DNA of 64,000 nucleotides from an uncultured Roseivirga sp. Lineage in GTDB: Bacteria > Bacteroidota > Bacteroidia > Cytophagales > Cyclobacteriaceae. This document shows positions 1 to 64,000 of the stretch, piece by piece. Within the stretch, counting starts at the first letter, position 1. Each line of letters opens with the position of its first letter. The stretch lies in the NCBI GenBank assembly GCA_943846625.1, contig OX044362.1, positions 1,596,030 to 1,660,029 on the forward strand, read 5' to 3'. The position numbers were made by a program, and so were the translations under genes. The notes under the pieces are model-generated. The model was not told the origin of the DNA. It searched no databases and saw only the letters and a list, made by a program, of their open reading frames with translations.

Positions 1-461
1 ATCGTTTAGCTGAAGCTGTTGATGCTCCTATCTCTGATGTAGATGGAATGGTGATTGGTGGTCATAGCGATACAGGTATGATTCCTTTGACTAGACTAGC
101 TACTCGTAATAGTGTTCCCGTTTCCGAATTTGTAAGTGAGGAAAGACTTGACGAAGTAAAACAAGCAACCAAAGTAGGCGGTGCGACCCTAACTAAGTTA
201 TTGGGTACTTCTGCTTGGTATGCTCCAGGAGCTGCAGTTTCTGCAATGGTTCAAGCTATCGCCAATGATTCCAATAAGATGTTCCCTTGCTCATGTATGT
301 TAGAAGGTGACTATGGTTTAGAAGATATTTGTATTGGCGTGCCTGCTTTGATAGGAGCCAATGGTATTGAGTCTATAGTTGAGATTGAATTAACTGATGC
401 TGAAAAGCAAGATTTAATGACAAGTGCTGAAGCAGTAAGAAAAACTAACGGACTACTTTAA
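1..461 (+). CDS. mdh: Malate dehydrogenase, C-terminal part (5' end outside window)
   Basis: Frame is open from position 3 (RLAEAVDAPISDVDGMVIGGHSDTGM). GGH catalytic motif and SAWYAPGAA are typical of LDH-like MDH. Confidence 0.92.
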   Translation, partial: RLAEAVDAPISDVDGMVIGGHSDTGMIPLTRLATRNSVPVSEFVSEERLDEVKQATKVGGATLTKLLGTSAWYAPGAAVSAMVQAIANDSNKMFPCSCMLEGDYGLEDICIGVPALIGANGIESIVEIELTDAEKQDLMTSAEAVRKTNGLL

Positions 462-481
462 CATCAAAGTAGCTTAACAAT

Positions 482-519
482 AAAAAGCCCGATACTTATT
501 TTAAGTATCGGGCTTTTTT
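482..519. terminator. Bidirectional intrinsic terminator
   Basis: AAAAA-GCCCGATACTTA-ttt-TAAGTATCGGGC-TTTTTT between convergent genes. Confidence 0.9.
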
Positions 520-538
520 AATTCCTGTTAGGTGATTT

Positions 539-1081
539 TTAATTTGTGAAAATTACTTTTCCCTTTTTGTCGACAAGCTTATAATTCCTCTGGCTTAGGA
601 TGGAGATATTTTCACTTGTATCAAGTACTTTGTCATTGTCTCCTATAAATTGAATAACACAATCCGTCTTACTTTTTAATTTGTGTTTGCTTCCACTGGC
701 GACTTCAAGTTTTGTGACAATCTCTCCAGAATCATAAGCATTCAGTCCAACGTTAAATTTCACCTTGACATCCCCATTTTCATAAAACTCTTTAAAATTC
801 CCGAAAAGCTTGCTGAAGGTGTAGCTGCGTTCACTTTTAATAGTACCGTCAGCATAGAACTCTGTAGCTATACCATGAAGTCTTCCTTCTAAGACCCTAT
901 AACGAAACTTGAGGGTTTCGTTTTCATAGTAATCAACAATTTCACCTGTAACAAGGCAGTTATCGAATTTGTAAAGGCCATCTGTGAACTTTACTTCTGA
1001 GATTAAAATTTGGTCTGAATTTTCATTTTGAGGCACAAAAAAAGCGCAAATCAAAATCAGTTGTGTAAGTAATATCCTCAT
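539..1081 (-). CDS. Secreted MORN-variant repeat (YwqK-like) protein
   Basis: Signal peptide; repeats such as YYENETLK, FYADGTIK, FYENGDVK. Confidence 0.65.
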   Translation of the reverse strand: MRILLTQLILICAFFVPQNENSDQILISEVKFTDGLYKFDNCLVTGEIVDYYENETLKFRYRVLEGRLHGIATEFYADGTIKSERSYTFSKLFGNFKEFYENGDVKVKFNVGLNAYDSGEIVTKLEVASGSKHKLKSKTDCVIQFIGDNDKVLDTSENISILSQRNYKLVDKKGKVIFTN

Positions 1082-1396
1082 TGTCAGTCAATTCTGATTG
1101 ATTAAATTATCAATTAGCGTGCAGCAAAGTGATATTTTTTATCAAAAATCAGGTGTAAGTTTAGTGATGTAAAGTTTAGGTAAAACCGTCAGGTATACAA
1201 TACAAAGATAGAATAATTACATCTATTTAAAGGTCGCTTACCTGTGGTTTCCTCTTGTTGAGAACAGAAGGCCACAGAATAAAACTTAGAAGGCACAGAA
1301 TAGTTTGAATTATCAATTAAAAAGGGTGTAGAAATTGGTTTGAATACACAAGTCTGTAATTTTAAACGTTATCAAATTTTAGAATCTAGAATCGAG

Positions 1397-4006
1397 TTGA
1401 AGTTAAAAGGTCTTTTAGTTGTTTTGGTTGTTTTTGTAGGGCTAGGCTATTTCTTGTATCCAATGCTCAAGGGCTCGAATCAAACCGTTAATGGGATTAT
1501 TCCCGAAACAGCGTCAGTTGCTATTCAAGTCGTAAATCCCAAAGGCTCTTTAAGTGAACTTGAGTCCTTCTCCTGGTTTGATGCGTTTGATGACATTCCA
1601 TTACTCTCAACTTTGAAGACCCAATTGGAGAAAATGAACTCCCTTGAGAAGTCTCAAATTGTAAATTCAAAGATTTCTGAATTATCATTATGGATAAGTC
1701 TGCATACTACTGCTAGCGATGATTTAACGCCTCTTTATATTCTTAAAAGTGATGGTTTTGATTGGAATATCGCCAGTATTCAATCTATCATTGGAAAGCT
1801 AATAGGACAGGAGATATCACAGAAAACCCAAGTTTTCAACGGGAGAGATATTACTATTTTTTCTACGAACGAATTTCGGTTGTCGGTATTGATTGAAGGA
1901 CCCTTTATTGCCTTTTCAGAGAGTACAATTTTGGTTGAGGATGTTGTGCGTGCCATTCAAGATCCTTCGAGTAGATTGATGATGGATGACGAGAGTTTTG
2001 GTGAACTGAGTGACTTAAGTATTGTCATTAACACGTCAAGGCTTTCGGAATTACGCTCTGTGTTTTTTGAATCGGACAATCTTTTGATGCTAAGTGAGCC
2101 TATTAAAGACAATTTAATGATTAACCTGAACCTTAGAGATAGAAGCCTCTCATTTACCGGGTCAGGAAAAACAGCTCCGCTGGAAGCGAGGACTAAAGTC
2201 TCAGCTATTTTTGCCGCAGGTTTTGTGCCTATTTCTGCTAATTCCATTACATGGCAACCAGTAAGTTTTGGTTCCGAAGAATGGACTCAATTTTTAGTGG
2301 GAGATTTATGTACCATAGAAGTCGATAAAAATGGAGAGCTAACAAGTTCTGTTTTTGTCTTCTCTACAAAAGATACGAGTGATTTGTCTGGTTATTTGAC
2401 AGAATTAGCGGAGGAGAATTTGCAGGTGTCGGACTCAGCATTATACAGTGAGCGCTTTATCAATTCAGACCTTGGTTTTATAAATGACGATCAATTATTG
2501 AATGATCTTTTGTCAAACAGCTCTATTGAATTCAAGGCTCCATTTTTTACAATCATTCAAAACGTTCTAATAATTTCAGACGATCTCGATGCAATGAAAA
2601 CATTGCTAAATGATTTTGATAATGAAACCACGTGGGGCAGATCTGTTGAGCGAAGACCGCTAATCGATGAAATGATCCAAGAAACAAACCTGACCGTTGT
2701 TAAGGATTTTGAATTTGCCGCAGACCCTATAAAGAATAGCCTCAAACCCAAATGGAAGGCCTTATTTGATGAAAGGCCAGAGTTACTCTCGGTATTAGAT
2801 GTATTCAAGGTTCAAGTTAACCGAACGAACAAAACAGTTTTAGTGTCGGGTGACATGTCTTTTAATACCGTTTTTGACTCACCAATAGAATCGATTATCG
2901 TGTCAAATGAACTTGTCGTAAAAGCCAATGTTTTTGCAGATGCAGATTTGATAACAAAGCCCTTTGTCGTAAGGAATCACAATGATGCGAGTATGGAGAT
3001 TGCCTTTCAGGACACTGAGGGCCAAGTGTACTTGTCAAGTGATCAAGGAGAGGTGCTGTGGAAACGGCAGCTTGAAGGGCGGTTAAAGGGAGATATCCAT
3101 CAAGTGGATTTTTATAATAATAAGAAACTTCAATACCTTTTGTTTACGGACTCCTTGATGCATTTGATCGATAGAAATGGCAATGATGTTGATGGGTTTC
3201 CTGTTCAGTATAGCGCTACCCTTCCAGTGGATGGTTCCAATGTGATTGACTATGATAACAACAAGCGATATCGTTATCTAACGAAAGATCGTAGGGGTAA
3301 TTTATATCTATATGGCCAAGAGGGAGAGCTACTTGAGGGCTGGAATCCTAAGGTCGTTGGAGGAAGCTTACTTCAGACACCGTTTCATGTTCGGGTAAGA
3401 GGAAGGGATTGTTTTGTTGTCGTTGAGAAAACGGGGAAGATTCATTTATTGAATAGAAGGGGTGAAGAATACAACGGCTTTCCATTAAATATGGGTAAAA
3501 GTTTTGCTGGAGATGTGGCGTTCGTGAGAGGATCGAACTTTGAGCAAAGTTTGATTTCATTGAGCACTGCTGATGGAGAACTTATTCAAGTTGATTTGAA
3601 CGGAAGAGTAGTTTTAAGGAAGCAACTTCTTAGAGCTTCTGCGACTACTGAATTTAGCCTAGTTGATGATGCATTGAAAACCACGTTTAGTGTGGTTCGA
3701 AATGATGGTAAAGCATTGACAATTTTTGATAGCAAGGGAACTGAGCGGTTTTTCGTTGATTTTCCAAACTCAAAATCAATCGTCATTAATCAATACAGTT
3801 TCAGAAATGGCAAGGAGATTTTTGCTGTTCGGGATTTAAAGCGCCAGGTTTTGAGGTTAATAGATCGTGAAGGCAAGTTCCTTACGGCCGATATTTCTGC
3901 CAGTTCGGATGCAAGCATACTTTTTTATCAGAATAGACTTGAATACGAAGTGTTTGTTAACTTCGCTAACCAGTTAAATATTTATGCTGTCAAATCACTT
4001 AAATAG
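1397..4006 (+). CDS. Large membrane-anchored hypothetical protein with a C-terminal beta-propeller-like (PQQ-like) region
   Basis: 888-aa ORF from 1340; likely TTG start at 1397 before an N-terminal TM helix; repeated LIDRNG..V.GFP / LLNRRGEEYNGFP blades. Confidence 0.6.
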   Translation: MKLKGLLVVLVVFVGLGYFLYPMLKGSNQTVNGIIPETASVAIQVVNPKGSLSELESFSWFDAFDDIPLLSTLKTQLEKMNSLEKSQIVNSKISELSLWISLHTTASDDLTPLYILKSDGFDWNIASIQSIIGKLIGQEISQKTQVFNGRDITIFSTNEFRLSVLIEGPFIAFSESTILVEDVVRAIQDPSSRLMMDDESFGELSDLSIVINTSRLSELRSVFFESDNLLMLSEPIKDNLMINLNLRDRSLSFTGSGKTAPLEARTKVSAIFAAGFVPISANSITWQPVSFGSEEWTQFLVGDLCTIEVDKNGELTSSVFVFSTKDTSDLSGYLTELAEENLQVSDSALYSERFINSDLGFINDDQLLNDLLSNSSIEFKAPFFTIIQNVLIISDDLDAMKTLLNDFDNETTWGRSVERRPLIDEMIQETNLTVVKDFEFAADPIKNSLKPKWKALFDERPELLSVLDVFKVQVNRTNKTVLVSGDMSFNTVFDSPIESIIVSNELVVKANVFADADLITKPFVVRNHNDASMEIAFQDTEGQVYLSSDQGEVLWKRQLEGRLKGDIHQVDFYNNKKLQYLLFTDSLMHLIDRNGNDVDGFPVQYSATLPVDGSNVIDYDNNKRYRYLTKDRRGNLYLYGQEGELLEGWNPKVVGGSLLQTPFHVRVRGRDCFVVVEKTGKIHLLNRRGEEYNGFPLNMGKSFAGDVAFVRGSNFEQSLISLSTADGELIQVDLNGRVVLRKQLLRASATTEFSLVDDALKTTFSVVRNDGKALTIFDSKGTERFFVDFPNSKSIVINQYSFRNGKEIFAVRDLKRQVLRLIDREGKFLTADISASSDASILFYQNRLEYEVFVNFANQLNIYAVKSLK

Positions 4007-4007
4007 A

Positions 4008-5615
4008 ATGCGATTCACGCTCTTACTGCTTTTTGCAATAGGCACATTGTCACTCTATGGTCAAGAATCAGAGTTGCCAACTCGTTTCAATAGTCCTTAC
4101 GAAGCGATATACAATCATTTGCAGTACTTACAAGAAGAATCACATAACCCAAAACAAGCAGCAAAGTCTTTGTTTAGAGGGAAAAGGACACCAGTACAGT
4201 TAAAGGCACTGGCGATTGAGTTGAAACAAATTCTTGATGGTTCCGGTAATTTCATTCGGCTTGAAGAAGTACCTACAAATCGTGATTATACAGACAGTAC
4301 TACTAATAAGAATAGATACATCCTTGTAGATGAATTCAAGGATATTTATGTTCAGAAGTATGGTGATCACTGGCTCTTTTCTGAAAGGACTGTTTCAGAG
4401 ATAGATCATATTCATAAGCAGGTCTATCCATATGGTACAGATAAGCTACTTAATTTACTTCCAAAGCTTGGGAATAATAGGTACCTCGGTTTATACTTAT
4501 GGCAGTATTTAGGCATTCTTATCCTCGTCACCCTAGGGTTTCTAGTCAACTTAGTACTTAAGTATTTTATACGGACCATCCTTGTCAATTTCATGCATCG
4601 CTATGGCAAAGTTTCCTTAGCAAGAGATGTACTGATTCCTGCCGCCAAGCCTTTTAGTTTAATGATAGTGGCAGAGATATCAAAGATTCTAATTCCTACA
4701 CTACAACTTCCGGTATACATAACTAGCGCACTGATCCTAATCGCTAGCGCACTCGTGCCTCTGTTTGCTACTATCTTCTTTTATAAGCTGGTTGATGTTT
4801 TGGGAATGTATTTTGAGAAGGTCGCTGGAAGAACAACAAATACACTAGATGATCAGTTGGCGCCTTTGGTCAGAAAAATATTGAGAGTCTTTGTAGTTCT
4901 GGTCGGTATTATTGTCATCCTAAATAGTGTCAAGGTTGATATTTGGCCGCTCTTGACTGGTCTTTCGATTGGTGGTTTGGCATTTGCATTGGCGGCACAA
5001 GATACGCTGAAGAATTTCTTCGGGTCGGTAATGATTTTTGTTGATCGACCATTCCAAATAGGTGACTGGGTTACCTCAGGTGAAATTGACGGGACAGTGG
5101 AAGAGGTAGGGTTTCGATCGACCAGAATCAGGACTTTCCGAGATTCAGTGATGTACGTTCCTAATAGCCTCATTTCAAATAGCATGGTAGACAATCATGG
5201 TCTTCGGAAGTACAGGAGGTTTTTCACCAAACTATCCATTACTTATGACTCACCGGCTAAACTGGTTAAGGTCTTTGTCAAAGGGATAGAGCAGATTGTG
5301 ATGGAGCATCCGCAGACGAGAAAAGACTATCATAATATTTTTCTAAATGATTATGCGGCTAGCTCACTCGATGTGATGCTCTATATTTTCTTCGAAGTTC
5401 CTGATTGGAATGCTGAATTAAGGTGTCGCCAAGAGATAATGCTAGAAGTCAATAGTCTTGCTGAACATTTGGGTGTACGTTTTGCGTTCCCAACCCAAAC
5501 TCTAATGATCGAGCAAACACCAGGTCAACTCTCTTTAACTCCTAATTACCATCAAACAGAGGAAGAAATGAATAAGGAGTTAACGGCATATTTTAACAAA
5601 CCAAACAAAAAGTAA
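4008..5615 (+). CDS. mscS: MscS-family mechanosensitive channel with N-terminal periplasmic domain
   Basis: GLSIGGLAFALAAQDTLKNFFGSVMIFVDRPFQIGDW, GTVEEVGFRSTRIRT; ATG at 4008 right after the upstream stop. Confidence 0.9.
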   Translation: MRFTLLLLFAIGTLSLYGQESELPTRFNSPYEAIYNHLQYLQEESHNPKQAAKSLFRGKRTPVQLKALAIELKQILDGSGNFIRLEEVPTNRDYTDSTTNKNRYILVDEFKDIYVQKYGDHWLFSERTVSEIDHIHKQVYPYGTDKLLNLLPKLGNNRYLGLYLWQYLGILILVTLGFLVNLVLKYFIRTILVNFMHRYGKVSLARDVLIPAAKPFSLMIVAEISKILIPTLQLPVYITSALILIASALVPLFATIFFYKLVDVLGMYFEKVAGRTTNTLDDQLAPLVRKILRVFVVLVGIIVILNSVKVDIWPLLTGLSIGGLAFALAAQDTLKNFFGSVMIFVDRPFQIGDWVTSGEIDGTVEEVGFRSTRIRTFRDSVMYVPNSLISNSMVDNHGLRKYRRFFTKLSITYDSPAKLVKVFVKGIEQIVMEHPQTRKDYHNIFLNDYAASSLDVMLYIFFEVPDWNAELRCRQEIMLEVNSLAEHLGVRFAFPTQTLMIEQTPGQLSLTPNYHQTEEEMNKELTAYFNKPNKK

Positions 5616-5621
5616 GCAATC

Positions 5622-6761
5622 ATGCATTTTGATACTAAAGCGGTGCACGCAGGCGTAGAGCCAGATCCATCAACAGGTGCTATCATGACACCTATTTATC
5701 AGACTTCTACCTATGTTCAGAAGTCTCCAGGAGATCACAAGGGATTTCAGTACTCTAGAATACAGAACCCAACTAGACTTGCATTACAGCATAGTATTGC
5801 GGCATTAGAAAATGCTAATCATGGTTTAGTATTCGGTTCAGGTCTTGCAGCAATAGATGCTGTGGTAAAGCTATTGAAACCAGGTGATGAGGTGATCAGC
5901 GGAAACAATGTATATGGAGGTACTTATAGAATCTTTACCAAGATATTTGAAGGCTTCGGTATCAAGTTTCATTTCGTCAATATGGACAATGCTGCTGAAA
6001 TAGAGCAGTATGTTAATGACAATACTAAGTTGATCTGGTTAGAAACACCAACTAATCCTATGATGAGTATCGTAGACATTAAGGCTGTTTCGGTAATAGC
6101 GAAAAAGCACAATGTATTGCTTGGCGTTGATAACACATTCGCAACGCCAGTACTACAAAATCCAATGGATTTAGGTGCTGACATCGTAATGCATTCTGTT
6201 ACAAAGTACTTGGGAGGGCATTCAGATGTATTAATGGGTGCTTTAGTCGTGAATGATGATGATCTAAATGATCGACTGGCTTTCATTCAGAATACATGTG
6301 GAGCTGTCCCGGGACCACAGGATTGTTTCCTTGTATTAAGAGGAATTAAAACACTTCATTTAAGAATGGAGAGGCACTGTCAGAATGGAGAGAAGGTCGC
6401 TCGATATTTAGCAGCACATCCTCAAATCGATAAAGTATACTGGCCTGGTTTTGAATCTCATCCAAATCATCAGGTTGCTAAAGAGCAGATGAAGGGCTTT
6501 GGTGGAATGATTTCCTTTACTTTTCATGAGGATGATATCCAACATTCTTTTAGAGTAATGGAGAAGTTCAAGCTATTTGCAATAGCAGAGTCACTTGGAG
6601 GAGTAGAATCTATGTCGAATCACCCCGTGACCATGACGCACGGTGCCGTTCCAAAAGAGGAAAGAATGAAAGTTGGACTGCTAGATTCTCTAATTCGACT
6701 CAGCGTAGGCATAGAAAATATTGAAGATTTAATTGCTGACCTTAAACAAGCAATTGGGTAG
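5622..6761 (+). CDS. Cystathionine gamma-synthase/gamma-lyase family PLP enzyme
   Basis: YSRIQNPT, ETPTNP, DNTFATP, HSVTKYLGGHSD (PLP lysine), SLGGVES, IRLSVGIE. Confidence 0.93.
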   Translation: MHFDTKAVHAGVEPDPSTGAIMTPIYQTSTYVQKSPGDHKGFQYSRIQNPTRLALQHSIAALENANHGLVFGSGLAAIDAVVKLLKPGDEVISGNNVYGGTYRIFTKIFEGFGIKFHFVNMDNAAEIEQYVNDNTKLIWLETPTNPMMSIVDIKAVSVIAKKHNVLLGVDNTFATPVLQNPMDLGADIVMHSVTKYLGGHSDVLMGALVVNDDDLNDRLAFIQNTCGAVPGPQDCFLVLRGIKTLHLRMERHCQNGEKVARYLAAHPQIDKVYWPGFESHPNHQVAKEQMKGFGGMISFTFHEDDIQHSFRVMEKFKLFAIAESLGGVESMSNHPVTMTHGAVPKEERMKVGLLDSLIRLSVGIENIEDLIADLKQAIG

Positions 6762-6784
6762 ACCAAAGAATATTCTGAAATATG

Positions 6785-6808
6785 AGCCCGCCACAAGCGG
6801 GCTTTTTC
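6785..6808 (+). terminator. Intrinsic terminator
   Basis: AGCCCGC-cacaa-GCGGGCT-TTTTC. Confidence 0.85.
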
Positions 6809-7006
6809 GTGCTTGATAATTCAGTCTCTATATTCTACGGTTCATCCGTGGATTTGACCGATTGGGAAAATATTATTCTTTTTTTTCGATAAAAATTAAA
6901 CTTTTCATGACCTTTGTCGTCTTAATGAGTGTAACACAAAGAATAATATTTGGTTATACAATTTAATAACCTAGACAAATAGTAACACATTCGGAGCAAC
7001 ACGGTC

Positions 7007-7372
7007 ATGAAAAGAAAGTTAAACACAAAGAGAACAATGTCAGCGATAGTCGCATTGGCATTGGCTGCAGCAGTAACACTAACTGCAGGTATCGAATCAT
7101 ATGGGATTTCTAAGAACGAAGGTCTTGTAATGTACGATGCGCAGAATTCATTGGAGAGAGCATACAATGAAATTACGATGGATGAATTCGACTTCGAAGT
7201 AGAAGAAGAATCAACTGAAGTAATCAAGATATATGACCAAGAAGATAATCTAATCGACTCGATCGTATTGACGGAAAATGAGGTAATTGAAGACTTAGAG
7301 ACTAAAAAGTTATTGAATCAGGCTGAGTTTTTGACATCATACAATAACACAAAGCTTTACAGAATTAACTAA
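7007..7372 (+). CDS. Small acidic secreted or membrane-anchored hypothetical protein
   Basis: Basic N-terminus, hydrophobic helix, very D/E-rich body; monocistronic with its own terminator. Confidence 0.75.
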   Translation: MKRKLNTKRTMSAIVALALAAAVTLTAGIESYGISKNEGLVMYDAQNSLERAYNEITMDEFDFEVEEESTEVIKIYDQEDNLIDSIVLTENEVIEDLETKKLLNQAEFLTSYNNTKLYRIN

Positions 7373-7401
7373 GGAACACAAATCATAAAATTTTTTTTAG
7401 T

Positions 7402-7436
7402 AAGAGTCGATCCATTTTTGGGTCGACTCTTTTTTT
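7402..7436 (+). terminator. Intrinsic terminator
   Basis: AAGAGTCGATCC-atttt-TGGGTCGACTCTT followed by a T run. Confidence 0.85.
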
Positions 7437-7541
7437 GTCCATTCGTGTAAAACCAAGTCTAGCCCTTCTCAAAGTGGGCGTTTGTTCATAACTTTTAGAA
7501 CATTAACCTAGAGTACATTTACCTTAATCAAACTGTTAATT

Positions 7542-10500
7542 ATGATAGCGAAAAGATTCTCAACGAAAGGTGTTTTGGTTGTGGCCTGTTTGCTTCTCTT
7601 TTTCTTTGTTTATGATGCTGAAGCACAACGAAGAAACCGTAGAGGAAACACAGCTAGCCAGACAAATACGACTGATCCGAAAGCGGAGATTTATAAAGGC
7701 ATAGAGTGGCGTTCAATCGGCCCTTACAGAGGTGGTCGTGCCTCATCAGTAACTGGTGTTGCTGGTAAGCCAAATATTTTTTATATGGGCGCCACTGGTG
7801 GTGGTGTTTGGAAGACCGATAATGGAGGAACCACATGGAAGAATATTTCTGATGGTTATTTCGGAGGTTCAATAGGAGCGGTAGCTGTTAGCGACTCTGA
7901 CAACGATGTGGTTTATGTCGGTCAAGGGGAAGAAACAGTGAGAGGTAACGTATCCTCAGGTTTTGAGGGAATCTGGAAGACAACAGACGGTGGGGAAACC
8001 TGGATGAATATGGGCTTAAAAGATGCGATGCATGTTGGTCGTATTAAGATCCACCCTGAAAACTCTGATGTTGCTTGGGTAGCCGTAATGGGAGATCTTT
8101 TTAAATCGAGTGAAACCCGAGGCGTTTACAAGACGACTGACGGTGGTAAGAACTGGAGACGGGTATTATTCGCTAATGCCGATGCAGGAGCAGTAGACTT
8201 ATCCTTTGACCCCAACAACCCTGACTTCATGATGGCAAGTACTTGGAGAGTTCGTAGAACTCCTTATAGCTTGACTTCTGGTGGTGAAGGGTCTGGTATC
8301 TGGAGATCAAAAGATGGCGGAGAGAACTGGGAAAACATGATGGATAAACCAGGTATGCCAAACGGACCGTTCGGTATCAGTGGGGTAGCTATCTCGCCAG
8401 TTAACCCAGATGTTATCTATTCTATTCTGGAAGCCAATAAAGGTGGAGTGTATAAGTCTACAGATGGTGGAGACACTTGGAGAAACACTAATTCTGAAAG
8501 AGGATTGAGACAGCGTGCTTGGTATTACTCAAGAATTTATGCTGATACTCAAGATGAAAATAAGGTCTATGTGATGAATGTAGGCTATCATACATCGACT
8601 GATGGTGGTAGAACATTTGATAGAAGAAATGCACCTCATGGTGATCACCATGATTTGTGGATTGCGCCTGAAGATAACATGAGGCTAGTCATTGCCGATG
8701 ATGGCGGTGCACAAGTATCTTATGATGGTGGTGATAGTTGGTCGACTGACAACAATCAGCCTACAGCTCAATTCTATAGAGTAACTACGGACAATGCTTT
8801 CCCATATAGAATCTATGGTGCACAGCAAGATAACTCAACAGTGAGAATTGCACACCGTTCTTTCGGAGGATCGATCTCTGATAGCGATTGGGAATCAACA
8901 GCAGGAGGAGAGAGTGCTCATATTGCACCTAATCCTGATAATCCAGACATCGTTTATGGTGGTAGTTATGGTGGATTTTTGACACGTGTAGATCACGCTA
9001 AAGGAATCAATCGAAATATTAATGCTTGGCCAGATAATCCAATGGGTCATGGTGCGGAAGATTACAAATACAGGTTCCAGTGGAATTTCCCTATTTTCTT
9101 CTCACCACACAGTTCCAAGAAGTTATATACAGCTTCTAACCATCTACACGTAACGTACAATGAAGGTCAGTCTTGGGAATTGATAAGCCCTGATCTTACT
9201 AGAGCTGAGCCAGACAAACTAGGTAAATCGGGTGGTCCGATTACGTATGATGATACATCGGTTGAATATTATGCAACTGTATTTGCTGCAACAGAGTCTC
9301 CTTACGAGAAAGATTTGATTTGGGCTGGTTCTGATGACGGGTTAATTCACGTAACGAGAGATGGTGGTAAAAACTGGGAGAATGTAACATCTCCTGATTT
9401 CCCTAAGTACCTAATGATCAATAGTATTGATGCAGATCCGTTTGTAAAAGGTGGCGCATACATTGCCGGTACTCAGTACAAATTGGGTGATTATGAGCCA
9501 TACCTTTACAAGACAAAGGATTATGGTAAGACATGGACAAAAATCACGGCTGGTATTCCAAACGACTATTTCACAAGAGTAGTAAGAGCTGATCAGAAGA
9601 AAGCTGGATTACTTTACGCGGGTACTGAAAGAGGAATGTTCGTTTCATTTGATGATGGTGCTTCTTGGAAGCCTTTCCAAATGAACTTACCAATCGTTCC
9701 GGTTACTGACCTAGCGATTAAAGATGATAACTTAATTGCAGCTACTCAAGGTAGAGCATTTTGGATGATTGATGATTTGACCATTCTTCACCAATTGTCT
9801 GATGAAGTCTCTGCAAAGAACTTCCATATGTTTAAGCCAATGGATGCTTATCGTCTAGGAGGCGGTGGCGGCCGTGGTGGTCGTGGTGGCGGTGGTGATG
9901 GAAATGCCTCCCTGACATCAGGTAAGAATAAGCCTGCTGGTCCAATGATTTACTATTACATGAAAGATGGAGTAGAAAAAGGAACCAAAGTAGCTATCGA
10001 GATCTATGATAAGAATGGTGACCTAGTGAAGTCTTTCACGCAGAAGCCTGAGAAAGGGATGAACACTTTCAATTGGAATATGCGTTATGATAATGCTGAA
10101 AGTTTTGAAGGTATTATCATGTGGGCAGCTTCTGTTAGAGGCCCTGGGCCAGCTGCGCCAACTGGTGAGTATACTGCCAAATTGATTGTAGGCGAGGAGT
10201 CTCAGGAAACTAAGTTTAAGTTGATTAAAGATCCGCGTTATCCTTCTACTGATGCTGATATTCAAGCACAGTTTGATTTCTTAATGAAAGTGCGTGACAA
10301 GGTTACTGAAACTCACCAAGCAATTAAGGATGTCCGAGCTGCTAGAGAGCAAATGGACGGTTTAATGGATAAAATCAAAGGTGATGACAAGTATGAAGAT
10401 GTTGTTGCGTCAGGTAAGGAGTTGATGAATAAGATGACAGAAGTGGAAGAAGCACTTTATCAGACTAAAAATAGATCAGGACAAGATCCATTGAACTTTC

Positions 10501-10724
10501 CTATTCGATTAAATAACAAACTGGCTGGACTTCTTGGGGTTGCCGGAGGAGGAGAGTGGAGGCCAACCGATCAGTCTGAAACTGTTAGAGTTGAGTTGAC
10601 AAAACAAATAGATGCTGAATTGGCTAAGTTGAAAGGACTAATGGAGAATGATCTACCAGCCTTCAACCAGTTGGTGAAGAACAAGTCTGTTGATGCAATT
10701 ATCCTTAAAGAGAGAAAGAAGTAA
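7542..10724 (+). CDS. BNR/Asp-box repeat, VPS10/sortilin-like beta-propeller protein (annotated elsewhere as glycosyl hydrolase)
   Basis: Signal peptide; many S/T-x-D-G-G-x-T/S-W Asp boxes; WRSIGPYRGGR N-terminus; coiled-coil C-terminus. Confidence 0.88.
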   Translation: MIAKRFSTKGVLVVACLLLFFFVYDAEAQRRNRRGNTASQTNTTDPKAEIYKGIEWRSIGPYRGGRASSVTGVAGKPNIFYMGATGGGVWKTDNGGTTWKNISDGYFGGSIGAVAVSDSDNDVVYVGQGEETVRGNVSSGFEGIWKTTDGGETWMNMGLKDAMHVGRIKIHPENSDVAWVAVMGDLFKSSETRGVYKTTDGGKNWRRVLFANADAGAVDLSFDPNNPDFMMASTWRVRRTPYSLTSGGEGSGIWRSKDGGENWENMMDKPGMPNGPFGISGVAISPVNPDVIYSILEANKGGVYKSTDGGDTWRNTNSERGLRQRAWYYSRIYADTQDENKVYVMNVGYHTSTDGGRTFDRRNAPHGDHHDLWIAPEDNMRLVIADDGGAQVSYDGGDSWSTDNNQPTAQFYRVTTDNAFPYRIYGAQQDNSTVRIAHRSFGGSISDSDWESTAGGESAHIAPNPDNPDIVYGGSYGGFLTRVDHAKGINRNINAWPDNPMGHGAEDYKYRFQWNFPIFFSPHSSKKLYTASNHLHVTYNEGQSWELISPDLTRAEPDKLGKSGGPITYDDTSVEYYATVFAATESPYEKDLIWAGSDDGLIHVTRDGGKNWENVTSPDFPKYLMINSIDADPFVKGGAYIAGTQYKLGDYEPYLYKTKDYGKTWTKITAGIPNDYFTRVVRADQKKAGLLYAGTERGMFVSFDDGASWKPFQMNLPIVPVTDLAIKDDNLIAATQGRAFWMIDDLTILHQLSDEVSAKNFHMFKPMDAYRLGGGGGRGGRGGGGDGNASLTSGKNKPAGPMIYYYMKDGVEKGTKVAIEIYDKNGDLVKSFTQKPEKGMNTFNWNMRYDNAESFEGIIMWAASVRGPGPAAPTGEYTAKLIVGEESQETKFKLIKDPRYPSTDADIQAQFDFLMKVRDKVTETHQAIKDVRAAREQMDGLMDKIKGDDKYEDVVASGKELMNKMTEVEEALYQTKNRSGQDPLNFPIRLNNKLAGLLGVAGGGEWRPTDQSETVRVELTKQIDAELAKLKGLMENDLPAFNQLVKNKSVDAIILKERKK

Positions 10725-10742
10725 AGCTTACAAATAATCAAG

Positions 10743-10775
10743 AAAAAGCCCCTCGAATATCGAGGGGCTTTTTTT
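10743..10775. terminator. Bidirectional intrinsic terminator
   Basis: AAAAA-GCCCCTCG-aatat-CGAGGGGC-TTTTTTT. Confidence 0.9.
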
Positions 10776-10912
10776 ATGCGTATGTCCTGCTCTGAAATAG
10801 CATTACACAAAATAACGCGTAGTGAACACTTATATGAAACGGGCTCATAAGGAATACTACCTCTTAAGCGTCAATAGCATATTGCTATTAACTCACATCG
10901 CTTGTTTAACGA
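10743..10912 (-). ncRNA. Candidate ~170-nt sRNA
   Basis: Minus-strand TACTTTTG (-7 element) at 10924-10917; hairpin 10870-10892; region bounded by two terminators. Confidence 0.35.
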
Positions 10913-10951
10913 CACACAAAAGTATTCATCACTATAAAAGTCTTAAAACAA

Positions 10952-10983
10952 AAACAGGAGTTAGCTGTAGCTAACTCCTGTTT
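10952..10983 (-). terminator. Intrinsic terminator of the M1 peptidase operon
   Basis: AAACAGGAGTTAGC-tgta-GCTAACTCCTGTTT perfect stem, T run on the minus strand. Confidence 0.85.
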
Positions 10984-11042
10984 AAAGATTGTTTTTCTCT
11001 AAAGCCCGTGGTACCTATTTAGGATGAGGCGATTCTTTGAAA

Positions 11043-12944
11043 TTACCTCTTCTTTTCTAGTTTTTCGGCTTCCCATGAATTGTTCTTTCTGTCTGTGTCA
11101 GCCATTCTGCCAGAAGGGTCGATTACAATAGAAGCGATTTCTGAGATTGGTCTGTCAACCGTTAATTCATATGATGGGTGAGTCCAAGGCCAATCTTCAT
11201 GAACGATTCTCTTGTCATTTGTTTCGGCAGGTTTTTCACCACGCATCATTCTTAATGCCATGTAGTGAACTTCCTTGGTGCCATCTGTATAAGTCACTAC
11301 AACATCCATAGGCATTGGCATTTTCTTCACACGCTTAAGTGTGACTTTCGTCTTTTGATCTTCACCTACAACGTCTTTAATGCCATAATCAACTTGTTTG
11401 GTGGTGAACACGAAGTATTCATTGTACCAGTCAAGCTCAAGGCCTGATACATCTTCCATGACACGTAATACGTCATTTGGATTTGGATGCTTGAATTTCC
11501 ATCTGTTAAAGTATTCAAGTAGACCTCGGTCTCTGGCTTCCTCGCCAATTACATAGCCCATTTGGCTCATCCAAACAGCTCCTTTACCATAGGCAGCTGC
11601 GCTGTAAATACCATTTAAGTCATAGTGATCTGAGTGTGTGCTCATGGCCTCTTCATTGCCACTAGCCGCAGACCTTAGGTAACTCCCTTGACCTGATCTA
11701 GAACCAATGGTTTCAATGGTGGGTACAGGAGCTGATTCTCCCTTTGTAGTCATAGAAATGTGCTGAGAGATTCGGGATGATGCGTAAGACGTGAATCCTT
11801 CATCCATCCATGGGTGGAGGGCTTCGTTGCTACCTAGTACACCATGATACCAATCATGCATAGACTCATGTATTGTTACGCCAAGAAGACTTCCTCTGTT
11901 ACCTGTGATCAATGTAGACATTGGGTATTCCATGCCTCCGTCACCACCTTGGATTACTGAGAACTGTTTGTATGGGTACTGCCCAAAGTATTTATTAGCA
12001 TACTCGAATGACATTTCTGTCAATGGTCTTAGCTTCTCCCAGTTATCAGAGTTTTGTCCTTCTTGATGGAAAAAGTGAAGTACAGTACCATTTTTCATAG
12101 TTAGTTTATTGTGAAGGTACTCTGGATCTGCAGCCCACATAAAATCATGTACATCAGGCGCAATAAAATGCCAAGTTAATTTACCGTCAACTATTTTCTG
12201 ATTTACATTATCGCCAGGGTTTTCATAGCCATGGCCTATTTCAAGAGGGTTTTGCAGATAGCCTGTTCCACCAACAACATAGTCTTTGTCTATAGAAAGT
12301 TTCAATTCAAAGTCGCCCCAAACTCCGTAAAATTCACGGCCGATGTATTCGTCTGCATGCCATCCTTGGTAATCATATTCAGCCATTTTAGGAAACCACT
12401 GAGCCATTGAATAGCGTATGCCTTCAGCATTGTCTCTACCAGTTCTTCTAATTTGAACAGGCACTTGGCCTTCGAATGTCATATCAAAAGTCACTGTTTG
12501 ACCAGGCTTGATAGGGCTATCGAGTTTAACCTCGAGTATTGTTCCTACAACTTCGTATTGAAGATCTATGCCATCTTTTTTGAGAGAAAAGATCTTTTGG
12601 TATCCGATCTCATCATCTGAAAGCTTAGAAATTCTATCTCCTACTCTTCTGTCAGGATCTTGAATCGTACGAGATCTTATATCCATCATACTCCCTGGCT
12701 GAAAGGCATTAAAGTATAAATGATAGAAAACCATGTTAAGGTCTTCAGGAGAGTTATTGGTGTAATCTAATTTTTGAACACCCTGGAAGCGATTAGTTTC
12801 GACATTCATGTCAATTTCCATGTAATAATTTACACGTTGTTGCCATCTTTCATTGTCGCTTCTGTTTGCCTTTTCTTGAGCCATTAGCATTGACGCTGCT
12901 CCTAAAAGGAAAAAAACTTGAAACACTACTCGTCTTATATTCAT
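11043..12944 (-). CDS. M1 family zinc aminopeptidase (secreted)
   Basis: GGMEY exopeptidase motif, HESMH (HExxH) plus EGFTSY, AYGKGA; likely start MNIRR at 12944. Confidence 0.92.
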   Translation of the reverse strand: MNIRRVVFQVFFLLGAASMLMAQEKANRSDNERWQQRVNYYMEIDMNVETNRFQGVQKLDYTNNSPEDLNMVFYHLYFNAFQPGSMMDIRSRTIQDPDRRVGDRISKLSDDEIGYQKIFSLKKDGIDLQYEVVGTILEVKLDSPIKPGQTVTFDMTFEGQVPVQIRRTGRDNAEGIRYSMAQWFPKMAEYDYQGWHADEYIGREFYGVWGDFELKLSIDKDYVVGGTGYLQNPLEIGHGYENPGDNVNQKIVDGKLTWHFIAPDVHDFMWAADPEYLHNKLTMKNGTVLHFFHQEGQNSDNWEKLRPLTEMSFEYANKYFGQYPYKQFSVIQGGDGGMEYPMSTLITGNRGSLLGVTIHESMHDWYHGVLGSNEALHPWMDEGFTSYASSRISQHISMTTKGESAPVPTIETIGSRSGQGSYLRSAASGNEEAMSTHSDHYDLNGIYSAAAYGKGAVWMSQMGYVIGEEARDRGLLEYFNRWKFKHPNPNDVLRVMEDVSGLELDWYNEYFVFTTKQVDYGIKDVVGEDQKTKVTLKRVKKMPMPMDVVVTYTDGTKEVHYMALRMMRGEKPAETNDKRIVHEDWPWTHPSYELTVDRPISEIASIVIDPSGRMADTDRKNNSWEAEKLEKKR

Positions 12945-13024
12945 AATGATCTTGGTTTTTAATCTAGGGAGGAAATTATCAAAGTTTGAAGTCCCCAACA
13001 AATGATAATGTTTGAAAGGAGAGA

Positions 13025-15100
13025 TTATCTCATTTTATATCTGATTTGAAACTTAACATCGGTTCTTTTATTTCCAATGATTGTTTCAAGACCCGTGCCA
13101 ATCTCATTCCGATCGTAAAATGTAGTCCTAGCTATTCTCGCCCAGATGTCTATATGCGGAGTCATTCGATAGCTAAATAGGAGATAGTTCCGAATGCCCT
13201 GGCCACTGTATCCAGGTATAGAAAACGCATATAATACATCCCTTTCATAAGCATACTGACGGTTTTGTTGACCCTCTGTATCAAATAGTGCCATGCGTGA
13301 GCTTATAGAGAGCTTTGGGGTAGTATAGATGATGTCCTGCATCATAGCATACCCGAAAGTATTTTCTCCTCCAATGTCGTAGCTGCTGTATTGAGCCCTC
13401 GTTTGTCCACTCAGTGCAGAAGATATAGAATACCGTGTATTTAGCAGATACTGCATACTTCGACCTAATCGTACTTCTGTCTGGTTTGTCTCTGTGATCG
13501 TTCGGTTTTCGGCTTTTCTTTTCCCTCTCAATTGAAAGTAGGATTTTACTAGTCGATTTGGGGCTAGATTTAGGCGTACGAGATAATCACTCCCAGTTGA
13601 AGGCTTATTGATCCTAAACCTTAACCAGGGAAATCGAAATGAGTCGTAATACGCGGTCAGATTAAACTGACTATTGAGTTTGTACTTTATGCCCCAATAG
13701 ATTCCGCTTTCATTGATGTTTCTAGAGCCTTCAGCGAATGATGAACCTCTTATTGAGTGGAAGTTGCGATCATAATTCCTTACAACCATACTTAGGTCTA
13801 TTCTCTTAGATAGTCTTGAAGTAAATCCGCCTAAACTCCCAAGGCCTCCACTTTTAGAAAGTGCCATTTCACCAAATAATTGAAAACGCTGCCATTGTGT
13901 ATTGCCATATACACTTAAGTTGACATTTTCTTTCCCTGTAAATTCGAAATAATTGTAGGGTTGGTTACTTCTGAGCACCGGAATACTGAAATTATTAGCT
14001 GCGGCTATAACACCAAACTTGCTGCGTTGATCACTGGTGTAATGCAATTCGAGCCCGTAGACTTTCTCATGAATACTCTGACGATTTTCAATTTCTGTAT
14101 CCGTTCTATGTAGGCCGGTAAGCTGAATGGATGAGAAGTAGTTCACAAATGTGTCTTCCGATCCTACACGAAGGTTAGCACTTTGATTAAGTCTTGATAG
14201 GAAAATGGTTGTCGTAAGCTTAGGGCTTATTTCATAGGTGGTAGCAATGCCCCTTAGAAATCCTCCTTCAATGACTGATGTATAGGGGCTGATGCCACGA
14301 TTGACTCTCTCAAGTGTATTTACCGTTTCAGAACCTTTGCCCATGGCAAAGCCAGAACCGAATACTAATCCTTGACCAAATTGTAACTGATAGTCGCCAA
14401 TTATAATCTTGCGCCACCTCCCTTGTTTCTCTACTAATCCATGTGCAGACCAAAAGTCGTTACCAAATTTTCTAGTGGAAGGATCCCAAATTATTTGTTC
14501 ACCTGCATCCTTTTCAGTGGTGAAGCCAAAACTGAAATCACCAGCTTTCGAAACCCTATAGCGTAGATATGCCTTATCAGCAGAACCTAAATATCTAGAT
14601 TGATCGTCACCTTCATTAATTCCATACCCTCGCTTCTTTTCAAGAATCCTCTCGTATCTCATAATTAGATAGTTGTTCCTTTCAGCTAGTATTCTCTTCA
14701 AGAGTGGTAGATCACTCTTGCTCCTATTTGTAAGTGTAACAAAGGGAAGTATACTGGTGATTGTTGCTAGATCAAATTCTTCAATGTATTGTAACTCATA
14801 GAGCGTCAGAATCCTTCCATTCTCTAATTGATACTGAATGAAGGAATCTATTTGCGTTGCAGAAAGGAGCCCGAGATTCATCAGTTCTTCTTCATTTGCT
14901 GTATTAAGGTCAATTGGGTTTTCATAGAGTAGAAGTAACCTTTCATATAGTTCTTCATAATTAAGGCCTTCTTGTTGATCGTTAAAGCGTTTTTCTACGA
15001 ACGATTGTAAGTCAAAACTAGGTTGAACTTGGCCATAAGAATAGTGTACAAGCATCAGTGCGAGTAAGGTGATCACTAGTCTGGTGCACTGAAGAGTCAT
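13025..15100 (-). CDS. Helix-hairpin-helix (ComEA-like) domain fused to a predicted outer-membrane beta-barrel
   Basis: PIDLNTANEEELMNLGLLS...ELQYIEEFD HhH motif; amphipathic beta strands; C-terminal FQIRY. Confidence 0.8.
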   Translation of the reverse strand: MTLQCTRLVITLLALMLVHYSYGQVQPSFDLQSFVEKRFNDQQEGLNYEELYERLLLLYENPIDLNTANEEELMNLGLLSATQIDSFIQYQLENGRILTLYELQYIEEFDLATITSILPFVTLTNRSKSDLPLLKRILAERNNYLIMRYERILEKKRGYGINEGDDQSRYLGSADKAYLRYRVSKAGDFSFGFTTEKDAGEQIIWDPSTRKFGNDFWSAHGLVEKQGRWRKIIIGDYQLQFGQGLVFGSGFAMGKGSETVNTLERVNRGISPYTSVIEGGFLRGIATTYEISPKLTTTIFLSRLNQSANLRVGSEDTFVNYFSSIQLTGLHRTDTEIENRQSIHEKVYGLELHYTSDQRSKFGVIAAANNFSIPVLRSNQPYNYFEFTGKENVNLSVYGNTQWQRFQLFGEMALSKSGGLGSLGGFTSRLSKRIDLSMVVRNYDRNFHSIRGSSFAEGSRNINESGIYWGIKYKLNSQFNLTAYYDSFRFPWLRFRINKPSTGSDYLVRLNLAPNRLVKSYFQLRGKRKAENRTITETNQTEVRLGRSMQYLLNTRYSISSALSGQTRAQYSSYDIGGENTFGYAMMQDIIYTTPKLSISSRMALFDTEGQQNRQYAYERDVLYAFSIPGYSGQGIRNYLLFSYRMTPHIDIWARIARTTFYDRNEIGTGLETIIGNKRTDVKFQIRYKMR

Positions 15101-15915
15101 TGAACCATTTTATAGGTTAGTCCAAAACTGTGTTGTGTACCTATTCCGCGGTTTGCGAGTACAGCATAGTCGATTTGAAAGCGTTTAATAATCAAGCGAG
15201 ATCCAAAAGAATGGCTGCCGAGAGCTGTGGATATGCCCGTTCGAAGGGTTAAGCTCTCAATTAGTTGATAGGCTAGTCCGAATTTGATGTTTGGATTGAG
15301 TTCAACATCCTTCTCGATTTCAGTGTAAATGTTTAGGAGGTCGGTGGGGTGGTAGTCGACCGATAGCCTGATAATCGTTGGTATTTTCTCTAATGTGTTT
15401 GGGGAAACTCGGGATTGAGTAAAATTATAGATGTGAGTACCTAAGGTTAACTTCGGAGTCAAATCAGCTAAGCTTCCGATCTCCGAAATAAAGATTGAGC
15501 GCTTACCGAAGCCATCAATGTTCATTTGTAGAACATTGGTTTTAATTCCCAAGCTCATGATTCCAATTTTCCGAGCGAAGCCAAAATTGATCGTCTGAGT
15601 ATTGAACAGCTCATCACCAAAACGAGATATCCCTAGTGCCAGAGTACCACTTCGGTTCGGGATGTTAATTCCAGCAGCTGCACTGTTGAAGGGAGAGAAA
15701 TCTAGAATAGTTTGATAGCCTACAATCCCAGATAGGGATTGGATATTGGCCAATCCAGCAGGGTTATTGAAAATGGCCCAGTCTTTGGTGTCCATGGATG
15801 ATATTCCACCTAAACCTAATGATATGGCCCCCTGTGGCTGTATTCCTGCCATCTGACCCCATAAAGTCAGGTTTAATGTGACACAGCTGATTAGTGTGAT
15901 GAATAATCTGCGCAC
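15097..15915 (-). CDS. Outer-membrane beta-barrel, PorV/PorQ-like
   Basis: Signal peptide, GAISLGLGG...AIFNNPAGLA N-terminal motif, LRTG, SFGLTYK terminus. Confidence 0.6.
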   Translation of the reverse strand: MRRLFITLISCVTLNLTLWGQMAGIQPQGAISLGLGGISSMDTKDWAIFNNPAGLANIQSLSGIVGYQTILDFSPFNSAAAGINIPNRSGTLALGISRFGDELFNTQTINFGFARKIGIMSLGIKTNVLQMNIDGFGKRSIFISEIGSLADLTPKLTLGTHIYNFTQSRVSPNTLEKIPTIIRLSVDYHPTDLLNIYTEIEKDVELNPNIKFGLAYQLIESLTLRTGISTALGSHSFGSRLIIKRFQIDYAVLANRGIGTQHSFGLTYKMVQ

Positions 15916-15973
15916 AAACTAATATAACGAAAAGAATTATATATAGTAAGTAAGCCACTTAATAATAAGGCTC

Positions 15974-17398
15974 TTATAGTGCTGATTTGAAATTGAAGAA
16001 GAAACCTGCATCTCCTTCACGATTAATACTATACTCTAACCTGACCACGAAATCGTAGTAGGTGACAATGTCTAAGCCTAATCCTACACTACCTATCCAT
16101 TCATTATTAAAAAAGTTGTTCCTAGTGGAAGCTATCGGTCTGCCCGCGTAGCCAGCATCCATGAAAGCCTTAATATAAACGGCATAGGGGAGCGTTCTAA
16201 ACTGATTAATAAGACTTCTTCGACTGAGTTCTTGGACTCCTTCGATCACTTTGAAGCGTAAAGAACTTCTGTTTGAGACGTATTGATTGCTTTCGATTAC
16301 GAATCTCTCGTAGCCTCGAATGAAATCAGGCTGATAGCCAAAGCCTGACCTCACGATATAAGGAATGTCTTGTGCTGAGTTATTGTATCCATCAATTCTA
16401 TTGGCGAAATAGAATTTGCCACCTAAGTCAAAGAACTTTGCAAAAGTCAGTCTAGTGGTAAGCATATCAAAGTTATTCTTCATGCCGATACCAAATTGGT
16501 TTAGCTGAACTGTTAACAAACTACCGGTTAGCGGATATGCGATATAATCTCTTTTGTCCAGTGAAAAGGTATATGAAAGTCTTATATAGTCTTGAATACT
16601 TTGATTTCTTATGTGATAATCAGGGTTGAGATCCCTTATAGTGTCATTGACTGAGGATCTAGAATACCCAATATTTAAGCTGTGTCTGGTATAGAAGGAT
16701 TGACGAAGTGTTATACTAGCACTTGTATTGAATGCTCTTCTAATAACGTTATCGCTTTCGACAAACTGAGCTCTATGCGAAATGGAATTAACACCAACAG
16801 TCTTGTTGGTGGTATAGCTCGTTGAGAATCCTATCCCTATAGTCTGTTCAGCATTGATATACGGAGCTTGGTAGCTAGCAGAGAACTGCTTAGCAAAACC
16901 AAACTGGGCACGTACTCGGAGTCGATCATTTCTGCCCGTTAAGTTAGTGTGGATTAATTGTGCCCCATAATTTACACGACCAAAGTCTCTATTTTGATTT
17001 ATCCACCATTCTGTGAAGTTTCGATCGGCAAGTTTAAAAATGGGTAAAGGAAAGATATACCACCGTTCTTGAACACGAATGAGTACATCGACTTCTGTAT
17101 CTGACATGAAAAGAGGAACTATCTCTACAAGGGTAAATAGGCGGGTATTGGTGAGTTTCTGTTGGCCAAGTGCTGTTTCCTCAGCAAAATCTGCAAGTTT
17201 TAACTCATCACCTTCGCTATAGTCAAGTTCTCTTAGAACGATTTCTAAGCGTGTTTTATCATTCCCTGTTACATAGATTTTACCAATTTTTACGGTAGAC
17301 TCTGGGTCAAGGTCAGCTACGCTTCCTGTTTGCGCAAAGCCAGGGGTAGCTAAAATGCAAACTATTATAAAACACCACCAACTTCGATTCCTTAACAC
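15974..17398 (-). CDS. BamA/TamA (Omp85) family protein with POTRA domain
   Basis: IYVTGNDKTRLEIVLREL POTRA, FIRGYE motif, AFMDAGY, C-terminal FFFNFKSAL. Confidence 0.85.
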   Translation of the reverse strand: MLRNRSWWCFIIVCILATPGFAQTGSVADLDPESTVKIGKIYVTGNDKTRLEIVLRELDYSEGDELKLADFAEETALGQQKLTNTRLFTLVEIVPLFMSDTEVDVLIRVQERWYIFPLPIFKLADRNFTEWWINQNRDFGRVNYGAQLIHTNLTGRNDRLRVRAQFGFAKQFSASYQAPYINAEQTIGIGFSTSYTTNKTVGVNSISHRAQFVESDNVIRRAFNTSASITLRQSFYTRHSLNIGYSRSSVNDTIRDLNPDYHIRNQSIQDYIRLSYTFSLDKRDYIAYPLTGSLLTVQLNQFGIGMKNNFDMLTTRLTFAKFFDLGGKFYFANRIDGYNNSAQDIPYIVRSGFGYQPDFIRGYERFVIESNQYVSNRSSLRFKVIEGVQELSRRSLINQFRTLPYAVYIKAFMDAGYAGRPIASTRNNFFNNEWIGSVGLGLDIVTYYDFVVRLEYSINREGDAGFFFNFKSAL

Positions 17399-17401
17399 CC
17401 T

Positions 17402-18529
17402 CTAAACAGATTTCCTAGACTTTATAAAGACTCTTATGAGGATGAATACCCCTAATGCGAAAAGAGGAATACTCAACAATTGTCCCATGTTGTAGGTCAT
17501 GTCATTTTCAAAGGTTACTTGGTTTTCTTTGAAAGTCTCGTGGAACCACCGCAAAGAGAAGGCCCAGACGAGGAAAATTCCAAGCAGTAATCCTTCTGGG
17601 GTTTTTTCTTTATACTTCATCCAGATGCCAAGTAGAATAAAGAATAAGACAAGTAATGTTGCAGATTCATAGAGTTGGGCAGGGTGGCGAGAAATTCCCC
17701 AAGTATGAATAGTAACAACAACTTTTCTATCAATAATTTTTAATTCATAATCAAGTGGCCCATTGTCTTGAGCATAATGTTCTCTCACACTACTATAGCC
17801 AGTTAAAATGCTCTTGACATTAGTCTCGACTATTCTACGGGCGTCAGGCTCAGATAATTGTGAGTTTTCAAAGGTCAATGTTAAGTCAACTGGGACTATA
17901 CCAGGTGCAGGTCGTTCAGTTGTACTGCCTTTAGAAGCCTCAGCTTTTTCTATTCCAAGCCCTGCATCCTCTATGATTTCTTCTGCTACCCGACCGAATA
18001 CAACACCATAATCAGATTCAGTAGGCTTGCCAATGATCTCAGAGTTTACAAAATTACCCATTCGGATGAATACAGTGGCCAAAGCAACTGTAATAACAAT
18101 ACGATCCACAATCCATAACCAATTCTGGCCTTCTCGTTTCATTTTGCGGAACTTGAAACGAAATGGAGACCAATTCGCATCAACGAAGTAGTTACTATAC
18201 AGAAAAAGAGCTGCTAATATGCCGAAAGCGGCTCCATGGCTTGCTAGTCCACCTTCCCAAGTTCTAAAGAACATCAGCGGATCAGCTAAGAATCGCTCTG
18301 GTTCATAGAAAACTAAATGCCCTAGACGGGCACCAATGATAGTGGCTAATACCATGTGAACTGTAAGGGTATCTACGTTTAAAGGATCTTTACCTTCCTT
18401 TTTGAAGATATTCACCATTATTTGGTAGCCGATGATAAACCCTAAAGCGAACAATACACTGTACCATACAGGAGGTTGAATACCTTTAATAATTTCCCGC
18501 ATTGGGTCCCAAACGATGTGTAATAGCAT
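17402..18529 (-). CDS. lgt: Prolipoprotein diacylglyceryl transferase
   Basis: IGARLGH, GGLASHG, RMGNFVNSEIIG, RHPAQLYE, MGQLLSIP. Confidence 0.95.
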   Translation of the reverse strand: MLLHIVWDPMREIIKGIQPPVWYSVLFALGFIIGYQIMVNIFKKEGKDPLNVDTLTVHMVLATIIGARLGHLVFYEPERFLADPLMFFRTWEGGLASHGAAFGILAALFLYSNYFVDANWSPFRFKFRKMKREGQNWLWIVDRIVITVALATVFIRMGNFVNSEIIGKPTESDYGVVFGRVAEEIIEDAGLGIEKAEASKGSTTERPAPGIVPVDLTLTFENSQLSEPDARRIVETNVKSILTGYSSVREHYAQDNGPLDYELKIIDRKVVVTIHTWGISRHPAQLYESATLLVLFFILLGIWMKYKEKTPEGLLLGIFLVWAFSLRWFHETFKENQVTFENDMTYNMGQLLSIPLFALGVFILIRVFIKSRKSV

Positions 18530-18594
18530 ATTGTATTAGTTTATGGAGTCAACAAATATATGGGAATTACGAAAAGGAATGGGATTCCGTCTCG

Positions 18595-20445
18595 TCAAAG
18601 GTTCATTAATTCTTCCAGCTCTTCATTGAAGCCACCTGAAAGAATAGGGAATCTACACCAAGTTCTTGGATCTACATTAAACTCATCTAAGTGAAAGGCA
18701 GGTGCAAGACGCTCTCTTTTCCATTGGTTTCTGCTCCATAGTTTAAAGAATTTGATGACATGACTTTTGAGAGATGGCTTATCTTCTAAGTTCAATAGCA
18801 CAAGTTCTTTGTATACTTCAAGTGGAGATTTATGGTCTCGAATAGCAAGTTTTTCAATCTCCACCATAATATCGTATGGCATTAAGTCATCTTCATCTGT
18901 TTGGTTTTGATCGGAAGGCCTTAGCTCTGCGGTTGGTGGAAGGGCATTAATTGGAGCTAATCCAACATAGCCTAGCTCACTTTCGGCATACTTTAGCCAT
19001 TCTCTGATAAAGTGCTTGTCAACACTCGATATAGGAGCGAGGCTACCACTTGTGTCACCATCCATTGTTGTATAGCCCACATCGCCTTCACTTCTGTTGG
19101 AAGTTGTTAAAAGTAATGTGTTCGTAATGTTGGTGAGCATCCAGATGATAGGGCTTCTTGACCTTGCTTGAATATTCTGAAGGGCCAAGTCATCTTGATC
19201 CCATGTGAGTTTTCTTTCTAACACACTTTCAATGGTGGAAGTATAAACCTTCACCGGGCTATCTATGGTCCAGTTATAGAATTTAGCTCCAATAGAGTCT
19301 GCTAAATTATTAGCTGCATGAAGTGTAGTGTCAGAGGAGTTAATCGTTCCTTGATATGCCGTATTGAATAGTTTTCCGACTATTTCTTTTTCGCTTAGGT
19401 TAACCAACTCTTCTTTGTTGATAGCCTTTAAAAAAATTGGTTTCCCTAGTTCCTTAATTCCTCTTCTGATCATTTCAGCAACCATTACAGCGCAGGTAGC
19501 GGAATCTGCACCGCCACTCAGTGATAAAGTGTAACCGTTACTTCTGCTTTTTCTTAAATAATCGAATAATGCCAATGCAGTAGCCTTTGGGAATTCGGCC
19601 TCTTTCGTTTCGATAGGTGAGACTAGGTCATTATTTGGAGCTCCTTCCTCATTTACAGCTATGTCAGTGTAAATCAGTTGATGTGATTGGAATGAAAGGA
19701 GTTCATTTCTTAAGTACATTTTCTCATCCTGAGCAATGATGATTTCACCATCATAAATCATTCTGCCTGCTTCGTTACCAAGCAAATTGGCGTAGACATA
19801 TGTACAATCAAAGTCCTTCGATGATTTTGTCACAAGCGCAATTCTATCATGCGTCTTTTGCATAGCAAAGTGACTCGCGCTAGGATTTAAAATTAGATTG
19901 ACCCCTTGGTGTTGAAGTCGACAAGCAGGACGATCATTACCTCTCCATGCGTCTTCGCAAATTTCAAACCCGATTCTCCACTCTTCAAAGTCAAAAGTTA
20001 GATCTCCAATAGGGTATTCTTTACCGAAAAGGTTAATGCGTTCGACCAGTCCTACTGGCCAAGGGTTGAACCATCGTGGTTCATAATGCACACCATCCAA
20101 GGCCATGTATTGCTTAGCATATACCCCAAGGATTTCCTTGTTGCGAACCACAACTGCACAGTTGTAGAGTTTATCTTTATGTCTTATCGGTAGGGTAAGG
20201 GCAGTAAAAATCCCTGCAGTTTCCGCAATTAATTCAGGAAGAAATGTCAGGGCCTTTTTTGAAAGCCATTGGCTTAGAAAGATGTCTTCGCACCCGTAAC
20301 CCGTAACTACTAGTTCAGGAAGACAAAGAATTTCAACTTGGCTGGCTCTCGCTTTTTCCAAAACTGCTTTCAAGTTGGCAATATTGCCAGACCAGTCCAG
20401 TGGTGTTTGATTAACTGTAGCACCAGCGATTCGATATTTTCGCAT
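18595..20445 (-). CDS. nadE: Glutamine-dependent NAD+ synthetase
   Basis: Nitrilase-like N-domain (PEL, EICED), LSLSGGADS, NIQARSR, TSNRSEGDVGY, PTAEL; ATG overlaps the rnc stop (TAATG). Confidence 0.95.
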   Translation of the reverse strand: MRKYRIAGATVNQTPLDWSGNIANLKAVLEKARASQVEILCLPELVVTGYGCEDIFLSQWLSKKALTFLPELIAETAGIFTALTLPIRHKDKLYNCAVVVRNKEILGVYAKQYMALDGVHYEPRWFNPWPVGLVERINLFGKEYPIGDLTFDFEEWRIGFEICEDAWRGNDRPACRLQHQGVNLILNPSASHFAMQKTHDRIALVTKSSKDFDCTYVYANLLGNEAGRMIYDGEIIIAQDEKMYLRNELLSFQSHQLIYTDIAVNEEGAPNNDLVSPIETKEAEFPKATALALFDYLRKSRSNGYTLSLSGGADSATCAVMVAEMIRRGIKELGKPIFLKAINKEELVNLSEKEIVGKLFNTAYQGTINSSDTTLHAANNLADSIGAKFYNWTIDSPVKVYTSTIESVLERKLTWDQDDLALQNIQARSRSPIIWMLTNITNTLLLTTSNRSEGDVGYTTMDGDTSGSLAPISSVDKHFIREWLKYAESELGYVGLAPINALPPTAELRPSDQNQTDEDDLMPYDIMVEIEKLAIRDHKSPLEVYKELVLLNLEDKPSLKSHVIKFFKLWSRNQWKRERLAPAFHLDEFNVDPRTWCRFPILSGGFNEELEELMNL

Positions 20446-21191
20446 TACTCTAGCTCTAGAATGATGCATGCCTCACGAGCAGCATCCTGTTCAGCTTTCT
20501 TCTTACTTAAACCATGCCCCTTTGCAATTGGTTCTTGATCTATTAAAACTTGAATGACAAACTCTTTAAAATGACCTTTATCAATTGTTTCAACGTGATC
20601 AAAACTAGGTGTTTTCGTATTCTTCTGCGACCACTCTATTAATTTACTCTTATGATTTTTCGTGGTATTGATGATTTCTTCAAGGTCGTAGTGAGGCTGA
20701 AGCAGTTTTCGTTGGATGAAATTACTTGTAAAGGTAAATCCTCTGTCGATATATATGGCACCAATCAAAGCTTCTAAGGCATTGCCATAAAGTGACTTAT
20801 GAGAGTTTGGAGTCTTTCTTTTCTTGTCGAATTGAACAATCTGAGGTACACCGATTGTTCTAGCAAGGTTATTCAATGAGTCTCTGCTTACGATACGGGA
20901 TCTCAACTCCGTCAAGAAACCTTCATCCTTAAAGGGGAATTTTTTAAAGAGATATTCGGCTACTACCGTACCTAACACAGCATCGCCAAGGTACTCAAGT
21001 CGCTCATTTGATTCCTTGAATCCCTCTTTGACCGATCTAGCTACAGAGGTGTGCTGTACCGCTATTTGATAGGGCTTCAAGTTAAACGGCTTGCTGCCAA
21101 CTATCATTTTGATAGAGGTAGCAAGCCGCTTCTCTTCTTTTGAATATCTTTTAATAACGGATCTTAAACGGTTAATTAAGAACCGGATCAT
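20445..21191 (-). CDS. rnc: Ribonuclease III
   Basis: NERLEYLGDAVL signature, GNALEALIGAIYID, C-terminal dsRBD (SKKKAEQDAA). Confidence 0.97.
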   Translation of the reverse strand: MIRFLINRLRSVIKRYSKEEKRLATSIKMIVGSKPFNLKPYQIAVQHTSVARSVKEGFKESNERLEYLGDAVLGTVVAEYLFKKFPFKDEGFLTELRSRIVSRDSLNNLARTIGVPQIVQFDKKRKTPNSHKSLYGNALEALIGAIYIDRGFTFTSNFIQRKLLQPHYDLEEIINTTKNHKSKLIEWSQKNTKTPSFDHVETIDKGHFKEFVIQVLIDQEPIAKGHGLSKKKAEQDAAREACIILELE

Positions 21192-22441
21192 TCATCCATT
21201 TTTCTAAAGACTACCGATGTATTATGTCCACCGAAGCCGAAAGTGTTGCTTAATGCAGCTCTAATTTCACGCTTTTGAGCCTTATTGAATGTGAAGTTTA
21301 ATCTAGGATCAAAGTTTTCATCATCAGTAAAGTGATTAATCGTTGGTGGAACGATCTGGTCTTTAATTGCCATGATACTCGCGATTGCTTCAATAGCTCC
21401 TGCTGCACCTAACAAATGACCCGTCATCGATTTAGTAGAGCTAATATTCAGGTTGTAGGCATGTTCACCGAAAACTTTTTCAATTGCAATTACCTCACTC
21501 ATATCACCTAAAGGAGTAGATGTTCCGTGCACATTGATATAATCAATGTCTTCAGGTTTCATTTCTGCATCCTCTAGTACATTCAACATTACATTATATG
21601 CACCTAATCCTTCAGGGTGTGGGGCTGTAATGTGGTATGCATCTGCTGACATTCCGCCTCCAACAATTTCAGCGTAGATTTTCGCTCCTCTTGCTTTGGC
21701 ATGCTCATACTCTTCAAGAATCATAGCACCAGACCCTTCGCCCAATACGAAGCCATCTCTGTCCTTATCAAAAGGTCTTGATGCGGTTTGCGGAGAATCA
21801 TTTCTTTCTGAGAGCGCTTTCATTGCATTGAATCCGCCCATTCCAGCCTCAACAACTGCGGCTTCTGATCCACCAGTAATCATTATTTTCGCTTTGCCTA
21901 ATTTTATATAGGTCATAGCATCGATCATGGCATTCGTAGCTGATGCGCAAGCAGATACAGTGACGAAGTTTGGGCCATGAAAGCCATATTTCATAGAGAT
22001 CATTCCAGCAGATATATCTGAAATCATCTTAGGTATGAAAAATGGATTAAATCTTGGGTTTTTGTCGCCCTGAACAAAGTTTTCGACTTCATCCTGAAAA
22101 GTTCTTATCCCACCAATTCCAGAACCCCAGATTACTCCAGCTTTGAGCCTATCAATTTTATCAAGGTCTAAGCCAGAATCTTCAATGGCTTCTTTCGAAG
22201 TAATCATTGCATACTGAGTAAAGGGATCCATTTTCCTCATTTCTTTTCGATCGAAGTGATCGAGAGGATCATAGTTCTTTATCTCACAAGCAAATTTGGT
22301 CTTAAATTTCTCGGGATCGAATCTTGTGATCGGGCCGGCTCCACTTACACCTTTAATCAGGTTATTCCAGTAATCATTCAGATTGTTGCCTAGTGGTGTA
22401 AGTGCGCCAAGTCCAGTGACTACAACTCGTTTTAGTTGCAT
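21188..22441 (-). CDS. fabF: 3-oxoacyl-ACP synthase II
   Basis: RVVVTGLG, TVSACAS, NVHGTST, KSMTGHLLGAAG, SNTFGFGG. Confidence 0.97.
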   Translation of the reverse strand: MQLKRVVVTGLGALTPLGNNLNDYWNNLIKGVSGAGPITRFDPEKFKTKFACEIKNYDPLDHFDRKEMRKMDPFTQYAMITSKEAIEDSGLDLDKIDRLKAGVIWGSGIGGIRTFQDEVENFVQGDKNPRFNPFFIPKMISDISAGMISMKYGFHGPNFVTVSACASATNAMIDAMTYIKLGKAKIMITGGSEAAVVEAGMGGFNAMKALSERNDSPQTASRPFDKDRDGFVLGEGSGAMILEEYEHAKARGAKIYAEIVGGGMSADAYHITAPHPEGLGAYNVMLNVLEDAEMKPEDIDYINVHGTSTPLGDMSEVIAIEKVFGEHAYNLNISSTKSMTGHLLGAAGAIEAIASIMAIKDQIVPPTINHFTDDENFDPRLNFTFNKAQKREIRAALSNTFGFGGHNTSVVFRKMDE

Positions 22442-22471
22442 ATGGGAGTCGTAATAGTAAAGAAAATAATA

Positions 22472-22705
22472 TTATGCGTTTGCTTCTAGGTAAGAGATTG
22501 CATCACCTACCGTAGCAATGTTCTCAGCTTGATCATCAGGAATAGAAATATTGAATTCTTTTTCGAACTCCATAATCAATTCCACCGTGTCAAGAGAATC
22601 AGCGCCTAAATCATTCGTAAAGCTCGCTTCATGCGTAACTTCAGACTCTTCAACACCTAATTTGTCTATGATGATACTCTTAACTTTTGATGCTATTTCT
22701 GACAT
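22472..22705 (-). CDS. acpP: Acyl carrier protein
   Basis: [20 protein letters not shown]; start MSEIASK at 22705. Confidence 0.97.
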
Positions 22706-22816
22706 TTTGGATAAAATTTTAGTTAATACTCGATGCAAAGAAATGGAATTTGCGGTTAATGTCAAACAAATTTTTTAATCTTGTCTGAGGCTCTAGAAGG
22801 GTCTATATTGATAAAT

Positions 22817-23245
22817 ATGGCTAAAAATAAGCTTCAAGTCACTTACGATTACGACTTTACCTTGCTCGCATTGAATGCTAATGTGAAAGCATATCGTCTC
22901 GCTTGGAGCATTAATAAGGATTTAAAACTGAATTTATCGAAATCTGATAATATTGAGATTGATTTTAAATCGGGTAGAAACTTGAATATTGTCAATTATA
23001 TAGATGCTGGTGAGTATCGCACGATTCGGTTATTGAGAAATCGAGCCGAAGAAACTGAGGAACAATTTGACGCGTTTATTATACCAGAACTGAAGAATTT
23101 TGACTACTTCCTGATTTTGGAAAACGAATCCAGTACTTTCGATGAGAATGTTTTTTTTACAAAAATCAAAGAAATACCTTTCGTACTATTTGCCACAAAA
23201 GTGGATATTGAAGCTTTAAAATCCAGAGATAATCTGATATTCTAA
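22817..23245 (+). CDS. IPExxxVDY-family Bacteroidota protein
   Basis: IIPELKNFDYFL motif; sits divergent from acpP and upstream of pyk. Confidence 0.75.
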   Translation: MAKNKLQVTYDYDFTLLALNANVKAYRLAWSINKDLKLNLSKSDNIEIDFKSGRNLNIVNYIDAGEYRTIRLLRNRAEETEEQFDAFIIPELKNFDYFLILENESSTFDENVFFTKIKEIPFVLFATKVDIEALKSRDNLIF

Positions 23246-23247
23246 AT

Positions 23248-24681
23248 ATGGGTCACCAATTAGTAAACAAACGTGCCAAAATCGTGGCTACTGTAGGACC
23301 AGCAAGCAGGTCTAAAGAAATGCTTATCCAACTAGCCAAAGCTGGAGTTAATGTATTCAGATTAAACTTCTCTCACGGAGAGCATGCTGGACATGCAGAA
23401 GTAGTTCAGCGAATCAGAGAAGTGAATCAGGAGCTAGGCATGCATATTTCTATCCTGCAGGATTTACAAGGACCGAAAATTAGAGTTGAAACTGTAGAGA
23501 ACGGTGAAGTCTTCATTGAACCTGGAGAAGAGATTATAATTACTAATGAGTCTTGCGAGGGAACTGCTCAGCGCGTGAGCACGTCTTATCAGGACTTACC
23601 TAATGATGTCAATGTCGGTGATATGATATTGATTGATGACGGTAACCTTGAGCTTGTAGTGAAAGAAGTAAAGGGTGGCGATGTGGTTTGTGTAGTCAAA
23701 TATGGTGGCTCGCTAAAGTCTAGAAAAGGAATCAACCTCCCGTTTACTAAGGTGTCCGCACCTGCACTTACAGAAAAAGACATTGAAGACTTGGCTTTCG
23801 GGATATCTCAGGATGTTGATTGGATTGCTTTATCATTTGTACGGTCTGCTGAAGATATTATTGATCTAAAAAAGAGAATTGCACGGAGTGGAAAAGATAT
23901 TCGAGTTATCGCAAAAATTGAGAAGCCAGAAGCACTTCAAAACATAGATGAGATTATAGCTGAATCAGACGCCTTAATGGTAGCCAGAGGAGACTTAGGT
24001 GTTGAAATAGTGATGGAAGAGGTGCCAATGGCCCAGAAAATGATGGTTGATAAGTGTAACAAGGCTGCAAAACCTGTCATTATTGCTACGCAGATGATGG
24101 AAAGCATGATCAATAACCCTAGACCTACACGTGCAGAAACAAATGATGTTGCCAATGCCGTAATGGATGGTGCGGATGCTATGATGTTGTCAGCAGAAAC
24201 GGCTGCAGGTAAGTATCCGTTAGAAACTGTCCAAACTATGGCAAGAACAATTGCCTCTGTTGAGCAATGCGCTAATGTTTATGATAAAGTTGGTATGCCT
24301 GTAAAGGATAGCGATACTTTTATGAACGATAACATTCTCTTTGGGGCTTGTAAGTTAAGTGATAGGGTAGATGCAGCTGCGATTATTGGAAATACTGTTT
24401 CAGGCTATACGGCATTTAAACTTTCTTCAAGTCGTCCAAGGGCTAAGATTTACATATTCACACCTAATAAAAGTTTGCTAACAAAGCTTAGTTTGGTCTG
24501 GGGTGTGGAAGGCTTCCATTATAATGAGTTGGTCTCTACTGATGAGACTTTCAAAGACCAAGAGACCACTTTAAAAGAACATGGGCATCTTGAGTCAGGA
24601 GATATCTTTATCACAACAGCCAGTATGCCAATTCACGAGATGGGTAGGACGAATATGTTGAAGCTTAATGTAGCGGACTAA
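23248..24681 (+). CDS. pyk: Pyruvate kinase
   Basis: KIVATVGPAS, FRLNFSHG, DLQGPKIR, IAKIEKPEA, MVARGDLGVE, ATQMMESM. Confidence 0.97.
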   Translation: MGHQLVNKRAKIVATVGPASRSKEMLIQLAKAGVNVFRLNFSHGEHAGHAEVVQRIREVNQELGMHISILQDLQGPKIRVETVENGEVFIEPGEEIIITNESCEGTAQRVSTSYQDLPNDVNVGDMILIDDGNLELVVKEVKGGDVVCVVKYGGSLKSRKGINLPFTKVSAPALTEKDIEDLAFGISQDVDWIALSFVRSAEDIIDLKKRIARSGKDIRVIAKIEKPEALQNIDEIIAESDALMVARGDLGVEIVMEEVPMAQKMMVDKCNKAAKPVIIATQMMESMINNPRPTRAETNDVANAVMDGADAMMLSAETAAGKYPLETVQTMARTIASVEQCANVYDKVGMPVKDSDTFMNDNILFGACKLSDRVDAAAIIGNTVSGYTAFKLSSSRPRAKIYIFTPNKSLLTKLSLVWGVEGFHYNELVSTDETFKDQETTLKEHGHLESGDIFITTASMPIHEMGRTNMLKLNVAD

Positions 24682-26231
24682 ATTAGGCTTGGAGTAACTA
24701 GAATTACCTTTTCTCTTTCTACAATAACTTGTCCAGGTAAACTCCTCTTCCTTTTTCGAACGAATTTGGCGGGGGTATATATTACGGGCACGTGATTATC
24801 ATTTTTACGCTTGGAATAGTATGCTGCTATGGCCGCTACCTTTTCGATAGTATGAATGGAGAAGTTGGTTCCAGCAATATGCTTTAGTAATACATGCGAT
24901 CCGGGAATGTCTTTGACGTGAAACCACAGGTCTTCTTTGTAGCTAAACTTTAGGGTTAATTCGTCATTAGACTTGGCGTTTTTTCCGACCCAAACTTTAA
25001 AGCCGTCAATAAAGAATTCCTTATAAGGCTTTGATTCATTTGGTTTCAACCTATCGTTATCAGGCGCTTGTTTAGAGAACTTCCTTAAACCCTTAATGGA
25101 TTCAATGGTATTAATTTCTTCAATTGAAACCTTGATATTGGTAATCCCTAAGCGCTTTTCTTCAATGTGCTTTGATAAGGTCTCTAGTTCTATTTTTCTA
25201 TTCTTAGATTTCCGATAGTAGTGTTCGGCATTCTTTTGAGGAGATAAGTTTTTCTTAAGCTTTATTTCAACCTCTTTACCATCATAGAAATTCATTAAGG
25301 TGACCTTATCAATTCCTGTGCTAACCACGTGTAAATTGGCCATCAGAATATCGGCTAATTGACTAGGAGAGGTTTCGTTTTCTAGCACTTTGAGCTTTGA
25401 TTCTGCCTTCTGGATGTAATTCTCAGATTGCTTGACTTTCTTTTCTAATTCGGATATTGTTTGTTCCTTCTGAACTTTCAGCGCGTGTTCCCTAGTAAAA
25501 TAAGAGTTGAATTGATTTAAGGCCGAGATTACGTCTTCCCCTAAGTCATCTATGGGTAGATCATCTAAAGGAATCAGGCTAAGTATGGGCCGCAGGTCAT
25601 GGTGCAGCAATAGAAACGGATTAGAATTCATTTCCTGGTCGAGCGATTCAAGATATTCCCATTGTGCGTCTATGGTCATTGATTCGAAACCTACCTCAGA
25701 TAAGTGCTTCTTGATCGTCTTATCGAAAGTGGGGTAAAATGAATTGAGGTTTGGGTCAAGCCGGTAATTTTCTAATGTTCTTTCAATTGGCCGGTGTAAT
25801 GAATCAAGGCTCAACTGATTGTCAACTACGAGTTTCTTCTTAAATAATGATCTATTATGGTTGTTATCTATCAGTATGATATTCGATCGATTCCCGAAAA
25901 GTTTAAATAGTAATGTGGATCCATTGTCGAAATGAAAAGAGAAAGCCCTTTCGTTTTCATATTGCTCAATAGCTAGAATTTTGCCATTGTTGAGTTCAGA
26001 AAATAGTGTGACCACATTCTTTCTGCTTTTGTGATATTCTGTAGGAAACGAAAGACATGAGAAGGCATTTCTCAATGTACACCTTATGTAAAAGGGAAGT
26101 CCTTGTTGTGTGATCAATGAAATGATGAGCTCGTCTTTTTGCTGGCTAAACGACTCTAACCATTCGCTGTTGATCAATATAGATTTTAGGTAAACTGAAA
26201 GCCTTTTAAGGGTATAGTAATTAAACTGCAC
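24678..26231 (-). CDS. rqcH: NFACT-family ribosome quality control protein (RqcH/FbpA-like)
   Basis: LFKLFGNRSNIIL, coiled coil, LSPQKNAEHYY, VGKNAKSNDELT, WFHVKDIPGSHV. Confidence 0.85.
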   Translation of the reverse strand: MQFNYYTLKRLSVYLKSILINSEWLESFSQQKDELIISLITQQGLPFYIRCTLRNAFSCLSFPTEYHKSRKNVVTLFSELNNGKILAIEQYENERAFSFHFDNGSTLLFKLFGNRSNIILIDNNHNRSLFKKKLVVDNQLSLDSLHRPIERTLENYRLDPNLNSFYPTFDKTIKKHLSEVGFESMTIDAQWEYLESLDQEMNSNPFLLLHHDLRPILSLIPLDDLPIDDLGEDVISALNQFNSYFTREHALKVQKEQTISELEKKVKQSENYIQKAESKLKVLENETSPSQLADILMANLHVVSTGIDKVTLMNFYDGKEVEIKLKKNLSPQKNAEHYYRKSKNRKIELETLSKHIEEKRLGITNIKVSIEEINTIESIKGLRKFSKQAPDNDRLKPNESKPYKEFFIDGFKVWVGKNAKSNDELTLKFSYKEDLWFHVKDIPGSHVLLKHIAGTNFSIHTIEKVAAIAAYYSKRKNDNHVPVIYTPAKFVRKRKRSLPGQVIVEREKVILVTPSLI

Positions 26232-26992
26232 TATAGCTCGATTTGAAGGCCATCGTAAGCAAGCTTCACGCTATCAGGCAACTCTGCGTTTACTTTATGG
26301 TGTAGTCCCATGCGATGGCTTATGTGTGTCAGATAAGTCGTTTCTACTTCGAGTTCTTCAATAAGTGCAAGCGCTTCAGACAGGGTGAGGTGGCTTAAGT
26401 GATCTTCTTTTTGCAAGGCATCAAGTATCAGTACTTTTGATCCTCTAATTTTCTCCTTCTCAGTCTCGCTAATTGTTTTCGCGTCTGTGACATATGAAAA
26501 GTCATTTACTCTAAATCCAAAAACAGGCAACATATAATGCATTACCTCTATCGGTATGAACTCGATTCCTTCTACTAGAAAAGGGGCGTTTTCAATAGTG
26601 TTAACTTTAACTTTAGGAATACCAGGGTATTTATTCTCTTCGAAAACATACGCAAACTCTCGTTTGAGCTGATTTAAAACTGTATCGCGAGCATAAATGG
26701 GCATGTCTCTTTTCTGAAGAAAATTGAAAGAACGAATATCATCCATTCCTGCAGTGTGATCTTTATGTTCGTGCGTAAATATGAGCGCATCAAGAGAGTT
26801 AATCCTTTCACGAAGGACTTGCTGTCTGAAATCTGGCCCAGAATCAATTATGAAGCTTTTATCGTCAATGGCAATGTGGATAGAGACACGAAGTCTTTTG
26901 TCTCGAAAGTCTAATGAACGGCAGACCTCACAATTACAGCCGATTACTGGAACTCCTTGCGATGTTCCCGATCCTAGAACAGTTATTTTCAC
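26231..26992 (-). CDS. MBL-fold metallo-hydrolase (PhnP-like)
   Basis: LGSGTSQGVP, THEHKDHTAG, THISH. Confidence 0.9.
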   Translation of the reverse strand: MKITVLGSGTSQGVPVIGCNCEVCRSLDFRDKRLRVSIHIAIDDKSFIIDSGPDFRQQVLRERINSLDALIFTHEHKDHTAGMDDIRSFNFLQKRDMPIYARDTVLNQLKREFAYVFEENKYPGIPKVKVNTIENAPFLVEGIEFIPIEVMHYMLPVFGFRVNDFSYVTDAKTISETEKEKIRGSKVLILDALQKEDHLSHLTLSEALALIEELEVETTYLTHISHRMGLHHKVNAELPDSVKLAYDGLQIEL

Positions 26993-27264
26993 AGTTCTAG
27001 GGTGGTTTGAGATAACTCCATTAATAGATTTGAGTTCTTTTCACTTAGCGAGGCCGGGTCAATTTCTATTGACTTGATAATATCAATGAGGCAATTGATC
27101 TTGCCTTCGGTAGTATAATACTTATTAACGATCGCTATTCTAGTCTCATTCAGCAGGCAATAACCAGATTTGAAATTGCCTTTCTCGTAACGTAATACAT
27201 AGTCAGACTCAGCAAAAATATCCTCGAGTTTATTGAGAAAATGCTTTGTATAACGAATGGTCAT
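26989..27264 (-). CDS. Conserved small hypothetical protein
   Basis: LRYEKGNFKSGYC motif; overlaps its neighbours in operon fashion. Confidence 0.75.
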   Translation of the reverse strand: MTIRYTKHFLNKLEDIFAESDYVLRYEKGNFKSGYCLLNETRIAIVNKYYTTEGKINCLIDIIKSIEIDPASLSEKNSNLLMELSQTTLEL

Positions 27265-27650
27265 TAATGCTTGTCTGTATACTTCTTAACTAGTTCAATC
27301 AATTTGTCGTAATCTAAAGGCTTTTGCATGTATTCGTTCATACCAGCTTCAAAAAACTCAGAAACTGGAAGATTTTTTGCATTTCCAGAGATGCCAATGA
27401 TTGGTATATTAGCCTTTTTTGTCTTTCCTGATCGTATTTGCTTTGTGGCCGAGAGACCATCAAGCAGAGGAAGGTTAATGTCCATAATGACAAGATCATA
27501 ATCTTCAGACTCAAACTTGTCTAATACAGCTTCCCCATTTTTCGCAGATGTGATTTTACAGTTTTCAAAAAGTAGAATTTTCTTCAGTAGATTCTGAATC
27601 ACTGAACTGTCCTCAGCTACAAGAACTTTTTTGTAGACTACTTCCGTCAT
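27264..27650 (-). CDS. Single-domain response regulator (receiver)
   Basis: VLVAEDS, VIMDINLPLLDG, IGISG, MQKP. Confidence 0.92.
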   Translation of the reverse strand: MTEVVYKKVLVAEDSSVIQNLLKKILLFENCKITSAKNGEAVLDKFESEDYDLVIMDINLPLLDGLSATKQIRSGKTKKANIPIIGISGNAKNLPVSEFFEAGMNEYMQKPLDYDKLIELVKKYTDKH

Positions 27651-27655
27651 AATAT

Positions 27656-28411
27656 TCATAGGTTAAGATTCAATTGCCTTGTATAATCGCTAAAAATATT
27701 GCTAGAATAGTCTGCGATTTCGTTGATTCTCTCGGCTAGCGAGATATCAATTTCGTTCTTCAAATCACTTTCAAGTTGCACTACTACTTCTGAAAGTTTG
27801 GCAAAACCTAAGGACCCAGCATTACCTTTAATGACATGCAAGATACTCAAAATTTCAGTATGATCGTCTGCGCTTTGTAAAAAGAGAAGCTTTTCGTTTA
27901 AAGTTTTAGTCTCTTCGACAAACTCATTATACAATTCTAACAATTCATCTGGTTGGGCATATTTTTTTAGCTCTTCAATTATTTTGAAATCAAAGTCAGC
28001 ATGAGTCTCTTCTTCATTTAAAGATGCTTTTTCATTTAATTCATCCAACCAGTATTGGACCGTGTTTTTGAGCACATCTGGCTTAACAGGCTTTGCAATG
28101 TAATCGTTGAAGCCATACCTGATAAACTTGTCGCGTGCTTTACTATCCGAAAAAGCAGTAATGGCAAGAATAGGTATTTCAAAACCTAAGGCTTTCCTTA
28201 TCCTATCATGACACTCAAAGCCATCCATTTTTGGCATTTGTATGTCTATCAAGGCTAGGTCGATAGCTTGTGCATGTGCAATTTCTAGACCTTTGAAACC
28301 ATCTTCTGCTAAATGAACAGTTCTATCTAGATTTTTCAAGACAGTTTTCACATATTTACGGTTGATCTCATTGTCATCAATTACTAAAATTGATCCTTTG
28401 ATGTCTTTCAT
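27656..28411 (-). CDS. Receiver-Hpt domain protein
   Basis: LVIDDN, LIDIQMPKMDG, YIAKPV, then Hpt motif LHVIKGNAGSLG. Confidence 0.88.
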   Translation of the reverse strand: MKDIKGSILVIDDNEINRKYVKTVLKNLDRTVHLAEDGFKGLEIAHAQAIDLALIDIQMPKMDGFECHDRIRKALGFEIPILAITAFSDSKARDKFIRYGFNDYIAKPVKPDVLKNTVQYWLDELNEKASLNEEETHADFDFKIIEELKKYAQPDELLELYNEFVEETKTLNEKLLFLQSADDHTEILSILHVIKGNAGSLGFAKLSEVVVQLESDLKNEIDISLAERINEIADYSSNIFSDYTRQLNLNL

Positions 28412-28464
28412 TAGCGTGTGTTCTATCAAGATAATATATTTAGTCCTATTTTCTAAAATTCAGC

Positions 28465-29388
28465 ATGCCAAAAAAGCATTTGATTTGTATTGTTGGGCCA
28501 ACGGCTGTCGGTAAAACGGCTGTGGGTATAACGCTGGCAAGCGCATTTGAGACAGAGATAGTTTCGGCAGATTCAAGACAGTTTTATAAGGAACTTGAAA
28601 TAGGTACAGCTAAGCCTAGCTTGAACGAGCTGAGTGAAGCCCCCCATCATTTTATAAATTCTTTGTCGATTCACGATGCCTATGGTGTCGGTAAGTATGA
28701 GCAAGAAGCGATGGCTAAGCTTGAAGTATTATTTCTAAATAACGATGCGGTCATTCTGGTTGGAGGCTCTGGCCTCTTTGTAAATGCCGTTTGTGTGGGG
28801 TTGGATGATCTGCCAGATGTTAAGCCGAATGTGAGGGCCGAATTGAATGCTGAGCTAAAAATGGGAGGGCTAGACCGACTTAATGAGGAACTGAAGTCTG
28901 CAGACCCAGAATATTATGAAATAGTTGATCTCAAAAACCCCCAACGCGTAATTAGAGCATTAGAAGTAATTAGGTCTACGGGTAAGAAATTTTCTGAATT
29001 TAGGAAAAGGCAACCTGCTAATAGACCATTCAATGTGATAACTATTGGACTTGAATTAGACAGAGAGGTGCTATACAACAGAATCGACCAAAGAATGGAT
29101 GGGATGATTGTTGAGGGGCTTTTTGAAGAGGCAAAGCGTCTTTATGAGCACAAAGACTTGAATCCATTGCAGACGGTTGGTTATAGCGAGATCTTCGCTT
29201 ACCTAGATGGTCGTTACGATAAAGAGGAATCAATTCGCCTACTCAAGCGTAATTCAAGGAGGTATGCGAAAAGGCAATTGACATGGTTTAAGCGTAATCC
29301 GGAGACTGTCTGGTTCGATCCAGAGAAAATACAGGACATGCTGACGTACCTAAAGAAAAAATTAGAACTCCCTGAAGCCGAAAATTAA
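28465..29388 (+). CDS. miaA: tRNA dimethylallyltransferase
   Basis: GPTAVGKT, SADSRQFY, GTAKP, VGGSGLF, NPQRVIRALEV, RRYAKRQLTWF. Confidence 0.97.
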   Translation: MPKKHLICIVGPTAVGKTAVGITLASAFETEIVSADSRQFYKELEIGTAKPSLNELSEAPHHFINSLSIHDAYGVGKYEQEAMAKLEVLFLNNDAVILVGGSGLFVNAVCVGLDDLPDVKPNVRAELNAELKMGGLDRLNEELKSADPEYYEIVDLKNPQRVIRALEVIRSTGKKFSEFRKRQPANRPFNVITIGLELDREVLYNRIDQRMDGMIVEGLFEEAKRLYEHKDLNPLQTVGYSEIFAYLDGRYDKEESIRLLKRNSRRYAKRQLTWFKRNPETVWFDPEKIQDMLTYLKKKLELPEAEN

Positions 29389-29808
29389 GGCGACCATACT
29401 GGCAGGCGCCTTTTTTATAAACGCATTGTATTCAGCTGAGAAAGATTGAAGCCTCTTCATTAAGTCTTGCTGTACCTAGTTCGCGCTTTTTAGTTCGGTG
29501 CTGATCTGATCATCTTTTATATGCTCAATGGCCGTTTTAATGGCTAAGATGAATTCATCTTCCTTCTTATAGCTTTGGAAACGATCTGTTGAAGTCTTTT
29601 TTAGCAATTCAGCCGCTTCTGATAAGGGAGAACCATCATTTTCTTTGTTGTAGCTTAAAACTATATTTTTCCTCGCAGTACTGTTCTTAGCCATTTGATC
29701 GATGACCTGAGTAAGCCTTGCCTTTCTAGGCTTGATAAGGTTGTAGGTATAAACAGTGTAAAGCAATACTAGACCGAGTAATGCAACGAAAGTTGGAATA
29801 TATCCCAT
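29362..29808 (-). pseudogene. LemA-like gene interrupted by one in-frame TAG at 29478-29476
   Basis: MGYIPTFVALLGL... The frame continues after TAG as VQQDLMKRLQSFSAEYNAFIKKAPASMVALIFGFREF*, a LemA-type C-terminus. Confidence 0.75.
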
Positions 29809-29911
29809 AGAAACTGGACTTGAGTTTAACCTAAAGTGAGGCCGAAGTAAATTTTTTTTACTAATAATTGCAAATGGCATTTTGCCGAACTGCAATAATG
29901 ACCAATCTTTG

Positions 29912-31222
29912 ATGTACAAAGTGGAAGACAAACGTAAGCCTATTCTTATAATAACCTACTATTGGCCACCAAGCGGTGGGGCAGGAGTTCAACGTTGGTT
30001 GAAATTCACCAAGTATCTCCCAGAATATGGTTGGGACCCGATTGTCTTTATACCTGAAAATCCAGATTTCGATCAAAAGGATCACTCTTTAGAAAAGGAC
30101 ATTCATCCATCTATAGAAGTTTTGAAGTTCCCCATCTGGGAGCCTTATGGACTTTTTAAAAGATTAACAGGAAAGAAAGAGCTCAAGCAAGGGCAAGTTT
30201 TGGAGTCTGGAAGTGGAGGGTTTTTCAAAAAGCTTTCGATATGGGTGAGAGGTAATTTTTTTGTACCAGATCCAAAGATATTTTGGGTTAAGCCTTCTGC
30301 CGATTATTTAATGTCCATTCTTGAGTCTAACGATATTAAGCATGTTGTCACGACTGGACCTCCTCATAGTGTACACTTAATCGGAAAACGACTAAAACTT
30401 AAGAATCCTGCTATCACTTGGGTGGCTGACTTTAGAGATCCATGGTCTCAGTGGGATATTCTCAAGCGCATGAAGATATCTTCCTTTATTTGGAAGAAGC
30501 ATGTGAAATTGGAGCAAGAGGTTCTCAGAATGGCGGATGCTATACTCGCTACAGGTCCCACTGCTGCTGAAGAGTTTAAGGCCTTGGGCGCCAGAAAGAC
30601 ACACTTTGTGACCAATGGTTTTGATGCATCTGACATAAATACGGAGCCAATTAAGGCTAATGGAGCCAAGTTTGTAGTCACTCACTTAGGAATGTTGAGT
30701 AAGCATCGTAACCCTGAAAACCTTTGGTGGATTCTAAATGATTTGTGCAGTAACGATGATTTTTATAGTGCATTAGAACTCCGCCTAACGGGTATTATGA
30801 GCTCGGAAGTTGAAGCTTCTATCTCTAGTCATAAAAGACTTGCAGAGAAACTCGTGACACAGTCATCTGTCACTCATGACCAAGTTTATCAAGAGTATTC
30901 ATTCAGTAACCTGTTGTTGTTATTGCAGACCAATGATTCTGGCGCCACATCTCAGCTACCAGGGAAATTGTTTGAGTACCTAGGTGCGAAGCGCCCAATC
31001 CTAGCCATCGGAAAAGAAGGCAATGACATTTCGAAGATAATAGCTGATTGTTCAGCTGGCCAATCGTTTCAATATGATTCGAATGAGGACTTAAAGACGT
31101 TTATTCTTCAGGAGTACGAAGCTTGGAAGTCAGGGGGAGGTAAGTGGCAGTTCAATGATGTTGAAAAGTATGACCGCAAAAACTTGACTAAAGAATTGTC
31201 AGACTGGCTGCTGTCACTTTGA
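29912..31222 (+). CDS. GT4 family glycosyltransferase
   Basis: YYWPPSGGAGVQRW, TTGPPHS, DFRDPW, PGKLFEYL; start at 29912 or GTG at 29921. Confidence 0.9.
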   Translation: MYKVEDKRKPILIITYYWPPSGGAGVQRWLKFTKYLPEYGWDPIVFIPENPDFDQKDHSLEKDIHPSIEVLKFPIWEPYGLFKRLTGKKELKQGQVLESGSGGFFKKLSIWVRGNFFVPDPKIFWVKPSADYLMSILESNDIKHVVTTGPPHSVHLIGKRLKLKNPAITWVADFRDPWSQWDILKRMKISSFIWKKHVKLEQEVLRMADAILATGPTAAEEFKALGARKTHFVTNGFDASDINTEPIKANGAKFVVTHLGMLSKHRNPENLWWILNDLCSNDDFYSALELRLTGIMSSEVEASISSHKRLAEKLVTQSSVTHDQVYQEYSFSNLLLLLQTNDSGATSQLPGKLFEYLGAKRPILAIGKEGNDISKIIADCSAGQSFQYDSNEDLKTFILQEYEAWKSGGGKWQFNDVEKYDRKNLTKELSDWLLSL

Positions 31223-32692
31223 GCCACGAATTCTACTAAAACCATTTTCTAATACTTGATTTAGTTCTGTGGAGATCTTTAGGGTATATGTTAAACCTAT
31301 TAAAACGGCTGTTATCGTTGAAGAACGAATTAGTAAGTCTAGGTAGATATTATCGAGTTTTGGGATGGCATAATTGACTACAAGCGTAAGGCCCGCAATG
31401 AGTATGAATTTAGTGGTCGAAAGTGTAAAGGGTTGAATTTTGAACTTTGACCAAACGAATCCAAATTTTAGAATATTAAAAATTAGCATCGAAATAAATG
31501 ATGCCACTGCAGCGCCTTCAATGCCATATTTCGGTATCAGAATTAGATTCAATACAATAGTCAAAACGGCAAGTAAGGAAACGGCAAGCACATTGAATCG
31601 ATAGTACTTCGACATCACAATGATCTCACCATTGGTACCAAAAGCCATGTCACTGAGTTTGCCCAGTGCAATGAAAAGGACAACGTTAAATCCATTTAGA
31701 TAAGCTTCATTGTTAGGTATAAAGTTGTAGATACTATCGAGGTTTGCCCAGATACCAATCAACAGCAATGATCCAATGATCATTTGGTTAATGGATGTTT
31801 GTTGATAAAGCTTTTTGACAGCCGCCATATCCCCTTTATTAAATGCCTGTGCTAGTAAGGCTGAGCTTATCTGAGTAATGGCTCTTTTAGGCATTTCAAT
31901 GACGACTCCAATGAAGAAGGCAATTGTATAAACTCCAGTGGCTTCAAGGCCCAGTGCTCCACTGATCATTATACTATCTATTTGTAGTATGATTTGAGTG
32001 CCGCCTGCGCCAATTAGAGAGTAAAGGCCAAAGGTTAAAATGCGTTTCCAAACTCCTTTTTTCAAGAAACCGAAGCTCACTTTGAGCGGTAGGTGCCCTT
32101 GAATTCGTAAGTGCACTGCCAGACCTATAAACACCAGCCCATAGACACCAAGTAGGGAATAGATGAGGGATTGAAAGGAGATGAATTCAAAGCCATAAAG
32201 TATCAGTGCCAGTGTTGTTAAAACCCGAAGGCCAATGTCTCTTAGCAAATTTGGTATCACAATTCTAAGTAAGCTTCTCGAAAAAGCTTCCAGAATTTGA
32301 AACTGAATGATTAGAAAGGACACAAGAAGGGTTACTTGAAAATAGTCAACGAATAATGCAGACTCTTTTGAGAAATAACTGACAATTGATTCTCGAAATA
32401 CTAAAGCCGATACACAAAGTAATACGAATCCAAGAACTCCACCTATGAGAATGGAAGATAGGAAGCCCTTGTTTTCCTTTTGTTCAGGGAAGAATTTTAC
32501 TAGACTTTGGCCTAAACCTATCTGGCCAAAAGTGGCTAATAGATAAGCTGAACTTTGGATGAGTCTAAAAAGCCCAACTTGTTCGGTGGAAAGGAAATAT
32601 GGATAAAGCCAAAGTACATTTACATAGCCTATTGCCACGCCTAAGTAGGCAATAATGGAGGATCTAATACTTTGCTTAATGACAATTCCCAT
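31214..32692 (-). CDS. Oligosaccharide flippase (Wzx/MOP family)
   Basis: MGIVIKQSIR start, many TM segments, LILIPKYGIEGAAVA. Confidence 0.88.
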   Translation of the reverse strand: MGIVIKQSIRSSIIAYLGVAIGYVNVLWLYPYFLSTEQVGLFRLIQSSAYLLATFGQIGLGQSLVKFFPEQKENKGFLSSILIGGVLGFVLLCVSALVFRESIVSYFSKESALFVDYFQVTLLVSFLIIQFQILEAFSRSLLRIVIPNLLRDIGLRVLTTLALILYGFEFISFQSLIYSLLGVYGLVFIGLAVHLRIQGHLPLKVSFGFLKKGVWKRILTFGLYSLIGAGGTQIILQIDSIMISGALGLEATGVYTIAFFIGVVIEMPKRAITQISSALLAQAFNKGDMAAVKKLYQQTSINQMIIGSLLLIGIWANLDSIYNFIPNNEAYLNGFNVVLFIALGKLSDMAFGTNGEIIVMSKYYRFNVLAVSLLAVLTIVLNLILIPKYGIEGAAVASFISMLIFNILKFGFVWSKFKIQPFTLSTTKFILIAGLTLVVNYAIPKLDNIYLDLLIRSSTITAVLIGLTYTLKISTELNQVLENGFSRIRGSK

Positions 32693-33411
32693 TAGGGCTT
32701 CCTCCAAATAATAGTATCCGTTAGGCCAGTACTAGAATAGATGTTTGGCCAAGTCTCTAGCATCTCATGAATTTCTCTATAGCGTACTCTTTCAGAATTA
32801 TCAAGGACAAAAAGGCCACCGCTCTTTAGCTTACTAACCGATTTTTTCGAACATGAAACCCGAGCTCGACCATCTATTAATATGAAGTCAAGCGAGTCAT
32901 TTGGAATGGAGTCTATGAAGTGGACGTAATCTAGGAATACATCGTCTTTTATAGGATATGCTTCTGCATCTAGGTAATAATCATCGACACTACTTAGGTT
33001 CGGTTTGGTATATGCAGTATTGGGCGGTATCAGTTTGAGGTTTACGTTACTGACCTTATTATTCGTTAACGTTTCTTTGACTATGTTATACCATTCTTCA
33101 TGGTGTTCAACACTTGTTAGATGGCCTAAAAGTTTGGCGAAATGATAAGTACTTCGTCCACTTCCATATTCTAAACCAACATCGTCTTTCGTTAAGAGTA
33201 AGTCGAAAACCTTTATGGAGCTGGCTGTAAGCCAAGGGTGCTGTGGATGCTTTTTTTGGAATTGCTTCGCTTTTAACTTGTAGTAAGGCCTCAACAATCT
33301 GTATCGTAAATAAACCAATCCACTACCTGGCCGAGAAGTGATGTTGCGTTCCCTACTATTTTGGGTTATGGTTTTTTTGACGTTCAGAAAATCTTCGAGT
33401 GTTATGGCCAT
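32692..33411 (-). CDS. Class I SAM-dependent methyltransferase
   Basis: LEYGSGRST, SVEHHEEW, FILIDGRAR, VLDNSER. Confidence 0.8.
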   Translation of the reverse strand: MAITLEDFLNVKKTITQNSRERNITSRPGSGLVYLRYRLLRPYYKLKAKQFQKKHPQHPWLTASSIKVFDLLLTKDDVGLEYGSGRSTYHFAKLLGHLTSVEHHEEWYNIVKETLTNNKVSNVNLKLIPPNTAYTKPNLSSVDDYYLDAEAYPIKDDVFLDYVHFIDSIPNDSLDFILIDGRARVSCSKKSVSKLKSGGLFVLDNSERVRYREIHEMLETWPNIYSSTGLTDTIIWRKP

Positions 33412-33435
33412 TAATAAGTGTATTCTTGGGTCAAT

Positions 33436-34320
33436 CTAAGAGAATAAGTTCGTCTTTTCAGATGGGCTGAAAATGAAGTCATGTGTTTTGCTGAAATCTA
33501 TGCCTTCCAGGTCGACTATTTTTTCAAAGTTTGAGCCTTCAAGCATGAAGGTTATGTAATTCTCCATTTTCTTAAAAAAGCTGAGAATTTCGTCCCCCTT
33601 CTGTGTGGACAGTATTTCGCAAATTACAATTGGTCTGGAAGATTCTATTGTTTTCTGGCCTCCTTTCAAAACAAATATTTCTGCTCCTTCGGTGTCAATT
33701 TTTATTAAGTCAGGTTGCTCGTTTTGTGCTTGGCAATAGTTGTCCAAAGTGTCTGTTGTTACCTCACATTCAACGAAAGACTTCTTTGCCACTTTCCCAA
33801 CCAAGTTGTTTTCGCCAGATAGATTATGATATAAATAGCTATACTTCGTGTTCTTCACCTCATGAAATATTGTTTTACCTGTGCTATCGCTGAGCGCAAG
33901 ATCAACACTTGTAATTGAGCTTTTCATATGATTAAGCGCAATGTTTTTATTGAGGTAGAATGATGGGCCACTTGCGGGTTCAAATGCCTTCACTTTAACC
34001 TTTGAATTTAAATGACTGGCAAGTAGTGAATAGTAACCAATGTTCGATCCAACGTCATAGAATACATTCACTTTACTGATTAGTCTTGAAAAGAGGATGG
34101 AGTATTCAAATGCTTTATAACCATTCCAAAATAGGAGATGAGTTACATAACATGTTTGATTGGTGGCCATTTGAAAGCTTCCTTCATCAGTTTTGACTTT
34201 GAGGATGCCAGCAGGCGGCATTCGGTATTTTGCAGAGAGGTTTGGGATAGATTTAAGAATGTTTCTAATCAAAAAATTGACTGGGCCACTGTAAATAAAC
34301 TTGTATAAAAACAACTTCAT
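33436..34320 (-). CDS. FkbM family methyltransferase
   Basis: FYDVGSNIGYY, AFEP, LIKIDTEGAE. Confidence 0.92.
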   Translation of the reverse strand: MKLFLYKFIYSGPVNFLIRNILKSIPNLSAKYRMPPAGILKVKTDEGSFQMATNQTCYVTHLLFWNGYKAFEYSILFSRLISKVNVFYDVGSNIGYYSLLASHLNSKVKVKAFEPASGPSFYLNKNIALNHMKSSITSVDLALSDSTGKTIFHEVKNTKYSYLYHNLSGENNLVGKVAKKSFVECEVTTDTLDNYCQAQNEQPDLIKIDTEGAEIFVLKGGQKTIESSRPIVICEILSTQKGDEILSFFKKMENYITFMLEGSNFEKIVDLEGIDFSKTHDFIFSPSEKTNLFS

Positions 34321-35543
34321 TAGTTAGCAATTAGGTTTGTATAAAGCGCTACTAAGTTTTTACCAGTATGTTCCCAATTCCAGATGCCTTTGGTAGTAGC
34401 TTGGTTTCCGTTGTCTCCAAATGCCTTGGCTTTCTCTGGATTATCGTAGAGTAGGTCTACTTGCTTGGCAAAATCTTGAGCATTTCCTGCTTCGAAAATC
34501 AATCCACTATTCGTTGCCTTCACTACACGTTTTAAGGGAGGGGCGTCACTTACGATCACTGGTTTACCTACCATCATTCCCTGAAAGAGCTTATGCGGTA
34601 TTGTGTGATCAGTATGGCCATTTCGATTATGCGGTATTAGGTTGACATCAGCAAGGGCCATGTAAGAGAAGAACTTATGGAATGGTTGATAGCCGTTGAT
34701 TCTCACCCTGTCTAATACCTTATGTTTTGTTGCTAGATTAGTTAGCCATTCTTTGGAATCTGCAGATAATGATCCAGTTATTTCCAGGCGTATGTTCTTA
34801 GATTTTGTAAGTCCCAATCCCTCAATGGCAACATCAACACCTCTATGAGGGCCTACACCTCCTGTATAAGCCAGTATGAAGTCTTCAGAAGCTCTATCGT
34901 AGATGTTTGTGATACGCTCCTGATCGAGAAAACTCTGGCCCTCACTATTAGTAACTACAGTGATTTTGCTTTGTGGTAGCTTGTGTAGCGCAACCAACCT
35001 ATCACTCATCTCTTCGACTACTACAATGAGGTGGTCAGCTTCATGGCAAGCCGTCTTTTCATAATTAAGCCATCGCTCGAAGCCGAAGAAAACGGAATTC
35101 TTTAGTCTGATCAATGGGTTTCTCTTCCATTGGAACCATACTTTTAAAGCTTCAGGGTAGTTTTCATGTAGGTCTAAGACAACCTTTACGTTGGAGGCCT
35201 TTTTGGCAGCCAGAACCGCAGTTTTAGCGAGCGGAAGATCGTGAACGTGAAATAATGCGAAGTTCTCTTTTTTGTGCAATGCTTTTAGTCTTCTAAGAAA
35301 GACCGGTTGTACGAATGAAATCGCTAATAAAATATCCCAAATCCCTCTCCAGAAGAATGTTTGTGCAATCGGGATCCTATGCACGTGAATGCCATTTACT
35401 ATCTCTTCAGCGGATTCATTTTTTCGATTTAGGCAGAGAATATGAATTTCGAAGCCCGACTTTATAAGGGATTTTGTTTCTTTACTCACACGAATATCGT
35501 CTGGGTAGACCTCATGTAAGAGCATACAAACTTTCTTGTTCAT
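34320..35543 (-). CDS. GT4 family glycosyltransferase
   Basis: DIRVSKE, HVHDLP, PHKLFQGMMVGKPVIVSD. Confidence 0.9.
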   Translation of the reverse strand: MNKKVCMLLHEVYPDDIRVSKETKSLIKSGFEIHILCLNRKNESAEEIVNGIHVHRIPIAQTFFWRGIWDILLAISFVQPVFLRRLKALHKKENFALFHVHDLPLAKTAVLAAKKASNVKVVLDLHENYPEALKVWFQWKRNPLIRLKNSVFFGFERWLNYEKTACHEADHLIVVVEEMSDRLVALHKLPQSKITVVTNSEGQSFLDQERITNIYDRASEDFILAYTGGVGPHRGVDVAIEGLGLTKSKNIRLEITGSLSADSKEWLTNLATKHKVLDRVRINGYQPFHKFFSYMALADVNLIPHNRNGHTDHTIPHKLFQGMMVGKPVIVSDAPPLKRVVKATNSGLIFEAGNAQDFAKQVDLLYDNPEKAKAFGDNGNQATTKGIWNWEHTGKNLVALYTNLIAN

Positions 35544-35612
35544 TGGGTCAAATTTATGATTGAATTTGTGAAATCATTAGAGGCTAACACTTTTTTAAGT
35601 GAAATATATAAT

Positions 35613-36710
35613 ATGCATTTAACCATCATCGCAGGAGCTCGTCCTAACTTTGTTAAAATCGCTCCCATAATTCACGCAATAGAGAGTCATAATTCGGATA
35701 CAGAGGCTATAATTGAATATTCCTTGGTTCATACGGGACAGCACTATGATGATGCGATGAGTGAGGTCTTCTTTAATGACCTTAGGATTCCTAAACCCAA
35801 TATCAATTTACAAGTAGGCTCTGGTACGCAGGCACAGCAAACGGCTAAAATCATGGTTGCGTTTGAGGCCTATCTAATTGAGCATATGACTGACTGTTTA
35901 ATTGTCGTAGGGGATGTTAATTCCACTATGGCTTGCAGTATAGTTGCCAAAAAAATGGGTGTTAGAGTAGCGCATGTCGAAGGTGGTTTGAGGTCTGGAG
36001 ATATGTCTATGCCTGAGGAAATTAACCGTCTCTTAACGGATTCCATAACTGACTATTTCTTCACAACCAGTAGCATAGCAGATGAGAACCTAGCTAAAGA
36101 AGGGGTTGCGCAAGAGCAAATTTTCATGGTAGGTAATACCATGATTGATAGCCTAGTTAGCTCTTACGACAGCTTAAAACAACCCGCCGGAGTAAATGAT
36201 CTTCTTAAAGGTCAGTACTTCCTATTAACACTTCATCGTCCATCAAACGTTGATGATGTAGAAGTGCTTTCAGAGATGTTGTCTACTATAGATGATATGG
36301 CAGAGGGGGATGAAAAGATTATTTTTCCTATTCATCCTCGAACAAAAGCTCAGTTAAGTCAAGGCGTTGAATTCAAAAACATTCATTTTCTTCCCCCATT
36401 ACCCTACTTAGAATTCCTATACCTCATGCGAGGAGCATCTGCAATAATCACAGACTCCGGAGGTATTCAAGAGGAATCGACATATTTAAAGGTACCATGT
36501 CTTACACTGAGGGAGAATACTGAAAGGCCAGAGACAATCAGTATTGGTAGCAATGTCTTAATCGGGAAGGATATGTCTTTACTTAAATCATCTTTAGAAA
36601 GTATTCGCAAAGGCGAATGGAAAAAAGGAGGCATTCCTGATTTATGGGATGGCAAAGCAGCCATCCGCATAATAGAGCAATTGAGAGGTTTATTATCTGC
36701 TACTAATTAG
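35613..36710 (+). CDS. wecB: UDP-N-acetylglucosamine 2-epimerase (non-hydrolysing)
   Basis: GARPNFVK, HTGQHYD, GDVNST, HVEGGLRS, PEEINR, TDSGGIQEE. Confidence 0.95.
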   Translation: MHLTIIAGARPNFVKIAPIIHAIESHNSDTEAIIEYSLVHTGQHYDDAMSEVFFNDLRIPKPNINLQVGSGTQAQQTAKIMVAFEAYLIEHMTDCLIVVGDVNSTMACSIVAKKMGVRVAHVEGGLRSGDMSMPEEINRLLTDSITDYFFTTSSIADENLAKEGVAQEQIFMVGNTMIDSLVSSYDSLKQPAGVNDLLKGQYFLLTLHRPSNVDDVEVLSEMLSTIDDMAEGDEKIIFPIHPRTKAQLSQGVEFKNIHFLPPLPYLEFLYLMRGASAIITDSGGIQEESTYLKVPCLTLRENTERPETISIGSNVLIGKDMSLLKSSLESIRKGEWKKGGIPDLWDGKAAIRIIEQLRGLLSATN

Positions 36711-39136
36711 GCCTTCTTTAAAGATCTAAAGACGGAAGCTCCAAACAATAGTACCACCAAGATTGAAAAAATCTGCATCACAATCGTTCCTGCTGTATAA
36801 ATCTTTGGTACGAATTTAAATTCAATCACATGATTGCCTGCAGGTACCGCTAAAGCTCTCAAAATGTAATTTGCTCTAAGCATATCGACTGCTTGTCCAT
36901 CTATGGTAACCTCAAATCCCTTTGGGTAATGAATCTCTGAAAAGACCGCAAACCCATCTCCAGCGTTATTGGATTCATACTTCCAGTAGCCAGGGTGGTA
37001 TTCGGTTAAAGCAATATCACCTTTGCTCAGCCCAATGTTATTTGGGGTCTCGTTCTTATTAACTACTGCCTTAAGTGAAGGAGTACTCAAAGCTAGTGTT
37101 TGATTAAACTCATCATCTGTAGTGTTGGTATATTCAAGTTCAGTAACAAACCATGCACTGCCGAGCGCATTATTGTTTTTCACAACTCCTTGGGGGCTGT
37201 TAGGGTTAATGATTAGATGACTTGTGTTCAGCATATTAATGATCGGAAAAGAACTGAAGTCAGCATTCCCAGCTTGAAGATTTTGCCTTAAGGCAGACTC
37301 TTCTGCAATCAGTTTGTTGTTAATAATCTCTTGATATCTTCGAATTCTAGCACCATGATAACCATTGATCAAATGATGATGATAGGCGATTTTGGCATTA
37401 TAAAATCCTGAGGTTAAGTCTAGTACCCTGTCTCCAAGCGTTTCGTTTTGTTTGATGTACTGATCAGCTGGAGATTCTGTGAAGTTTTGGCGAGAAGTAG
37501 ACTTATTAAAGTTGTCTTCTGAAAGAAAACGTGAACTGATAAGGATGACATCTAGCGATGCAATACCTATAAGCCCAATCACAGCAATTGTTTTCGACAC
37601 CTTTTCGTTTAGATACAAATAGAGTAGAAGGCCAAATGCCGCAATGAAACCAAATGCACGAAGGGCATCTCTCTGGAAAAGAGATCTTCTGTCACCTCTG
37701 ACTGCATCTATTATGGCTTCCTGTATTTGGCTATCGATAGCCCCTCTATAGCTGAACATTCCAGAGAATACACCGAGAAGCAGTGCTAGTCCACCAGTTG
37801 CTCCTAGCGCAATGAATAGTTTCTTTTGAATCGATTTACTAAACTTTTGACTGAGTAACTTCTCGAGCGCCAACATGCCTAAAAGTGAGACACTAAAAAT
37901 CGGAAGTATAATGGTAAATGAGACCGATCGGAATTTGTTGTACCCTGGGAAATAGTCAAAGAGGAAGTTGTTAATGCCTGGCATATTGCGACCGTAACTC
38001 AATATCACACCAAGTACGGCTAGTGAAGCCAGCCAGATAACATACTTTCTTTCTACTAAAAGCAGTCCTAAGACAAACAGGAATATCATAACAGCGCCTG
38101 CATAATAGGTAGTGGCTGATTCTTTGCCCCAATAAGTAGGAATACCATTGAGGAAGTTCTGGAGTTGTGCTCCGTTGACCCCATTCTGTTTTAAGAATGT
38201 AGCGAGTTCTCCGTCTTCTGGAAATGGTCCGCTACCACCTAATACATTAGGAATAAAGAGTGTGAACGGGTCCCAAATACCGTTTGAGTATTGGAAAGCA
38301 TACGTCTTCCCAAGACCATCATCGTTCATTTCAGAATTTGCTTGTTGCGAGAGTTCTGATTTCCCTCTGTTGGAATATTTTCCATACTCATAAGTCGCAT
38401 AAAATTCACCAAAAAAGGTTCCGATTGCGAGAACCAATGCAGCCATGAGGAGTCCCAGTCTTTTTAGATAATCTTGGACTTGCTTATCTCTAATGGCATA
38501 AATGAGTTGTATTAAGCCATAAATACCAATGACGAAGGCGAGATAATAGGTGATTTGTAAGTGATTTACCCTGAGTTGCATTGCCAAGGCGAGTGCGGTA
38601 AGACTAGCCCCTAAGATCTTGTTTCTGGTAAAGCACAAGTGTACTGCACCCATAACGAGTGGCATAAACGATACTGCTGAAATTCTTGCATTATGGCCAG
38701 CTGTTAGGCCAATTAAATTATAGGAAGAAAGTCCAAAGGAAATAGCTCCTATTATTGCTAAATATGGCCTTACCTTAAAGCAGAGTAGCATTATGTAAAA
38801 GGAAAGCATAGATGCGAAGATGATTCTCACTGGGTGAGGAAGGCCTAGCGTGTAGATCGCATGAGCAGACTTAATAAGTTGGTTACCCCACTTTACACTG
38901 ATGAGATAGGCTGGCATGCCTCCAAAAATTGAATTCGTCCAAAGCCCTTCTTCTCCAGTTTGCTCGCGGTACTCCATTAACTCTTGAGCACTACCTTGCC
39001 ACTGAACAATGTCACTTTGAAAAAGCGTTTTTTCTTCGAAGAATACTGGCTTGAAAAAGACGAGCGTAAGTACTAAGAAAACTATGACAGCGACTAAGTG
39101 GGGGAGGACATCTTTTTGAAAATCAATCTTTCTCAT
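36707..39136 (-). CDS. YfhO family polytopic membrane protein (GT-C-like)
   Basis: QSDIVQWQG, LWTNSIFGGMPAY, NHLQITYY, GYNKFRS, GYHGARIRRYQE, FSEIHYP, RANYILRAL. Confidence 0.9.
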   Translation of the reverse strand: MRKIDFQKDVLPHLVAVIVFLVLTLVFFKPVFFEEKTLFQSDIVQWQGSAQELMEYREQTGEEGLWTNSIFGGMPAYLISVKWGNQLIKSAHAIYTLGLPHPVRIIFASMLSFYIMLLCFKVRPYLAIIGAISFGLSSYNLIGLTAGHNARISAVSFMPLVMGAVHLCFTRNKILGASLTALALAMQLRVNHLQITYYLAFVIGIYGLIQLIYAIRDKQVQDYLKRLGLLMAALVLAIGTFFGEFYATYEYGKYSNRGKSELSQQANSEMNDDGLGKTYAFQYSNGIWDPFTLFIPNVLGGSGPFPEDGELATFLKQNGVNGAQLQNFLNGIPTYWGKESATTYYAGAVMIFLFVLGLLLVERKYVIWLASLAVLGVILSYGRNMPGINNFLFDYFPGYNKFRSVSFTIILPIFSVSLLGMLALEKLLSQKFSKSIQKKLFIALGATGGLALLLGVFSGMFSYRGAIDSQIQEAIIDAVRGDRRSLFQRDALRAFGFIAAFGLLLYLYLNEKVSKTIAVIGLIGIASLDVILISSRFLSEDNFNKSTSRQNFTESPADQYIKQNETLGDRVLDLTSGFYNAKIAYHHHLINGYHGARIRRYQEIINNKLIAEESALRQNLQAGNADFSSFPIINMLNTSHLIINPNSPQGVVKNNNALGSAWFVTELEYTNTTDDEFNQTLALSTPSLKAVVNKNETPNNIGLSKGDIALTEYHPGYWKYESNNAGDGFAVFSEIHYPKGFEVTIDGQAVDMLRANYILRALAVPAGNHVIEFKFVPKIYTAGTIVMQIFSILVVLLFGASVFRSLKKA

Positions 39137-39274
39137 TCTTACACCTTTGTAAACCAAGCACCAATATCTCTATAAGCCTTCTAATACGAAAGGTTTTGTA
39201 TGCAAAATCAAGGCTTATGACTCTTTTAATGCTAGGAAATTTGGCTAATTTTAAGGCGCAAATTATTGGCAGAT

Positions 39275-40609
39275 ATGTTCGAAAGTTTAAGTGGAAAGTT
39301 AGATAAGGCCTTTAAGACCCTAAAGGGACAAGGAAAGATTACTGAAATCAACGTTGCTACCACCGTAAAGGAGATTAGACGTGCGCTGATAGATGCTGAT
39401 GTTAACTACAAGGTAGCCAAAGAAGTTACTGATAAAATCAGAGAAGAGGCACTTGGTAGAGATGTGTTAATCTCTGTTTCTCCAGGCCAATTATTGACCA
39501 AAATTGTCAGCGAAGAACTCACCGAAATGATGGGGGGCCAGAAGACTGACATCTCCATTCAAGGGGATCCGGCAGTAATTCTTATTTCAGGACTACAAGG
39601 TTCTGGTAAGACGACTTTTTCTGGAAAGCTAGCAATGTTACTCAAATCTCAAGGACGTCAAGTAATGTTGACAGCTTGTGATATCTATCGTCCTGCTGCG
39701 ATTGAACAATTGAAGGTCTTAGGCGAGCAGATTGAGGTTGATGTATATGCGGAACCTGATAATAAGAATGCCATTGATATTGCCAACAATGCGATAAAAC
39801 ACGCTAAGGCTCACGGCAAAAAAATAGTCATCATAGATACTGCTGGACGTTTGGCAATTGATGACCAAATGATGCAAGAGATTGAACAGTTAAAAGCAGC
39901 TGTTAATCCTTCTGAGACACTGTTTGTAGTCGATTCAATGACAGGTCAAGATGCTGTAAATACCGCCAAGACCTTTAATGAAAGATTAAACTTTGATGGA
40001 GTTGTTCTTACCAAGTTAGATGGTGATTCTAGGGGTGGTGCAGCCCTTTCCATTCGAAACGTTGTTGAGAAGCCTATTAAATATATCTCCACTGGAGAGA
40101 AAATGGAGGCCATTGACGTCTTCTATCCCGAACGTATGGCCAGCCGTATTCTTGGGATGGGTGATGTGGTCTCACTCGTTGAAAAGGCTCAGCAGTCTTT
40201 TGACGAAGAGGAAGCGAAGATTCTTAATAAGAAGATCCGTCAGAATAAATTTGACTTTGATGATTTCTTATCTCAACTGGAGCAAATCAAAAAGATGGGT
40301 AACCTCAAGGATCTGATGGGTATGATCCCTGGTATGGGGAAAGCGCTCAAAGGGGTTGACTTAGATGACGATTCATTCAAGCCGATAGAGGCCATCATCA
40401 AGTCAATGACTAAGGATGAGCGTGCCAACCCAGAAGTGCTAAATGGAAGCAGGAGAAAGCGCATTGCTGAAGGTTCAGGTACTTCAATTCAGCAAGTAAA
40501 TAATCTAATGAAGCAATTCGGAGATATGCGTAAAATGATGAAAGCCATGAATAAGATGGGTGGAAAGCGTGCAATGTCTGGTCTTGCAAATATGATGGGG
40601 AATAAATAA
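39275..40609 (+). CDS. ffh: Signal recognition particle protein
   Basis: GLQGSGKTT, DTAGR, TKLDGDSRGGAA, M domain. Confidence 0.97.
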   Translation: MFESLSGKLDKAFKTLKGQGKITEINVATTVKEIRRALIDADVNYKVAKEVTDKIREEALGRDVLISVSPGQLLTKIVSEELTEMMGGQKTDISIQGDPAVILISGLQGSGKTTFSGKLAMLLKSQGRQVMLTACDIYRPAAIEQLKVLGEQIEVDVYAEPDNKNAIDIANNAIKHAKAHGKKIVIIDTAGRLAIDDQMMQEIEQLKAAVNPSETLFVVDSMTGQDAVNTAKTFNERLNFDGVVLTKLDGDSRGGAALSIRNVVEKPIKYISTGEKMEAIDVFYPERMASRILGMGDVVSLVEKAQQSFDEEEAKILNKKIRQNKFDFDDFLSQLEQIKKMGNLKDLMGMIPGMGKALKGVDLDDDSFKPIEAIIKSMTKDERANPEVLNGSRRKRIAEGSGTSIQQVNNLMKQFGDMRKMMKAMNKMGGKRAMSGLANMMGNK

Positions 40610-41353
40610 TTACCGATCACTAGCGCGCTCTACTTTTAGGCCTTGCGAGTCTATATATGACTCCCATTTTATCCATGCTAATTGACGGTCAAAGTCTTTG
40701 GTTTGAAAAGTAATTTTGAAACTTGTTGACTTGTTATCTAAACTATTGAACTCGTTTGAAACTTGGGTGCCCAGGCTATCGGGTTTTCTACTGACAGCGT
40801 ATTTAATGTCTAAATCGTTTCTTGGCCACTTAATTGTAAACGCATCTAGGTTGCCATTTACCTGATATCTGCCTTCTTTTTGAATGAGTACTTTTTCAGT
40901 TTCTAGTAACTTTTTGTTGTGGAGGTCATGAATTTGAATTTTTGCTCTACCATACTTTCTAAGAAATTCGTCAGTTTTATCATCTCTCAAAAAGACTTGT
41001 ATCTTGACTAACAGACTGTCAATGTAATAGAGATTGATGTCTTCCATTTCATAAGCTTCTGCGAAGTAATCAATTCTATCTAACTGGTATATAGTGAAGT
41101 CTTCAGTGTAAAACTCCCCATAACGTTTGAATACGAATTGGTCTAATTCTTTAACGTTTTGGTTCAAAGCTAAAGAGGAGAATTCAAATTTATAAGAGGG
41201 TACATCTGTATCAAAAACGGCTCTTTTTTCACGTTCCTCAATAGTTGGCTCGGTTACTTCTTCCTTATCTTCTTCAATAGGCGCTGGTATAGAGCAAGCG
41301 AAGGAGGTAAAGATTAGCGTATAGAATAGTAGGGAATGTGTAAGTTTCTTCAT
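40610..41353 (-). CDS. Hypothetical lipoprotein
   Basis: Lipobox-like FTSFAC after a hydrophobic stretch. Confidence 0.7.
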   Translation of the reverse strand: MKKLTHSLLFYTLIFTSFACSIPAPIEEDKEEVTEPTIEEREKRAVFDTDVPSYKFEFSSLALNQNVKELDQFVFKRYGEFYTEDFTIYQLDRIDYFAEAYEMEDINLYYIDSLLVKIQVFLRDDKTDEFLRKYGRAKIQIHDLHNKKLLETEKVLIQKEGRYQVNGNLDAFTIKWPRNDLDIKYAVSRKPDSLGTQVSNEFNSLDNKSTSFKITFQTKDFDRQLAWIKWESYIDSQGLKVERASDR

Positions 41354-41413
41354 CTTCAACTAATTTCTTCGTTAATCTAGGGCATAGAACAATACCAAGC
41401 AAATTATTTTGAA

Positions 41414-41911
41414 CTAAGACTTTAATTGAACGAGTAATTTGACATACTCGGTGGGAGAGGCATTTCGCAATTCAAAGTCTAGGTTAAGGTTGTGTGGGTT
41501 GTGGCATGCTAGGTGACTTTCCCAGACGTGATGTATAAACCAGTCTGGTTCATCTCCCCACCGTGTCTCTTGACTTCTTCTTTTAATGAACTCCTCCCGA
41601 TCGAGTGTAAGGAGTATTTTGAAGGCTGAAGCCTTTATCAGTCGTAAGCTTGAAAGTGCGAAGATGCCCTCAATGATTATAAAGTCATATTGTTCATTGG
41701 CTTCATCATGAGCACTTACAAGTCTATCCCAATCAATAGTTTCGGGATTCTCCCAATCAATTCTCCCTTTTATGAGAGGTAGCGCTGATTGATCAAGAAT
41801 AAACTCATCTTGGTGCAATACGATTGCGTTTGGTAAGTCATGGACTAGTTTAGTGGCTAGGGTTGACTTACCTGATCTGCTCACACCTGCTAAGAGGATT
41901 AGTTTCGCCAT
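41414..41911 (-). CDS. P-loop nucleoside kinase, nicotinamide riboside kinase (NRK1)/uridine kinase-like
   Basis: AGVSRSGKST, LPNAIVLHQDEF, IIIEG, RR...P..F..HVW. Confidence 0.7.
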   Translation of the reverse strand: MAKLILLAGVSRSGKSTLATKLVHDLPNAIVLHQDEFILDQSALPLIKGRIDWENPETIDWDRLVSAHDEANEQYDFIIIEGIFALSSLRLIKASAFKILLTLDREEFIKRRSQETRWGDEPDWFIHHVWESHLACHNPHNLNLDFELRNASPTEYVKLLVQLKS

Positions 41912-41921
41912 GTCCAAACAT

Positions 41922-41951
41922 AAAAAAAGTCAGACGGTTGGTCTGACTTTT
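41922..41951 (-). terminator. Intrinsic terminator after pdhB
   Basis: AAAAGTCAGAC-loop-GTCTGACTTTT with a longer T run on the minus strand. Confidence 0.85.
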
Positions 41952-41970
41952 AATAGAATAAAATCTTTTT

Positions 41971-42948
41971 TTAGCGATACATAACTGAATCGACAGCTTC
42001 TAGCGTCCGTTTCACATTCGGTAATATGGCATCGATTAGTGTTGGCGCATATGGAAGAGGTAAATCAAAGCTATTTACTCTTTTTACCGGAGCATCTAAG
42101 TAATCAAAAGCGTCTTTTTGGACGTTAAATGCGATATCAGTTGAGATAGATGCTAAAGGCCATGCTTCTTCCACAACAACAAGTCTGTTGGTTTTCTTGA
42201 CTGATTCAATAATTGTCTTGTAATCAATTGGTCTGACAGACCTAAGGTCAATTACTTCAGCGCTCACACCATTTTTAGCGAGTTCTGCAGCAGCTTCTTC
42301 AGCTATCTTCATCATTTTACCAAAAGAGACTAAAGTAACGTCAGTGCCTTCTCTAACAATGTTGGCTTGACCAATTGGTAATAAGTATTCTCCTTCAGGG
42401 ACTTCACCTTTATCAGAATACATTAACTCTGACTCCATGAAAATAACTGGATCGTTATCTCTTATAGAAGATTTCAATAGACCCTTTGCATCGTATGGGG
42501 TAGAAGGGACTACTACTTTCAAACCAGGAGTATTGGCAAACCAATTCTCAAAGTTCTGAGAGTGTTGGGAGCTAAGCATTCCAGCATTACCTGTAGGTCC
42601 TCTAAAGACGATCGGGATTTGGAATTGCCCACCAGACATTGACATCATCTTTGCTGCTGAGTTGATTACTTGATCAATTGCAACGAGAGAGAAGTTGAAT
42701 GTCATGAATTCAATCATAGGGCGAAGGCCGTTCATGGCAGCACCTACACCGATACCTGCAAAGCCAAGCTCAGCAATTGGTGTATCGATTACACGTTCAG
42801 CACCGAACTCATCAAGCATTCCTTGACTTACCTTATAAGCACCATTATATTCTGCAACTTCCTCACCCATCAAAAAGACTTTTTCGTCTCTTCGCATCTC
42901 TTCAGACATGGCTTCTCTAAGGGCTTCTCTGAACTGTATAACTCTCAT
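41971..42948 (-). CDS. pdhB: Pyruvate dehydrogenase E1 beta subunit
   Basis: FLMGEEVAEYNGAYKVSQG, DTPIAELGF, VFRGP, EVIDLRSVRP. Confidence 0.96.
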   Translation of the reverse strand: MRVIQFREALREAMSEEMRRDEKVFLMGEEVAEYNGAYKVSQGMLDEFGAERVIDTPIAELGFAGIGVGAAMNGLRPMIEFMTFNFSLVAIDQVINSAAKMMSMSGGQFQIPIVFRGPTGNAGMLSSQHSQNFENWFANTPGLKVVVPSTPYDAKGLLKSSIRDNDPVIFMESELMYSDKGEVPEGEYLLPIGQANIVREGTDVTLVSFGKMMKIAEEAAAELAKNGVSAEVIDLRSVRPIDYKTIIESVKKTNRLVVVEEAWPLASISTDIAFNVQKDAFDYLDAPVKRVNSFDLPLPYAPTLIDAILPNVKRTLEAVDSVMYR

Positions 42949-43029
42949 TGAATTCATTTAGTTAATGGGCGTAAAAATAAACATTCAGGGCTCAATTACC
43001 AATAACCATTCGTGCAATATATTGGACAT

Positions 43030-43064
43030 AAAAAAAGCTTTTCTCCAATGGGAGAGAAGCTTTT
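43030..43064 (-). terminator. Intrinsic terminator
   Basis: AAAAGCTTtTCTCC-aatg-GGAGAgAAGCTTTT. Confidence 0.8.
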
Positions 43065-43084
43065 AAATTTGTTAGAAAGAGTTC

Positions 43085-44860
43085 TTAGTTCATTAAGTTA
43101 CGGAAGGCATCCGTTCCAGAGAACTGTCTGAATTCTAAGTCAGTAAGTGCTTTCGCCTTCAAAGAAGAGTCGGCAGTTACAGCATTTCTTAAGTGCTCGA
43201 TAACTTTATTTTCGTTGTCTTGACGTGCTGCGGCAATAGCTGCAACATAATGAGCCCAAACATAGCCTCTTTCATTACTGATTACACTTTCAAGTGTAGT
43301 CTGAGCGTTTCTGAAGTCTTTTCTAAGCAGTTGAACAAGACCTTTGTTGAACTGATCTACAGAACTGTTAGAAGCTCTGTTCAAAGAACTGATCGCTAAG
43401 TCGTATCTCCCCACCATGATTTCAACAGCACCTTTGGCGCCATTCACACCTTGTCTTACATCGTTACCTGGGCTCATGCTTGCAGCTTTAGTCAGTGCAG
43501 CGTGTGCTCCCCATAGGTTGCCTTGCATTGCCATTGCCATACCCATGTTTGTTTGAGCCTCTAAATTAGCGTTTTTCTGATTAGAGATGTTGAAATGGTT
43601 TAAAGCAGTAGTGATAAGATTAGTCTGAGTTCTACCAGTCGCACTCATTGCCATTTGTAAGTGAACAGCACCTAAATTATTGTGGATAGTCCACGTATCA
43701 TTTTGCTTAGCAGCAGCTTCGTAGATGCTTTTCTTTTCTTCTAAAGAAGGGTTGTTGGCAGCAGCGTAAGCTAATTCTTCAACACTTAATTGAGCAGGAG
43801 AATTTAAAGCCATTGTAGCAATCTGCGCTTTGCTTTTCTTAACCTTAACAGTTAATACTTCAGTAGTGGCAGTTCTCAACAAAGGGTATACTTCTTTCAA
43901 TACTTGCTTATAAGTACTAAGCTTTTGAAGCTCTTTTTCTTTTTGCTCAAAAGAACCAGAACCGTTGATGATGCTATTCCATTCTGCCTTCTGGATAGAA
44001 GAAATGCCATCATAGCTTGCCATCATAGATTTCAAACCATTCCAATTTTGTACAACCGGCTTGAGAATGAATCTAATGTTAGAAGCCATTCCTTGGTAGT
44101 CATATTTCTCCATTTGCTCTCTGTACCACTTTTCAATAACGTCTGCTCTTTCTTGCGCTAGTTCGCTGTTGATAGTTTCTTTACCCTCTGGAGAGTGAGT
44201 ACCTGTAATAGTAACAGTTCTTGTTACATTTTTCTCAGCGATAAATGCTGCGAATTTTGATCCTCTGTCACTATCTTTTTCAGAAGTTTTGAAAATAGAT
44301 CTTCCTTGGTCGAAGAAGAACTCAACATTTGTTGGGATCAACTCTTCTTGATCGTTATAGCCATGATCAGCGTAAGCTGCGTAGTAAGATGGCTGAACAA
44401 GCTGAGATGTTGTAATTAAACCTTCGGCAATGCCTAACCTTTCCGTTTCTAGAAAACTTCCTGAATTAGGATTGATAGCTTTTCCTTGAATCTCGATATT
44501 TCCTCTTTCCATACCTTTTCTGAAAGGGAATGAATACTCTTGAACGATTTGAGGTTGCTCAGTATTAGAGTTAGGATAATCTGTAGCTCTGAATTCGATT
44601 TTTCTTAGCGCTCTTTCCTGAGTTCCATACTTGTAGAATGCACTTAGTTCATAAACCTTCTTAGGCTTTAGCATCTTCACCGGAAGATTAGCAGTCATTT
44701 CAAACCTTACAGTATCAGCGTGAACTTCTAGAGGACTAGGCGCTACAACAAGTTCTTGGTTTTTAGCTGCTTTTTTCATCTGACTCAAGGCACATCCTGA
44801 GATTGACATGACGCCAATGAGAAGCAAAGGGAAAATAATTTTAGCAGTTTGGGTTTTCAT
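43085..44860 (-). CDS. Lipoprotein with OmpA-like domain and TPR repeats
   Basis: Lipobox ISGC; ITGTHSPEG...NSELAQERA (OmpA-like); NNLGAV and FNKGLVQL TPR motifs. Confidence 0.8.
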   Translation of the reverse strand: MKTQTAKIIFPLLLIGVMSISGCALSQMKKAAKNQELVVAPSPLEVHADTVRFEMTANLPVKMLKPKKVYELSAFYKYGTQERALRKIEFRATDYPNSNTEQPQIVQEYSFPFRKGMERGNIEIQGKAINPNSGSFLETERLGIAEGLITTSQLVQPSYYAAYADHGYNDQEELIPTNVEFFFDQGRSIFKTSEKDSDRGSKFAAFIAEKNVTRTVTITGTHSPEGKETINSELAQERADVIEKWYREQMEKYDYQGMASNIRFILKPVVQNWNGLKSMMASYDGISSIQKAEWNSIINGSGSFEQKEKELQKLSTYKQVLKEVYPLLRTATTEVLTVKVKKSKAQIATMALNSPAQLSVEELAYAAANNPSLEEKKSIYEAAAKQNDTWTIHNNLGAVHLQMAMSATGRTQTNLITTALNHFNISNQKNANLEAQTNMGMAMAMQGNLWGAHAALTKAASMSPGNDVRQGVNGAKGAVEIMVGRYDLAISSLNRASNSSVDQFNKGLVQLLRKDFRNAQTTLESVISNERGYVWAHYVAAIAAARQDNENKVIEHLRNAVTADSSLKAKALTDLEFRQFSGTDAFRNLMN

Positions 44861-44986
44861 AAGAATATTGATTGTTTTCGTCTGTTTAAGCGTATGCAAT
44901 TAAGTGGCGAATTTACGAAATTTTTAGTAGATTCCGATTTTACTAAGAATAAATCATTTCTGATTTTGTAAATTAGTGGCAATACA

Positions 44987-45205
44987 ATGGAACAAATTCA
45001 GCATTTTTTCGAAAATCAGGCTTTTGGTGTTTGCACCAAACTAGGAGAGAAGTTGAACCTTTCAACATCTAGCATACGCCTATTCTTTATATACGCGTCT
45101 TTTCTAACCTTTGGATCTCCCCTTATCGTTTATCTTGGTTTAGCCTACGTGATTAATTTCCGCAAGCATTTGCGAAGAAGAAAAAATCCAGTCTGGTATA
45201 ATTAG
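44987..45205 (+). CDS. Short PspC-domain protein
   Basis: FGVCTKLGEKL...IRLFFIYASF. Confidence 0.85.
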   Translation: MEQIQHFFENQAFGVCTKLGEKLNLSTSSIRLFFIYASFLTFGSPLIVYLGLAYVINFRKHLRRRKNPVWYN

Positions 45206-46212
45206 TTGGCAATTTTTAAATCTGAGAACTTCTTCTTTCCTCTCATAAAGTAAGACCAAATTACCCATCCATGATATCTGGGTGCATTAGTATTGACTTT
45301 TGGTCTCTTCCTTTTTTGTAAAATAGAACGAAGGTGCACAACTATATGGAGATGAGCTTTTAGAATTGCTACACCATGTTGAGGACCGCTTTCAAGTGAG
45401 AATTTCAGCAGTGCCACCCAATCCAAAAGGATTCTAAGAGGTAATTTCCAAGCTAGCTTACTTGAGGGTTCATTCTTTATTAATAGACTAAGTCCATTTC
45501 TAAAATTGAGATAGGTCTTTTTGGGTTTCGATTTGTCTAGAGTTCCACCACCAACATGATAAACAGCACTTTGAGGGATAACGACAACCCGTCCTCCTGA
45601 ACTCCAGATCCTCCAGCAAAGATCTATCTCTTCCATATGAGCAAAAAAGTCTTCGTCAAGACCACCTAATTCAAGATATGTTTCTAGATGAATAAACAGG
45701 CAACTGCCTGAAGCCCAGAAAATATCTTGGGAGTCATCATATTGCTTATTGTCTTTTTCTATGGTCTGAAATATTCTGCCTCTGCAGAAAGGGTAAGCCA
45801 ACGAATCAATATATCCGCCAGAAGCACCAGCATACTCGAATTTATGCTTGGCTTTGAAGTCTAGAATCTTCGGTTGTGCGGCTTTTATGCTCTTATCGGC
45901 TTTTAGTTGATCTAATACAGGTGCTATCCAGTTCTTTGAAACTTCCACATCAGTGTTGAGTAACACTACGTATTCTGAGTCAATTAATTCGAGTGCCTTA
46001 TTATACCCTCCACAAAAGCCAAGATTTTCTTCAAAGGCAATTATTGAAACTTGGGGATAATTGGACGCTATAAACTCAATTGATTCATCACTCGAGCCAT
46101 TGTCAACTACAATTACTTTGTGAGGCGCACTGTATTCTACTACTGATGGTAGAAACGACTCTAAGTGATTTCTTCCGTTGAAGTTGAGAAGAACAACTGA
46201 CAGTGTATTCAT
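45202..46212 (-). CDS. GT2 family glycosyltransferase
   Basis: VVLLNFNG, VVDNGSSD, LLNTDVEV, FFAHMEEIDLCWR. Confidence 0.93.
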   Translation of the reverse strand: MNTLSVVLLNFNGRNHLESFLPSVVEYSAPHKVIVVDNGSSDESIEFIASNYPQVSIIAFEENLGFCGGYNKALELIDSEYVVLLNTDVEVSKNWIAPVLDQLKADKSIKAAQPKILDFKAKHKFEYAGASGGYIDSLAYPFCRGRIFQTIEKDNKQYDDSQDIFWASGSCLFIHLETYLELGGLDEDFFAHMEEIDLCWRIWSSGGRVVVIPQSAVYHVGGGTLDKSKPKKTYLNFRNGLSLLIKNEPSSKLAWKLPLRILLDWVALLKFSLESGPQHGVAILKAHLHIVVHLRSILQKRKRPKVNTNAPRYHGWVIWSYFMRGKKKFSDLKIAN

Positions 46213-46544
46213 TAGAACATGTTTCCGAAATCCATACCTGGGATATTTGGCAGGATGCCTTCAGTGCTATTCTTAATTTCTTCCTTGGCTTTAATTTCAA
46301 CCTTTTCCAGAGCATTATTAATGGCTGCCACGGATAGGTCTTGCACCATGTCCTTGTCTTCCTTTGTCATCAGACTCTCGTCTATTTCAAGAGAAATAAC
46401 TTGTTTTTTGCCATTTACAGTAGCTTTAACCATGCCTGCACCTGCTTCTCCAGTTTCCTGAATGAATTCCAATTTTTCTTGGGCCTCCTTCATTTTGGAT
46501 TGCATCTCCTTCACTTGGCCCATCATTTTCATCATGTCAAACAT
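46212..46544 (-). CDS. YbaB/EbfC nucleoid-associated protein
   Basis: GEAGAGMVKATVNG, DLSVAAINNAL. Confidence 0.93.
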   Translation of the reverse strand: MFDMMKMMGQVKEMQSKMKEAQEKLEFIQETGEAGAGMVKATVNGKKQVISLEIDESLMTKEDKDMVQDLSVAAINNALEKVEIKAKEEIKNSTEGILPNIPGMDFGNMF

Positions 46545-46565
46545 GCTCTTTCTTTTTTGTCAAAT

Positions 46566-48326
46566 TTATCGAATTAATACAAAAGTTCCTGACCTATTGA
46601 CACTAGTATTATCGGCATTTTGGAATATGACGCGATAAGAGTAGCTACCACTTGGTGCTTCTGATCCTTCAAAGATGCCATTCCAGCCAGGGGACGGATT
46701 ATTGGTTTGAAAAACCAAAGTGCCCCATTGATTGTAGATCAACATTTGGAAATTATTGTAGATACCATCCGAAACGCTAAAAAAGTCGTTTATGTTATCA
46801 CCATTTGGGCTGAAAGCCGTGGGTATACCCAGTTTAGCCTCTATAATTACGCAAACTGCATTGCTCGCACTGGAGACGTTTCCGCATTCATCCACATACC
46901 GAACTTGGTAACAAGCTTCGGTGGTGCCAGGTGGAATAGTAGTATCGATGAATGACTGCGAGATAGTGGTTGAAATTTGGTTGAAAGTGGCTGTGATATC
47001 CCTTCGTAGTATTTGGTATTCACCTAAGGCGAAGGTTGTTCCGGGTAGAGTTATTCTTATGCTTCCGCCAAGGAGTTCAGCAGTGGGTGCTTCCGTTGCT
47101 GGCAATTCTAAACTTGCATTAGCAAAGGGAGTCAGGGTTTGACTGGTACTAACGATACCATTTTTTACTGTTTGAAAGAAGTAGGGGGCTATTTGTGTGC
47201 AATTCGTGTAGGTAAGAGTATAAGGTACTGTGCTTGTTGGATCGTTAAACGTGGTATTTAAGCCTCCATCGACAAAGAAGTCTATCTGGGTAAAGTCAGC
47301 AGGTGATGTCAGCCACTGATAATCAATATCTATTGTGGTGTCAATATCATTCAAACCAAAACTTGTTGCGATGCTAGATCCAATGGAAGAAAACTCCTGT
47401 ATACTTAAGCATATATCTGTTGCCCTTATTCTGAAATCATAGGTTTCAGTGTTATTGTTAAGAGAAGGGTCATCCACTGTGATAGCAGTTGGGTTGACCA
47501 ATGGATCAAGCTCAGCATAGGCTTCAAACCCATTTCCTTTATCTATTTCTAGGAGGTATAACAGGCCTTCTGTGATGGGTGCGTATTCAAAACTAATATT
47601 GGCCTGATCGATGACTGTAATGACATTAAGTACAGGGGGATCAATCGCTTGGAGCGTAGAAACTGTAAGCGTCACTGAATTACAGGCAGCATTATTTCCG
47701 CCTGACGCGAAAATACCGGTTACTGTAATGTTGTACACGCCATTAGCTGTATAAGTGTGAGGAGTTGAGCCATTATTGGCGTTTACATCCTTGACAAAGT
47801 TTTCAATTGGAGTGCCATCTCCATAATCAATATCAAATGATTCGAAGGGATCGAAAGCATAATCGAAAAATAGTCTGACCTCATTATTGGAACAGGTAAT
47901 TGCCGCTACTGAAGGAGAGAATTTATCGAGCACTCGAATTTCTAAAAAATCGAATCGATCTTGATTGGAACCCGTACTAGACTGATCAACAACTCTGATG
48001 ATGTATGTCCCAGGAATAGTATAAGTAAACGTTCTGGTTTGACCAGCAGATAAGTTGCCCGAATTTCCCGCTGGTGTATTTGGGAAGTTTAGGCTAAATG
48101 GATCACTAGGATCACCTTCAAAGTTGAATTGTAAATCACTGGCATTCACGCCTGAGTGAGTAATAGTGACCGTCAAGTCCCAGCATCCAAAATCAAAGTC
48201 AGCAGTGAACCATCCTTTTTGACTGGTCTCTTGCGCATGCAGCGGAATACTTGCCATCAGAAATAATCCAATGCACAATGCCGATCTGATCAGCCAATAA
48301 AATTGATATTGAAAGTTTAACTGCAT
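46566..48326 (-). CDS. T9SS cargo with type B (gliding-motility-associated) CTD and PKD-like domains
   Basis: IPTAFSPNGDNINDFF...IYNQWGTLVF...WNG...GSYSY; DYGDG PKD motif. Confidence 0.9.
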   Translation of the reverse strand: MQLNFQYQFYWLIRSALCIGLFLMASIPLHAQETSQKGWFTADFDFGCWDLTVTITHSGVNASDLQFNFEGDPSDPFSLNFPNTPAGNSGNLSAGQTRTFTYTIPGTYIIRVVDQSSTGSNQDRFDFLEIRVLDKFSPSVAAITCSNNEVRLFFDYAFDPFESFDIDYGDGTPIENFVKDVNANNGSTPHTYTANGVYNITVTGIFASGGNNAACNSVTLTVSTLQAIDPPVLNVITVIDQANISFEYAPITEGLLYLLEIDKGNGFEAYAELDPLVNPTAITVDDPSLNNNTETYDFRIRATDICLSIQEFSSIGSSIATSFGLNDIDTTIDIDYQWLTSPADFTQIDFFVDGGLNTTFNDPTSTVPYTLTYTNCTQIAPYFFQTVKNGIVSTSQTLTPFANASLELPATEAPTAELLGGSIRITLPGTTFALGEYQILRRDITATFNQISTTISQSFIDTTIPPGTTEACYQVRYVDECGNVSSASNAVCVIIEAKLGIPTAFSPNGDNINDFFSVSDGIYNNFQMLIYNQWGTLVFQTNNPSPGWNGIFEGSEAPSGSYSYRVIFQNADNTSVNRSGTFVLIR

Positions 48327-48419
48327 GCTTGGTAATGCACTGATAACGGTACACCGTCCCGAAACTTATTCAAAAAAAAACAATTCTGCCTATTCAGACA
48401 AAGTTACTGTGAGCTGTTA

Positions 48420-49784
48420 CTAAGATAATTCATTTAGTAACTGATCTATACTTACTTCTTTTTGCTCACCAGAAGTCATGTTTTTCAAAGAATAGATTCC
48501 TGTTTCCATTTCCCTAGAGCCAATCATTAATACATAAGGGATAGACTTCTTATCCGCATAGGTCATTTGCTTTTTCAGCTTGGCAGACTCCGGGTAGATC
48601 TCGCTTGGTATGTCTTTTTCTCTCAATTTCCCCAAAATTGTTAGCGCGTGCGCTTGAGCAATGTCATCGAAGTTGGTTAAAAGTATCTTGGTGGCCTGTG
48701 TATTATCTGTAGGGAACAGATCGAGCTCATTCAACGTGTCGTAGATTCTATCTATGCCAAAAGAAATCCCTACTCCAGAAACACCATCCAATCCGAATAC
48801 ACCTGTGAGGTTGTCATAACGACCGCCAGCAGTAATAGTACCCATGCTGATCGTTGTTGGCTTCACTTCGTAGATCATTCCTGTGTAGTAGGAGAGTCCG
48901 CGTGCTAGTGTTAAGTCAACTTTAACTTTTTTAGCAGTTTTCCCTAATCTTCCTAAGTGGTCTAGGGTTTCTTGAGTCTCTCGAATTCCCTCTAATCCAA
49001 CTTGAGTATTCCCAAGTTGATCTGATAGTCTCTTTAATACCTGATCGTTGTTTCCTGCTATCGCTAAGATGGTTGTGAGCGTAGTTAATCCTTTGTCGCT
49101 GACACCTATTCCGCTTAATTCTTCCTTCACTTTGTCAAGCCCGATTTTGTCGAGCTTATCTAAAATGGTGCAAAATCTAGAGAATTCATCAGATGCTCCA
49201 CAAGCCTCGGCAATACCTTCTAATATTTTTCTGCTGCTGAGTGATACTTGATAGTCTTCGAAATTTAACTTCTCAAAGACCTCTTCAACAATGGCCAATA
49301 GTTCTGCTTCACAAATCAAAGAATCAGTGCCTACTATATCTGCATCGCATTGATAAAACTCACGATATCTCCCTTTCTGCGGTCTGTCGGCTCTCCAAAC
49401 AGGTTGGATTTGATAACGTTTGAATGGAAACGCCACGTCATTACGGTTCATGGCTACATATCGAGCGAACGGAACTGTTAAGTCATACTTAAGACCTTTC
49501 TCTGATATTTTGCTTGTAATACTTTTAGAGCCAGCTTCATAATCTTCGGAAGTAGTCTTATTAAGGAAGTCTCCAGAGTTTAAAACTTTAAAGAGTAGTT
49601 GATCGCCCTCATCGCCATACTTACCTGTCAATACATTTAGGTTCTCCATCGCAGGAGTTTCTAAAGGCATGAAGCCATATTTTTTAAAAACGCTTTTGAT
49701 CGTGCTAAACAAATATTCCCTACGATACATTTGGATAGGGCCGAAATCTCTAGTGCCTTTTGGAAGTGAAGGTTTTTGTGACAT
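48420..49784 (-). CDS. hisS: Histidine--tRNA ligase
   Basis: PKGTRDF, YDLTVPFARY, RADRPQKGRYREFYQCDAD, AGGRYDNL. Confidence 0.97.
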   Translation of the reverse strand: MSQKPSLPKGTRDFGPIQMYRREYLFSTIKSVFKKYGFMPLETPAMENLNVLTGKYGDEGDQLLFKVLNSGDFLNKTTSEDYEAGSKSITSKISEKGLKYDLTVPFARYVAMNRNDVAFPFKRYQIQPVWRADRPQKGRYREFYQCDADIVGTDSLICEAELLAIVEEVFEKLNFEDYQVSLSSRKILEGIAEACGASDEFSRFCTILDKLDKIGLDKVKEELSGIGVSDKGLTTLTTILAIAGNNDQVLKRLSDQLGNTQVGLEGIRETQETLDHLGRLGKTAKKVKVDLTLARGLSYYTGMIYEVKPTTISMGTITAGGRYDNLTGVFGLDGVSGVGISFGIDRIYDTLNELDLFPTDNTQATKILLTNFDDIAQAHALTILGKLREKDIPSEIYPESAKLKKQMTYADKKSIPYVLMIGSREMETGIYSLKNMTSGEQKEVSIDQLLNELS

Positions 49785-49882
49785 TAACTCTGATTTTGTG
49801 CAAAACTACTAAAATGGAATGTGAAAGAATAAGGTGAGTTTGCTACTTGATAAATTATTCTGAATAATTAATGAAAAGATAG

Positions 49883-49913
49883 TTCGAAAAAAGTAAACAA
49901 ACTCTTACCTTTG
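49883..49913 (+). promoter_or_regulatory. Bacteroidota sigma-ABfr-type promoter
   Basis: TTCG-N19-TACCTTTG upstream of the 49942 ORF. Confidence 0.7.
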
Positions 49914-49941
49914 CCCCTCAATTTTAGGAAAAGCCTATATC

Positions 49942-50277
49942 ATGGGAATCACAAGATTAAAGAGAAAAGCCAGAAGAAATAAGCAAACTGCGGCTAAGAG
50001 AAATAACAGCATTAAGCAATTATCGGCTCAGCCGGTAATTAAAAATGTTGATAAAGAGGAGTTAAAAGCTTCTTTTGCACCTGCTGAAGCACCAAAGAAG
50101 GAGAAAGCTAAGAAAGCTGCTCCAAAGGCAGAGGTCGTAGAAGAGACTGTTGAGGTTGCTGTAGAAGAAGTAAAAGCTGAGGCACCGAAAGAGGAGAAAC
50201 CGAAGGCTAAGAAAGCACCAAAGAAAAAAGCAGAGAAGACAGACTCTCCTGCTGAAGAAGAAAAGTCTGCGGAATAA
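49942..50277 (+). CDS. Small protein with basic N-terminus and Ala/Lys/Glu-rich tail
   Basis: MGITRLKRKARRNK...PVIKNVDKEELKASF followed by a low-complexity tail; own promoter and terminator. Confidence 0.8.
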   Translation: MGITRLKRKARRNKQTAAKRNNSIKQLSAQPVIKNVDKEELKASFAPAEAPKKEKAKKAAPKAEVVEETVEVAVEEVKAEAPKEEKPKAKKAPKKKAEKTDSPAEEEKSAE

Positions 50278-50301
50278 GACTTTTTAGAAGATTTAGATTT
50301 G

Positions 50302-50327
50302 AAGCTCCGAAATTTCGGGGCTTTTTT
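50302..50327. terminator. Intrinsic terminator
   Basis: AAGCTCCGAA-a-TTTCGGGGCTT-TTTT. Confidence 0.8.
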
Positions 50328-50832
50328 AGTTTCTACCTCTCTTACCTAGCTCTATAGCTTCAAGGCGCTGGATTTTACCATCCTCTAGTTCGAAGCGGAG
50401 GAGAGTGCGCATGTGGTGAAAACCATGATGGCCTGCAGCGCCTGGATTCATATAAAGCATGCTGCCCAAATTCTTATCAGGCATTACCTTGAGTATGTGG
50501 CTGTGCCCACAGATAAAAAGTTTGGGTTTTGCTATGTGCAAGTCAGGTAATACACCTTTTGAATAGTTAGGTGGGGTTCCTCCAATGTGAATCATATAGA
50601 CTTTAACTCCTTCTAGCTCGAAGATTTGTTTTTCCGGAACCCTTAACCGTATCTCATGATTGTCAATATTTCCTGAAACCGCTAGGGTAGGTTTGAAGGC
50701 TTCCAATTGATCGAGTACAAGTCCATCCCCAATGTCACCTGCATGCCAGATTTGATCACAGTTCTCAAAGTGCTTAAATACATTTTCATCTAGATGGCTG
50801 TGGGTGTCAGAGATCAATCCTATTCTTTTCAT
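50326..50832 (-). CDS. YfcE-like metallophosphoesterase
   Basis: ISDTHS, HAGDIG, GNID, GHSH, NPGAAG. Confidence 0.92.
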   Translation of the reverse strand: MKRIGLISDTHSHLDENVFKHFENCDQIWHAGDIGDGLVLDQLEAFKPTLAVSGNIDNHEIRLRVPEKQIFELEGVKVYMIHIGGTPPNYSKGVLPDLHIAKPKLFICGHSHILKVMPDKNLGSMLYMNPGAAGHHGFHHMRTLLRFELEDGKIQRLEAIELGKRGRN

Positions 50833-51072
50833 AAATCCGTAATTCTCATTTGGTGGGCTAATGGCAAATTATAGAAGTAAGCGATTACAACTATAATTAT
50901 TTCAATTTTTATAATGGGAAGAAAACTACAGGTGAGAATTGGGTTTTTAGAGGCCATTACTTGGTTTTTTCTAAAATACGAGCTGTAAGGTTGTTATTTA
51001 CTCCTACGGATTGGGGTGTTAACGCTACGGTCTTTTGGATAATGTGTAGGAAATACCTCATGTTTCTTTTTA

Positions 51073-51097
51073 ATATGAAAGTATGTTCATATATTTG
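51073..51097 (+). promoter_or_regulatory. Probable ArsR operator overlapping the -7 promoter element
   Basis: ATATGAA-N6-TTCATAT inverted repeat (51073-51092) overlapping TATATTTG (51090-51097). Confidence 0.65.
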
Positions 51098-51115
51098 TCG
51101 TATAACCTAAATGGA

Positions 51116-51418
51116 ATGATAAGAGAACTTGATCATGAGAGAGTTGAGAAGATTGCATTCGTTCTCAAAACGGTAGCGCACCCGATGCGTGTTGCAATCA
51201 TTGATGCTTTAAGCGTGAACGAGAAGATGTCTGTCAACGATATCTCAGCTTATCTAGGTCTCGAACAATCCCTTACTTCACATCATCTTTCTAATATGAA
51301 AATGAAAGGAGTGCTTGGCAGCAAGCGTGAAGGAAAGAATATCTTCTATTTCTTAAAGATGAAGGAAGCCCCTGAGTTGATTAAGATTTTGGAAGATGTT
51401 AATGTGATGGTCTTTTAA
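51116..51418 (+). CDS. ArsR/SmtB family transcriptional regulator
   Basis: LKTVAHPMRVAII, EQSLTSHHL, REGKNIFY. Confidence 0.9.
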   Translation: MIRELDHERVEKIAFVLKTVAHPMRVAIIDALSVNEKMSVNDISAYLGLEQSLTSHHLSNMKMKGVLGSKREGKNIFYFLKMKEAPELIKILEDVNVMVF

Positions 51419-51430
51419 GGTCATTCCCCT

Positions 51431-52153
51431 CTATATATATCCCATTACCTTATAAGTAGCAATACCCACTAGTTCTTTAATGAGCTGTTCCCAACGACCA
51501 ATAGCCTCTGATTTTGGTATAAAGAGATCATCAAAGTGAGTCGTTGAGCGAGTGGTTAGGAACCCAGCAGGAAAAATATCAAATTCAATTCCTTGTTTCT
51601 CTAGGCAAAGCTTCGACCTTTTCATATGAAAAGAAGAGGTAACGAGGAGATACTTCTTATCTGGAAACTTAGATCTCAGTATCTCAGCAACTTTTACTGC
51701 ATTTTCGTAGGTATTGACAGCTTCGGGTTCCTTAGTAATCACAGAATCTGGCACTCCAGCCATGGTAAGAAAAGAAGCCAATCTATCAGCCGCATTACTA
51801 TTCGCTACTTGTTGAAAGCCCAATCCACCACTGACTATAATGTTTTTGACTTTCCCTTCCTTATATAATTGTAAAGTATGGGTAATTCGATCTGCTCCAT
51901 TTTGAAAGTATACTCGATCTCTTGGTGTCTTACTCCCTCTTGTTACACCTGAGAAGACAATAGCCACATCATACTCGCCCACTTCCTCCATGGGAATCGG
52001 GTCATATTCCCACCAAAGCGCATCTATAGTACAAAGGCAATCAAAACTTCGGTAACGATTTTTTAAAACCGAGGTCCAGTAAAGAAAAATAGAGGCAATG
52101 TTTACCCAACCCACTTTGTATTTAGGAATCATGAATGGCCAACACAAAATCAC
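51431..52153 (-). CDS. YdcF/ElyC (DUF218) family protein; start uncertain, N-terminal TM region apparently missing
   Basis: ADRITHTLQLY, IIVSGG, NTYENA, LLVTSSFHMKRS; recognisable similarity begins only near 52024 (DALWWEYDP). Confidence 0.75.
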   Translation of the reverse strand: MILCWPFMIPKYKVGWVNIASIFLYWTSVLKNRYRSFDCLCTIDALWWEYDPIPMEEVGEYDVAIVFSGVTRGSKTPRDRVYFQNGADRITHTLQLYKEGKVKNIIVSGGLGFQQVANSNAADRLASFLTMAGVPDSVITKEPEAVNTYENAVKVAEILRSKFPDKKYLLVTSSFHMKRSKLCLEKQGIEFDIFPAGFLTTRSTTHFDDLFIPKSEAIGRWEQLIKELVGIATYKVMGYI

Positions 52154-52382
52154 ACTCAGCGGTGTGGTATTCTATGTAGAGGAAGAATGCCGCAAGCTAT
52201 TGACAGACCACCTTACCATTATTAACCGATCGAGTTCAGCGATTCAATCAGAAGAAATGATTGATGAGCGCATGGCCGAAATGTTACTAGACGAATTGAA
52301 AGAAGAGGTTAAAGAGGTAATCACATTTAAAGCCGTAGAACACTTTATAGAACGAACAAGACATTTAAGACAGCCTGATTAG
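52131..52382 (+). CDS. Stand-alone homolog of the N-terminal domain of long Bacteroidota PspC proteins
   Basis: KITLSGVVFYVEEEC..LL..HL...IDERMAEML...VIT...VE..I pattern. Confidence 0.6.
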   Translation: MNGQHKITLSGVVFYVEEECRKLLTDHLTIINRSSSAIQSEEMIDERMAEMLLDELKEEVKEVITFKAVEHFIERTRHLRQPD

Positions 52383-52422
52383 TTTTTGGTTTGAGGTAAA
52401 TTTAAGCAGGTGTTTTCTATCT

Positions 52423-52455
52423 GGATCCTGGCGGTACTCGTCAGGATCTTTTTTT
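52423..52455 (+). terminator. Intrinsic terminator
   Basis: GATCCTGGCG-gtact-CGTCAGGATC-TTTTTTT. Confidence 0.85.
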
Positions 52456-52629
52456 GTAACCTACTTTGACGCTTTGCCAAATACATTCCAACTGTTCTAA
52501 AGAGTTATGTCGAAATTGATCAGATCGGTATGAAGTCAGAGTTTCTGGTTGCAGTATCATCCTTATATTTGGGAGACTGAGTATTCCACAAGTGCGATGA
52601 AGTGAGGTGATTCCTTAATCCTGATTCAG

Positions 52630-53013
52630 TCAAAACTTTCGCCACTTTCTTTTATCTCTATTATCGCATACAAAGCTTGATTTAAAGCGTCCATTAAATA
52701 GATCTATGTGGAGTTTAAAATCTTTGTCCATTCTAAATACAAAGTGACGGGATTGGGCGAATTCAATGAATATCTCATTACGCTGTAAGACGCGTAATAG
52801 GTCTCTTGCCACAGCACTGCCTTTAATATTATTCGTTACGGTATTCTTTTCAACGTCTAATTTGAAAACATATCGCTTACGATCTCCTGCTTTACTAAAG
52901 TCACTGGCATTTAATAAGATGGCTGAAGGCCTTGATTTTGTAAGTTCTAGGAGAATTTCAGGCATGTGTTTCTGCCAAATGGGTTCGTATAGGGGTGAAT
53001 TTTGATCTGTCAT
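52630..53013 (-). CDS. Hypothetical protein with GDRKRYVF...NNIKGSAVARDL motif
   Basis: 127-aa ORF with an A-rich start context; I recall this motif from uncharacterised Bacteroidota proteins. Confidence 0.65.
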   Translation of the reverse strand: MTDQNSPLYEPIWQKHMPEILLELTKSRPSAILLNASDFSKAGDRKRYVFKLDVEKNTVTNNIKGSAVARDLLRVLQRNEIFIEFAQSRHFVFRMDKDFKLHIDLFNGRFKSSFVCDNRDKRKWRKF

Positions 53014-53024
53014 AATAATTTAAT

Positions 53025-53165
53025 TTTGATCCTCTCCAATAATTCATCTGCAGGGCCTAATCGGTCCCCTTTTTGCATGCTGTAATTTCTGCTGCTGAAA
53101 GCAGTTTTCCTTCAAAGGCTTTTCTAAAGCCTCGGTAATACTTTGCGCTACTTTATCGCAAGCTC
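53025..53165 (-). pseudogene. Decayed 3' remnant of a type I restriction-modification specificity subunit (hsdS)
   Basis: Three frames join into CDKVAQSITEALEK / KAFEGKLLSAAEITACKKGTD* / PADELLERIK. Confidence 0.65.
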
Positions 53166-53207
53166 CTTGAATTGATTCTGAAAAATTGGAATTAACCAAT
53201 AGCCCAA

Positions 53208-54176
53208 TTAATCCATCCCCTTTTTAATCTCTTCTGCCAGCTGGTAAACAGCCATGGCGTACATAGGGCTATGGTTGTAGCGTGTAATCACATAGAAGTT
53301 ATAGAGACCAAACCAGTATTCAGTATTACCATCCTTATCAAAAATCAACATTGTGGCAGGTAAGTCGGCTTGTAGTGCATCGGCAGGCTTAAAGCCTATC
53401 TTAGTGTAATCAGATACTTTGTTTTTAGGTCTAAGGACTTGTTTGTTCAGTTTCGTAATCTCCCGTGTCATTTCGGCTTTAGAAGTGATCGGCTGACCCT
53501 TCTTCCAGCGGTGAACCTTTAGATAATTGGCTACACTAGCAATGGCATCTTCAGGGCTGTCCATGAGGTCGCGAGTGCCGTTTGCTTCGAAGCTTTTCGC
53601 ATAAGCGATATAACTACTTGGCATAAACTGACTATAGCCCATAGCGCCAGCATAGGAGCCAAGCACTTTAGTGGCATCTAAGCTTTCTAGTTTAGAGAGG
53701 GTGAAAAACTTCTCCAATTCGGATTTAAAGAATTTACCACGTTTTGGATAGCCAAAGCCGAGCGTATAGAGGGCGTCCAATACCTTGTAAGAGCCTTTTA
53801 TTCTTCCAAAGTATGTTTCTACACCAATAATCCCTAAAATGATTTCTTCGGGAATGCCCGAATCGGTACTTACTTGTGCTAGTGTAGACTTGTGTTCTTT
53901 GTAGAAAGCGATCCCGGCATCGATTCTTCCTTGTTTGATAAAGATTTTACCATAGCGTTCCCAGGTCATGGTACCTTCAGCAGGCTTTGAAATTTTTTCG
54001 ATGATTTCTGGCTGAAACTCGGCTTGGTTTAAAATTCTCATTACCTCTTCCTTGGAAAAATCCTTGTCCTTAGCGGCAAAGTCGGTTGCAAACTTTTCAA
54101 CTGCAGCAGGATCAACCTGCGCAAAGGATGCTAAGGTGACCAGGTAAATAAGAATACCGAGAAGTGGTTTACGCAT
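53208..54176 (-). CDS. mltB: Lytic murein transglycosylase B
   Basis: GIIGVETYFG, GSYAGAMGYSQFMPSSY, DAIASVANYL, ITRYNHSPMYAMAV. Confidence 0.95.
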   Translation of the reverse strand: MRKPLLGILIYLVTLASFAQVDPAAVEKFATDFAAKDKDFSKEEVMRILNQAEFQPEIIEKISKPAEGTMTWERYGKIFIKQGRIDAGIAFYKEHKSTLAQVSTDSGIPEEIILGIIGVETYFGRIKGSYKVLDALYTLGFGYPKRGKFFKSELEKFFTLSKLESLDATKVLGSYAGAMGYSQFMPSSYIAYAKSFEANGTRDLMDSPEDAIASVANYLKVHRWKKGQPITSKAEMTREITKLNKQVLRPKNKVSDYTKIGFKPADALQADLPATMLIFDKDGNTEYWFGLYNFYVITRYNHSPMYAMAVYQLAEEIKKGMD

Positions 54177-54251
54177 GGGTTTAGAGTATAAGTTTCAAAT
54201 ATAGAACTCGTTCGATAGAGTCAAAACGCTTATTAGAAATACGGTAGCTTA

Positions 54252-54293
54252 ATTTAGCTATGAGCCATGAGCTTTAAGCTTTGAGTTATGAGC
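54252..54293 (+). repeat. Degenerate 7-bp tandem repeat (consensus TATGAGC) x6
   Basis: atttagc tatgagc catgagc tttaagc tttgagt tatgagc. Confidence 0.85.
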
Positions 54294-54376
54294 TTCTTAC
54301 CTCCAGTTTCTCTTATTCCTTGATTTCTCTTTAGGGATTGAGGGCTTTTTGGTTAACACTTTACGGTAAGCTACAC

Positions 54377-54439
54377 GCTTCCAACTTCTGTCTTCCGACT
54401 TCTAACTTCTATCTTCCGACTCCCGACTTCTATCTTTTT
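54377..54439 (+). repeat. Degenerate 7-bp tandem repeat (consensus WCTTCYR) x9
   Basis: gcttcca acttctg tcttccg acttcta acttcta tcttccg actcccg acttcta tcttttt. Confidence 0.9.
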
Positions 54440-54453
54440 TCTATCTTTCTAGC

Positions 54454-55629
54454 ATGTTTAGTGCCAAGGATATTGAAAAGTTTCGAACCGAAACGGATGG
54501 AGTTCAAAAAGTCATTCATTTGAACAATGCAGGAAGTTCTCTTCCCCCGAACGCTGTCCGAGATGCGGTGATCCAATATGTCGCGGAGGAAGCTACCTAT
54601 GGGGGCTACGAAACGCATACTAAGTACTTTGAACAAATCGAACTGACTTATGATGTTATCGCCAAGTTGATCAATGCGTCAAGAGAAGAGATTGCTTTGG
54701 TTGAAAATGCTACTGCAGCATGGAATGGAGCCTTTCAGGCCATCGATTGGCAAGATGGGGACGAGATTATCACGAACCAGTCCGATTACGCGAGTAATTA
54801 TATCGCTTATTTACATCACCCATGCGATTTGGAGATCAAAGTGATTCCCAATTTGCCAAATGGTGATCTAGATTTGGAAGCCTTTGAGGCCATGATCACT
54901 TCTAAAACTAAGTTGGTGTCCATTACCCATATGCCCACCAATGGGGGCTTAGTAGCACCGTCCGAGGCCATCGGTAAGATTTGCAAAAAGCATGACGTGC
55001 TCTATCTGCTTGATGCTTGTCAGTCTGCTGGCCAATATCCTTTAGATGTGAGGGCTATTGGTTGTGATATGATGTCTGTGACAGGGCGAAAGTACCTCCG
55101 CGGGCCGAGAGGAACTGGGTTTTTATATGTGAGCAAAGCTGTACTGCCCGAACTGAGTCCATACTATTTGGATTTACATTCTGCCAATTGGACGGGAAAA
55201 GACTCCTATGAAATCAGATCCGATGCTCGCAAATTTGAAAGCTGGGAGGGAAGTAGAGCGAATACCATGGGACTCAAGGTGGCTTGTGAATATATTCTTG
55301 AAATCGGCATTGAGAATATTTGGAAACGTGTTCAGCACTTAGGAGACTATTTAAGGACTGAGCTTTCGGCACACGAAGGCGTTCATGTACAAGATATTGG
55401 GTCGGTTCAAAGCGGGATCGTTTCGTTTACTGTCGATGGAAAGTCTGCTAGTGAAGTCAAAGAATATCTTTCCGAAAAGATGATTAATGTGTCGTGGAAC
55501 GGTGTGTCTAATACTTATTTAGACATGACGGCCAGAGGTTTGAATGAAATCGTTCGCGCTTCGGTACACTATTATAATACAGAGGAGGAGGTGGATGCCT
55601 TTATTAAGGAGTTAAAGCAGCTTAGCTAA
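54454..55629 (+). CDS. Class V PLP-dependent aminotransferase/lyase
   Basis: HLNNAGSS, ENATAAW, LDACQSAG, TGRKYLRGPRGTG, RASVHYYNT. Confidence 0.88.
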   Translation: MFSAKDIEKFRTETDGVQKVIHLNNAGSSLPPNAVRDAVIQYVAEEATYGGYETHTKYFEQIELTYDVIAKLINASREEIALVENATAAWNGAFQAIDWQDGDEIITNQSDYASNYIAYLHHPCDLEIKVIPNLPNGDLDLEAFEAMITSKTKLVSITHMPTNGGLVAPSEAIGKICKKHDVLYLLDACQSAGQYPLDVRAIGCDMMSVTGRKYLRGPRGTGFLYVSKAVLPELSPYYLDLHSANWTGKDSYEIRSDARKFESWEGSRANTMGLKVACEYILEIGIENIWKRVQHLGDYLRTELSAHEGVHVQDIGSVQSGIVSFTVDGKSASEVKEYLSEKMINVSWNGVSNTYLDMTARGLNEIVRASVHYYNTEEEVDAFIKELKQLS

Positions 55630-56427
55630 CAACTCCTTTACCACTTTAGCAGCTACCATTCCGGTTACACCATTGATATCACGGTCAGGGTTATATTCAA
55701 CCACATCGCAGCCAACTATTTTTGCATCTAGTTTCTGTATCATGTTGATTGCTTCTCGCGTAGTCAGTCCGCCCGGTTCGTGATGCGACACACCAGGTGC
55801 AAAGGCCGGATCAAGGACATCCATATCAAAGGTAATATAGACTGGGCCATCGAATTTCATATTAATCTCTGAAGACCAGTCTTTCATCTCGATGACATTT
55901 ACACCAAAGCGATCCGCTTGTTCTTTCTGATGAGATGTCATGGTGCGAATTCCAATTTGTGTCAAGTGTTTCGCCAAGCCATTCTCCATGATGCGCGCAA
56001 AAGGGCAGGCATGTGAATGCTTATTGCCGTCTAGTTCGTCATAGAGGTCGCCATGTGCATCAAACTGAATGATGTGGAGGTTAGGGTACTTCTCAGCCAA
56101 AGCCTGCATGATAGGGTAGGCCATAGAGTGATCGCCACCTAAAGAAAACGGGAGGGCATCCTGCGCAAGTATCTCTCTAATGGGCGATCCAATGTCAAAG
56201 TAATCTTTCGGGGATGCATTGCCGCACCATTTGACGCGTGGATGTTCATTAAGGTCAGTCAGGTTCTCGGTAAAGAAATTAGCAGAGTCAGACTCCAGTG
56301 ATTCAATAATCAATTCTGGAGCCTTCGCTGGTCCTTGTAGAAAGGAAGAATTTTCGTCAAAAGGAATCCCAATCAGGGCGATGTCATTTGCGGCTAGCGT
56401 GTCAATTGTACTCCTTTTGATGCCCAT
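55612..56427 (-). CDS. speB: Agmatinase (ureohydrolase family)
   Basis: GGDHS, FDAHGD, HACPF, FDMDVLDPAFAPG, EYNP. Confidence 0.85.
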   Translation of the reverse strand: MGIKRSTIDTLAANDIALIGIPFDENSSFLQGPAKAPELIIESLESDSANFFTENLTDLNEHPRVKWCGNASPKDYFDIGSPIREILAQDALPFSLGGDHSMAYPIMQALAEKYPNLHIIQFDAHGDLYDELDGNKHSHACPFARIMENGLAKHLTQIGIRTMTSHQKEQADRFGVNVIEMKDWSSEINMKFDGPVYITFDMDVLDPAFAPGVSHHEPGGLTTREAINMIQKLDAKIVGCDVVEYNPDRDINGVTGMVAAKVVKELLAKLL

Positions 56428-58094
56428 TACTTCTGCCAGTTATCTCTAAGCGTTACCGTCCTGTTGAAAATCAAGTTTCCTTCTGTCGACTCTTTGTCTA
56501 CTATAAAGTAGCCTTGTCTTTCGAACTGGAAGAAATCACCCGGCTTAGCTTCTGCCAATGATGGCTCAAGTAAAACACCTTTATTGATCTCCAATGAATT
56601 CGGATTCAAGTGATTCGTCAACTCGTCATCAATCGTGCTGAGGTTTTCAGTAGTAAAGAGTCTGTCATACATTCGGATATCGGCTTTCACTGCATGGTCT
56701 GCAGAAACCCAACCCAATGTGCCTTTTACTTTCTTTCCGCTTGTGTCATGTCCACTGCGTGTATCTGGATCGTACTCGCAATACAGTTCAGTGATGTTAC
56801 CATCTGCATCCTTTTCAAAGCCAGTGCACTTCACAATGTATCCGTACTTCAAACGTACTTCACGATCTGGCCCTAAACGGTACCATTTCTTCGGAGGAGG
56901 AGGATTCTCTAAAAAGTCGCCTTGCTCTATATAAATTTCTCTCGTCAAAGGCATTTCACGACTTCCTGCTGCTTCGTCACCTGGGTTATTCACTGCAGGC
57001 ATCATTTCTGTTTTATCGGCAGGCCAGTTGGTAATCGTCACTTTCAGTGGATCAAGAATACCGAAAACGCGATTGGCTTTCTTATTCAAGTCCTCGCGGA
57101 TACTATGCTCAAGTAATGCAATGTCTGTAATGCCATCTCTTCTGGCTACGCCTACTTTGTGCGCAAAATTCTTAATCGATTCTGGCGTATAGCCTCTTCT
57201 TCTAAAACCAGAGATGGTAGGCATACGCGGATCGTCCCAGCCATTTACATGACCGTCTTCTACCAATTGTAAAAGCTTACGCTTACTGACAATGGTATAG
57301 CCCAAGTTTAAACGAGCAAACTCAGTCTGTTTTGAAGGAAAAATGTCGAGTGCATTGATCATCCAATCATACAAAGGCTTGTGGTCTCTAAATTCGAGTG
57401 TACACAAGCTATAGGTAACATTTTCTATAGAGTCTGACTGTCCGTGGGCAAAGTCATAATTAGGATAGATGCACCATTTGTCACCCGTTCTATGGTGATC
57501 GACTTTTTTGATTCTGTAGATAATCGGATCTCTCATGTGCATATTAGGAGAGTCCATGTCAATTTTCACCCTCAGTACACGGCTACCTTCTTCGCAAGCA
57601 CCACTGCGCATGGCTTCGAAGCGGGTTAGATTTTCCTCAACTGAAAGGTCTCTATAAGGACTTTTAATCCCTGGGATGGTGGGATTGGTCTTGCCTGCGC
57701 TAATTTCTTCAGCACTTTGGTCATCGACATACGCTTTCCCGTCTTCGATTAACTTGATGGCATAAGTGTATAGTTGATCGAAATAGTCAGAGGTGAAGAG
57801 GGGTTTGTCGCCATAGTCATAGCCTAGCCATTTGATGTCCTCGATAATCGCGTTCACGTACTCCATACTTTCCTTTGCAGGATTAGTGTCGTCAAAACGC
57901 AGATTGCACTTGCCATTATATTTTTCGGCTAACTCAAAGTTCAGCACAATGGATTTAGCGTGACCGATATGCAAGTAACCGTTGGGTTCTGGTGGGAAGC
58001 GTGTCTGGACAAAAGAGTTTTTACCTGATTTGAGGTCTTCTTCTATCATTCGCTCAATAAAGTTGAGCGATTCTTTGTTTTCGTTTCCCACCAT
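56427..58094 (-). CDS. glnS: Glutamine--tRNA ligase
   Basis: TRFPPEPNGYLHIGH, RFDDTNP, SLCTLEF, VSKRKL, FQFERQGYF. Confidence 0.97.
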   Translation of the reverse strand: MVGNENKESLNFIERMIEEDLKSGKNSFVQTRFPPEPNGYLHIGHAKSIVLNFELAEKYNGKCNLRFDDTNPAKESMEYVNAIIEDIKWLGYDYGDKPLFTSDYFDQLYTYAIKLIEDGKAYVDDQSAEEISAGKTNPTIPGIKSPYRDLSVEENLTRFEAMRSGACEEGSRVLRVKIDMDSPNMHMRDPIIYRIKKVDHHRTGDKWCIYPNYDFAHGQSDSIENVTYSLCTLEFRDHKPLYDWMINALDIFPSKQTEFARLNLGYTIVSKRKLLQLVEDGHVNGWDDPRMPTISGFRRRGYTPESIKNFAHKVGVARRDGITDIALLEHSIREDLNKKANRVFGILDPLKVTITNWPADKTEMMPAVNNPGDEAAGSREMPLTREIYIEQGDFLENPPPPKKWYRLGPDREVRLKYGYIVKCTGFEKDADGNITELYCEYDPDTRSGHDTSGKKVKGTLGWVSADHAVKADIRMYDRLFTTENLSTIDDELTNHLNPNSLEINKGVLLEPSLAEAKPGDFFQFERQGYFIVDKESTEGNLIFNRTVTLRDNWQK

Positions 58095-58241
58095 TTTCTG
58101 TCTAACTGAATAGAGTGCAATTTTAGTGAAAACCGTTGAATTCAGCTTGTTAAATAGCGTTTATTTCAGTCAATGAAAATTGACAATCACAAAGAATCAT
58201 GGAAGTAGTAGTGGACTCTTTTAGAGTGGGTTAGGTATGAT

Positions 58242-58309
58242 TGTGTATAAACCTGTGGATAACCCAGTGGATAAGTATGTGAATAACTAAGTGGGAAACT
58301 TGTTGAAAA
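58242..58309. promoter_or_regulatory. Array of co-oriented DnaA boxes at 12-bp period
   Basis: TGTGTATAA 58242, TGTGGATAA 58254, AGTGGATAA 58266, TGTGAATAA 58278, then degenerate AGTGGGAAA 58290 and TGTTGAAAA 58301 (consensus TGTGNATAA). Confidence 0.85.
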
Positions 58310-58325
58310 CTAGAGGGTTACAATG

Positions 58326-58356
58326 TTTGCATCTAAAGATATGTAAAGTATCTTAG
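58326..58356 (+). promoter_or_regulatory. Bacteroidota housekeeping promoter for the candidate large ncRNA
   Basis: TTTG (58326-29)-N19-TATCTTAG (58349-56); the spacing matches the TTTG-N19-21-TAnnTTTG consensus. Confidence 0.7.
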
Positions 58357-58361
58357 GTATA

Positions 58362-59074
58362 CCAAGTGAGGGATAAAGAACAGAAGTCTAGCTTCAGTCT
58401 CTCTTCGGGAGAAGCCCGAAAAAGTGTAGTGAAAGGGTTGACATGTAAATGTTAATCTGAGACAGTCAGAGTGATACTGTTAGTATTTATCCAGATCGTA
58501 AGTGACGGATTGAATATCGGAAATTTCTTCAGGGAAATTGCCAGGTGTATGTGATCACTACTTTGAAAGGGAGTAATCATAAGACGTTCTAAAAATCTTT
58601 CTATGAAAGGTGATTAGGCATCATTTTAACAGTTGACTTTAATGAAAACTGAGCAATCAGGAATAGTTCTAGTCAGGAAAGTACTTCGGTACACACCTCA
58701 TCACCGTCAACGATTACTGGAAACAGTGATTGACACGCGCTCGCAAGAGCATGTGGAACATGTGGAGATTACTTTCGGGTAGTTTTGACAAAGAACGTTG
58801 ACAGATCTGCAGAGATATATAAGACTGCAAAAGCTTCGCATAACCGATTGGTGCTGAGCACCAAACTATAGGTGAAGCCGTAAGAAGACAGCGTTTAGAC
58901 TTGATTGCTTGGGCCTTCAAGTTTGAACAAAGTTCTGAACAGTAACTTGGCATCTTTAAATAGTTCATACTATTTAAAGATGAGCAGGGGGTGAGCAATC
59001 ACCCCCTGTCTTTGTTATTTGGGGGTATTTGAAAAAATACTGAAAAAGACCACTGGGGAGTGGTCTTTTTTTTT
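58362..59074 (+). ncRNA. Candidate large (~710 nt) highly structured non-coding RNA, class not recognised
   Basis: Promoter before and terminator after; about 10 UUCG/GNRA-capped hairpins; nested long-range helices 58362-67/58945-50, 58377-81/58932-36, 58384-90/58896-902, 58391-96/58873-78. Confidence 0.8.
59043..59074 (+). terminator. Intrinsic terminator closing the candidate ncRNA
   Basis: AAAAAGACCACT-gggg-AGTGGTCTTTTT-TTTT. Confidence 0.9.
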
Positions 59075-59122
59075 GCTCACTTCTAAACTTTTTTTTAAAA
59101 TATCCGTTGTCTTACTAGTTTT

Positions 59123-59143
59123 AATAATAGTAATGCTATTATT
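59123..59143. promoter_or_regulatory. Probable TetR operator
   Basis: AATAATAG-taatg-CTATTATT perfect 8-bp inverted repeat about 30 nt upstream of the tetR start. Confidence 0.55.
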
Positions 59144-59174
59144 TAGAATAGTTAATTATCACACTTCACTAGAC

Positions 59175-59852
59175 ATGGCGCTACTTAGGCTTGAAATGAA
59201 TGCTAAACTTTTTTTGCGTGATCCGCAGGAAACAGATTTAGGAAGAAAGATTATTGATCAATCCATTCGGATGATTGATGAGTTTGGGTTGGAGGCCTTC
59301 ACCTTTAAGAAACTGTCCATTGCTATAGATTCTACAGAAGCATCTATCTATCGCTACTTTGAAAATAAACATAAGTTGCTAGTCTATCTTATCGCTTGGT
59401 ATTGGAACTGGTTGGAGTATAGAATTGACTTCGAAACACATAACGTAAAATCCCCAGAAGATAGGCTAGCCATTGCATTGAGGTTAATTACCGAGCAAAA
59501 GTCTTATGACCTATCTTTCCCTTCGGTTGATGAGTCTGCTTTGCAAAGAATTATCACCAATGAATCAGATAAGACTTATCTTACAAAACAAGTGGATAGC
59601 GATAATCGAGAAGGTCTTTTTAGGGGTTTTAAAACTATCTGTAAGCGCATTGCTGATATGATCAAGGAAATCAATCCATCTTACCAATATGCGCATGCCT
59701 TGGTAAGCACTGCATTGCAATCTGCCCATCAGCAAGTGTTTTTTGCAGAGCACTTACCTTCTTTGACTGAGCATGATCCTGGGCGAGGGGATATCTATCA
59801 GCAGAATTACGTGTTTCTTTTAGAACTCATTCAAAAAGCTATTAGGGAATAA
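59175..59852 (+). CDS. TetR/AcrR family transcriptional regulator
   Basis: RDPQETDLGRKII, FTFKKLS...TEASIYRYFENKHKLL; the ORF-track start at 59019 crosses the terminator, so 59175 is preferred. Confidence 0.92.
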   Translation: MALLRLEMNAKLFLRDPQETDLGRKIIDQSIRMIDEFGLEAFTFKKLSIAIDSTEASIYRYFENKHKLLVYLIAWYWNWLEYRIDFETHNVKSPEDRLAIALRLITEQKSYDLSFPSVDESALQRIITNESDKTYLTKQVDSDNREGLFRGFKTICKRIADMIKEINPSYQYAHALVSTALQSAHQQVFFAEHLPSLTEHDPGRGDIYQQNYVFLLELIQKAIRE

Positions 59853-59863
59853 AGCTAAATCAT

Positions 59864-62035
59864 ATGACGAATCAGCACATTGCCAATTCCATTAAGGAGA
59901 TTTCGGTTTTATTGAGTGACAACCTTGAAGAGGCTTTATTACAAGACCTTCAAGTGAATGCAAAGTCTTATGCGATAGATGAGGCCTTTGAATTTAAGCG
60001 TGACTTGATCGAAACAGCTAACAAGATCAGAATAGTACTTTTGGATCAATCATTAGCTGGGGGAGATTTAGCAACCTTTATAAAAGATGTCAATATTCCT
60101 TTGATAGCGCTCAGGCAGTCGGCTGATGGTTTTGCCCCAGTCATTCTTACAAAAGAAAAGAGAGCTATAAAGGTTGTAGAAATAGGAGAAGTTTCTACGA
60201 AGGAACTTATTTACGAAGATGTTAAGGATCAATTCATACAAGATGCTCAAGGCGAAATAATGCTCCTTGGTGCATTTAGCTATCGTAGTTTGGTTTCTGA
60301 ACATGACGAAGGCGAAACACCGAAACCACTCTTACCTGTCAAACGCCTTATTCGCCTGTTGAGTGAAGAGAAAAGAGACATCTTCTACATTTTTGTATAC
60401 GCTGCATTTGTCGGTATTGTGTCACTAACCTTGCCTTTAGGTATTCAGGCCACAGTAGAGCTAGTTTCTGGTGGTGTAGTATTCAGTTCGATCTATCTAT
60501 TGATAGGACTTGTGCTCCTAGGAATACTTGCATCTGGGGGACTGCAAATTATGCAAATCACTCTGGTGGAATACTTGCAACGAAGAATCTTCACCAAAGC
60601 GGCATTGGAGTTCACTTTCAGGATTCCAAGGATGAAAATTGAATCACTCAATAATCTTCATGCTCCGGAATTAATCAATCGCTTTTTTGATGTATTAACG
60701 ATCCAAAAAGGGCTTCCGAAGTTATTGGGAGATCTGACATCTGGTGTTATCCAGATTATTTTCGGTTTGGTTTTATTGTCCTTCTATCACCCATTCTTTG
60801 TCTTTTTTGGACTTGCGTTGATACTTACGCTGGTATTGATATTTAGATTGACAGGTCCTAAAGGACTTCAGTCTTCCATTCAAGAGTCGAAATACAAATA
60901 CAAGGTAGTGTACTGGTTAGAGGAAATAGCCAGGGCCTTGAACTCATTTAAAATATCGGGTAACACGAATCTTCCAGTAAAAAAGACTGAGTATAATGTT
61001 AATAATTACTTGATTAACAGAAAGGTACACTTTAAGGTGCTTGTTAGTCAGTACATATATATCGTATTATTCAAAGCGGCAATTACAGGTGGCTTGCTGA
61101 TTATCGGTACGTCTTTGGTCATCAACCGTGAAATCACGTTGGGTCAATTTGTAGCTGCAGAAGTAATCATCATCTTGATTTTAAGTTCTGTTGAGAAAAT
61201 CATTACCTATATGGATGTGGTGTATGACATGCTAACAGCGGTTGATAAGATAAGCCAAGTAACAGACTTGCCGCTTGAAAAAGTTGGGGGTATCGACCTA
61301 AATAATGAAGAATTAAACAAAGGCTTTTCGATTCGATTGAAAAACCTGAGCTATACTTATCCAGAGGCCAAATCTCCTGCTATTCATAGTATCACTACTG
61401 GTTTTTCTTGTGGGGAGAAGATTTGTATTTCTGGTGGTAATGAGTCGGGAAAGACTACTTTGACTAATACTATTTCAGGGATAAACCTGAACTTTGATGG
61501 ATCGCTTACTATAAACGATTATAGTATGAGGGATTTAGACCTAACGAACTTGAGAGATAAGGTGGCTAAAAATGTTTCGTCCGAAGATATTTTCGAGGGA
61601 ACAATTCTAGATAACATTGTGGTAGGTAAACCACAAATTTCTACTCGAGATGCAGTTGAGGCAATTAATCTTGTGGGCCTTGCAGACAAGATCAATATGC
61701 TTCCTAATGGTTTGAGTACACAAATCATCAGTGGAGGTAAAGGCTTTTCGAGCAGCTTTGTTCATAAGCTAATACTAGCAAGATGTTTAGTCAAAAAACC
61801 AAGGCTTTTGATTTTGAATGACTTCTTTGCGTCCTTCCAAAGATCTGAAAAGGAAAATTTACTTAATGTCGTTACCAAAGCAGCAGAGTGTACTTTAATA
61901 GCCGTGTCAAACGACCCAATGGTGATGGCCGCTTGTGATCGCGTAATCGTAATGGAAGCAGGAACTATTATTGCAGAAGGTACTTTTACAGAGCTATTGT
62001 CTGAAGGATATTTAAATAAAATCATTAAAGTCTAA
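59864..62035 (+). CDS. Type I secretion ABC transporter (HlyB/peptidase-domain family) with degenerate NBD
   Basis: N-terminal C39-like region, 6-TM ABC membrane domain (LTLPLGIQA, RFFDVLTIQK, LGQFVAAE), Walker A GGNESGKTT. Confidence 0.9.
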   Translation: MTNQHIANSIKEISVLLSDNLEEALLQDLQVNAKSYAIDEAFEFKRDLIETANKIRIVLLDQSLAGGDLATFIKDVNIPLIALRQSADGFAPVILTKEKRAIKVVEIGEVSTKELIYEDVKDQFIQDAQGEIMLLGAFSYRSLVSEHDEGETPKPLLPVKRLIRLLSEEKRDIFYIFVYAAFVGIVSLTLPLGIQATVELVSGGVVFSSIYLLIGLVLLGILASGGLQIMQITLVEYLQRRIFTKAALEFTFRIPRMKIESLNNLHAPELINRFFDVLTIQKGLPKLLGDLTSGVIQIIFGLVLLSFYHPFFVFFGLALILTLVLIFRLTGPKGLQSSIQESKYKYKVVYWLEEIARALNSFKISGNTNLPVKKTEYNVNNYLINRKVHFKVLVSQYIYIVLFKAAITGGLLIIGTSLVINREITLGQFVAAEVIIILILSSVEKIITYMDVVYDMLTAVDKISQVTDLPLEKVGGIDLNNEELNKGFSIRLKNLSYTYPEAKSPAIHSITTGFSCGEKICISGGNESGKTTLTNTISGINLNFDGSLTINDYSMRDLDLTNLRDKVAKNVSSEDIFEGTILDNIVVGKPQISTRDAVEAINLVGLADKINMLPNGLSTQIISGGKGFSSSFVHKLILARCLVKKPRLLILNDFFASFQRSEKENLLNVVTKAAECTLIAVSNDPMVMAACDRVIVMEAGTIIAEGTFTELLSEGYLNKIIKV

Positions 62036-62038
62036 GCC

Positions 62039-63400
62039 ATGTTGAATCTATCAGAAAATCAAAATCAGAAGATACAGCATGAACAGAGCGTTTTGTTTAA
62101 AACACTAGGCTCGCCTAAATCGGGCCGCAAGCTGGCTAAGATCTTGTTGTCAGTGACCTTCATGTTCTTTATCCTCCTCTTTTTACCATGGCAACAGAAT
62201 ATTAGAGGCAATGGTAAATTAACTGCTTTCAGACCAAGTCAGAGACCTCAGTCTGTAGAAACAGCGATTGCAGGAAGAATAGCAAGCTGGAAAATCCGTG
62301 AAGGCCAGTTTGTAAACAAAGGAGATACCATATTGACACTTACGGAGGTCAAAGACAAGTTTTTTAACCCAGAGTTATTACAAAGGACAATGGAGCAGAT
62401 TGATGCTAAAAGCTCCAGCATAGAGTCAAAAAGTGATAAGGTAGCTTCTTTGGAAACTCAAATCGGAGCCTTAAAAGATTTACTGACCTTCAAAAGAGAA
62501 CAGGCTAAAAATAAGCTGAAGCAATCGAAATTTAAGTTAGATGGCGATAGCATTAACTTTGAGACTCAAAAGATTCAGTTTGCTAACCAAGAGAGTATCT
62601 ATCAAAGGAACCTGAAGAGAGGCGAGGCAGGTAATATTGCCTCAAACAAGCTGCTAGAAATAGAGTCTAAGTTTCAAGAGGCGACAACTAAGCTCGCTTC
62701 ATCAGAGAACAAATTTTATCAGGGTCAGCAAGAAGTAATCAATGCGAGGGTTGACATCAGTGTTACGGAGTCAGAGTTGTTAGACAAAATCAGTAAGGCA
62801 GAATCTGACAGGAACAACACCTTAGCTGAAATTGCAGATGGCCAAGGGGGATTAGCCAAATTGCAGAATGACTATGCCAATTTGAGCATTAGAAATGAAC
62901 AATATCAAATTGTTGCGCCTCAAGATGGTTATATCGTAAAAGCTATGAAGGCAGGTATCGGTGAGACGATCAAGGAAGGTGAGTCAGTGGCTACAATTAT
63001 GCCAGAGAACCCTGAATTAGCTGTTGAAATGTATGTGCAAGCGATGGATGTTCCATTAATCGGTCAGGATAGAAAAGTTCGTATCCAGTTCGATGGATGG
63101 CCAGCGCTACAATTTTCTGGATGGCCGAATGTTTCTGTAGGTACTTTTGGCGGTGTAGTAAGAGTTATTGATAGAGTCAATAGTACTGGCGGATTGTATA
63201 GAATACTTGTTACACCTGATCTTGAGGATGAACCTTGGCCTGAACAACTCCGAATGGGTTCTGGTACAAAGGGATGGGTAATGCTTGATAATGTTGCCGT
63301 ATGGTACGAAATCTGGCGTCAGTTGAACGGCTTCCCAGCTAGCCTTTATGAGGCACCGAAAGATGTAAAGGAGAAACCACAAGCATCTGATAAGAAATAG
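62039..63400 (+). CDS. HlyD family membrane fusion protein
   Basis: TM helix, IREGQFVNKGDTI lipoyl-like motif, coiled coil, IVAPQDG, VRIQFDGWP. Confidence 0.93.
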   Translation: MLNLSENQNQKIQHEQSVLFKTLGSPKSGRKLAKILLSVTFMFFILLFLPWQQNIRGNGKLTAFRPSQRPQSVETAIAGRIASWKIREGQFVNKGDTILTLTEVKDKFFNPELLQRTMEQIDAKSSSIESKSDKVASLETQIGALKDLLTFKREQAKNKLKQSKFKLDGDSINFETQKIQFANQESIYQRNLKRGEAGNIASNKLLEIESKFQEATTKLASSENKFYQGQQEVINARVDISVTESELLDKISKAESDRNNTLAEIADGQGGLAKLQNDYANLSIRNEQYQIVAPQDGYIVKAMKAGIGETIKEGESVATIMPENPELAVEMYVQAMDVPLIGQDRKVRIQFDGWPALQFSGWPNVSVGTFGGVVRVIDRVNSTGGLYRILVTPDLEDEPWPEQLRMGSGTKGWVMLDNVAVWYEIWRQLNGFPASLYEAPKDVKEKPQASDKK

Positions 63401-63404
63401 TGAT

Positions 63405-64000
63405 ATGAGGAAATTGTCAATTTTTCTATCGCTATTGATTAGTGCGCTATTCGTGCCATCCACAGGCCTTGCACAAGACTTAAAAGTCAAGTCTTTGGAG
63501 GAGATGATTGCCGACAATGCAGCAGATACTTCTAGGGTAATGACATTGGAGTCTTTCATTAGCATTGTTCTGATGAATCATCCCGTAGTTAAACAAGCGG
63601 ATTTACTGCCTGAGAATGCGAGGCAAGAAATAAGGTTGGCAAGAGGCGCTTTCGACCCGAAACTGGAATCGTCTTGGGACGTGAAGAATTTTAAGGATAC
63701 AGAGTATTACGATATTTTCAATACCACATTGAAGGTACCTACTTGGTTTCCTGTAGATCCTAAAATTAGTGTAGATCGTAATCGAGGAGTTTTTCTTAAT
63801 CCTGAAAATGCTATTCCAGCGGGTGATAATTTTGGACAAGTGACGGCTGGTTTGAGTCTTCCCGTGGGAAGAGGTCTTTTTATCGATCAGAGAAGGGCAT
63901 CAGTTCAACAGGCTGAAATATTTGGTCAAATTACTGATGCTGAAAGGATTAAGATGATCAATAAAATCTTGCTCTCAGCTTCAAAGGATTATTGGGAATG
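63405..64000 (+). CDS. TolC family outer membrane protein (5' part; runs off the window and is absent from the ORF track)
   Basis: Manual translation MRKLSIFLSLLISALF...VLMNHPVVKQADL...ARGAFDPKLES; follows the HlyD gene. Confidence 0.85.
   Translation, partial: MRKLSIFLSLLISALFVPSTGLAQDLKVKSLEEMIADNAADTSRVMTLESFISIVLMNHPVVKQADLLPENARQEIRLARGAFDPKLESSWDVKNFKDTEYYDIFNTTLKVPTWFPVDPKISVDRNRGVFLNPENAIPAGDNFGQVTAGLSLPVGRGLFIDQRRASVQQAEIFGQITDAERIKMINKILLSASKDYWE

What the first reader, a model, noticed from the sequence alone, without database searches (positions are those of the whole stretch)
58195..58309. Phased DnaA-box array with DnaA-trio-like motif: candidate oriC or DnaA-titration site
Seen: three perfect and one 1-mismatch TGTGNATAA boxes at exact 12-bp spacing, followed by two degenerate boxes in the same orientation. 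On the strand reading TTATNCACA, about 28 nt downstream, lies CAC-TAC-TAC-TTC-CAT (58213-58199). This resembles the TAC-TAT-TAC-TTC DnaA-trio element of the B. subtilis unwinding region, though the spacer here is longer. About 80% of coding sequence from 11 to 58 kb is on the minus strand (rough tally by eye) and everything to the right is plus, i.e. mostly transcribed away from this site; the first 10.7 kb is plus. No dnaA gene is in the window, and I could not see a clear GC-skew switch by eye.
Basis: partly seen in the sequence, partly recalled or inferred. Interest (0 to 1): 0.65.

Follow-up and report, generated by a model that had tools for sequence, protein, structure and literature searches.

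The report
DnaA-box array gating a structured RNA
The row of DnaA-binding motifs is real and conserved, but it lies far from the replication origin; it sits on the predicted promoter of a large, uncatalogued structured RNA gene found in at least 25 genera of marine Cytophagales, which suggests this RNA is tied to the replication initiator.

Summary
Four DnaA boxes (TGTGNATAA on the + strand) lie at 58242, 58254, 58266 and 58278, exactly 12 bp apart. Two degenerate boxes follow at 58290 and 58301. This is the only phased chain of such boxes in the 3.04-Mb genome (Roseivirga, Bacteroidota).

It is not oriC. GC skew turns at about 470 kb and about 2045 kb, and the array lies at 1654 kb. A conventional oriC candidate sits at 458.6-458.9 kb, 2.5 kb from mnmG/gidA. 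In five Roseivirga genomes the array is 30-44% of the circle from that site. The trio-like motif is 28 bp from box 1 (the published limit is 16 bp) and occurs in only 2 of 25 relatives.

The array ends on a predicted Bacteroidetes-type promoter (TTG, 19 nt, AAnnTTTG), and box 6 overlaps the -33 TTG. That promoter would drive a roughly 740-nt RNA with strong covariation and no Rfam match. A covariance model that excludes the boxes finds this RNA in 25 of 132 genera of the family. Upstream of 22 hits outside Roseivirga there are on average 3.0 same-strand boxes, against 0.027 in control windows, and in the same register.

Best reading (inferred, about 0.6): a DnaA-responsive control module for the RNA promoter.

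The parts
58242..58250 (+). DnaA box 1. Reads TGTGTATAA on the + strand (TTATACACA on the - strand). About -92 to -84 from the predicted TSS.
   Evidence: In 25 Roseivirga genomes positions 1-4, 6, 8 and 9 are invariant. Position 5 varies freely (G13 T5 C5 A2), which matches the N of TTATNCACA.
58254..58262 (+). DnaA box 2, TGTGGATAA, a perfect consensus box.
   Evidence: The 3-bp spacer CCC that follows is conserved.
58266..58274 (+). DnaA box 3, AGTGGATAA (1 mismatch).
   Evidence: Position 1 varies between genomes (T17 A5 G3); the core GTGGATAA is kept.
58278..58286 (+). DnaA box 4, TGTGAATAA. It is the weakest of the four across the genus.
   Evidence: It has 0-3 mismatches to TGTGNATAA in 25 genomes.
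58290..58298 (+). Position 5 of the array, AGTGGGAAA. Candidate low-affinity site.
   Evidence: It keeps the 12-bp register. Other genera carry good boxes or TGTGGGAAA at this offset of -59/-60 from the RNA core.
58301..58309 (+). Position 6 of the array, TGTTGAAAA. It overlaps the predicted -33 TTG at 58300-58302.
   Evidence: Other genera carry good boxes at offset -48/-49, for example TGTGTATAA, TGTGCATAA and TGTGCAAAA.
58300..58329 (+). Predicted Bacteroidetes-type sigma-A promoter: TTG (58300-58302), a 19-nt spacer, then AATGTTTG (58322-58329). The predicted TSS is near 58334.
   Evidence: Sequence. The same TTG-N19-AAnnTTTG layout appears in other genera. The -7 box TAnnTTTG occupies -12 to -5 in flavobacteria (PMC9723704). 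This is a prediction only; no transcript data were available.
58334..59075 (+). Structured non-coding RNA gene of about 740 nt. Both ends are predicted.
   Evidence: Conserved in 24 of 24 genus genomes. RNAalifold predicts 207 pairs, 55 of them with compensatory changes, including a closing helix between 58345-58360 and about 59014-59031. In the 5' domain 95.5% of cells are paired, against 35-63% in slid controls. There is no Rfam match.
59043..59075 (+). Intrinsic terminator: hairpin GACCACTGGGGAGTGGTC followed by a run of 9 T.
58199..58213 (-). Trio-like CACTACTACTTCCAT. Judged a chance match and not part of the element.
   Evidence: It lies 28 bp from box 1, against a 16-bp maximum in the published search rule. 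It is present in 2 of 25 genomes.
56427..58094 (-). glnS (glutaminyl-tRNA synthetase), the divergent neighbour.
   Evidence: Pfam. It is the left neighbour in several Roseivirga species but not in another genus.
59175..59852 (+). TetR-family regulator, followed by ABC/HlyD/TolC efflux genes. Right neighbour; the start is corrected from 59019.

Best explanation
The array is a DnaA-responsive control region for the promoter of a large structured non-coding RNA. It is not a replication origin.

Six sites lie head-to-tail with an 11-12 bp period, running from about -92 to -25 relative to the predicted transcription start. Boxes 1-3 are strong and distal. Boxes 4-6 are weak and proximal, and the last one overlaps the -33 TTG of a Bacteroidetes-type promoter.

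The inferred mechanism is as follows. DnaA anchors on the strong distal boxes. Depending on its amount and nucleotide state, it spreads cooperatively along the phased weak sites to the promoter. This would make synthesis of the RNA depend on the initiator's state. The overlap with the -33 element favours repression, but the sign of the effect is unknown. Because the array binds several DnaA molecules, it would also titrate some DnaA.

Shown here: the motifs, their phasing, their conservation, their fixed register ahead of the RNA across genera, and their position far from the origin. Inferred: that DnaA is the binding protein, where transcription starts, and that the array has a regulatory effect.
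For: 1. Motif. Boxes 1-3 keep G2 T3 A6 A8 A9 in 25 genomes, while position 5 and the 3-bp spacers vary. This is the pattern of TTATNCACA.
2. Spacing. The sites are 2-3 bp apart. This is the spacing at which E. coli DnaA binds box pairs in vivo (PMC11317965), and the maximum allowed between tandem origin boxes (PMC8287927).
3. The organism uses canonical boxes. DnaA domain IV has the ARQVAM...GGRDHSTVIHA signature. An inverted pair of perfect boxes sits at -150/-134 from dnaA. The same motif fills the oriC candidate at the skew minimum.
4. Uniqueness. It is the only phased chain in the genome.
5. Linkage to the RNA. Models R1 and R2, built without the boxes or the promoter, find the RNA in 47 of 401 genomes and 25 of 132 genera. 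Upstream of 22 hits outside Roseivirga there are on average 3.0 same-strand boxes per 100 nt, against 0.027 in 370 control windows, none of which has 2 or more. In a 170-nt upstream zone orientation is 66 to 2. Offsets cluster at -107, -95, -83, -71, -59 and -49, the same register as in G000.
6. Neighbours change but the array stays with the RNA. Two tandem RNA paralogues in G437 each carry their own array.
7. A TTG-N19-AAnnTTTG promoter-like layout lies between the array and the RNA in several genera.
8. Not an origin.
Against: - No binding data and no transcript data exist here.
- The -7 element starts with A instead of T in most genomes.
- Another protein with a similar direct-repeat specificity cannot be excluded.
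- DnaA domain IV is identical across the genera examined, so no covariation test between protein and site was possible.
- The 22 loci outside Roseivirga include close pairs from the same genus, so there are fewer than 22 independent lineages.
- Hits of 30-43 bits come from roughly calibrated E-values. They all share the TACCTTAG...CAAGTGAGAGATAAAAG core.
- In the Roseivirga set, sites 5 and 6 are invariant partly by construction, because those genomes were retrieved with an exact 20-mer that covers these sites.
Confidence: 0.6

Rival explanations
1. The site is a DnaA titration or DnaA-state control locus, in the manner of E. coli datA or DARS or the Bacillus subtilis DnaA-box clusters. Its main job would be to sequester, inactivate or reactivate DnaA at a set time in the replication cycle. 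The RNA gene would be a passenger, or its transcription would modulate occupancy of the array. This is compatible with the best explanation and could hold together with it.
For: It is the densest and only phased box array in the genome. It lies well away from the origin, 30-44% of the circle in five genomes. In 5 of 5 genomes it is oriented so that the replication fork meets the boxes first.
Against: The array keeps an exact register with the RNA core and the promoter-like element across genera, and it is duplicated together with the RNA. A pure titration site has no need for either. Its distance from oriC is not tightly conserved (30-44%; 8.5% from mnmG in genus g216). Four to six sites would titrate only a small amount of DnaA.
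Confidence: 0.15
2. The repeats are bound by a different, lineage-specific DNA-binding protein, for example a response regulator or another factor that recognises direct repeats. Its site would only resemble a DnaA box.
For: No binding data exist. Four or more direct repeats just upstream of a promoter is a common activator layout. The conserved block GTGGGAAACTTGTTGAAAAC is more strictly kept than the boxes.
Against: The match to the DnaA consensus is position by position, including the free position 5. Variants seen include TGTGGACAA, TGTGGAAAA and TGTTGATAA; from my own knowledge these resemble accepted DnaA-box variants. The 2-3 bp spacing is DnaA's own. The same motif marks dnaA and the oriC candidate in this genome. 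Response regulators of the OmpR/PhoB type usually use a 10-11 bp period (my own knowledge).
Confidence: 0.17
3. The site is the chromosomal origin, or a secondary, transcription-primed origin.
For: It is a strong same-orientation box array with divergent local gene orientation and a trio-like motif.
Against: - Skew extremes are at about 470 kb and about 2045 kb, and the site is at 1654 kb. There is no local V in the skew.
- The same holds in G024.
- An oriC candidate with conserved boxes in both orientations and an AT-rich flank lies at 458.6-458.9 kb, 2.5 kb from mnmG/gidA.
- The trio-like motif is 28 bp from box 1, above the 16-bp limit, and is present in 2 of 25 genomes. GC content of the flank ranges from 0.23 to 0.49, so there is no conserved AT-rich unwinding element.
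- One flank of the array is a covarying RNA gene.
- The genome shows no gene-strand bias on a large scale.
Confidence: 0.02

Closest known systems
DnaA-regulated promoters with 'double DnaA boxes' (E. coli dnaA, nrdAB, purH, mioC; Stringer, Fitzgerald & Wade 2024, PMC11317965)
   Same: The 9-mers match the consensus, share one orientation, are spaced 2-3 bp apart, and lie next to a promoter. DnaA would act as a transcription factor.
   Different: There are six phased positions here instead of a pair. Their affinity appears to fall towards the promoter. The target is a large structured non-coding RNA, not a protein-coding gene. The layout is conserved across at least 25 genera of one Cytophagales family. 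Neither binding nor regulation has been shown.
Arrays of phased low-affinity DnaA sites within E. coli oriC (a strong R box anchoring sites 2 bp apart; from my own knowledge, also cited)
   Same: A strong anchor box is followed by weaker sites at a fixed 11-12 bp period in one orientation. This is the geometry that supports cooperative DnaA-ATP oligomers.
   Different: The array is not at an origin. It has no adjacent unwinding element or DnaA-trios. It ends on a promoter.
E. coli datA and DARS1/2, and the Bacillus subtilis DnaA-box clusters
   Same: These are non-origin chromosomal clusters of DnaA boxes that could bind several DnaA molecules.
   Different: No IHF or Fis sites were tested here. 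This site has fewer boxes than the B. subtilis clusters. It is strictly coupled to an RNA gene. It lies in the terminus-proximal half of the replichore, not near oriC.
Basal unwinding system of bacterial origins (DnaA boxes, a spacer of 16 bp or less, then DnaA-trios; PMC8287927)
   Same: Tandem DnaA boxes are separated by 3 bp.
   Different: The trio-like motif is 28 bp away and not conserved. There is no AT-rich element, and the location is wrong.

Membership tests
Chromosomal replication origin (oriC) | Lies at the minimum of cumulative GC skew, where the leading strand switches | tested here: not met
   The skew minimum is at about 470 kb and the maximum at about 2045 kb; the site is at 1654 kb. 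G024 shows the same picture from sampled skew plus the position of mnmG.
Chromosomal replication origin (oriC) | Cluster of DnaA boxes | tested here: met
   Four boxes with at most 1 mismatch within 45 bp.
Chromosomal replication origin (oriC) | Adjacent unwinding module: 3 or more DnaA-trios within 0-16 bp of a box, and/or a conserved AT-rich element | tested here: not met
The motif is present in 2 of 25 genomes, and flank GC ranges from 0.23 to 0.49.
Chromosomal replication origin (oriC) | No better candidate elsewhere, and typical neighbours (dnaA, dnaN, gidA) | tested here: not met
   A candidate at 458,577-458,945 has conserved boxes in both orientations and lies 2.5 kb from mnmG/gidA. 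The neighbours of the array are glnS and tetR.
DnaA-regulated promoter | Two or more consensus-like DnaA boxes 2-3 bp apart, next to or overlapping a promoter | tested here: met
   The period is 12 bp (3-bp spacers) in 25 genomes and 11-12 bp in other genera. The last site overlaps the predicted -33 element. The promoter itself is only predicted.
DnaA-regulated promoter | DnaA binds the site and changes transcription | not testable with these tools
   This needs EMSA or ChIP plus reporter or RNA measurements.
datA-, DARS- or DBC-type DnaA control locus | Non-origin cluster of several DnaA boxes | tested here: met
datA-, DARS- or DBC-type DnaA control locus | Accessory IHF or Fis sites, and an effect on the DnaA-ATP/ADP balance or on initiation timing | not testable with these tools
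   There is no validated IHF or Fis motif for Bacteroidota, and the function needs genetics.
datA-, DARS- or DBC-type DnaA control locus | Conserved chromosomal position relative to oriC | tested here: inconclusive
   The distance is 39, 37, 30, 30 and 44% of the circle in five Roseivirga genomes. It is always in the terminus-proximal half but is not tightly fixed.

The most novel reading that the evidence does not exclude
The array and the RNA form one replication-coupled device. A DnaA-ATP oligomer on six phased sites would gate synthesis of a large structured RNA, and the RNA would then act on replication, the cell cycle or growth-state physiology. Earlier unchecked notes from this scan report DnaA-box arrays ahead of unrelated novel RNAs in Patescibacteria, Alphaproteobacteria, Chloroflexota and Actinobacteria. 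If those notes hold, this would be one case of a widespread and undescribed class: DnaA-gated structured RNAs.
Probability: 0.2. Interest if true: 0.85.

Novelty: new variant of a known kind. Interest (0 to 1): 0.62.

Why it matters
DnaA is known to act as a transcription factor for a small set of protein-coding genes. I found no report of a six-site phased DnaA-box array wired to the promoter of a large structured RNA and kept in register across 25 or more genera (three literature searches).

If DnaA does bind here, the array gives a direct experimental handle on two questions. The first is how Bacteroidota, whose replication control is almost unstudied, read out the state of DnaA away from the origin. 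The second is what this uncatalogued RNA does.

The work also corrects a tempting misannotation. The strongest DnaA-box cluster in this genome is not the origin, so origin-prediction tools that weight box density could mis-call it.

Tried and rejected
- Rfam, at gathering thresholds and in permissive E-value mode, found no credible family for the downstream RNA. Only terminator-like fragments matched.
- The sigma-70 promoter scan is uninformative for Bacteroidota. The 'terminator' it called at 58984-59009 is an internal helix of the RNA.
- Gene-strand bias as an origin marker: the genome has none at the 100-kb scale.
- The order-wide search with model R1 (301 genomes) gave only hits within the genus plus one false positive inside a lysine-rich ORF, L042. 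The retrained model R2, searched within the family, was needed to find the other genera.
- Covariation between box variants (for example TGTTGATAA in genus g248) and DnaA domain IV or dnaA-promoter boxes: domain IV is identical in all genera checked, and dnaA-upstream boxes are not conserved outside G000. No test was possible.
- The idea that the left flank varies within Roseivirga was wrong. glnS is the usual left neighbour, although the intervening DNA does not align. Only other genera have different neighbours.
- A CRP/FNR-type site (TGTGA-N6-TCACA) was considered and rejected, because every repeat is direct and none is inverted.

Full report
**What is in the sequence**

The + strand reads TGTGTATAA (58242), TGTGGATAA (58254), AGTGGATAA (58266) and TGTGAATAA (58278), exactly 12 bp apart. 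AGTGGGAAA (58290) and TGTTGAAAA (58301) follow. All three exact TGTGNATAA matches in the 64-kb window lie in this stretch.

The window is positions 1,596,030-1,660,029 of a single 3,037,609-bp contig. Across that genome this is the densest cluster of boxes with at most 1 mismatch. It is also the only chain of 3 or more same-strand boxes spaced 10-13 bp apart.

- 81% of coding sequence between 11 and 58.1 kb is on the minus strand.
- There is no dnaA in the window.
- There is no skew switch in the window.

**It is not the origin**

Cumulative GC skew has its minimum at about 470 kb and its maximum at about 2045 kb. The array, at 1,654,271, lies on the rising arm.

At the skew minimum there is an intergenic region, 458,577-458,945, with about seven DnaA boxes in both orientations and an AT-rich flank. 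It is 2.5 kb from mnmG/gidA. Its boxes are conserved in three other Roseivirga genomes.

A second genome, G024, gives the same picture. Skew sampled in twenty 20-kb windows is positive from 0 to 1.93 Mb and negative from 2.12 to 3.28 Mb. Its mnmG lies at 74 kb and its array at 1.217 Mb.

Taking the mnmG-linked site as oriC, the array is 39, 37, 30, 30 and 44% of the circle away in G000, G001, G013, G024 and G016.

Gene-strand bias is absent at the 100-kb scale, so the local divergent orientation carries no weight.

The trio-like motif does not support an origin either. It is 28 bp from box 1, while the published search rule for the basal unwinding system allows at most 16 bp, with 13 bp the commonest (PMC8287927). 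CTACTACTT occurs in only 2 of 25 Roseivirga genomes, and the flank is not consistently AT-rich.

**What the array belongs to**

Record titles identify the organism as Roseivirga (Bacteroidota, Cytophagales).

DNA conservation begins abruptly at 58239 and runs to about 59030 in all 24 genus genomes searched. It was absent from 16 other families of the order at BLAST sensitivity.

An eight-species alignment shows helices with compensatory changes. RNAalifold predicts 207 pairs, and 55 of them have double-sided changes. A long-range closing helix joins 58345-58360 to about 59014-59031.

In the 5' domain 95.5% of cells are paired and 12 of 24 pairs have double-sided changes. Controls with the partner slid by 1-3 columns give 35-63% paired. 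That alignment was fitted to the model, so it leans towards the structure.

A hairpin followed by nine T at 59043-59075 is the likely terminator. Rfam 15 has no match.

The array therefore heads an uncatalogued structured RNA gene of about 740 nt.

**Promoter geometry (predicted)**

Between the array and the RNA lies CTTG, a 19-nt spacer, then AATGTTTG (58322-58329). Most relatives have AAAGTTTG, and other genera have AAAATTTG with the same 19-nt spacer.

In flavobacteria the sigma-A -7 box TAnnTTTG occupies -12 to -5 (PMC9723704). That places the transcription start near 58334.

On this numbering the sites cover:
- box 1: -92 to -84
- box 2: -80 to -72
- box 3: -68 to -60
- box 4: -56 to -48
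- site 5: -44 to -36
- site 6: -33 to -25, overlapping the -33 TTG at 58300-58302

**Are these DnaA boxes?**

In 25 distinct Roseivirga genomes the 12-bp register never shifts. In boxes 1-3 the bases G2, T3, A6, A8 and A9 are invariant, while position 5 and most spacer bases vary. That is the pattern of TTATNCACA.

Observed variants include TGTGGACAA (three times in one genome) and TGTGGAAAA; from my own knowledge these resemble accepted DnaA-box variants.

The genome has one dnaA gene. Its domain IV carries the DNA-binding signature ARQVAM...GGRDHSTVIHA, which aligns with the B. subtilis and E. coli structures. The dnaA gene itself is preceded by an inverted pair of perfect boxes.

In E. coli, DnaA binds in vivo mainly to pairs of boxes 2 or 3 bp apart, and one extra base pair abolishes binding (PMC11317965). 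The spacing here is 3 bp, and 2-3 bp in other genera. DnaA is therefore the most economical candidate for the binding protein. This remains an inference.

**Independent test of the link to the RNA**

I built covariance models from the RNA's 5' domain only, leaving out the boxes and the promoter. Model R2 found the RNA in 47 of 401 genomes of the GTDB family and in 25 of 132 genera. This is a lower bound, because the stricter filters were in use.

All 22 inspected hits outside Roseivirga begin with the same TACCTTAG...CAAGTGAGAGATAAAAG core. Upstream of them:
- The zone from -130 to -30 holds on average 3.0 same-strand boxes with at most 1 mismatch.
- Control windows of 100 nt from the same loci hold 0.027 on average. 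None of the 370 control windows has 2 or more.
- 19 of the 22 loci have 2 or more boxes.
- In a 170-nt upstream zone, orientation is 66 to 2.
- Offsets cluster at -107, -95, -83, -71, -59 and -49. This is exactly the register of the six G000 sites relative to 58349.

Where Roseivirga has degenerate sites 5 and 6, other genera have good boxes or the recurring weak variant TGTGGGAAA abutting the TTG.

The neighbours differ between genera. Roseivirga has glnS and tetR; another genus has an unannotated 327-aa ORF and an unrelated gene. One genome carries two tandem RNA paralogues, each with its own array. The array therefore travels with the RNA gene.

**Mechanism proposed**

Strong distal boxes would anchor DnaA. 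Phased weak proximal sites would then be filled cooperatively, as happens in the low-affinity arrays of E. coli oriC (my own knowledge). Occupancy would reach the -33 element and so set the output of the RNA promoter.

Repression is the more natural outcome of that overlap, but activation is not excluded. The array would incidentally titrate some DnaA.

In 5 of 5 Roseivirga genomes the RNA gene is co-directional with replication, so the fork meets the boxes first.

**Limits**

- E-values from the short calibration are rough.
- Some loci outside Roseivirga belong to the same genus.
- In the Roseivirga set, sites 5 and 6 are invariant partly because those genomes were retrieved with an exact 20-mer that covers these sites.
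Its two families may simply reflect NCBI labels such as Roseivirgaceae and Cyclobacteriaceae.

**Verdict**

The oriC reading is rejected, with about 0.02 left for it. The best reading is a DnaA-responsive upstream control module for a family-wide structured RNA (about 0.6). A titration role (about 0.15) and a different binding protein (about 0.17) are the main rivals.

This is a new variant of a known kind, the DnaA-regulated promoter or DnaA-box cluster. It is notable for its six-site phased layout and its non-coding target.

Noticed in passing
outside the window: G000 genome 458,577-458,945 (L014:6578-6946): Likely true oriC. It has about seven DnaA boxes in both orientations, including an invariant tandem TGTGGATATGTGGAAA next to an AT-rich stretch. 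It sits at the GC-skew minimum between a TPR gene and a Big_5-domain gene, 2.5 kb from mnmG/gidA and 460 kb from dnaA.
   Followed up: partly
outside the window: L001:949-973 (G000 genome about 920,483-920,507): An inverted pair of perfect DnaA boxes (TTATCCACA and TGTGGATAA, 7 bp apart) lies 150-134 bp upstream of dnaA. This is probably autoregulation. It was not seen upstream of dnaA in six other genera of the family.
   Followed up: partly
window 59019-59852: The mechanical ORF for the TetR regulator starts too early (TTG at 59019) and runs across the RNA's terminator. Comparison with relatives puts the real start at ATG 59175 (226 aa).
   Followed up: yes
window 58984-59009: The GC-rich hairpin that scores as an intrinsic terminator on both strands is an internal helix of the RNA with compensatory changes. 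The invariant sequence after it (59014-59031) pairs with the RNA's 5' end.
   Followed up: partly
L083 (G437:C54:7057-10179): Another genus of the family carries two copies of the shorter (about 290-nt) RNA, 835 bp apart. Each has its own array of TGTTGATAA-type boxes. Two hits about 0.8 kb and 2 kb apart in G468 and G663 may be similar pairs.
   Followed up: partly
L020:1673-1720: In one Roseivirga MAG, boxes 1-3 all read TGTGGACAA. This is a concerted T-to-C change at box position 7 in three adjacent sites.
   Followed up: no
window 11043-58094: About 47 kb of mostly minus-strand genes lie on a replichore whose fork moves rightward, so they are head-on to replication. The genome as a whole shows almost no gene-strand bias.
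   Followed up: partly
five Roseivirga genomes (G000, G001, G013, G016, G024): The RNA gene is co-directional with replication in 5 of 5 genomes. It always lies in the terminus-proximal half of its replichore, 30-44% of the circle from the mnmG-linked oriC.
   Followed up: partly

Follow-up and report, generated by a model that had tools for sequence, protein, structure and literature searches.

A putative large structured RNA gene preceded by a phased DnaA-box array in Roseivirga and related Cytophagales

Results and Discussion

The locus and its coding potential

The window, that is, the whole stretch of 64,000 nucleotides analysed here, was taken from an uncultured Roseivirga sp. An original prediction had proposed that a large RNA is encoded near its end, and every sequence feature quoted there was found in place.

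58359-59074, + strand: RNA gene at its maximal extent (fold z = -10, G-U pairs, single copy, no conserved ORF)

This gene fills the gap between glnS and tetR. Its proposed size of about 710 nt agrees with the length here, which is up to ~715 nt, but does not describe the family, whose members range from ~230 to ~745 nt. The genome holds a single copy. A possible second copy at 1.416-1.417 Mb was discarded when the motif matches there proved to be coding sequence.

The interval was said to contain no long ORF, and indeed the longest one on the + strand encodes 49 aa; the longest on the - strand encodes 94 aa. These short ORFs, and the presence of several copies in some genomes, would fit a protein-coding or small-peptide mRNA, or a part of a mobile-element RNA such as an omega-RNA, a retron msr or an intron remnant. 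We regard such an origin as very improbable, because stops and frameshifts break up the ORFs in close relatives, the neighbourhood contains no gene for IscB/TnpB, a reverse transcriptase or a transposase, synteny within clades is stable, the locus matched neither plasmids nor phages, and Rfam showed no similarity to HEARO, group II intron or retron-type families. As far as sequence can tell, the reading of 58359-59074 (+ strand) as a real non-coding RNA gene without a conserved ORF holds.

The promoter and the DnaA-box array

58326-58356, + strand: promoter with -33 element TTTG (58326-29), a 19-nt spacer and -7-type element TATCTTAG (58349-56)
58242-58309, + strand: phased array of six DnaA-box-like 9-mers in one orientation, recognized by sequence and conservation: TGTGTATAA (58242-50), TGTGGATAA (58254-62), AGTGGATAA (58266-74), TGTGAATAA (58278-86) and the weaker AGTGGGAAA (58290-98) and TGTTGAAAA (58301-09)

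Both promoter elements, which had been predicted, are conserved across Roseivirga, and other genera carry related TAYYTTAG or nnnTTTGAT elements in the equivalent position. The promoter resembles TTTG / TAnnTTTG, the sigma-A consensus of Bacteroidota. Transcription of the + strand from this Bacteroidota-type promoter would start at ~58359-62, a 5' end that we infer to within about 3 nt. The transcript would end, after a conserved hairpin, at tandem intrinsic terminators, so that its 3' end is either terminator 1 (~59021) or terminator 2 (~59074).

The boxes upstream of the promoter are spaced 12/12/12/12/11 nt apart, and four of them have at most one mismatch while two are weaker. The array is the densest DnaA-box cluster of the genome. 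All 18 Roseivirga loci in the alignment retain it, including those with a different upstream gene; since the upstream neighbours change while the array stays, the array moves with the RNA. In the whole family, DnaA-box-like sites were found at -130 to -55 in 70 of 78 copies, with 156 forward boxes against 3 reverse ones (chance expectation, 0.02 per 150 nt) and no box inside -50 to -1.

We considered whether the array is oriC and rejected this identity. By GC skew, replication would start at 0.46-0.47 Mb and terminate at 2.04 Mb, whereas the array locus is at 1.654 Mb, and the skew minimum at 0.47 Mb has a box cluster of its own (458.6 kb). That is, the locus carries what characterizes a non-oriC DnaA-box cluster, namely at least three consensus-like phased boxes outside the origin. 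Tandem boxes phased at 12 nt were also tried as a mark of RNA genes in other Bacteroidota; they are no such mark, as the 30 loci inspected were oriC-like or lay in or upstream of protein genes (e.g. dnaB).

The clusters of datA, DARS1/2 and the dnaA and nrdAB promoters in E. coli and those of Bacillus subtilis are likewise groups of consensus-like 9-mers away from oriC. They share with the present array a single orientation and a phasing of about one helical turn, and the order of strong distal and weaker proximal boxes is that of arrays on which ATP-DnaA oligomers are loaded. The known clusters are tied to protein-coding genes or are stand-alone titration sites. In contrast, the present array stays with the promoter of one structured RNA gene across many genera. 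The literature that we searched contained no DnaA-controlled structured RNA and no relevant Roseivirga transcriptome.

An oriented, phased array outside oriC that is coupled to an RNA gene leads directly to the hypothesis of a structured RNA under the control of the replication initiator. We lean towards the view that DnaA determines how strongly the RNA is transcribed, probably as a cooperative ATP-DnaA oligomer that would nucleate at the strong distal boxes and extend over the weaker proximal boxes. Activation is likelier than occlusion, since the stretch from -50 to +1 is free of boxes. In a second Cytophagales family with small genomes, the repeats read TGTTGAWAA, which is one step from the DnaA consensus, and thus another protein could be the reader there.

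Overall fold and closing helices

58362-58367, + strand: 5' strand of closing helix P1, CCAAGU, pairing with 58945-50
58368-58376, + strand: 5' junction GAGGGAUAA (family consensus GAGRGAUAW), invariant in Roseivirga and conserved across genera
58377-58381, + strand: 5' strand of helix P1b, AGAAC, pairing with 58932-36
58932-58950, + strand: 3' strand of P1b, GUUCU (58932-36), junction GAACAGUA (58937-44) and 3' strand of P1, ACUUGG (58945-50)

The + strand folded at -240 kcal/mol, compared with -177 +/- 6 kcal/mol for shuffled sequences (z = -10), and the fold of the - strand was weaker (-190 kcal/mol). Invariant G-U pairs fix the + strand as the RNA strand. The consensus fold is multi-branched. 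We then evaluated a core model of 68 pairs on the homologues of 20 Roseivirga species. In this model 97.2% of cells were paired, against 85.8% in shuffled controls and 39-48% when the partners were slid, and compensatory changes occurred in 39 of the 68 pairs. The minimal form of 230 nt covaries in P1, P1b, P2, P4 and P6. Covariation, which had been named as the check on the proposed RNA, is thus strong in the core model, in the family-wide analysis of P1 and in the 230-nt form, and it includes both P1 and P1b. What the members have in common is the closing helix P1, the junctions GAGRGAUA and AACWGUA (the latter being the family consensus of 58937-44), and a hairpin with a terminator behind it; the interior varies from member to member.

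The original prediction contained four long-range helices joining the two ends, of which two (H1 and H2) are supported and two (H3 and H4) are not. H1, CCAAGT/ACTTGG, is P1. It was 96% canonical in 60 sequences from many genera, with compensatory changes at five of its six pairs, a level matched by none of 500 shuffles, and its variants in the family include CCAAG/CUUGG, UCAAGC/GCUUGA, CUAAAC/GUUUAG, CUGAAC/GUUCAG and CCAAAU/AUUUGG. RNAalifold on close relatives preferred AUUUGG at 59017-22 as the partner of CCAAGU. This tail is absent in every other genus, and we therefore took ACUUGG as the partner. H2, AGAAC/GTTCT, is P1b, which was 98% paired within Roseivirga with three of five pairs compensatory. 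Its variants are AGAUC/GAUCU, AGAGC/GCUCU and AAGUC/GGCUU, and the homologous helix of the small-genome family covaries too.

In contrast, 13 of 70 cells were non-canonical in H3 (AAGTCTA/TAGACTT) and 6 of 60 in H4 (GCTTCA/TGAAGC). Both are outcompeted by the local hairpin P2 (58383-95) and by the 3' hairpins at 58833-78 and 58893-928.

Within the 5' junction, GAGGGAU could pair with GUCUCUC (58397-58403) and form a pseudoknot relative to P1b. The evidence for this is weak; the GAGNG/CNCUC pairing is retained as A-U, G-U or C-G depending on the genus.

Judged by these substitutions, the RNA structure is evolving under RNA-level constraint. This bears on whether the locus is mainly a DNA element for DnaA titration or reactivation, like datA, DARS or the Bacillus clusters, with a transcript that modulates occupancy and an RNA product that has no function. 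The record density of boxes away from oriC and their rigid, conserved phasing would suit such an element. However, the compensatory changes in more than 39 pairs and the retention of the closing helix in two families show that the RNA fold itself is under selection, and we think that a mere DNA element is improbable. As regards the array, the DNA-element and RNA readings are not mutually exclusive.

The 5', central and 3' domains

58383-58395, + strand: hairpin P2, GAAGU-CUA-GCUUC (none of 50 cells broken, compensatory changes)
58404-58458, + strand: 5'-domain hairpins UUCGGG/CCCGAA (58404-20) and GGGUUGACAU/AUGUUAAUCU with a GUAA loop (58435-58), compensatory changes in both
58463-58827, + strand: variable central domain closed by CAGUC/GACUG (58463-67/58823-27)
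58471-58704, + strand: central-domain helices 58471-82/58627-704, 58545-87 (GAAA), 58588-618, 58635-74 (GCAA) and 58675-98 (UUCG)
58706-58802, + strand: further central-domain helices 58706-12/58796-802, 58713-30 (GAAA), 58731-58 (GCAA) and 58761-90 (UUCG)
58833-58928, + strand: 3'-domain hairpins 58833-78 (inner stem 58846-66) and 58893-928

The central domain was modelled by constrained RNAalifold on 10 close homologues, with two to seven compensatory pairs per helix. In other species it is shortened or replaced, and the total RNA there measures 525-745 nt. The variable, tetraloop-rich interior would be enclosed by P1 and P1b.

The abundance of tetraloop hairpins had been a main point of the original prediction, and compensatory changes confirmed those at 58435-58 (GUAA), 58649-60 (GCAA), 58681-92 (UUCG), 58713-30 (GAAA), 58734-55 (GCAA), 58766-85 (UUCG) and 58985-59008 (GCAA). 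The hairpins at 58545-87 (GAAA) and 59025-40 are present without variation among the homologues. The supposed first UUCG loop (58403-08) is in fact one strand of the helix 58404-09/58415-20, which covaries from G-C to A-U in four species. At 58706-34, the GAAA hairpin stands as 58713-30, but its outer GTCA/TGAC pairing is displaced by GUCAACG/CGUUGAC (58706-12/58796-802), a helix with five compensatory pairs. As to the inner junctions, GGTGT/ACACC failed, with 14 of 50 cells broken, and of TGACT/AGTCA only the GAC/GUC core holds. In the 3' domain, three compensatory pairs were found in 58846-66 and five in 58893-928. A hammerhead-like CUGANGA core at 58456-65 was dismissed, as the consensus did not fit and Rfam was negative.

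The 3' hairpin and the terminators

58951-58982, + strand: 14-bp hairpin directly after P1 (14 of 14 pairs compensatory across Roseivirga)
58985-59021, + strand: terminator 1, a 10-bp G+C-rich stem with a GCAA loop (58985-59008) and then CUUUGUUAUUU (terminator scan, covariation)
59022-59074, + strand: Roseivirga-specific tail with the invariant GGGGGUAUUUGAAAAAAUAC (hairpin 59025-40) and then terminator 2

The perfect stem predicted at 58951-82 is confirmed by its compensatory changes, and every genus has a homologous hairpin, whose loop is frequently UACG or CACG. Outside Roseivirga, the equivalent of the terminator 1 stem, followed by UUUUGUUUUU, forms the end of the RNA in all genera. The predicted terminator with nine U residues (stem within 59043-70, U-run 59066-74) shows both conservation and covariation, with six compensatory pairs in the stem 59046-67.

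In several Roseivirga species, genes for TetR and an ABC transporter lie downstream, and two hairpins around 58985-59040 have alternative pairings, as might be expected of a cis-acting leader or attenuator of these genes. A riboswitch or leader has a fixed linkage and a single expression platform. Here, two strong intrinsic terminators in tandem precede tetR, followed by about 100 nt of separate upstream DNA, and the downstream genes vary between clades; in other genera they are unrelated genes or a second copy of the RNA. It is hardly credible, in our opinion, that the RNA acts as such a leader.

Comparison with known RNA families

The novelty of the RNA had been made dependent on Rfam. When cmscan was run against 4227 families of Rfam 15, no match reached the gathering score, and at E <= 10 the region 58050-59250 gave sub-threshold terminator-like matches alone. 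The loci of relatives in other genera had no Rfam match at E <= 0.1. The RNA is also not RNase P or tmRNA, as had been claimed: the CR-I and CR-V motifs of RNase P are at 1.3408-1.3411 Mb, and ARAGORN located the tmRNA at 1.0670-1.0673 Mb of the genome.

The models of OLE, ROOL, GOLLD, raiA and HEARO were not matched even at E <= 10. The present RNA nevertheless resembles OLE, ROOL, GOLLD and raiA in its size class (hundreds of nucleotides), numerous hairpins with GNRA and UNCG tetraloops, multiple domains, long-range closing helices, strong covariation, variable peripheral domains and the lack of a known biochemical function at the time of discovery. It differs from them in belonging to another phylum and being limited to two Cytophagales families, in a length that varies threefold around a small conserved core, and in being chromosomal, syntenic and unlinked to phages or mobile elements. 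We know of no report of a DnaA-box array before the promoter of OLE, ROOL, GOLLD or raiA. Large structured bacterial RNAs backed by covariation are rare, and work on each of those known to date (RNase P, OLE, ROOL, GOLLD, HEARO/omega-RNA) has uncovered biochemistry that nobody expected. According to a cryo-EM report, OLE, ROOL and GOLLD form homo-oligomeric complexes made of RNA only (PMC12286853).

We also examined a relation to 6S RNA. The 6S (RF00013) and 6S-Flavo (RF01685) models found nothing anywhere in the complete genome. Such a gap could be filled by a highly divergent functional analogue of 6S RNA or Ms1 that binds RNA polymerase, and the present RNA is likewise a stand-alone RNA of predicted stability with paired termini, in which a closing stem is followed by a conserved internal loop. 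However, 6S RNA is rod-like with a central bubble and has about 180-200 nt, whereas this RNA is multi-branched and measures 230-745 nt. Moreover, P1 is merely 6 bp long, some genomes carry two to three copies, and the 6S models gave no partial match on the RNA. An analogue of this kind seems to us a poor candidate.

In our assessment, the locus probably encodes a stand-alone non-coding RNA with a stable fold, which belongs to a family that is not yet catalogued, with its expression being predicted from the promoter, the terminator and the covariation.

Distribution

One copy was present in each of 24 out of 24 Roseivirga genomes. Covariance models detected remote relatives, 230-680 nt long, in nine or more genera (eight and one weak) of the Roseivirgaceae, the family name carried by the genome records; several genera of this family gave no match. 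In the small-genome family (1.2-1.8 Mb), all 18 sampled genomes had relatives and 13 of them had two copies. The search for homologues thus succeeded in two marine Cytophagales families, and no relative was found in about 385 other Bacteroidota genomes. That is, the proposal of a large RNA class in Bacteroidota is supported as to an undescribed structured class, but the class was detected solely in the Roseivirgaceae and this one small-genome family. No protein-coding neighbour is conserved across clades. An early model of the 5' domain (R1) was abandoned; it matched Roseivirga, and its sole outside match, in G190, falls inside a gene.

Proposed function

In the fold proposed here, P1 and P1b would close the molecule, and between them would lie a conserved internal loop in which GAGRGAUA faces AACWGUA. 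This core may serve as a binding platform for a protein or another partner, and the variable domains, like those of other large ornate RNAs, may act as structural ballast or as surfaces for assembly. We speculate that the RNA reports or feeds back on the state of replication initiation or growth. Tentatively, and with more doubt than confidence, we suggest a DnaA-sensing switch, in which an ATP-DnaA filament on the array turns on a folded RNA or particle that acts back on initiation or links the cell cycle with some other housekeeping process. The RNA would then be the Bacteroidota member of a recurrent, fast-diverging class of RNAs fronted by DnaA boxes.

The RNA family may hint at an unfamiliar link between the control of DNA replication and a structured RNA. 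The retention of one or two copies in streamlined genomes of 1.2-1.8 Mb argues for an important cellular role. The natural size variants around the small core are suitable for structure determination and for a search for partners, and cultured type strains (e.g. R. spongicola, R. ehrenbergii, R. seohaensis, R. pacifica, R. echinicomitans and R. thermotolerans) make experiments feasible.

The predicted RNA gene and its locus

The interval between the GlnRS gene and the TetR-family gene was composed as follows (window coordinates).

56427-58094, minus strand: GlnRS gene, the upstream flank
58242-58309: whole array of DnaA-box-like sites
58326-58356: promoter-like element TTTG-N19-TATCTTAG
58359-59074, plus strand: predicted structured RNA gene (window RNA)
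58984-59009, plus strand: second terminator-like hairpin, then CTTTGTTATT
59066-59074: U-run of the 9-U terminator
59175-59852: TetR-family gene, the downstream flank, with an ABC transporter next

The promoter-like element and the 9-U terminator were found where the original prediction had placed them. The absence of a long ORF was also confirmed. That is, the longest plus-strand ORF between the two flanking genes had 49 aa, and the short ORFs of the region are not kept in close relatives, where stops or frameshifts break them. The window RNA was single-copy in the source genome; a further motif pair (1.416 Mb), a possible extra copy, proved to be coding sequence.

When the whole window was searched by cmscan against 4227 Rfam 15 families, nothing reached the gathering score, and at E <= 10 the region 58050-59250 gave only low-scoring matches riding on terminator hairpins. 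None of the shorter relatives of the window RNA matched Rfam, and the plasmid and phage collections gave no match to the window RNA. Identity with RNase P RNA or tmRNA was rejected; RNase P RNA motifs and tmRNA were found elsewhere in the genome. Neither the general 6S RNA model (RF00013) nor the 6S-Flavo model (RF01685) detected a 6S RNA in the complete genome, so that the Roseivirga 6S RNA is either too divergent for these models or missing. Because of this result, we retain a polymerase-binding role of the window RNA as a minor alternative, although its branched fold speaks against it.

Fold and covariation

The plus strand of 58362-59074 folded to -240 kcal/mol, against -177 +/- 6 kcal/mol in dinucleotide shuffles (z = -10), and the minus strand reached only -190 kcal/mol. 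In an oriented alignment of 20 species (A2), the promoter, the first ~110 nt and the last ~200 nt were highly conserved and the middle was rebuilt, with total lengths of ~525-745 nt. On this alignment we counted a 68-pair core model consisting of P1, P1b, P2, two 5' hairpins, one 3'-domain hairpin, the post-P1 hairpin, both terminators and an AU hairpin. Paired cells amounted to 97.2%, as compared to 85.8% in shuffled alignments and 39-48% when the partners were slid, and 39 of the 68 pairs had changed on both sides; these values were reached by 0/500 shuffles. Homologues and covariation, which the original prediction had proposed to look for, were thus both found. The model also contains invariant G-U pairs (e.g., A2 columns 140/166), which would read C-A on the opposite strand, and we therefore regard the plus strand as the functional one.

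The predicted long-range helices were examined one at a time. P1 (CCAAGU/ACUUGG, 58362-58367/58945-58950) and P1b (AGAAC/GUUCU, 58377-58381/58932-58936) held. The two inner helices did not: AAGUCUA/UAGACUU (58384-58390/58896-58902) was broken in 13/70 cells and GCUUCA/UGAAGC (58391-58396/58873-58878) in 6/60, both being outcompeted by the local P2 hairpin (58383-58395) and two 3' hairpins. The inner junction GGUGU/ACACC was broken in 14/50 cells, and the supposed first UUCG loop turned out to be one strand of a helix, UUCGGG/CCCGAA. The interior structure is a model from ten close relatives, in which constrained RNAalifold placed ~28 helices on window coordinates, most of them with 2-7 compensatory pairs.

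In Roseivirga, the RNA is extended by an invariant tail, UUAUUUGGGGGUAUUUGAAAAAAUAC, and by a second terminator. RNAalifold offers AUUUGG in this tail as an alternative partner of CCAAGU; since the tail occurs in no other genus, we assigned ACUUGG to P1. Between the terminators, the segment 59010-59040 (CUUUGUUAUUUGGGGGUAUUUGAAAAAAUAC) did not vary among 20 Roseivirga species and was missing from all other genera. Besides pairing through its AUUUGG, it can pair GGGGG with CCCCC of terminator 1.

Distribution of the family

BLAST found one copy in each of 24/24 genomes of the genus Roseivirga, whereas 16 other Cytophagales families gave no match. R2, a covariance model of the 3' domain, was run on 16 genomes from other genera of the same family and yielded a 610-nt relative. 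BLAST with this relative matched all five genomes of its genus and also three dispersed ~290-nt copies in another genus (L094 485-760 and 5768-6060; L095 700-400, minus strand). R3, a broader 3'-module model built from a further alignment (A6), was run over 400 Cytophagales genomes. It matched eight Roseivirgaceae genera (1-3 copies each) and each of 18 genomes sampled from a second, small-genome family (1.2-1.8 Mb); 13 of the 18 had two copies, some in tandem. The E-values of R2, R3 and the other models built here are rough.

No match was found in ~385 further Bacteroidota genomes sampled across the phylum. When 13 "negative" Roseivirgaceae genomes were searched again with greater sensitivity, one divergent but clearly related member emerged. 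It had the box array, a UACG hairpin, the terminator and P1 (CUAAG/CUUAG), without GAGAGAUAAA. Divergence within the family is therefore fast, and the range given here is a minimum. No protein-coding neighbour conserved between clades was found.

In conclusion, comparative sequence analysis identifies a structured RNA family that is absent from Rfam, has a fold under purifying selection, and occurs in two Cytophagales families. The proposal of an undescribed class stands as regards Rfam; its extension to Bacteroidota as a whole does not.

Copy number varies across the RNA family. In the small-genome family, two ~235-nt copies often lie 0.35-0.45 kb apart or with one gene between them (L127 1617-1860 and 3075-3310; L128 893-1130 and 1330-1570). 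At another locus, in one species of this family (L121), a partial copy consisting of the 3' half with a degenerate end lies directly 5' of an intact copy at 1366, which suggests tandem duplication followed by decay.

Conserved core

All members had the following elements in common.

P1: closing helix
GAGRGAUAW: 5' junction
P2: small hairpin
AACWGUA: 3' junction, directly 5' of the P1 3' strand
Hairpin with a loop that is often UACG or CACG
G+C-rich terminator, then UUUUGUU

The distance from P1 to P1 was ~155 nt in the small-genome family, 383-597 nt in Roseivirga and ~220 or ~535 nt in other genera. Among 60 non-identical sequences, P1 was 96% canonical with 5/6 pairs compensatory (0/500 shuffles reached this), its variants including CCAAG/CUUGG, UCAAGC/GCUUGA, CUAAAC/GUUUAG, CUGAAC/GUUCAG and CCAAAU/AUUUGG. 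P1b was homologous in Roseivirga and the small-genome family and covaried in both; the 220-nt type showed no evident P1b. Covariation was seen in each of P1, P1b, P2, P4 and P6 of the minimal form. A conserved CUCUC is a potential partner of GAGRG, and a helix of the two would cross P1b, forming a pseudoknot. We grade it a candidate because its sole support is A-U / G-U / C-G variation between genera.

We propose that the P1/loop/P1b core serves as a binding platform and that, as in the analogous RNAs OLE, ROOL and GOLLD (PMC12286853), the tetraloop-rich variable domains would form a compact particle.

Within the 610-nt relative (L069 ~2060-1700, minus strand), a module, CUGARACGG-N4-ACCGCAGAAG, occurs three times; it may have a tertiary or binding role. 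Related GAAAC/GCAGAA motifs occur in other genera, and in the window RNA as UCUGAGACAG (58456-58465).

The DnaA-box array and the replication origin

The array 5' of the promoter consists of four DnaA-box-like sites at exact 12-nt spacing (TGTGTATAA, TGTGGATAA, AGTGGATAA, TGTGAATAA), followed by two weaker ones (AGTGGGAAA, TGTTGAAAA). It was kept in all aligned Roseivirga, also where the upstream gene is not glnS, and nowhere else in the 3.04-Mb genome do DnaA-box matches cluster as densely. The repeats of the small-genome family were TGTTGAWAA in 11-nt phase. Across all clades, a box with <=1 mismatch was present at -130 to -55 in 70/78 distinct family copies, against a chance expectation of 0.02 per 150 nt. 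The 78 copies had 156 forward and 3 reverse boxes, none of them in -50 to -1. Elsewhere in Bacteroidota, tandem phased boxes were found at oriC-like regions or protein-coding genes, not at RNA genes; among the Bacteroidota sampled, boxes are thus linked to an RNA in this family only.

The array itself was rejected as oriC. The cumulative GC skew was lowest at 0.47 Mb and highest at 2.04 Mb, the RNA locus is at 1.654 Mb, and dnaA is at 0.92 Mb (920.6-922.0 kb). Because of the position of the minimum, the likely oriC is the second densest cluster, at 458.6 kb, rather than the RNA locus. This region (~458,560-458,960 of contig C1) is AT-rich and intergenic, and DnaA boxes of either orientation are scattered over it; it lies ~11 kb from the skew minimum and ~460 kb from dnaA.

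The RNA family is consistently preceded by a DnaA-box-like array in one orientation, at a locus other than the origin. We slightly favor the view that DnaA controls the RNA promoter. Because the sites grade from strong distal to weak proximal, are helically phased and leave the core promoter free of boxes, they fit a cooperative loading of ATP-DnaA that would activate the promoter, not block it.

In another Roseivirgaceae genus (L147), two 12-nt-phased boxes followed by GGGAAAC lie ~160 nt 5' of a DnaB-helicase-like ORF. They resemble the usual promoter of a protein-coding gene under DnaA control, built on a similar box grammar.
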